IMG/VR virus record: IMGVR_UViG_3300011232_000001
Location: 48,337-68,336 of that record
Direction: 5' to 3' (one strand)
Source of the DNA: an uncultured virus (IMG/VR IMGVR_UViG_3300011232_000001)
Lineage: Duplodnaviria; Heunggongvirae; Uroviricota; Caudoviricetes
Length of the DNA stretch: 20,000 nt
A program made the position numbers and the translations under genes. The notes under the pieces are model-generated. The model was not told where the DNA came from, did not search any database, and was given only the letters and a program-made list of their open reading frames with translations. The stretch's first letter is position 1. Each line of letters starts with the position of its first letter. This document shows, piece by piece, positions 1-20,000 of this stretch.

Positions 1-93
1 TTCCTTTTTCTGTAGCTGATTACCAAGCAACATACCAATTAATGTGCCTAATGAATTAGAGCTACTTCCTCCACCACTCATAGCCTGTCTCAC
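1..93 (-). CDS. 5' part of a probable second internal virion/DNA-ejection protein (runs off the window)
   Basis: GTG at 93 overlaps the TGA of the upstream gene (GTGA) and has GGAGG at 102-106. An in-frame ATG lies at 81. Reads (M)RQAMSGGGSSSNSLGTLIGMLLGNQLQKKE, open to base 1. Confidence 0.7.
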   Translation of the reverse strand, partial: MRQAMSGGGSSSNSLGTLIGMLLGNQLQKKE

Positions 94-1205
94 TTATTAT
101 TCCTCCCTTCTACGGCTAAACCATTAGCAAAGTACATATTTGCCCCCGTTGTCGAGAGATCATATACAGGTACTTTATTGCTTACCATATCAATTTTCAC
201 TACTTCTTTAAACAATGACATATCAACCACGAAGTAACCTGGCTGTAATTTACCAGCAGGAATAGTCCCAAACATTATATAGAAATTTTGAGTATCAGTA
301 GTAGTTAATTCTGTCCCATCATCAAAAGTGATAGTCAAGTAATTATCAGGCGAAATCATTGGTTCCTGAATCCAAGTAACTTCCTCTTCAACACAATTTA
401 ACTCATCGTCAAAGGAAAGAACTTTATCACCTATTTTAACGTCCTCAATATTAATTTCTCCGTCAGGCGTAGCTATTTTTGTACCAGCTACGAAGCAAGC
501 CATAAATGAACCTATGCCACTGGCAAGCCCTCCAAAGAATCCACTGTCTGAAGATGCAAAAGTACCACCATTGATAGTATTACCAATAGCAGATAGCGTT
601 TGGTTACCCTGGCTACCTTGACCACTGGCAAGGCCAAGATACTGCCCAACATTACCAAATGTCGAAGCATTTGCAGAGTTAGCAAGGGACATAGGCTGAA
701 ATGCTGCCGAAAGTTGGCTAGACAGTAATCCCTGTTGAGTCTGTAAATCAGACGAGTAATCTTGTGACATTTGAGTGGTCATATTCTTCTGCATTTGGTC
801 TACAGATTTATTCATTACTGAACTACCAATAACACCTGTGTTTGCCTTACTAGCTAACAGATTACCAAGAGAGTTTGTATACATAGTGTTGTAATAGTTC
901 TTCTTAGCATCCGTGTAATTACTAGGAATTGTACCCTGTGCAAGCGTATTAATCTTGCCTGTATAGTCGGCTAACGCAGTCCTTGCATTACTATATAGTG
1001 TATTGTAATCAGGATTAATAACCTGCCCCATTAGGCTTGTACCTTGTGATACTAGAGCATTTACCCCTGGCTGAATACTTTTAACATAGTTAGACTGTGT
1101 TTTAATTAAATCTTTTTCTTCTTCTGTTAATTCTCTTTGTGATACTGATGTACCACCACCAAACAATTGAAGGTCAAACTTTAGCTTTTTTATTTCTTCC
1201 TTCAC
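90..1205 (-). CDS. Putative DNA-ejection/internal virion protein (371 aa) with N-terminal Prp-type motif and C-terminal Hint domain
   Basis: Start re-assigned to GTG 1205 because GGAGG lies at 1215-1219. The body is rich in Q/S/G/N/A and ends in the Gly-rich hydrophobic segment GFFGGLASGIGSFMA. This is followed by Hint motifs CFVAGTKIATPDG..IEDVKIGDKVLS and VYDLST..MYFANG. Its position after the gp10-like and GNAT-like genes matches podovirus ejection proteins. Confidence 0.8.
   Translation of the reverse strand: MKEEIKKLKFDLQLFGGGTSVSQRELTEEEKDLIKTQSNYVKSIQPGVNALVSQGTSLMGQVINPDYNTLYSNARTALADYTGKINTLAQGTIPSNYTDAKKNYYNTMYTNSLGNLLASKANTGVIGSSVMNKSVDQMQKNMTTQMSQDYSSDLQTQQGLLSSQLSAAFQPMSLANSANASTFGNVGQYLGLASGQGSQGNQTLSAIGNTINGGTFASSDSGFFGGLASGIGSFMACFVAGTKIATPDGEINIEDVKIGDKVLSFDDELNCVEEEVTWIQEPMISPDNYLTITFDDGTELTTTDTQNFYIMFGTIPAGKLQPGYFVVDMSLFKEVVKIDMVSNKVPVYDLSTTGANMYFANGLAVEGRNNK
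93..497 (-). other. Hint (Hedgehog/intein-like) domain, about 135 aa, at the protein C-terminus
   Basis: The block A Cys1 codon is at 495-497 (A|CFVAGT). Block B reads TDTQ (288-299) in place of TxxH. Block F is VYDL. The end is ANGLAVEGRNNK*, without the His-Asn. Confidence 0.88.
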
Positions 1206-1548
1206 CTTTGCTAACCTCCCTCTCCATAAGGTAAACATCTTCACCTGTGACTAAATCTGTAAGTTTTTCTACAATGTGTGAATTTGTCATCCTCATATAT
1301 GCCTTTATATTACGTCTAACGTAACTACGAAACTTGTTGCATCCCAATTCATGAACCTTACTAAACAACCATACGTCCCAGTAGTCATGATCTTGACTTG
1401 CACACTGATCAAGATACATTATATTACCCTCTTTTTTCCAGGTAATAAATCCTTTTTCTTCGTCAAATTCGAGGTTAAAGTAAGGGGGGAGATAAAACTT
1501 CTCCCCACTCTTATCTTCAAACCATTTAACCCATTCATGAAATTTCAT
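1174..1548 (-). CDS. Small protein, possibly GNAT-fold (positional analogue of P22 gp14/T7 gp13)
   Basis: 124 aa with a GGAG SD and an ATGA overlap with the upstream gene. The segment ELGCNKFRSYVRRNIKAYMR resembles degenerate GNAT C-terminal elements. It lies between the gp10-like gene and the ejection genes. Confidence 0.55.
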   Translation of the reverse strand: MKFHEWVKWFEDKSGEKFYLPPYFNLEFDEEKGFITWKKEGNIMYLDQCASQDHDYWDVWLFSKVHELGCNKFRSYVRRNIKAYMRMTNSHIVEKLTDLVTGEDVYLMEREVSKGEGRNKKAKV

Positions 1549-2903
1549 GTTGCTATCTCCACTAATAAATGATTAAATGACATTTTATCCGTTGTTTCAA
1601 ATTGATAAACAAATTCTTTTGACCTGATCTGAAGCAAATAATCTCTGCTTTTCCTGACTCCCCAAAGAAAGGGAATTGACTTACTATTTACCTTAAAAGA
1701 AGCACTACCAGTATCACCTTCAACAGAAATAGATACTTTCTTAGTTAGCATATTATCAACACTAACTATCTTCCTTGAAACAAGTTTAGCTGTAATTTTA
1801 ATACCATCGTCAGTATCATAATCACTAGACCATTCATAAAGCTTATTACCCATTGCTATTAGTATCTCTGTAGGGGATTCTATAACCTCTACAATATTAC
1901 TGGGGAATGTGAATACAGAGAATGCATTCTGACTATAATTGTAAGCCCATAATGTATTCCCACCATTTGGATTAATAATAAGCTGCTTTTTCCTTTTAAT
2001 GTTCCAGGTTTTAGGCATATCACTACCTATACTTTTCATTAGCTCAATATTAATTTTTTCACCCAGTTCATGCTGCGTAAAATTAGCATAGTCCTCAGAG
2101 GTTGACAATGTTCTTAACCCTCTACGGCTAACGTAGACAATATCATTGCCTAACTGTTCAATACCACCGCCTGTGATTATGTCGCTGTGAGAACCAATAT
2201 GGCTTACTTTCCAATCTGGAAACTCACCTTTAAGCTGAAATATCTTGCCATTTGTTTTAAATACTATAATATCACTGGCATAAAAGGTAATACCTACAAT
2301 GTCACCACCGTCTTTATAGCCAATGTCAATATACTTCCCTGAACTATCATCGTTAGGGTCATCTTCCCATATTGTTTCATTACCTACTGCTGAGTAATAA
2401 ACTGTATCTTTATTAACTCCTGCACAAGTCACTACTACTCTGCCAAATCTTTCAAAAACTGCGTCACAGTCTGGAGAAGTCCCAATCGTAGTTAACCCCG
2501 TATTACCATAGGTAAAGGATTGTAATTTACCACCACTTGCAATAAGAAGCTTGCCACCATATTTACAACATACTGGGCATTTATCACCTGACACAGCATT
2601 ACCAAGAACAATAGGGAGAGAACCTTTCACATATTTATATACGTCCTTACTTGTCAAAAAAACAAAATACGTATATGTTTCATAGTCATAAAACACAGAG
2701 TAAATATTTGCAGGGAAAGTAAAAAGAGGGGCTGAAAGCCCCCCTCTTGTCCATAACCTATTCCCTATGTACTCGAAGTTTTGTAGCAATTGTGCCTCGT
2801 TAGGCTCTAATTTTTCTGGTATTTGTGCTACATTCATTCCATTAAGTACATTGCTTATGTCCTCTGGTTTTAATTGCCTATGTTTGCTAGAAACTACAGG
2901 CAA
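1545..2903 (-). CDS. Tail tubular/nozzle (packaged-DNA stabilisation, P22 gp10/T7 gp12-like) beta-propeller protein
   Basis: 452 aa, TTG start with GGAGGTG SD. N-terminal G.N....P..L..NE...L.N....RGG pattern, followed by VYYSAVG...W, DGGDIVGI..IIVFK and IVYVSRRG blade-like motifs typical of this class. Confidence 0.75.
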   Translation of the reverse strand: MPVVSSKHRQLKPEDISNVLNGMNVAQIPEKLEPNEAQLLQNFEYIGNRLWTRGGLSAPLFTFPANIYSVFYDYETYTYFVFLTSKDVYKYVKGSLPIVLGNAVSGDKCPVCCKYGGKLLIASGGKLQSFTYGNTGLTTIGTSPDCDAVFERFGRVVVTCAGVNKDTVYYSAVGNETIWEDDPNDDSSGKYIDIGYKDGGDIVGITFYASDIIVFKTNGKIFQLKGEFPDWKVSHIGSHSDIITGGGIEQLGNDIVYVSRRGLRTLSTSEDYANFTQHELGEKINIELMKSIGSDMPKTWNIKRKKQLIINPNGGNTLWAYNYSQNAFSVFTFPSNIVEVIESPTEILIAMGNKLYEWSSDYDTDDGIKITAKLVSRKIVSVDNMLTKKVSISVEGDTGSASFKVNSKSIPFLWGVRKSRDYLLQIRSKEFVYQFETTDKMSFNHLLVEIAT

Positions 2904-2917
2904 TCATTTTCACCTCC

Positions 2918-5900
2918 TTATGTCACTGTATATACTGGTGCAGGATTACCAGAACGCCCAAAGTGTGTTTGTACTCCTTCAGGGGTTGTGCTAACACCTT
3001 CACAATTACGCAGAATGACAGTCCATGCTCTATCACCTTGTCTAGTTGGAACATTGTTACCAGTGTAAAACCAGAATACATGCCCACCAGTTGTGATGTT
3101 TGTTGTTATATCCTCGAATATAGTCTTATTAGGGAGTGTTACCCTTCCGTCAAATACACATTTATATGTTTTGCCAGCAGAGATAACAAGATCACCAATA
3201 CTATAGGCTGTATTTGCTGTCCAGGCTGGAACTCCACCACTACCTGCAATACCTGCAAAGCTTAAAGTAAGTGACCCATTTTTAAACTCACTTCCGCTTG
3301 TGTCAGCAGGTGAGGTACTACCTGACAAACCACCAAGGGATTTATAAATACGTACTGTACCAGCCGTTTCCCCAATATCGCATAAGTAGATAGTGCCAGA
3401 TGCATACTTAGTAGAAGAGTTACGCCATACGCCATTTGCAGACGTTTGGGTAAGTCTCTTCCATGTAACTGTACCATCAGCAACTTGGTCACTACCATTC
3501 CAGGCAGAGTCAGAAACTGGCCCCCATCCACTACTAGCAGACGTTCCAGCAGTTACACATTGTGATACAAACGTGTTCCCATCATAAACTAAATCACCAA
3601 CAGCGTAAGCTTTAGATTTTACCCACACTTGTGCTTTACCCAGATATTGAATACGTCTTTCTCCATCCATAGTGATAGCATTTATTGTGGTATCTGTTGG
3701 CTGGCTTGCTCCAGTAGATACGGGCTGTGCGATATACACACTGGCACCTGATTTAATTGCGGCACCATCCGCAAACTCAGTATTTGCTACCCAATTTACA
3801 GTAGCACCAGTATATGTACCTGTCCCACTTCCACTAGATACATACTCCCAAATATGGTCACCATCTACGCAATAAGGATTGCCCCTGGTAGGCATTTTCC
3901 CTGTAGTGGTTCCATCATGTTTAGCTAATTGATATATTCTACCGTCAGCCTCACAGAAGGAATTTAACTTATACCACTGTTTAGGTTGCCACCTACACCC
4001 TATAAATTGGATACGGGCTGTCCCGCAATCACTTTCCCCAAACCAGTAAGTATCATAAGGGGGATGCTCAATTAAAGTTCCACCTTTTATAACTAAATAC
4101 AAACGCCCTTCAGCCTCTATCCTTTGTCCGTCTGATACACTCATATTTGCGTACCAATCAGTACACCAGGATGATTTAGTACTCACGTATGTCCACCAAC
4201 ATTCATTAGGTTCATTTACAACATCGTTGACACCTTCAAGGACTGTCCCTGTCGTATGTGTGGGGAAATATCCATCAGAGATACCAGCAGTTTTACATTT
4301 AAACATATACAGAGGATAAAAGTTTGATGGATTAGTTGCAATAACGTCACCCACTGCATAGGAATGCTTAGACTGCCAAATTGCGCTAGGGTAGTACTTT
4401 AATTTCGCAGTTCCTTGTGTAAACTCAGTATCTGTTATTTGTGTGGGTCTAGTTCCACTCCAATCTAAACGACCTGCCTGAGTGCAAATATAGTACCTGC
4501 GGTTATAAAATTGTGTTTTCTTTTCTTCATCTAGAAAACTATCTGCTATTCTTAAAACCTGACCAACGGTAATATCATTGACAGTGCCTTCCCAGTTAAT
4601 GCCACGCCCCATATACTCCCATGTTACAGTACCATCATTAGAAAGGCCGTAAACATGTGAGGGAGCTAATTTACCAGTGGTTGCTCTACGTGAACCTGTG
4701 ACTTTAAAATAGGCATAGTGTGTATTGCTAGGTTGGTCTGAATAGATGTACACATTTTTAACAGTAATTTCAGGAATTTTAAAATGCTTTGTAATTGACG
4801 TTGCGTCAGGCGAAAACTCCATTTTGAATATGTTAAACTCATTATCTGCTGGACTTTTCATATAAACCCTGCAATTATCAATATAGACCATGCCCTCAAA
4901 AACCCTACCATAAGTTAAATTAAATTCCACAATATGTGCAGAAGGATAAGAGTCATTAGCAATTGGATTCCAAAAGAAGTTACAATTAGTGAAGGAAGCT
5001 GCCCCTCGTCCATAACCTATTTGAATAGCATGATTATAAAAGGTGCAATTCTCTGCATACAGATTAGAGAAGTAATCATGAATATCAAGTCTATTCATAT
5101 GGCATCTTTTGAAGTGTACATTTTTAACACTATCCATTGCTGTCGCGCCCCAATAACCCTGCATACGGCAATCTTCGACATAGACTTCAGCACAGTTAGT
5201 TATTCTTAGAATGTACCCAGATGTACCATTAGAACTTCCTTCTTTTTTACCTGCTGCATTAAAACCCTGGATGTTTTCTACTCGTATATTGTAGCAATCC
5301 CATAAGTAAATCATGGAATTTTTAAATGCAGTATTATGATACGTAGTAGCACTTGGTCTAAATACAAAGTTTTTAATGGTGCAATTGTGATATTTAACCC
5401 ATACTGTACTGCAATATTTATTAGCAGAAGTATTTATTTTTACATCACAGCCAACAAAGGTACCATGTCTATTAGGGATATAAGCGAATGAACAACTATA
5501 CTTGGTAAATGTCTGTGAATTTGTATACCCTCCACCTGACAAGTCACTAATTTGACAGTTAATTTCTTCACCGCCAGCATGTGTCCAATCATCACTAAAT
5601 GGAGTAGAACAAATCCCATCTGCATCGTGTACAATTAATTCTCTTCTTGCAACAGTATACAAATACCCTGAGTCATCACGCGCAGTGTATGGGTCTTCCT
5701 CAATCTTTAAAACAGTGTTTGGAGGTAATGAGTCTGAGCTACTTGATGGTTGAGCAATTACAAAATTGTCAGCAGTAAATGTTGCTTTTACATCGTCAGG
5801 CGTTTCAAAGTCATAGATTAATGAATCTGCATTACCCCAACAATAAATACCTCCCCAAGCTGCGTTGGTATCATCAACCAATATTGTTGAACCACTTAAA

Positions 5901-7225
5901 TCAATATCACTACAGAAGTTAATAGGTTCAGCATTCTTTTTGTAAATAGTTCCTTGATGGTTTTCAATCTTGCAATAATACTGGTTAATATTACCTGTGC
6001 TATCCGTACTATAGATTGAGTCTGCATAGCTATGACAAATTTTCATTGCAACACCATCATCGTCTACCCCATTAAGAGGCGCACCAAACATCTTATATGT
6101 AACTCTTTTCTTTTCGTTGATCATTGCATATAGCTGTGGGTCAGATTCTTTGGCTTTATCTACTTTAAGCGCCCATGTTTTGGATTTTGATTCTGTTTCA
6201 GACGCAATATAGTATATCGCCCCTCCATCATCATCTGGTGCAGCATAGCCTAAAGTACGTACTCTATCACCTATGATAAACGTGGTACATGCCAACATTT
6301 CAGCCCTGGAGCTAAATACATATTCCGTAGTTCCCTTAGACACTACGGCGTTATACGGAGTCCAGTACAGGAATTGTGAAGGGTCATGACCAGTGTTTTC
6401 TTGAATGCATTTATATAGCGAACTACTAAACCAAACAAGGTCACCTACTTTGTAATAGGCATTTGCATTGTAATTAATCCCATCTATTTTTTCCCATTTG
6501 TTAGGTGCGCTAACAGGGTCATAAACAATAGGGGGGTTATTTACATTGTCAGGAACTACGGCCTGAATACATCTATAAATAGTGTATTGGTAGGTGCAAA
6601 GATCGCCAATTTCATACTCTTTGAATTGGTTAAAATCTCCTACACCACCGCCACCACCTCCCTCGACTTCCATCCAAGTAACGTCATAATCATTATTGGA
6701 TAGTTTAACTAAAGAATGCCCACCTTCACCACCAGGGGGAATGTAATGGGGGTCACTCCATACGGCATCAAACTCAGTATCAGTTTGTTTAGTAACTACT
6801 TGACCAGTCAATCCACCCTGGGGGAGATTACTTGCTTCAATTAAGTTATCTACCTGTGTCTTATTGTAAACGTTTGTGATTCCTAATTCCTCTATGTTCT
6901 CAGGTTTAGAACCTTCGTAAACACGTCCTGCATAGTCTGTCTTAACTTTGGTGTACTCTCCTGGAACGCCTGTATCTTTTAAGGTCATAGGAATAGTTAA
7001 ATCCTCTGAACCTCTTAGACAAGTTGTCCCTAGAACGTCTTCAGTCCAAGTAAGGTCTGGTGGATTTTCAAACTCTGTAGCTGTATTGGCATTACCTGTA
7101 ATATCCAGATTGACCAATGCCCCTTCGTCTACATCTTCTGGAATTAGTACTGGCGCTCGTACATTACGAATGTCAATCCTTATGTCTTCTGTCTCATTAA
7201 TTACTACTACGTTAAATTCTCTCAT
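2918..7225 (-). CDS. Tailspike/tail fibre (1435 aa) with fibre repeats, CBM5/12-like modules and a pectate-lyase-like beta-helix (putative depolymerase)
   Basis: Fibre motif GEYTKVKTDYAGRV..GITNVYNKTQVD and two PxGG..G..L.K....D..W units. Two Y.IGD/VGD..Y.C modules, then a RTLGY...DGG..Y head motif and the FGA..NGVDDD beta-helix start. About 8 W....Y..GD..Y.C..G...DGT..W repeats lie near the C-terminus. Confidence 0.85.
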   Translation of the reverse strand: MREFNVVVINETEDIRIDIRNVRAPVLIPEDVDEGALVNLDITGNANTATEFENPPDLTWTEDVLGTTCLRGSEDLTIPMTLKDTGVPGEYTKVKTDYAGRVYEGSKPENIEELGITNVYNKTQVDNLIEASNLPQGGLTGQVVTKQTDTEFDAVWSDPHYIPPGGEGGHSLVKLSNNDYDVTWMEVEGGGGGGVGDFNQFKEYEIGDLCTYQYTIYRCIQAVVPDNVNNPPIVYDPVSAPNKWEKIDGINYNANAYYKVGDLVWFSSSLYKCIQENTGHDPSQFLYWTPYNAVVSKGTTEYVFSSRAEMLACTTFIIGDRVRTLGYAAPDDDGGAIYYIASETESKSKTWALKVDKAKESDPQLYAMINEKKRVTYKMFGAPLNGVDDDGVAMKICHSYADSIYSTDSTGNINQYYCKIENHQGTIYKKNAEPINFCSDIDLSGSTILVDDTNAAWGGIYCWGNADSLIYDFETPDDVKATFTADNFVIAQPSSSSDSLPPNTVLKIEEDPYTARDDSGYLYTVARRELIVHDADGICSTPFSDDWTHAGGEEINCQISDLSGGGYTNSQTFTKYSCSFAYIPNRHGTFVGCDVKINTSANKYCSTVWVKYHNCTIKNFVFRPSATTYHNTAFKNSMIYLWDCYNIRVENIQGFNAAGKKEGSSNGTSGYILRITNCAEVYVEDCRMQGYWGATAMDSVKNVHFKRCHMNRLDIHDYFSNLYAENCTFYNHAIQIGYGRGAASFTNCNFFWNPIANDSYPSAHIVEFNLTYGRVFEGMVYIDNCRVYMKSPADNEFNIFKMEFSPDATSITKHFKIPEITVKNVYIYSDQPSNTHYAYFKVTGSRRATTGKLAPSHVYGLSNDGTVTWEYMGRGINWEGTVNDITVGQVLRIADSFLDEEKKTQFYNRRYYICTQAGRLDWSGTRPTQITDTEFTQGTAKLKYYPSAIWQSKHSYAVGDVIATNPSNFYPLYMFKCKTAGISDGYFPTHTTGTVLEGVNDVVNEPNECWWTYVSTKSSWCTDWYANMSVSDGQRIEAEGRLYLVIKGGTLIEHPPYDTYWFGESDCGTARIQFIGCRWQPKQWYKLNSFCEADGRIYQLAKHDGTTTGKMPTRGNPYCVDGDHIWEYVSSGSGTGTYTGATVNWVANTEFADGAAIKSGASVYIAQPVSTGASQPTDTTINAITMDGERRIQYLGKAQVWVKSKAYAVGDLVYDGNTFVSQCVTAGTSASSGWGPVSDSAWNGSDQVADGTVTWKRLTQTSANGVWRNSSTKYASGTIYLCDIGETAGTVRIYKSLGGLSGSTSPADTSGSEFKNGSLTLSFAGIAGSGGVPAWTANTAYSIGDLVISAGKTYKCVFDGRVTLPNKTIFEDITTNITTGGHVFWFYTGNNVPTRQGDRAWTVILRNCEGVSTTPEGVQTHFGRSGNPAPVYTVT

Positions 7226-7584
7226 AACGACACCTCTGGACTCACAGTAACAGTACCATTTAGCAGTCTAATGCTTTCCCCTGAAACCTCGTCATATATG
7301 AATAGATCATAATAGAATACGGATTTATCCTTATATGTCATGCCAGGAGTAGGTATTGCTAGTGTTTGTGTTCTACTTAAAGTTAGTTTCATTTTACCTG
7401 TTGATGTATCTATAGTTACTTCAGGCTCTGCTACTGCTTCTGTATCCGTAGCCCTGTACTTAATCTTACACGCTCCCACGAATCCTGTTAGGTCAACAGG
7501 GTTGCCGTAACTATCTTTAACAAGCAGGTTTAATTCCCAATAATTACCTTTGTCAAATTTAATGTTATATACGCCAGCAGACAA
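7222..7584 (-). CDS. BppU_N-like (Ig-fold) fibre-attachment adaptor
   Basis: 120 aa, TTG start with GGAGGTGG SD. Motifs D..GNPVDLTG...KIK, G...LTL....T and YYDL...G.V.VSPEV. Coupled by ATGA to the tailspike gene. Confidence 0.7.
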   Translation of the reverse strand: MSAGVYNIKFDKGNYWELNLLVKDSYGNPVDLTGFVGACKIKYRATDTEAVAEPEVTIDTSTGKMKLTLSRTQTLAIPTPGMTYKDKSVFYYDLFIYDEVSGESIRLLNGTVTVSPEVSL

Positions 7585-7599
7585 ATATGACCACCTCCT

Positions 7600-8055
7600 T
7601 TATTTAATTAAAGCCCTTAATTCGTCTAATATTACTTTGTCTTGTGAAATATCAAATTCATTTCTGTTTAATGCGTACATTGAGGCAACTTGAATGATTG
7701 CTGAATGGTAAGCATAATTATTAAAAGGAAGTGTATCTGTGGTTGTTGCTATTGTTGATGGTTTAGCGTAATAGCAAAACTCTATAGGTAGCTTCCCATA
7801 GTTTTCTAGGTTATCCCCATTCTCAATTATTGTTGGATTGCCTATAATCTGGTAGAAATCACTGGGTTTAGTAAATGGGGTTATGTTGCTGGTTACTCTC
7901 TTAATGACTTCATTCTTTCCTAGAGAAATGAGGTGTAGCCACAAAACAGCAATTGCATCATTAATGTAATTGATAATTTCAGAGTCTGTGTAACCAAATG
8001 CATCCTGATCTGATATTCTGTCTCTGATCTTTGTTAATGCCTCTGAGACTAACAT
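7600..8055 (-). CDS. Head-tail adaptor/tail ring protein, paralogue 3
   Basis: 151 aa. Motifs IRDRISD...YTDSEIINYINDA, KPSDF and YYAKP......DTLPF are shared with the two upstream genes. Confidence 0.75.
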   Translation of the reverse strand: MLVSEALTKIRDRISDQDAFGYTDSEIINYINDAIAVLWLHLISLGKNEVIKRVTSNITPFTKPSDFYQIIGNPTIIENGDNLENYGKLPIEFCYYAKPSTIATTTDTLPFNNYAYHSAIIQVASMYALNRNEFDISQDKVILDELRALIK

Positions 8056-8480
8056 TATGCTCCACCTCCCCCTAGATTCTTAACTACCTTTTCAGTTAAG
8101 GCTTGATGCTGAGTAAGTTTATTAAATGGTATAGTATCATCTATAGTACTTACACTGTTTTTCAAGGCATAGTAACGTACTAACATTGAATCTGAATACT
8201 CACTATCAAGGTGTTTAAAAGTAGTTGCTGTGTTATCCCATACAGGATAATTGCCCACGAACTTTACGAAATTATCAGGTCTAGGGTATGCCGTAGTCCC
8301 TGACAATGTAAAGCTTTGTATCATATCAGGTTCTTCCTGATCAATTAATTCCATAGATAGCATTTCAATACTGTCATTTACAACGTCTATCAAATCACTG
8401 TCGCTGTATTTGATCTTCTGCATATCTCCTACTTTACGTCTAACACGTATTAAAACATCGTTAACTGTTGCGCTTGCCAT
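8055..8480 (-). CDS. Head-tail adaptor/tail ring protein, paralogue 2
   Basis: 141 aa. Motifs VRRKVGD...KYSDSDLIDVVNDS, RPDNF.K and YYA.......DTIPF. GGAGG SD. Confidence 0.75.
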   Translation of the reverse strand: MASATVNDVLIRVRRKVGDMQKIKYSDSDLIDVVNDSIEMLSMELIDQEEPDMIQSFTLSGTTAYPRPDNFVKFVGNYPVWDNTATTFKHLDSEYSDSMLVRYYALKNSVSTIDDTIPFNKLTQHQALTEKVVKNLGGGGA

Positions 8481-8492
8481 ATCTTCCCTCCT

Positions 8493-8981
8493 TTACAAAT
8501 TAAAGGGCATGGGGAACTCAATAATATAATTGCCTGTTGCCTTTCGAGTCAGGTCAACGTTCATAATTTGTTTAACCTCTGGCACAGATGTACCATTGAG
8601 GAAACTAATAATATAATTGATCATTGCCTCTTTGAACGTGTCAGGTAAGGGGAAATTATCAGTAGTGCTAGTGATCTGAGGCAGTACGTAAAAGTACTCC
8701 ATTTTGCAATCTTTATCTACAGTAATTTTTGAACCTAGCAGTGAGTATTTAACTGTTGTATCAAACCCAACCAGTTTAGAAAAGTTAGCAGGTAAATAAT
8801 TATCACCTGTTTTTAATGTCATATTATCTTTAGTGACGTAATGGTTACAGTCAGCAAGAATGTCAGAGGCCATACTCAACACAAGGTTAAGTGACTCAAT
8901 TAAATGTTCGTCTGAGTACTTCACCTTACGTGTATCCCCTAAAACCATACGCAACGTTGCGAAGAAGCTTTCTACTGTCAT
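8493..8981 (-). CDS. Head-tail adaptor/tail ring protein, paralogue 1
   Basis: 162 aa. Motifs LRMVLGD...KYSDEHLIESLN, LPANF.K and YFYVLP......DNFPL. GGAGG SD and ATGA overlap. Confidence 0.75.
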   Translation of the reverse strand: MTVESFFATLRMVLGDTRKVKYSDEHLIESLNLVLSMASDILADCNHYVTKDNMTLKTGDNYLPANFSKLVGFDTTVKYSLLGSKITVDKDCKMEYFYVLPQITSTTDNFPLPDTFKEAMINYIISFLNGTSVPEVKQIMNVDLTRKATGNYIIEFPMPFNL

Positions 8982-9310
8982 ACACTACCTCCTGACACTT
9001 TATATTCAGGGTATTTAACAAGGAATTTCTTTAATGCAAGTCTTGCCTCTGGGCTACCCATTGGAGCATTTATAAGCATAGTTCCGTCAAAATCTTGTTG
9101 TAACACCTCTACAGGAATTGTTGCTACCTTACGAAGTGTTCTGTCTTTGCTCCAGCCAGTAGGGTTATCTATTCTCTGTTGGTTAACATGTTCTAGCACA
9201 GGGTCTAGATTAACGCGATTTGTTAATGTGATAATTCCATCTTTGTCAATTTGTAAATTCTGCTTTCTCATACAAAAAAATAGGGGAAGGGTATTAAACC
9301 CCTCCCCCAT
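8978..9310 (-). CDS. Phage protein immediately downstream of the major capsid gene (function unknown)
   Basis: 110 aa. ATG 9310 has AAGGAG (9321-9326), while the alternative ATG 9271 has no SD. The LDPVL..RKVATIP..LKKFL..GGSV pattern resembles proteins commonly found after this capsid type. Confidence 0.75.
   Translation of the reverse strand: MGEGFNTLPLFFCMRKQNLQIDKDGIITLTNRVNLDPVLEHVNQQRIDNPTGWSKDRTLRKVATIPVEVLQQDFDGTMLINAPMGSPEARLALKKFLVKYPEYKVSGGSV
9274..9310 (-). terminator. Rho-independent terminator after the major capsid gene
   Basis: The minus strand reads ATGGGGGAGGGGT-TTAAT-ACCCTTCCCCTAT-TTTTTT. This is a 13-bp stem (two G-U pairs) with a 5-nt loop and a U tract, beginning 15 nt after the capsid stop. 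Confidence 0.85.
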
Positions 9311-9325
9311 TAATCACACTCTCCT

Positions 9326-10210
9326 TTAACCTGTGATATTGATAATTGCGCTATGAGCGTCTTTAGTACGGCATTCCATAGTCAATTGACCAGTAATTAC
9401 CTTAGCAATCTTCAGGCTGTCTTTCGGCAGTTCAGAAGTTTTGAAGGGAATCAGGTATGCCAATTTCCAGTACTGCATTTCAAGAATATCAATTCTGGAG
9501 TTAGGCTGCATTCTGTGTGCCATCATTTTAACGACACCAAAATCACTTTCATATACCTCAATTACCTGTACTAGACGTTTTTCAGACATATTTTTGTTCT
9601 TCTGAGCGCCAGCAGTCCACGAAGAAATCAGGCGTTTGTTATGACCTGAAACAATTGCAATTTCAGGAACCCCGCCTTTATCCCATGCAAGCTGAACAGC
9701 ATCATTGAAACGTGCTTCCGTGAGTTTTCCATCACCAGCATTTGCAGTGCAGTCAACTACATTCACACTATTAAATGCAGGGATACCTCCAAACTGACCA
9801 GGAACAGTAGCACTTCCTTCAGTGGCGACAGCATTGTTAATAATTGCGTATTCTACATCACGCGCAATTTCTTTCATGCATTTTGCCATTTGATAGCCAA
9901 TTTCCGACTTCAAACCTGCTTTAAGTACTGTTTCCTGGGATTCAGTTACATAGTAACCTTTCATGAAGATTTGTACGAAGTTGTGCAAACGTACACGCGG
10001 AGTGGCGCTTGCTACTTCATAATCTGCATCCTCCAGGTGTTTGTTAGTCGCAGGGCTACCAATGCTATCAGTCAGCCATGCATGAGTCATTGCCTTACAA
10101 TCAGCACGACCAAATTTATTCATAAGAGGTGCATCGTCTGGGGCAATATTGGTGATTACATCAACCAAATCCTCCCTGTTTCCTACTGCGTTATATGTTA
10201 ATGAAGCCAT
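9326..10210 (-). CDS. Major capsid protein (HK97 fold, DUF5309/SU10-like)
   Basis: 294 aa. Motifs GNREDLVDVITNIAP.D.P, H.W.TD, N..QIF, E..YQ..K...E..RD.E and YESDFG. It follows the scaffold gene and precedes a terminator. Confidence 0.9.
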   Translation of the reverse strand: MASLTYNAVGNREDLVDVITNIAPDDAPLMNKFGRADCKAMTHAWLTDSIGSPATNKHLEDADYEVASATPRVRLHNFVQIFMKGYYVTESQETVLKAGLKSEIGYQMAKCMKEIARDVEYAIINNAVATEGSATVPGQFGGIPAFNSVNVVDCTANAGDGKLTEARFNDAVQLAWDKGGVPEIAIVSGHNKRLISSWTAGAQKNKNMSEKRLVQVIEVYESDFGVVKMMAHRMQPNSRIDILEMQYWKLAYLIPFKTSELPKDSLKIAKVITGQLTMECRTKDAHSAIINITG

Positions 10211-10242
10211 CTAAACATCTTCTCCTTTATATATCATATTTT

Positions 10243-11235
10243 TTAAATCAATCCCCAATCCAATAGTTTTTGAACCTGGGCATCCATTGTTTTACCACGA
10301 AATTCTTTCATATCTCTAGACTTTGACACTGGTTGACTCACAGTACCTATCCCTGGACTTTCGACTTTAGGAGGTGTAGCCGTAACTTGTTTAGTTGTTG
10401 ACGCTACAGGAGTTGCAATCTGATTTTTCTCATGCCATTTTTTACGTGTATCTTCGATGAAGTCTCGAACAACTTGCATTTTACCAGCCTGAATTGCCTG
10501 TAACACTTTATCACTATCCACTCGACTCATTTCATTGTTAAGTCTGTAATGAGCGTAAGCGTCTAGTTCGTCAAAGTTCTCCCCCTCTTTGTCTCTGTAC
10601 TCTTGGATTAAGTCTGTGTATTGACGTTGCATATTTTGCTGTTGGACTGCCTCGTATTGCATTCTGTTTAATTCAACAGTCATAGCAGTATAATGCATTG
10701 GGTCATATTCATTAAATGTCTCTTCTTGGGGAAGTTCCAGTGCTGCCCTTGCTCTTGCAATAGCTTCCTCTTTTAATTTAGCTATGGCATCTTTTGCTTT
10801 GAACTCAGGTGCAGGCTGTTGCGTTTGTGCAGGAGTGCGTTTAGCTTGCTCCATTTGCTCCAGTTCCTGTTTTCTCCGCGAAAGTTCTTGGGTCTTACGT
10901 GTGTAATCTTCTCCCTTTTGGAAATTACTAATAAGTTCGTCTATTGTAACTTCCTTTTCTTCGCCATTAGATTTAACTTTATATTTCGGAGGTTCTTTTT
11001 TCTCTGGTTCCTGGGTAGTTTTAGGTTGTTCAACTTGTGTTGAGTCCTCTTCTTCCTCATCGTCACCAAAAATCAAATTACCATCTTCATCTAACATAAA
11101 GTCAAACTTCTGTTCTTTTGTCTCTGCTTCCAGGTTCGTTTGGTCATCAGAGACTGTATCTTGAATGGAATCCTCTGCGGTTGTTCCATCATCAGCAAAA
11201 CATTGTAAATCAAACTTGAATAACTCTAAATTCAT
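10243..11235 (-). CDS. Capsid scaffolding protein with N-terminal Prp-type cleavage motif
   Basis: 330 aa with an acidic disordered N-terminus. Scaffold motif YKVKSNGEEKEVTIDELISNFQKGEDYTRKTQEL, then a coiled coil and a TPPKVESPG tail. Starts MNLELFKFDLQCF|ADD. GGGAGG SD. Confidence 0.88.
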   Translation of the reverse strand: MNLELFKFDLQCFADDGTTAEDSIQDTVSDDQTNLEAETKEQKFDFMLDEDGNLIFGDDEEEEDSTQVEQPKTTQEPEKKEPPKYKVKSNGEEKEVTIDELISNFQKGEDYTRKTQELSRRKQELEQMEQAKRTPAQTQQPAPEFKAKDAIAKLKEEAIARARAALELPQEETFNEYDPMHYTAMTVELNRMQYEAVQQQNMQRQYTDLIQEYRDKEGENFDELDAYAHYRLNNEMSRVDSDKVLQAIQAGKMQVVRDFIEDTRKKWHEKNQIATPVASTTKQVTATPPKVESPGIGTVSQPVSKSRDMKEFRGKTMDAQVQKLLDWGLI

Positions 11236-11269
11236 AAATCCTCCCTAGACTGTGCTATGCACTTGGTCT

Positions 11270-11563
11270 TTAAATATTATCTGAAACTGCTATACTAACT
11301 GGGCTTGTATAAAATTTGTGGGTATTAGAAAAGGTGACCTCCAATGCGAGTTTATAAGTCTCAGCACTTGGAAAGTCACCTGGCTTTGTAACATAGAATG
11401 CTATTCCACTCTCAGGGTCATGTACTTCACATGGTTTAACTATTCTTGTTGAATTAGAACTCCACTTAATGATTAGGTTAACTGTTGCACCTGTGAGGTT
11501 TACCACTTGACCATCTTCTTTTACCACAAATGTTAACTGTACCCCATAATCTCCTACAATCAT
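11270..11563 (-). CDS. BppU_N-like (Ig-fold) adaptor protein
   Basis: 97 aa. Motifs GD....LTF....DG..VNLTGATV, G...Y....GDF and Y..LEVTF. TAATG-coupled to the 933-aa gene. Confidence 0.75.
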   Translation of the reverse strand: MIVGDYGVQLTFVVKEDGQVVNLTGATVNLIIKWSSNSTRIVKPCEVHDPESGIAFYVTKPGDFPSAETYKLALEVTFSNTHKFYTSPVSIAVSDNI

Positions 11564-14364
11564 TAGATTTTCACCTCAATTTTCTGTGATCTTGATATTT
11601 TGCTACTAAAATCATTAGTTCTTTTTACACTTGTAGTATAGTTATGATTCCTGGTAGCTGATACCTCAAAAGTGTAATCTGTGTCAAATGAAGTCCCATT
11701 CAGGAATAATTCTTTCGGCAGGAAGTTCACTATAATTAGTCTTAGTGTCTCAGGCGTAGTGGTTATGCTTCTAACAACAATTCTACTAATATCAACTTCT
11801 GATACGTAGGCCATCGCAATACGTCTATTGAGGTCATACTTATGTATGAAGCCTGTGCCTTTAGTTCGTATAGTGTCAAACACAAACGACATAAATTGTC
11901 TTTTAGTTTTTCTACTAGTGTCGTATCTGCTTAACGTTGTTAAGTTGATATGTCTTGAAGTTTTCGCTACTAAAGCGCCTTTAGGGGCTATTGTTCTACT
12001 GGTATCAAATGATAACTGTGTATCAGTTAAATGCAGGTCAGTATTAATAAGTCTCGCAGTGTCAAATACTTTTGAAAAAGGAGCCTTAACCTGACGCAAC
12101 ACATCACCATATAGTAATACTGTGCTTCCTATTTTTCTAATAGTGTCTGGTTTATTTGAAACACCATAGACTACAGTACGAGAACTATCAATATTTATAG
12201 TGGTGACTATAGATGGAAGCGCAATAACACGCGAAGTATCTGGGCGAATTGTGATTGTATTCCCAGTACTACGAGTTGTTTTGCAGGAAATTGACACTGT
12301 GTTTCTGTATATACGTTTAGTATCACCTGTAAAAGATGTATTGCCGTATACAACATGACGTACAGTATCTGAACCCAATAATACAGACCACATATCACTT
12401 ATTGTACGTTTGGTATCAACAGTAATTGAAATAGCTAATATTGGTGCGCGTACAGTATCTGCTATCCAAGAATCATTAAGAGCTATTCGCCTCTTTGAAT
12501 CAATGTTTACTGATTGATTAACGTCAATACTTCTTTTTGTGTCTGCATTCAAAATTTCATTAACTAATAGGAAGTAAATGCGTAATGTGTCTCCTGTAAT
12601 ACTAACAAAACGCATAATGTGACGTAAGGTGTTTACTTGTTTTTGAAGGTTGTTCAGTGTAGAACGTTTAGTATCAATAGCAATAGATACTGTTGATACA
12701 CCTTTTCTAAACGTGTCACATGTTAAATTTGTACTATCTAGGTAAGTGGCTTGCCTTAATGTATCTCCGCTTACACTAACGTTTAATAATACAGGACGTT
12801 TGGTATCCAGATTAGGATAGTTACTTACAGTGGTTTTACGTATTAAATCACTAAGCCAACTATAATTTAATACAAGCTTTCTGATTGTATTATTTAAGCT
12901 GCTTGTATTTAAAAGCGTATGTCGTAAGGCATCATGATAGGTTGCGCTGTTATGCAGAATTAACCTGCTAGTATCAGCCCCAATACCATGTGTTACTCTA
13001 GTCTGTCTTATAGTATCAATAGTGACAGACTCTGCCTTCTGCCATATCGTAGACCTGGCTGTATCTGGGTTTATTGTTACTGTGACTCCTATTTTGCGTA
13101 GCAAATCTGCTGTTGCAGTACTAGGAGCATATACTCCGCGTAAGGAATCATCCGTTACTAATATTGTTTTTAAAACTTGTCTTAAACTATCAAGGTTTAG
13201 TGTAGTTGGTATCCCTACAGTAATAGGCCATATCATGCCAGCGTTATAATTCTGTGTTATTTCCGTAGTAGTTAATGCACGATTGTAAAGACGAACAATT
13301 GGCATTTTCCCATTGAAATACAAAGAACCACCGTATTTACCTACCTGCAATTTGCTTGTAGTATCATCAAGCAAAACTGCACCTGAAGCAGTGGAGCCTT
13401 TTAAAACAGTGTTGATATAGATAGCTCTAGCACCAGCCGAGGTTTTAGTTGCTACAAGATGATACCAAGTATTAATTGCCAACGCTCCTGAAGACGTGGA
13501 ACAAGAGGCATTGCCTGTCCACCATGCAACCTGACCACTGGCAAACATACGTAAATAAAAAGAAGTACTGTAATTTCTAGCTACAAAACAAGCATCCTTT
13601 AGCTGTGCAGGGTTTATCCAACACTCTACAGTACATTCACTGGTAAAGTTTAATGCGCTATTATAATTAGCCTCTCCATAATCATTAGTACCATCTAGGA
13701 CTAAAGTATATGGGTCTGTTGCCGTATTTGTCCCTGTCCATCCTGAAGCATTGTTGAAGGACATATTATAAAGAATTGCGTCTATACGATTACCAGAAAT
13801 ATCACGCCAAACTGCCGCGAATGGGGCTTCATAGCTACTACATGTTGAACTTAATTCCACCATAGGATGAAACACATAGCAATCAACGTCACCTGTTTCA
13901 CCAAGGGCGTAGGTTGCAAATGCCATATTAATCCATGCTGAATCACTAGCTACAATACCTTCTATTTTATATAGCTGCCAATCAGTATTAGGCGGTATGT
14001 TTATATAGTGGAGATAATTGTCACCAAAGGTTATACCAGTATCGCCTGTCTTGATATAGACCTGCATAGAGTACGTTGCACCTGCGGTACTCTGCCCTAA
14101 AGTAGTAAAGTATTTAGTAGGGTTTGTGCCTCCAGATGACTTTAACCTATAGGCTCCTACTCCACCTGTAGGGTCAGCATTACCGCCTGTTAGCGTGATC
14201 GTAGCTCCTGCATAGGCTACCCAACCACTACCACTTGCAAAGGTATCAGCACTAGGTGAAAGGATATTCTTTCCTACTGTATTTGTCCCTGGTGCCGAAC
14301 CTGTAGCCTGGGCCGCGTGGTAGTCTACAACAAGACCTGATTTTACATAATTAGGTGTTGCCAT
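11563..14364 (-). CDS. Fibre-like virion protein (933 aa) with a carbohydrate-binding-like domain, a LamG/concanavalin A-like domain and about 34 DTxR repeats
   Basis: LamG motifs LDGTNDY, TVECWINP, NTWYHLVAT, IYIN and FNG....VRLYNRALT..EI.QNY. The C-terminal half is a roughly 14-aa periodic D-[TS]-x-R array. Confidence 0.8.
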   Translation of the reverse strand: MATPNYVKSGLVVDYHAAQATGSAPGTNTVGKNILSPSADTFASGSGWVAYAGATITLTGGNADPTGGVGAYRLKSSGGTNPTKYFTTLGQSTAGATYSMQVYIKTGDTGITFGDNYLHYINIPPNTDWQLYKIEGIVASDSAWINMAFATYALGETGDVDCYVFHPMVELSSTCSSYEAPFAAVWRDISGNRIDAILYNMSFNNASGWTGTNTATDPYTLVLDGTNDYGEANYNSALNFTSECTVECWINPAQLKDACFVARNYSTSFYLRMFASGQVAWWTGNASCSTSSGALAINTWYHLVATKTSAGARAIYINTVLKGSTASGAVLLDDTTSKLQVGKYGGSLYFNGKMPIVRLYNRALTTTEITQNYNAGMIWPITVGIPTTLNLDSLRQVLKTILVTDDSLRGVYAPSTATADLLRKIGVTVTINPDTARSTIWQKAESVTIDTIRQTRVTHGIGADTSRLILHNSATYHDALRHTLLNTSSLNNTIRKLVLNYSWLSDLIRKTTVSNYPNLDTKRPVLLNVSVSGDTLRQATYLDSTNLTCDTFRKGVSTVSIAIDTKRSTLNNLQKQVNTLRHIMRFVSITGDTLRIYFLLVNEILNADTKRSIDVNQSVNIDSKRRIALNDSWIADTVRAPILAISITVDTKRTISDMWSVLLGSDTVRHVVYGNTSFTGDTKRIYRNTVSISCKTTRSTGNTITIRPDTSRVIALPSIVTTINIDSSRTVVYGVSNKPDTIRKIGSTVLLYGDVLRQVKAPFSKVFDTARLINTDLHLTDTQLSFDTSRTIAPKGALVAKTSRHINLTTLSRYDTSRKTKRQFMSFVFDTIRTKGTGFIHKYDLNRRIAMAYVSEVDISRIVVRSITTTPETLRLIIVNFLPKELFLNGTSFDTDYTFEVSATRNHNYTTSVKRTNDFSSKISRSQKIEVKI
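11740..13191 (-). repeat. Protein-level tandem repeat: about 34 units of about 14 aa, core D-T/S-x-R
   Basis: Counted in the translation from DSLR (codon at 13191) to ETLR (ending 11740). Most spacings are exactly 14 aa, some 15-19. The repeat is degenerate at DNA level. Confidence 0.9.
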
Positions 14365-14382
14365 AGGAGGTTACCCCCCTTC

Positions 14383-14793
14383 TTATACAGCTTGAATAGT
14401 TGTATTTACTACTAAATCAACTGTGGTATCATTCGATGGTGTTTCATCAGATGTTGCTTTAGCTTTAGCCCAGAAAATTGTATTAGTTGTGTTGATAATA
14501 CTGGAAATAGTTAATGCTGCACCATATGCCCCAAATGTTCCTGCGCTACCACTATTATCATTTGCTAATGCCCATTTACTGGCGCTAGTGCCTGTCGGTG
14601 TGACCGTAGTGTTCCCATAGGTGTTATACCCTGTATCACAACGCAAAGCGAGTTTAATTGCAGCACCTTCCTCGTTTGTACTCGCGTTTAGATTCCCAGT
14701 AGTAATAGGCGTAGTTCCTGTTCCTTCACTGACCTGTGTACCATTTGTACCACCAGCCGTGGGAGAACCCATATACATATGAATATATGCCAT
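14383..14793 (-). CDS. Thr/Gly/Ala-rich beta-strand virion protein (putative head decoration or fibre-associated protein)
   Basis: 136 aa with an AAGGAG SD. Motifs PTAGGTNGT.VS, KLALRC..GY and NTIFWAKA....E.P.ND. Composition is typical of structural proteins. Confidence 0.65.
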   Translation of the reverse strand: MAYIHMYMGSPTAGGTNGTQVSEGTGTTPITTGNLNASTNEEGAAIKLALRCDTGYNTYGNTTVTPTGTSASKWALANDNSGSAGTFGAYGAALTISSIINTTNTIFWAKAKATSDETPSNDTTVDLVVNTTIQAV

Positions 14794-14800
14794 TTATAAA

Positions 14801-15127
14801 TCACTCCTTCTCAAATATTTTTCTTAAATCTGGATTGTCTTTTAATACCTGAAATAGCCCTTGACCAAGTTTGACTACAATAGCTTCATCACTTTTAGAA
14901 GGTAATGGGATATTATAATGAAACACAATTCCATGAATAGTCTCATGAAGGGTTGTTTCAATTTGTCTGTCTTCTGGGTATTTATTAGATACTAAAATCT
15001 CTTGATCTGTAAAATCAATGGAACCTGATAACTCTGCATCCCCTAGCTCTTTAATTTTAGGAACATCTTCAACAGATTTAACAGTATAATCAAATCCTGC
15101 GATTCGTATATTAGAGGGTATTTTCAT
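14801..15127 (-). CDS. HExxH zincin-like (ImmA/IrrE-like) putative metallopeptidase
   Basis: 108 aa. G.IDF..QEI.VS..RQIETTLHETIHGI with a downstream Glu (DEAIV). GGAGG SD and TAATG overlap. Confidence 0.7.
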   Translation of the reverse strand: MKIPSNIRIAGFDYTVKSVEDVPKIKELGDAELSGSIDFTDQEILVSNKYPEDRQIETTLHETIHGIVFHYNIPLPSKSDEAIVVKLGQGLFQVLKDNPDLRKIFEKE

Positions 15128-15372
15128 TAAAAGTCTTCCTCCAATATCTGCTGTGCTACCAAACCTCTATTTACATATGCATCAACATGTTTCTCAAACG
15201 TGTCAACTGCGTGGTAGATACCCCTGAGTTGGGTTATATCCTCCATTTTGCACGTTGCTAGTTGGAGCAGTACCCATTGCCTGTACTCCTGGAGAAACTT
15301 GTCCATGTATTCCTTGACCACCTGGGCTTTCTGTCCCTGTTGGATTTCCATTAGGGTCTGTGAGTTGTCCAT
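15127..15372 (-). CDS. Small helical protein following and overlapping the portal gene (81 aa)
   Basis: Start re-assigned to ATG 15372 (GGAGGT at 15377-15382). Reads MDNSQTLMEIQQGQKAQ..LRG..V..G..A, matching the small helical gene usually found after P22-like portals. Confidence 0.75.
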   Translation of the reverse strand: MDNSQTLMEIQQGQKAQVVKEYMDKFLQEYRQWVLLQLATCKMEDITQLRGIYHAVDTFEKHVDAYVNRGLVAQQILEEDF

Positions 15373-17173
15373 TAATACCTCCATTAAGTGCATTCTGCAT
15401 TTGAATTTGTTGCATTGTTATTACAGGATTAGTAACATAAGCATCTTTATTTTTAAAACCTAATTCTTCAACGTATTTTGCTACTATGTTATAAATATTC
15501 ATAGGCGAAACAATCAATGCCCCCATAGGAGTAGAGGACAATTGCATCATAGTAGTTAACATGGTTTGGAGGTTCATAAGGGTCATTTCCTTAGTACCCA
15601 TGCCTACTGCTGAATTAACAATTAAATCCATTTCTCCAGAAATATCATCCATTGTAATTCTCATAGGTTCACCAGTTATACGAATGACTGTTGTAGAATC
15701 CATGAACTTTTGATTTAGTTCAATTAAGAATCTAAACAATTCTTGAAGTGCAGTTTCACTAAACATTCTGCAAATCATTTCTAGTCTTTGATTGGAAGCA
15801 CTCATTATTGCACTTATGCCTGTTGCAGTTTTATTAAGTCCTTTTGAGTCCTGCCCCTGAGTGTATCTTGTAACCCCTGTACGCTCTGCCTTTTGTTCTT
15901 CAATATATTCAAGATAATTGAATGTCCAACTTGCAAGAGGTACTACAGGCATTGGCTGGATAACGTCACTCATATTAAAGCCAGCCTTTTTACGAATAAT
16001 GCTTCTGCCATTAATAATGTCATCTATATTAACAGCCTCTTCACTTACAATCATTTTTCCATCATTAGATAATGAGGTATTAATCATAATTTGTTTGTGC
16101 AGGGCTACTTTTAAATGCTGTAATTCAGCAATCATTTCACTATATGACTTCTTGGGCATGATACGATGAGGGTCTTTTTCTGGTGACAATAAAAAGAAAG
16201 GCGCTCGTCCATATATGTTATCTTCAACACGCAGGATTACACCTTCAACTTTAGTAATTATCAAGTTTTCTAATAGACCATCACCATTAATGTCTAACTG
16301 TGTATAACATTCGTACAAGTCACATTCCTTACGTGCTTCTTCTACTGTGTTATTATGATTGACACTATAGTAATCTCTTGTATACTCATCTAATTCTGTA
16401 TCAGAAGGAGTCTTCATATTCTCAATAACCTTATCTACTGTTCCAGGCTCATACATACCCTCAATTTCTTTCCTGCGTAGATAGTCCAGGGTAACCCTCT
16501 TTTTATGGGCTACGAATGGCGCTTCAGCCAAGAATCTGCAATTAGGGCTGAATCTTAATTCTGATAAAAGTAAGTTTTCAATTTTAGGCATGTTTTTAAT
16601 GATATGTGAAATTGTGTAGGTTACGTTAAATAGGTCAGAGGCTACTTGATCAATTCTTTCGATTTGTATTTGTGGTACTGTTTTAAGCACTGCAAGTTGT
16701 TCTAATCCAATAACTTCAGTGCGTGTATCACTCTTGACCTCACGCTCCCAGTAACACTTGATAACTCCACAACCTGTAATAAGAGCATCTTTAAACCAAT
16801 TGTAGAACACTTCAAACGCTTTATTTTTACGTAACTGGAAGTTAATAAGTTCTTGCATTTTGTCGGCCTGATCAACGTCATCAGAGGTAATACCCTTGAT
16901 TGTTATAACATCTTCACTGCCGAAGAACACTTTCATGATTGCAGGAATTGCCCAGTTTAACGTATCTGCTACGTCACATGAAACAACACTGCTTGCCTTA
17001 GAGATTTTAGGAAACTTCTTTTCATAGTATTTCTGATCTGCATAATAAATTTCATATCTCTCAATTACTTTTGGCTCAATCTCTTCAGTGTAGTAATTGT
17101 CTGCAATTTGAATATCTTCATCTATCTTACGCAGTATATCTTCTTTTGTAGTATCATCTACTTGTATTGGCAA
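15203..17173 (-). CDS. Portal protein (P22 gp1-like)
   Basis: 656 aa, TTG start with AAGGTGA SD. Motifs S.VVS.DV.DT, FKDAL..G.G..K..W, YECY..D..GDG..E, E..TGV..Y.QG and NKTATGI. Q/G/P-rich tail. Confidence 0.93.
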   Translation of the reverse strand: MPIQVDDTTKEDILRKIDEDIQIADNYYTEEIEPKVIERYEIYYADQKYYEKKFPKISKASSVVSCDVADTLNWAIPAIMKVFFGSEDVITIKGITSDDVDQADKMQELINFQLRKNKAFEVFYNWFKDALITGCGVIKCYWEREVKSDTRTEVIGLEQLAVLKTVPQIQIERIDQVASDLFNVTYTISHIIKNMPKIENLLLSELRFSPNCRFLAEAPFVAHKKRVTLDYLRRKEIEGMYEPGTVDKVIENMKTPSDTELDEYTRDYYSVNHNNTVEEARKECDLYECYTQLDINGDGLLENLIITKVEGVILRVEDNIYGRAPFFLLSPEKDPHRIMPKKSYSEMIAELQHLKVALHKQIMINTSLSNDGKMIVSEEAVNIDDIINGRSIIRKKAGFNMSDVIQPMPVVPLASWTFNYLEYIEEQKAERTGVTRYTQGQDSKGLNKTATGISAIMSASNQRLEMICRMFSETALQELFRFLIELNQKFMDSTTVIRITGEPMRITMDDISGEMDLIVNSAVGMGTKEMTLMNLQTMLTTMMQLSSTPMGALIVSPMNIYNIVAKYVEELGFKNKDAYVTNPVITMQQIQMQNALNGGINGQLTDPNGNPTGTESPGGQGIHGQVSPGVQAMGTAPTSNVQNGGYNPTQGYLPRS

Positions 17174-17189
17174 TTAATCACCTTCTTTC

Positions 17190-18629
17190 TCACAAACTGC
17201 CAGCTATTGGCAAGTCCTTACTGTCAACCTTTGCCCATGAACCACTAGGGGCAATAGCTATTTGCTCCATATAAGCTAATGCATCTGGTATATCATCTTT
17301 GTTACCTCTGGGGAATGCAATAAACTGTGCTTCAAATTCCGAAAGCCAACTTGCTTCCTCTGGTAACCAGATAGTACCTGCATTGAATCTTGGTTGTAAT
17401 TGCTCTATGCGTAATTCTTTTTTCTTTTCTGCGAACAGTGGCTGAATGCCAAAATATATATTGCGTTTAGGCATTTCTTTGATTAAGAAATGTTCCATAG
17501 CTGCTTGATATGCTACGCGCTCAACGCCTACCTTAATAGGCTTGTGTTTAGATACGGCCTGAAATATCTTATCCATTGTCTCTGTAGGGTCAAACCTGCC
17601 GAAGATAATATCTAAGATAAACCAGTTATTTTCAGAGTCAACACCAACAACACATATAACTGTAAAGTCAGCCGTAAGTTTTTGACTAATAGCCAAGTCA
17701 ACAGTAATATAGACACTCAGGTCTTTTTGTTTAATGTCGTTTGATGAATATCTCTTTTTAAACATTTCAGGTTTAAACCTCTGACTGTCAGGTGATAAAG
17801 CAATACACATACGTTCTCTGAACCAAACGTCTAGCGTACCCATTTTGGAATACGCTTCTTTTTCTTGTTCAATAAAGTCTTTTGTATATTTTTCAGGCCA
17901 GTTTGATTCTCCCTCTTCATTAAGAATAGGAATCCTAGCCCAATCAAACCCTAAATGTTCAGCATTGAGGATTACTCTCTCAATTAAACTGCGTTCACCT
18001 AGATTGTTTGCAATCATGAATATACGTGTGTCTTTACCAAGGAATACTACGTCAGATAAAAACCATTCATAATCTCTTTCTGTTATTAACTCTGAAGCCA
18101 CGTCATCCGTACTCTGCAAGTCATCACAGACTACTATAGAAGGCCTCATACCTCTTACTAAGGAGCCACGTAGAGAACTAGAACCTTTACCATGTGCTTC
18201 TATACGTACATTTCTAGGTACTCCATTTGTATCAAGGCATTCTATGTCAAAGGCTTTCTCTGATTGTTCCCTGACACGAATTAGGTTGGCACATAAATTA
18301 GGGTCACTTAAATATTCGTCAGCAACGTCCTTTAGGCGTTTACTGGCACTTCGCTGATTAGCAAGAATTAAAATTATGTAACTATAATCTGGACTTGGAT
18401 AAACAAGTCTATATAGTGTGTGCGCTCTAATTACTAGGATTGATTTGCCACACTCGCGGAAGGCTTCTATTGCAAAATTCTTTTTACCCTTTAGCAATAT
18501 ATCATCCCAGAACTTATGAAACTCTGGAGATTTAACGTCATTAGTTGTAGGTAAAAACAACTGTCTGAAGTTCAATAGGGATTCTTGCCCTAGCTTATAT
18601 GCCTGGACAAGTGCATCCAATGTTTCCAA
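17190..18629 (-). CDS. terL: Terminase large subunit
   Basis: 479 aa. Walker A AFRECGKS, LRG, Walker B IVVCDD, and nuclease motifs ITVDLAIS..ADFT, GVERVAYQ, K..RI and FP.G.KDDIPDAL. Confidence 0.95.
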   Translation of the reverse strand: METLDALVQAYKLGQESLLNFRQLFLPTTNDVKSPEFHKFWDDILLKGKKNFAIEAFRECGKSILVIRAHTLYRLVYPSPDYSYIILILANQRSASKRLKDVADEYLSDPNLCANLIRVREQSEKAFDIECLDTNGVPRNVRIEAHGKGSSSLRGSLVRGMRPSIVVCDDLQSTDDVASELITERDYEWFLSDVVFLGKDTRIFMIANNLGERSLIERVILNAEHLGFDWARIPILNEEGESNWPEKYTKDFIEQEKEAYSKMGTLDVWFRERMCIALSPDSQRFKPEMFKKRYSSNDIKQKDLSVYITVDLAISQKLTADFTVICVVGVDSENNWFILDIIFGRFDPTETMDKIFQAVSKHKPIKVGVERVAYQAAMEHFLIKEMPKRNIYFGIQPLFAEKKKELRIEQLQPRFNAGTIWLPEEASWLSEFEAQFIAFPRGNKDDIPDALAYMEQIAIAPSGSWAKVDSKDLPIAGSL

Positions 18630-18779
18630 TAAACCACCACCTGGAAATTATTAACACTTTTAGGACATGCAATTTTTGAATAACACGATCATATCTTGTA
18701 ACATAGCGAACCAGCCGCGAACCTACCCTCTAGCTGGTACGGTCGAGAACGAACATACCTACAAAGGAGGATTGTACAA
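18630..18779. promoter_or_regulatory. Divergent control region between terL and parM, containing imperfect 11-bp direct repeats
   Basis: This is the only divergent intergenic gap in the window. Repeats are GCGAACCAGCC (18706-18716), GCGAACCTACC (18717-18727) and ACGAACATACC (18749-18759). SD AAAGGAGG at 18763-18770. Confidence 0.55.
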
Positions 18780-19646
18780 ATGAAAGTGTTATCTTGGGAT
18801 TTTGGCAGGTCAGGTATTAAAGGTACTCACTCGAAGGGAAACATCTATATCCCAAATTCCATTGGTGCTAGTAGAGAAATAGACCTTGAACCTGACCACG
18901 TTGCCCCTATCAATAACTTAAACATTGAATTTGATGGGCAAAAATGTTTTATTGGTAATTTAGCAATTAAAGAATCCCATAATCCAAAGTCAGTCTTTGA
19001 GACTAATTATTGTATACCAGAATCCAGAATGTTCTTGCTGGCTATGGTATCACTGCTCCCAGACAGAGAATTTAACTTATCTGTTGGGTTACCACTCGCA
19101 CTGTATAAGACACAAAAAAAAGACCTTGCAAGGTATCTGCAAGGTAACTTCCACTATAGAGCTAATGGGGAATCAAGGATGGTCACTATCAATCATGTTA
19201 GTGTCTTTCCACAAGGAGTTGGAGCATTCTGGAATAAGCACTTAGATTACAATGGTGATCTTCAATGTGAATTTCCTGAAAGGGCTGGTTTAGTGGATAT
19301 AGGATATAGAGATGTGAATTTAGTCTACATACAGGATGGTGAGTTTATAGATAAAATGTCGTGCAGTATCCCATTAGGTTCCTTCAATGCCTACCTAGAG
19401 GCTATGAAGATATTGCCTGATTATGCGCTAGATCAAATAACTCATGACGTAGTACCTCAATCATGCTGGCATAACTTATCCAATAGAATACGCTCACAAA
19501 TGAATCAAATTTGGTTACGGCAGAATTTCCCTATTTACTCTTCTGGGGGAGCAGCTATATATACTAACATTGGTGAGATACTTCAAGACCCTATCAATGC
19601 TAATGCGAATGGTTACTATAAATTAGAGGTATTAAAAAATGGGTAA
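18780..19646 (+). CDS. parM: ParM/StbA-family actin-like ATPase
   Basis: 288 aa. All five actin motifs are present: DFGRSGIK (phosphate 1), FPQGVGA (connect 1), VDIGYRDVN (phosphate 2), SGGAA (adenosine) and PINANANGYY (connect 2). Confidence 0.9.
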   Translation: MKVLSWDFGRSGIKGTHSKGNIYIPNSIGASREIDLEPDHVAPINNLNIEFDGQKCFIGNLAIKESHNPKSVFETNYCIPESRMFLLAMVSLLPDREFNLSVGLPLALYKTQKKDLARYLQGNFHYRANGESRMVTINHVSVFPQGVGAFWNKHLDYNGDLQCEFPERAGLVDIGYRDVNLVYIQDGEFIDKMSCSIPLGSFNAYLEAMKILPDYALDQITHDVVPQSCWHNLSNRIRSQMNQIWLRQNFPIYSSGGAAIYTNIGEILQDPINANANGYYKLEVLKNG

Positions 19647-19869
19647 AACCTCCATCTGGTTACACGAAGATGATATAGCCTTTGCACTTAGTAAAGGTCA
19701 ATCAGTCAGTGCTGGCATAAGGTATTGTATAGCTTACGTAAAATCTGCTGAACACATAAAAAAAGAACTAAAAGACATTCTACAATGCGATAACACTGTA
19801 GTACCATTAGTTCAATCTAATATAAACATGTCTAGTAACTTGAAAAATAAAATATTTAAAAACTTGTGA
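19639..19869 (+). CDS. Putative ParR-like DNA-binding adaptor (ribbon-helix-helix-like)
   Basis: 76 aa, overlapping parM by 8 nt, with a GAGGT SD. KTSIWL strand followed by two helices (..SVSAGIRYCI..) and a basic C-terminal helix (LKNKIFKNL). Confidence 0.65.
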   Translation: MGKTSIWLHEDDIAFALSKGQSVSAGIRYCIAYVKSAEHIKKELKDILQCDNTVVPLVQSNINMSSNLKNKIFKNL

Positions 19870-19950
19870 AATTTTACTCTCTATATATATTATTAAATAT
19901 TCCCATTTTTGCAAGTAAATTCCTAAAAATATTTTAAGAAGGTGTATAAA

Positions 19951-20000
19951 ATGTTAGAAATACCTGTTGCAATGAAGGTTATCCCTATTGTTATGGCTGG
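19951..20000 (+). CDS. 5' end of a protein with a hydrophobic N-terminus (runs off the window)
   Basis: AGAAGGTG SD at 19937-19944 and ATG 19951. Reads MLEIPVAMKVIPIVMA. Confidence 0.55.
   Translation, partial: MLEIPVAMKVIPIVMA

What the first reader, a model, noticed from the sequence alone, without database searches (positions are those of the whole stretch)
90..1205. Putative ejection protein matured at both ends: host Prp-type protease site plus Hint autoprocessing, possibly a self-ligating system
Seen: the protein begins MKEEIKKLKFDLQLF|GGGTS and ends ...GFFGGLASGIGSFMA|C-Hint*. Known: Prp removes the LxLQxF leader from ribosomal protein L27 and from staphylococcal phage 80alpha capsid and scaffold. 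Hint Cys1 forms a thioester at the preceding peptide bond. P22 ejection protein gp7 is N-terminally trimmed during maturation. Inference: the mature core of about 220 aa would have a free oligo-Gly N-terminus and an activated C-terminal thioester with no C-extein to receive it. That thioester could be hydrolysed, capture a small molecule or lipid as in Hedgehog, or be attacked by the GGG amine (or the SGGG of the next protein). The last route would cyclise or cross-link the DNA-delivery conduit. I know of no description of this combination.
Basis: partly seen in the sequence, partly recalled or inferred. Interest (0 to 1): 0.85.

Follow-up and report, generated by a model that had tools for sequence, protein, structure and literature searches.

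The report
Phage ejection protein, two cleavable caps
A likely DNA-delivery protein of an uncultured short-tailed phage starts with a tag copied from its host's ribosomal protein L27 and ends in an optional self-cutting intein-like domain; these look like two separate trimming devices, not a self-joining system.

Summary
The gene lies on the minus strand (window 90-1205) and encodes 371 aa in three parts: a 15-aa leader ending FDLQLF|GGG, a 221-aa helical core rich in S, G, T, N and Q that ends in a Gly-rich hydrophobic tail, and a 135-aa Hint domain starting at Cys237.

The phage is an SU10-like podovirus. Its relatives sit in Negativicutes genomes.

The leader copies the host L27 pro-sequence that Prp removes. 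It recurs on the phage's own scaffold protein, and in relatives it tracks the host's L27 variant (FNLQLF in Megasphaera, DLQLF in Selenomonas).

The Hint is closest to bacterial intein-like (BIL) domains. It keeps Cys1, has Gln in place of the block-B His, and lacks the terminal His-Asn, so only N-terminal cleavage is possible.

About half of the core family lacks the Hint (80 of the top 150 of 404 clusters). Those proteins stop inside or just after the same Gly-rich tail.

Every combination of leader and Hint occurs, and the next gene's N-terminus is not conserved. So maturation at both ends is supported by comparison, though not by experiment. The self-ligation idea has no comparative support.

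I rate this a new variant of known kinds, of moderate interest.

The parts
90..1205 (-). Whole gene: 371-aa precursor (GTG start at 1205, TGA stop at 90-92)
1215..1219 (-). Shine-Dalgarno-like GGAGG, 9 nt before the GTG start
   Evidence: read from the sequence
1161..1205 (-). 15-aa leader M1-F15 (MKEEIKKLKFDLQLF), a mimic of the L27 pro-sequence; predicted Prp cut after F15
   Evidence: Motif from PMC9405229; same motif on the scaffold; host L27 leaders of relatives
498..1160 (-). 221-aa core G16-A236, rich in S, G, T, N and Q; predicted as six long helices of low confidence
   Evidence: family of 404 clusters
498..542 (-). Gly-rich hydrophobic tail G222-A236 (GFFGGLASGIGSFMA); Hint-less homologues end within or just after the equivalent segment
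93..497 (-). 135-aa BIL-like Hint domain C237-K371. Cys1 = 495-497; block B T303 = 297-299 and Q306 = 288-290 (Gln in place of His); block F VYD = 159-167; ends ...VEGRNNK with no His-Asn
10243..11235 (-). Scaffold protein gene; N-terminus MNLELFKFDLQCF|ADDG carries the same leader (leader = 11197-11235)
   Evidence: (phrog_3927 head scaffolding protein)
1..93 (-). Start of the next gene (456-460 aa, mostly outside the window), in the position of a gp15-like second ejection protein; followed in the genome by a 1767-aa LPD38 protein

Best explanation
The gene encodes the precursor of the first, small internal virion (ejection) protein of an SU10-like podophage. The host is probably a diderm Firmicute of the class Negativicutes. 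Two independent, removable caps flank a 221-aa helical core.

(1) The N-terminal 15 residues copy the host L27 pro-sequence. They are cut after F15 by the host cysteine protease Prp, as is the scaffold protein of the same phage.

(2) The C-terminal 135-aa Hint domain is closest to BIL domains. It makes an N-S acyl shift at A236|C237, and the thioester is resolved by water or a small thiol. The Hint discards itself and exposes a Gly-rich hydrophobic C-terminal tail, the same kind of end that Hint-less homologues are born with.

The Hint is an optional pro-domain. My guess is that it masks or solubilises the tail until assembly.

What is shown:
- The motifs, the fold and the conservation of Cys1/T/Q/VYD.
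- The optional distribution of the Hint and its independence from the leader.
- The host-matched leaders.

What is inferred:
- Both cleavages.
- The ejection role.
- The purpose of the Hint.
For: Leader:
- It fits (D/N)LQ(F/L)F' of the published L27/Prp motif (passages of PMC9405229).
- Host Prp cuts the 80alpha capsid and scaffold proteins at such a site (passages of PMC5744158).
- In the phage genome the motif heads only this gene and the scaffold gene.
- The phage has no Prp of its own.
- 5 of 5 host genomes of relatives have Prp next to a long L27.
- Leaders track the host. Selenomonas sp. AE3005 has L27 ..FDLQLF|AHKKG; its prophage ejection protein has ..MDLQLF|GGG and its scaffold ..IDLQLF|AEG.
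- 4 of 4 Megasphaera prophage scaffolds have FNLQLF|AEGE, equal to the Megasphaera L27 FNLQLF.

Hint:
- Fold and family evidence.
- C1, T67, Q70, V111 and D113 are invariant in 26 of 26 diverse Hints.
- No terminal His-Asn and no C-extein.

Optional Hint:
- 11 of 32 first hits carry it.
- 70 of the top 150 of 404 clusters carry it.
- 0 of 17 Hint-less loci hold a Hint in any frame.
- Hint-less forms end in the Gly-rich tail.

Ejection role:
- Gene order is tail genes, then 371 aa, 456 aa and 1767 aa with LPD38.
- Core size matches gp14-like proteins of 196-240 aa.
- SU10 ejection proteins gp20-24 are a contiguous block.
- 21 of 30 related records have an SU10-type capsid protein.
Against: - No cleavage has been observed at either end.
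- The residue after the predicted Prp cut is Gly, not the Ala of L27 and 80alpha. I found no data on Prp tolerance there (passages only).
- The host of this phage is unknown.
- The block-B His, a catalytic residue in most Hint domains, is Gln in the whole family, so activity may be slow or conditional.
- The core has no sequence link to known ejection proteins. 0 of 20 members hit Pfam P22_gp7, and there is no credible PDB sequence hit (4 chains, best E 0.21).
- The core's predicted structure has low confidence, pLDDT 50-68.
- In 80alpha the scaffold leader matters for assembly but its cleavage is dispensable, so cutting may be incidental.
- The closest Hint-less relatives stop 12 residues before the position of the junction, not exactly at it.
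Confidence: 0.5

Rival explanations
1. The Hint thioester is not simply hydrolysed. It transfers the core's C-terminus covalently to an amine or hydroxyl, such as a Lys of a partner virion protein, a lipid head group or a cell-wall amine. Hedgehog does this with cholesterol and the ciliate BIL2 domain does it with lysines.
For: - The closest structural neighbours include BIL2 (6Y75, E 8e-11).
- BIL2 forms K-epsilon isopeptide conjugates without ATP (section 2.4 of PMC8616854).
- Cys1 and the acyl-shift residues are strictly kept.
- The family's mature N-termini are rich in Lys and Gly.
Against: - About half of the family, including the closest relatives, has no Hint and no Hint nearby, so conjugation cannot be essential to the core's job.
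- Only 0-10 residues follow most Hints, so there is no adduct-recognition region like Hedgehog's.
- No conserved acceptor N-terminus on the next protein.
Confidence: 0.12
2. One reading: after Prp cutting, the free GGG amine of the same protein or of a neighbour attacks the thioester, giving a cyclic or head-to-tail cross-linked conduit.
For: - Both ends exist in this protein.
- Ligation without a side-chain nucleophile is reported for a BIL domain. I saw only the title of the 2LWY paper, in the reference list of PMC7664689.
Against: - Leader and Hint are independently distributed.
- The test on independent pairs shows no link but is underpowered, with 3 pairs on starred (well-supported) branches.
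- 38 of 63 xLQxF-leader clusters have the Gly-rich start without a Hint.
- Many Hint-bearing members start with K or GKK, or have no leader.
Confidence: 0.03
3. The Hint is catalytically dead or nearly so (Gln for the block-B His). It stays attached as a folded C-terminal domain, for example as a packaging handle or plug.
For: - The block-B His is replaced by Gln in 26 of 26 Hints.
- A short conserved tail (GG...W..E) follows many Hints, which could be a docking element.
Against: - Cys1 is present in all 84 Hint-bearing sequences examined.
- T67 and D113 are invariant, which is hard to explain without chemistry.
- Inteins lacking the block-B His can still work (passages of PMC7664689).
- Hint-less relatives show that the core works without this domain.
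Confidence: 0.15
4. The protein is not an ejection protein but another late protein, such as a tail accessory, assembly or lysis factor.
For: - No sequence or fold match to any characterised ejection protein.
- The only link is a language-model neighbour cluster with P22_gp7 on 46% of its members, score 0.92.
Against: - Synteny with a 456-aa protein and a 1767-aa LPD38 protein; I recall that LPD38 was defined on large polyvalent proteins.
- Size and helical, low-complexity nature.
- The endolysin lies further downstream.
Confidence: 0.15

Closest known systems
Host-Prp processing of ribosomal protein L27 and of staphylococcal phage 80alpha capsid and scaffold proteins
   Same: - A short N-terminal leader ending (D/N)LQxF.
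- The leader is also present on the phage's scaffold protein.
- No phage Prp, while relatives' hosts have Prp next to a long L27.
   Different: - The substrate is a putative ejection protein of a podophage of diderm Firmicutes.
- The residue after the cut is Gly or Lys, not Ala.
- The leader is absent in some relatives, for example the Megasphaera prophages, although their scaffolds keep it.
Bacterial intein-like (BIL) domains (C. thermocellum BIL, PDB 2LWY; Tetrahymena BIL2, 6Y75)
   Same: - Best sequence-profile and fold matches.
- Cys1 and the HINT fold.
- No +1 nucleophile, so mainly cleavage chemistry.
   Different: - Block-B His is Gln.
- No terminal His-Asn of A-type BILs.
- Sits at the extreme C-terminus of a phage virion protein.
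- Optional within one orthologous family.
Hedgehog C-terminal (Hog) autoprocessing domain
   Same: A C-terminal Hint that performs only the first acyl shift and releases the N-terminal part. 1AT0 is a fold match at rank 24.
   Different: - No sterol-recognition region; here 5 residues follow the last conserved Hint position.
- No evidence of an adduct.
T7 gp14 / P22 gp7-type small ejection proteins
   Same: - First and smallest of three consecutive genes after the tail genes.
- Mature size about 220 aa.
- Helical with a hydrophobic segment.
- P22 gp7 is also trimmed at its N-terminus by a host peptidase (recalled, not checked here).
   Different: - No detectable sequence relationship.
- Removable caps of other kinds.

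Membership tests
HINT superfamily (Hedgehog/intein fold) | HINT fold | tested here: met
   pLDDT block means are 91-98 over residues 241-370. Foldseek TM (target-normalised) is 0.80-0.90 to 6Y75, 2LWY and 6RIZ, E about 1e-10.
HINT superfamily (Hedgehog/intein fold) | N-terminal nucleophile (Cys/Ser1) at the scissile bond | tested here: met
   Cys237 is invariant in 26 of 26 aligned Hints. A Cys was found at the start of all 84 Hint-bearing sequences.
HINT superfamily (Hedgehog/intein fold) | Block B TxxH | tested here: not met
   The Thr is kept. The His is Gln in 26 of 26 and aligns to the His of 2LWY TTFDHP.
HINT superfamily (Hedgehog/intein fold) | Autocatalytic cleavage | not testable with these tools
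   Needs expression and mass spectrometry.
Inteins (protein splicing) | Terminal (His-)Asn plus a C-extein starting with Cys/Ser/Thr | tested here: not met
   The protein ends ...ANGLAVEGRNNK-stop. The family consensus is ...GFIAKGG plus 0-10 residues.
A-type BIL domains | Conserved C-terminal His-Asn (as described in PMC7765530) | tested here: not met
   No His-Asn at the end in any of the 26 aligned Hints.
Hedgehog Hog domain | Sterol-recognition region after the Hint | tested here: not met
   Only 5 residues follow the last conserved Hint position.
Prp substrates (L27-type leader) | N-terminal (D/N)LQ(F/L)F before the cut | tested here: met
   KFDLQLF compared with the motif in PMC9405229.
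Prp substrates (L27-type leader) | A(S/H)KK after the cut | tested here: not met
   GGGTS here. Relatives have GKKGG, KKGG or GGGKGG. The phage's scaffold has Ala.
Prp substrates (L27-type leader) | Host encodes Prp and a long L27 | tested here: inconclusive
   Met in 5 of 5 host genomes of relatives. The host of this phage itself is unknown, and the phage has no Prp.
Prp substrates (L27-type leader) | Cleavage by Prp | not testable with these tools
   Needs co-expression or an in vitro assay.
Podovirus ejection proteins (gp14 / P22 gp7-like) | Sequence membership (Pfam P22_gp7 or solved relatives) | tested here: not met
   0 of 20 family members hit PF25688 at E up to 5. No credible PDB hit (4 chains, best E 0.21). 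Only a language-model neighbour at 0.92.
Podovirus ejection proteins (gp14 / P22 gp7-like) | Synteny and size: smallest of three genes after the tail genes | tested here: met
   371 aa (mature 221), 456 aa and 1767 aa after the tail genes, compared with the table in PMC8954989.
Podovirus ejection proteins (gp14 / P22 gp7-like) | Present in the head and released on ejection | not testable with these tools
   Needs virion proteomics.

The most novel reading that the evidence does not exclude
In the Hint-bearing half of this family, the thioester at the core's C-terminus is used to tie the ejection protein covalently to a target amine or hydroxyl. The target could be a lysine of a partner ejection or portal protein, a lipid head group of the host outer membrane, or the Lys/Gly-rich N-terminus of a neighbouring subunit. 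That would be an ATP-free, BIL2- or Hedgehog-like conjugation step built into a phage DNA-delivery machine.
Probability: 0.1. Interest if true: 0.9.

Novelty: new variant of a known kind. Interest (0 to 1): 0.55.

Why it matters
**Prp mimicry.** This would extend host-Prp mimicry from staphylococcal capsid and scaffold proteins to a putative ejection protein in phages of diderm Firmicutes, a poorly studied group. The leaders track each host's L27 variant, which could serve as a host-prediction signal.

**The Hint family.** It defines a large family of virion proteins known only from metagenomes (404 clusters), in which a cleavage-only, His-less Hint domain is an optional C-terminal cap. This is a natural experiment on what such caps are for.

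**Testability.** Cultured lysogens exist, so the predictions can be tested: Selenomonas sp. AE3005 (leader plus Hint) and Megasphaera massiliensis NP3 (Hint without leader).

**Practical use.** A compact Hint that performs only N-cleavage with Gln in block B may interest protein engineers.

Tried and rejected
- **Isolated phages.** tblastn of the protein against 50,697 phage records gave 18 hits, all to the Hint part only. They were uvsX/RecA inteins and one Ruminococcus phage protein in a different context. No isolate carries the core.
- **Core family assignment.** Pfam and PHROGs found no family for the core. A core profile against PDB sequences found no credible match (4 chains, best E 0.21). 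The AlphaFold core model is too uncertain for fold search.
- **Acceptor on the next protein.** Downstream ORFs in 46 representative loci (3 had no downstream ORF) begin in many different ways, so I rejected this idea.
- **Partner gene linked to the Hint.** Clustering ORFs of 41 loci showed one family of the downstream (second ejection-type) protein in 17 of 31 Hint-bearing loci and 0 of 10 Hint-less loci (p 0.002). This is not corrected for shared ancestry, so I drew no conclusion.
- **Leader-Hint coupling on the tree.** Only 3 independent pairs lie on starred (well-supported) branches, so the test is underpowered.
- **Phage-borne Prp.** Absent here. Present in 1 of 30 related virus records and in one Veillonellaceae prophage.
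- **Prp tolerance for Gly after the cut.** Nothing in the passages I searched of PMC12324487. Wall et al. 2015 (PMC4418427) is not held.
- **Literature on this combination.** Searches listed no paper describing a Hint on an ejection protein or a Prp leader on one. The library lacks most subscription journals.

Full report
**Observation**

The plus-strand translation of 90-1205 is full of stops. The minus strand holds one ORF.

From the GTG at 1205, which has a GGAGG 9 nt upstream, it encodes 371 residues:
- A 15-residue leader, MKEEIKKLKFDLQLF.
- A 221-residue core, G16-A236. It is rich in S, G, T, N and Q and has no Cys. It ends GFFGGLASGIGSFMA.
- A 135-residue domain that starts at Cys237 and ends 5 residues after its last conserved position.

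All residue-to-base positions were checked.

**Setting**

The window is the last 20 kb of a 68,336-bp virus record with direct terminal repeats.

Its capsid, portal and adaptor proteins belong to the SU10 families: SU10_MCP E 5e-78 and SU10_portal E 1e-138. This makes it an SU10-like podovirus.

On the minus strand the order is:
1. Terminase, portal and scaffold.
2. Capsid, adaptors and a 1435-aa fibre.
3. A 452-aa and a 124-aa protein.
4. This gene.
5. A 456-460-aa protein with no family.
6. A 1767-aa protein with an LPD38 domain, E 1.4e-42.
7. An endolysin further on.

The family name LPD38 stands for a domain associated with large polyvalent proteins. I recall that it was defined in the polyvalent-protein study PMC5512222. 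The passages I read there discuss polyvalent proteins that are processed and packed into phage heads; they do not name LPD38.

Published ejection-protein sets run small, medium, large: gp14-like proteins are 196-240 aa (table of PMC8954989). In SU10 the ejection proteins gp20-24 form one block (passages of PMC9509320).

The position, the mature size and the low-confidence all-helical model fit a small ejection protein. No sequence link exists:
- 0 of 20 family members hit Pfam P22_gp7.
- There is no credible PDB sequence hit (4 chains, best E 0.21).
- A language-model neighbour cluster with P22_gp7 on 46% of its members (score 0.92) is only a lead.

**The leader**

The published L27/Prp motif is MLxx(D/N)LQ(F/L)F'A(S/H)KK. 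Host Prp cuts the 80alpha capsid and scaffold proteins at such sites, and the motif also occurs on other phage proteins.

Here KFDLQLF fits the part before the cut. The residue after it is Gly, not Ala.

In the six-frame translation of the whole phage genome a loose regex matched 4 times. Only two matches head long ORFs: this gene and the scaffold gene, MNLELFKFDLQCF|ADDG. The phage has neither Prp nor L27.

Relatives found in bacterial assemblies lie in Negativicutes in 14 of 18 cases (lineages). The other four are metagenome bins. All five cultured-isolate records are Negativicutes.

In 5 of 5 such genomes a Prp gene sits next to an L27 gene with a leader.

The leaders track the host:
- Selenomonas sp. 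AE3005 has L27 MFTFDLQLF|AHKKG. Its prophage has the ejection-type protein MKFIMDLQLF|GGGKGG and the scaffold ..KIDLQLF|AEG.
- Megasphaera has L27 MFNFNLQLF|AHKKG, and 4 of 4 Megasphaera prophage scaffolds read ..FNLQLF|AEGE.
- Yet the Megasphaera ejection-type proteins start directly MGKK.., with a stop codon just upstream in some.

One Veillonellaceae prophage carries its own Prp between terminase and portal. Its scaffold, capsid and ejection-type proteins all have leaders. Only 1 of 30 related virus records has a Prp.

I conclude that the leader is a real L27 mimic and that host Prp probably cuts it. I also conclude that it is a separable module.

**The Hint**

- Pfam Hint_2 passes its cut-off.
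- A profile of 26 diverse family Hints finds the C. thermocellum BIL domain 2LWY best, E 1.6e-13.
- The model is confident there. Its nearest folds are BIL2 (6Y75), 2LWY and the gp41-1 mini-intein; Hedgehog 1AT0 follows at rank 24.
- Invariant in 26 of 26 are Cys1, a Thr and a Gln of block B, and V and D of the block-F VYD.
- The Gln aligns with the His of TTFDHP in 2LWY, so the family has TxxQ instead of TxxH.
- The end reads ..GF(I/V)A(K/Q/E)G(G) plus a few residues. There is no His-Asn and no C-extein, even in the few members with 14-53 extra, charged residues.

So only the first step, the N-S acyl shift and loss of the N-terminal part, is chemically available, as in Hedgehog. Some inteins work without the block-B His, so activity is plausible but unproven.

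**Family picture**

A word-based search gave 32 proteins, 11 with the Hint. Scans of virus and genome contigs added 90 more. Their share of Hints is biased, because one search pattern lay in the Hint.

An unbiased search used a core-only profile against 1.84 billion representatives:
- 404 clusters at E up to 1e-3.
- 247 at up to 1e-10.
- 130 at up to 1e-30.

Of the top 150, 70 have the Hint. Some of the 80 others are fragments.

Hint-less proteins end in the same Gly-rich hydrophobic tail (..SGGGGLLSGLLGGLF..GKGLF). In the alignment, 11 of 15 Hint-less rows end at positions matching own residues 224-234. The other 4 run 3-10 residues further.

No Hint lies in any frame of 17 Hint-less loci.

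On a quick maximum-likelihood tree of 69 of the 70 representatives (P0013 left out):
- Hint presence needs at least 10 changes, at least 3 of them forced by starred (well-supported) branches.
- The starred 11-row clade around this protein has 9 Hint-less members and 2 with the Hint.

**Are the two ends coupled?**

No sign of it. Leader class against Hint, in the 150 representatives:

| Leader class | With Hint | Without Hint |
|---|---|---|
| xLQxF | 25 | 38 |
| LQLH | 5 | 0 |
| Long leaders ending x[RYHNK][FYL] before K | 11 | 7 |
| No leader | 13 | 16 |
| Unclassified | 16 | 19 |

The 70 dereplicated sequences of the first sets show the same spread. A test on independent pairs found no link but had only 3 pairs on starred branches.

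The start of the next gene, SGGG here, is not conserved among 46 representative loci, 3 of which had no downstream ORF.

Amine capture by a Hint thioester does have a precedent in BIL2, so I keep a covalent-transfer reading as the boldest case not excluded.

**Mechanism proposed**

The precursor is made late and Prp removes the leader. The leader may also serve assembly, as in 80alpha, where cutting itself is dispensable.

The Hint cuts itself off at A236|C237 and frees the Gly-rich tail. I suspect the tail is a membrane-active or oligomerising segment of an outer-membrane channel. That would suit hosts with an outer membrane. This last step and the purpose of the Hint (masking, solubilising or timing) are inference only.

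**Novelty**

Searches listed no paper describing a Hint on an ejection protein or a Prp leader on one. The library misses most subscription journals.

Earlier notes of this scan report a Prp-type leader on an ejection-type protein of another phage (e1-6067291). They also report terminal Hint caps on other phage virion proteins (e1-3289343, e1-5916882, e1-5317337). I did not check any of them.

I file this as a new variant of known kinds.

**Limits**

- No experiment, and the host is unknown.
- The core fold is uncertain.
- Leader classes rest on regular expressions and on called starts.
- The tree is a quick search.

Noticed in passing
window 10243-11235 (-): The scaffold protein (phrog_3927) starts MNLELFKFDLQCF|ADDG, an L27-type leader like that of 80alpha scaffold. 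Scaffolds of many related phages carry host-matched versions.
   Followed up: yes
window 14801-15127 (-): A 108-aa protein in the head module (phrog_1233, unknown function) contains HETIH, an HExxH motif. It could be a small metallopeptidase.
   Followed up: no
window 11563-14364 (-): A 933-aa protein between portal and scaffold has a Laminin_G_3 lectin domain. After it come 23 copies of a D[TS]xR motif, spaced mostly 14 or 28 residues apart (residues 392-830), which suggests a repetitive fibre or beta-helix.
   Followed up: partly
window 18780-19646 (+): An actin-like partition protein (ALP_N, phrog_691) lies next to the terminase gene. It hints at a plasmid-like prophage state.
   Followed up: no
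window 7600-8981 (-): Three consecutive small genes. Two have weak SU10_adaptor matches; only one passes the Pfam cut-off, at 27.4 against 27 bits. They are possibly paralogous adaptor or head-completion proteins.
   Followed up: no
L012, L015, L079, L080, L084 (starts of the matched genes): Even leaderless relatives begin MGKK(G/S)..S(S/T)T. This resembles the mature N-terminus of the hosts' L27 (AHKKGTGST), so the mimicry seems to extend past the cut site.
   Followed up: partly
L120 5620-5946 (-), Veillonellaceae bacterium DNF00626 scaffold: A prophage-borne second Prp gene lies between terminase and portal. The scaffold (MFNLQLF|AEE), the capsid protein (FFDLQLF|AET) and the ejection-type protein (MMDLQLF|KKG) of that prophage all carry leaders.
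   Followed up: partly
L049, L056, L033, L077 and others (starts of the matched genes): Many relatives have a longer, different N-terminal extension ending ..YFRHCRF|KGG or ..RMVRY|KGG. In some of the same phages (L041, L051, L055) the scaffold keeps a canonical FDLQRF|AEG leader. Whether and by what these are cut is open.
   Followed up: partly
genome 41731-47034 (-), outside the window (L098 7732-13035): A 1767-aa protein with an LPD38 domain (E 1.4e-42) and phrog_9854. It is probably the large injected protein of the ejection set.
   Followed up: partly
ORF directly downstream of the matched gene in related loci: One family of the second ejection-type protein (median 531 aa, with an N-terminal ..ALGxLIGNAxGxNY.. 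segment) is seen in 17 of 31 Hint-bearing loci and 0 of 10 Hint-less loci. This is not corrected for shared ancestry.
   Followed up: partly
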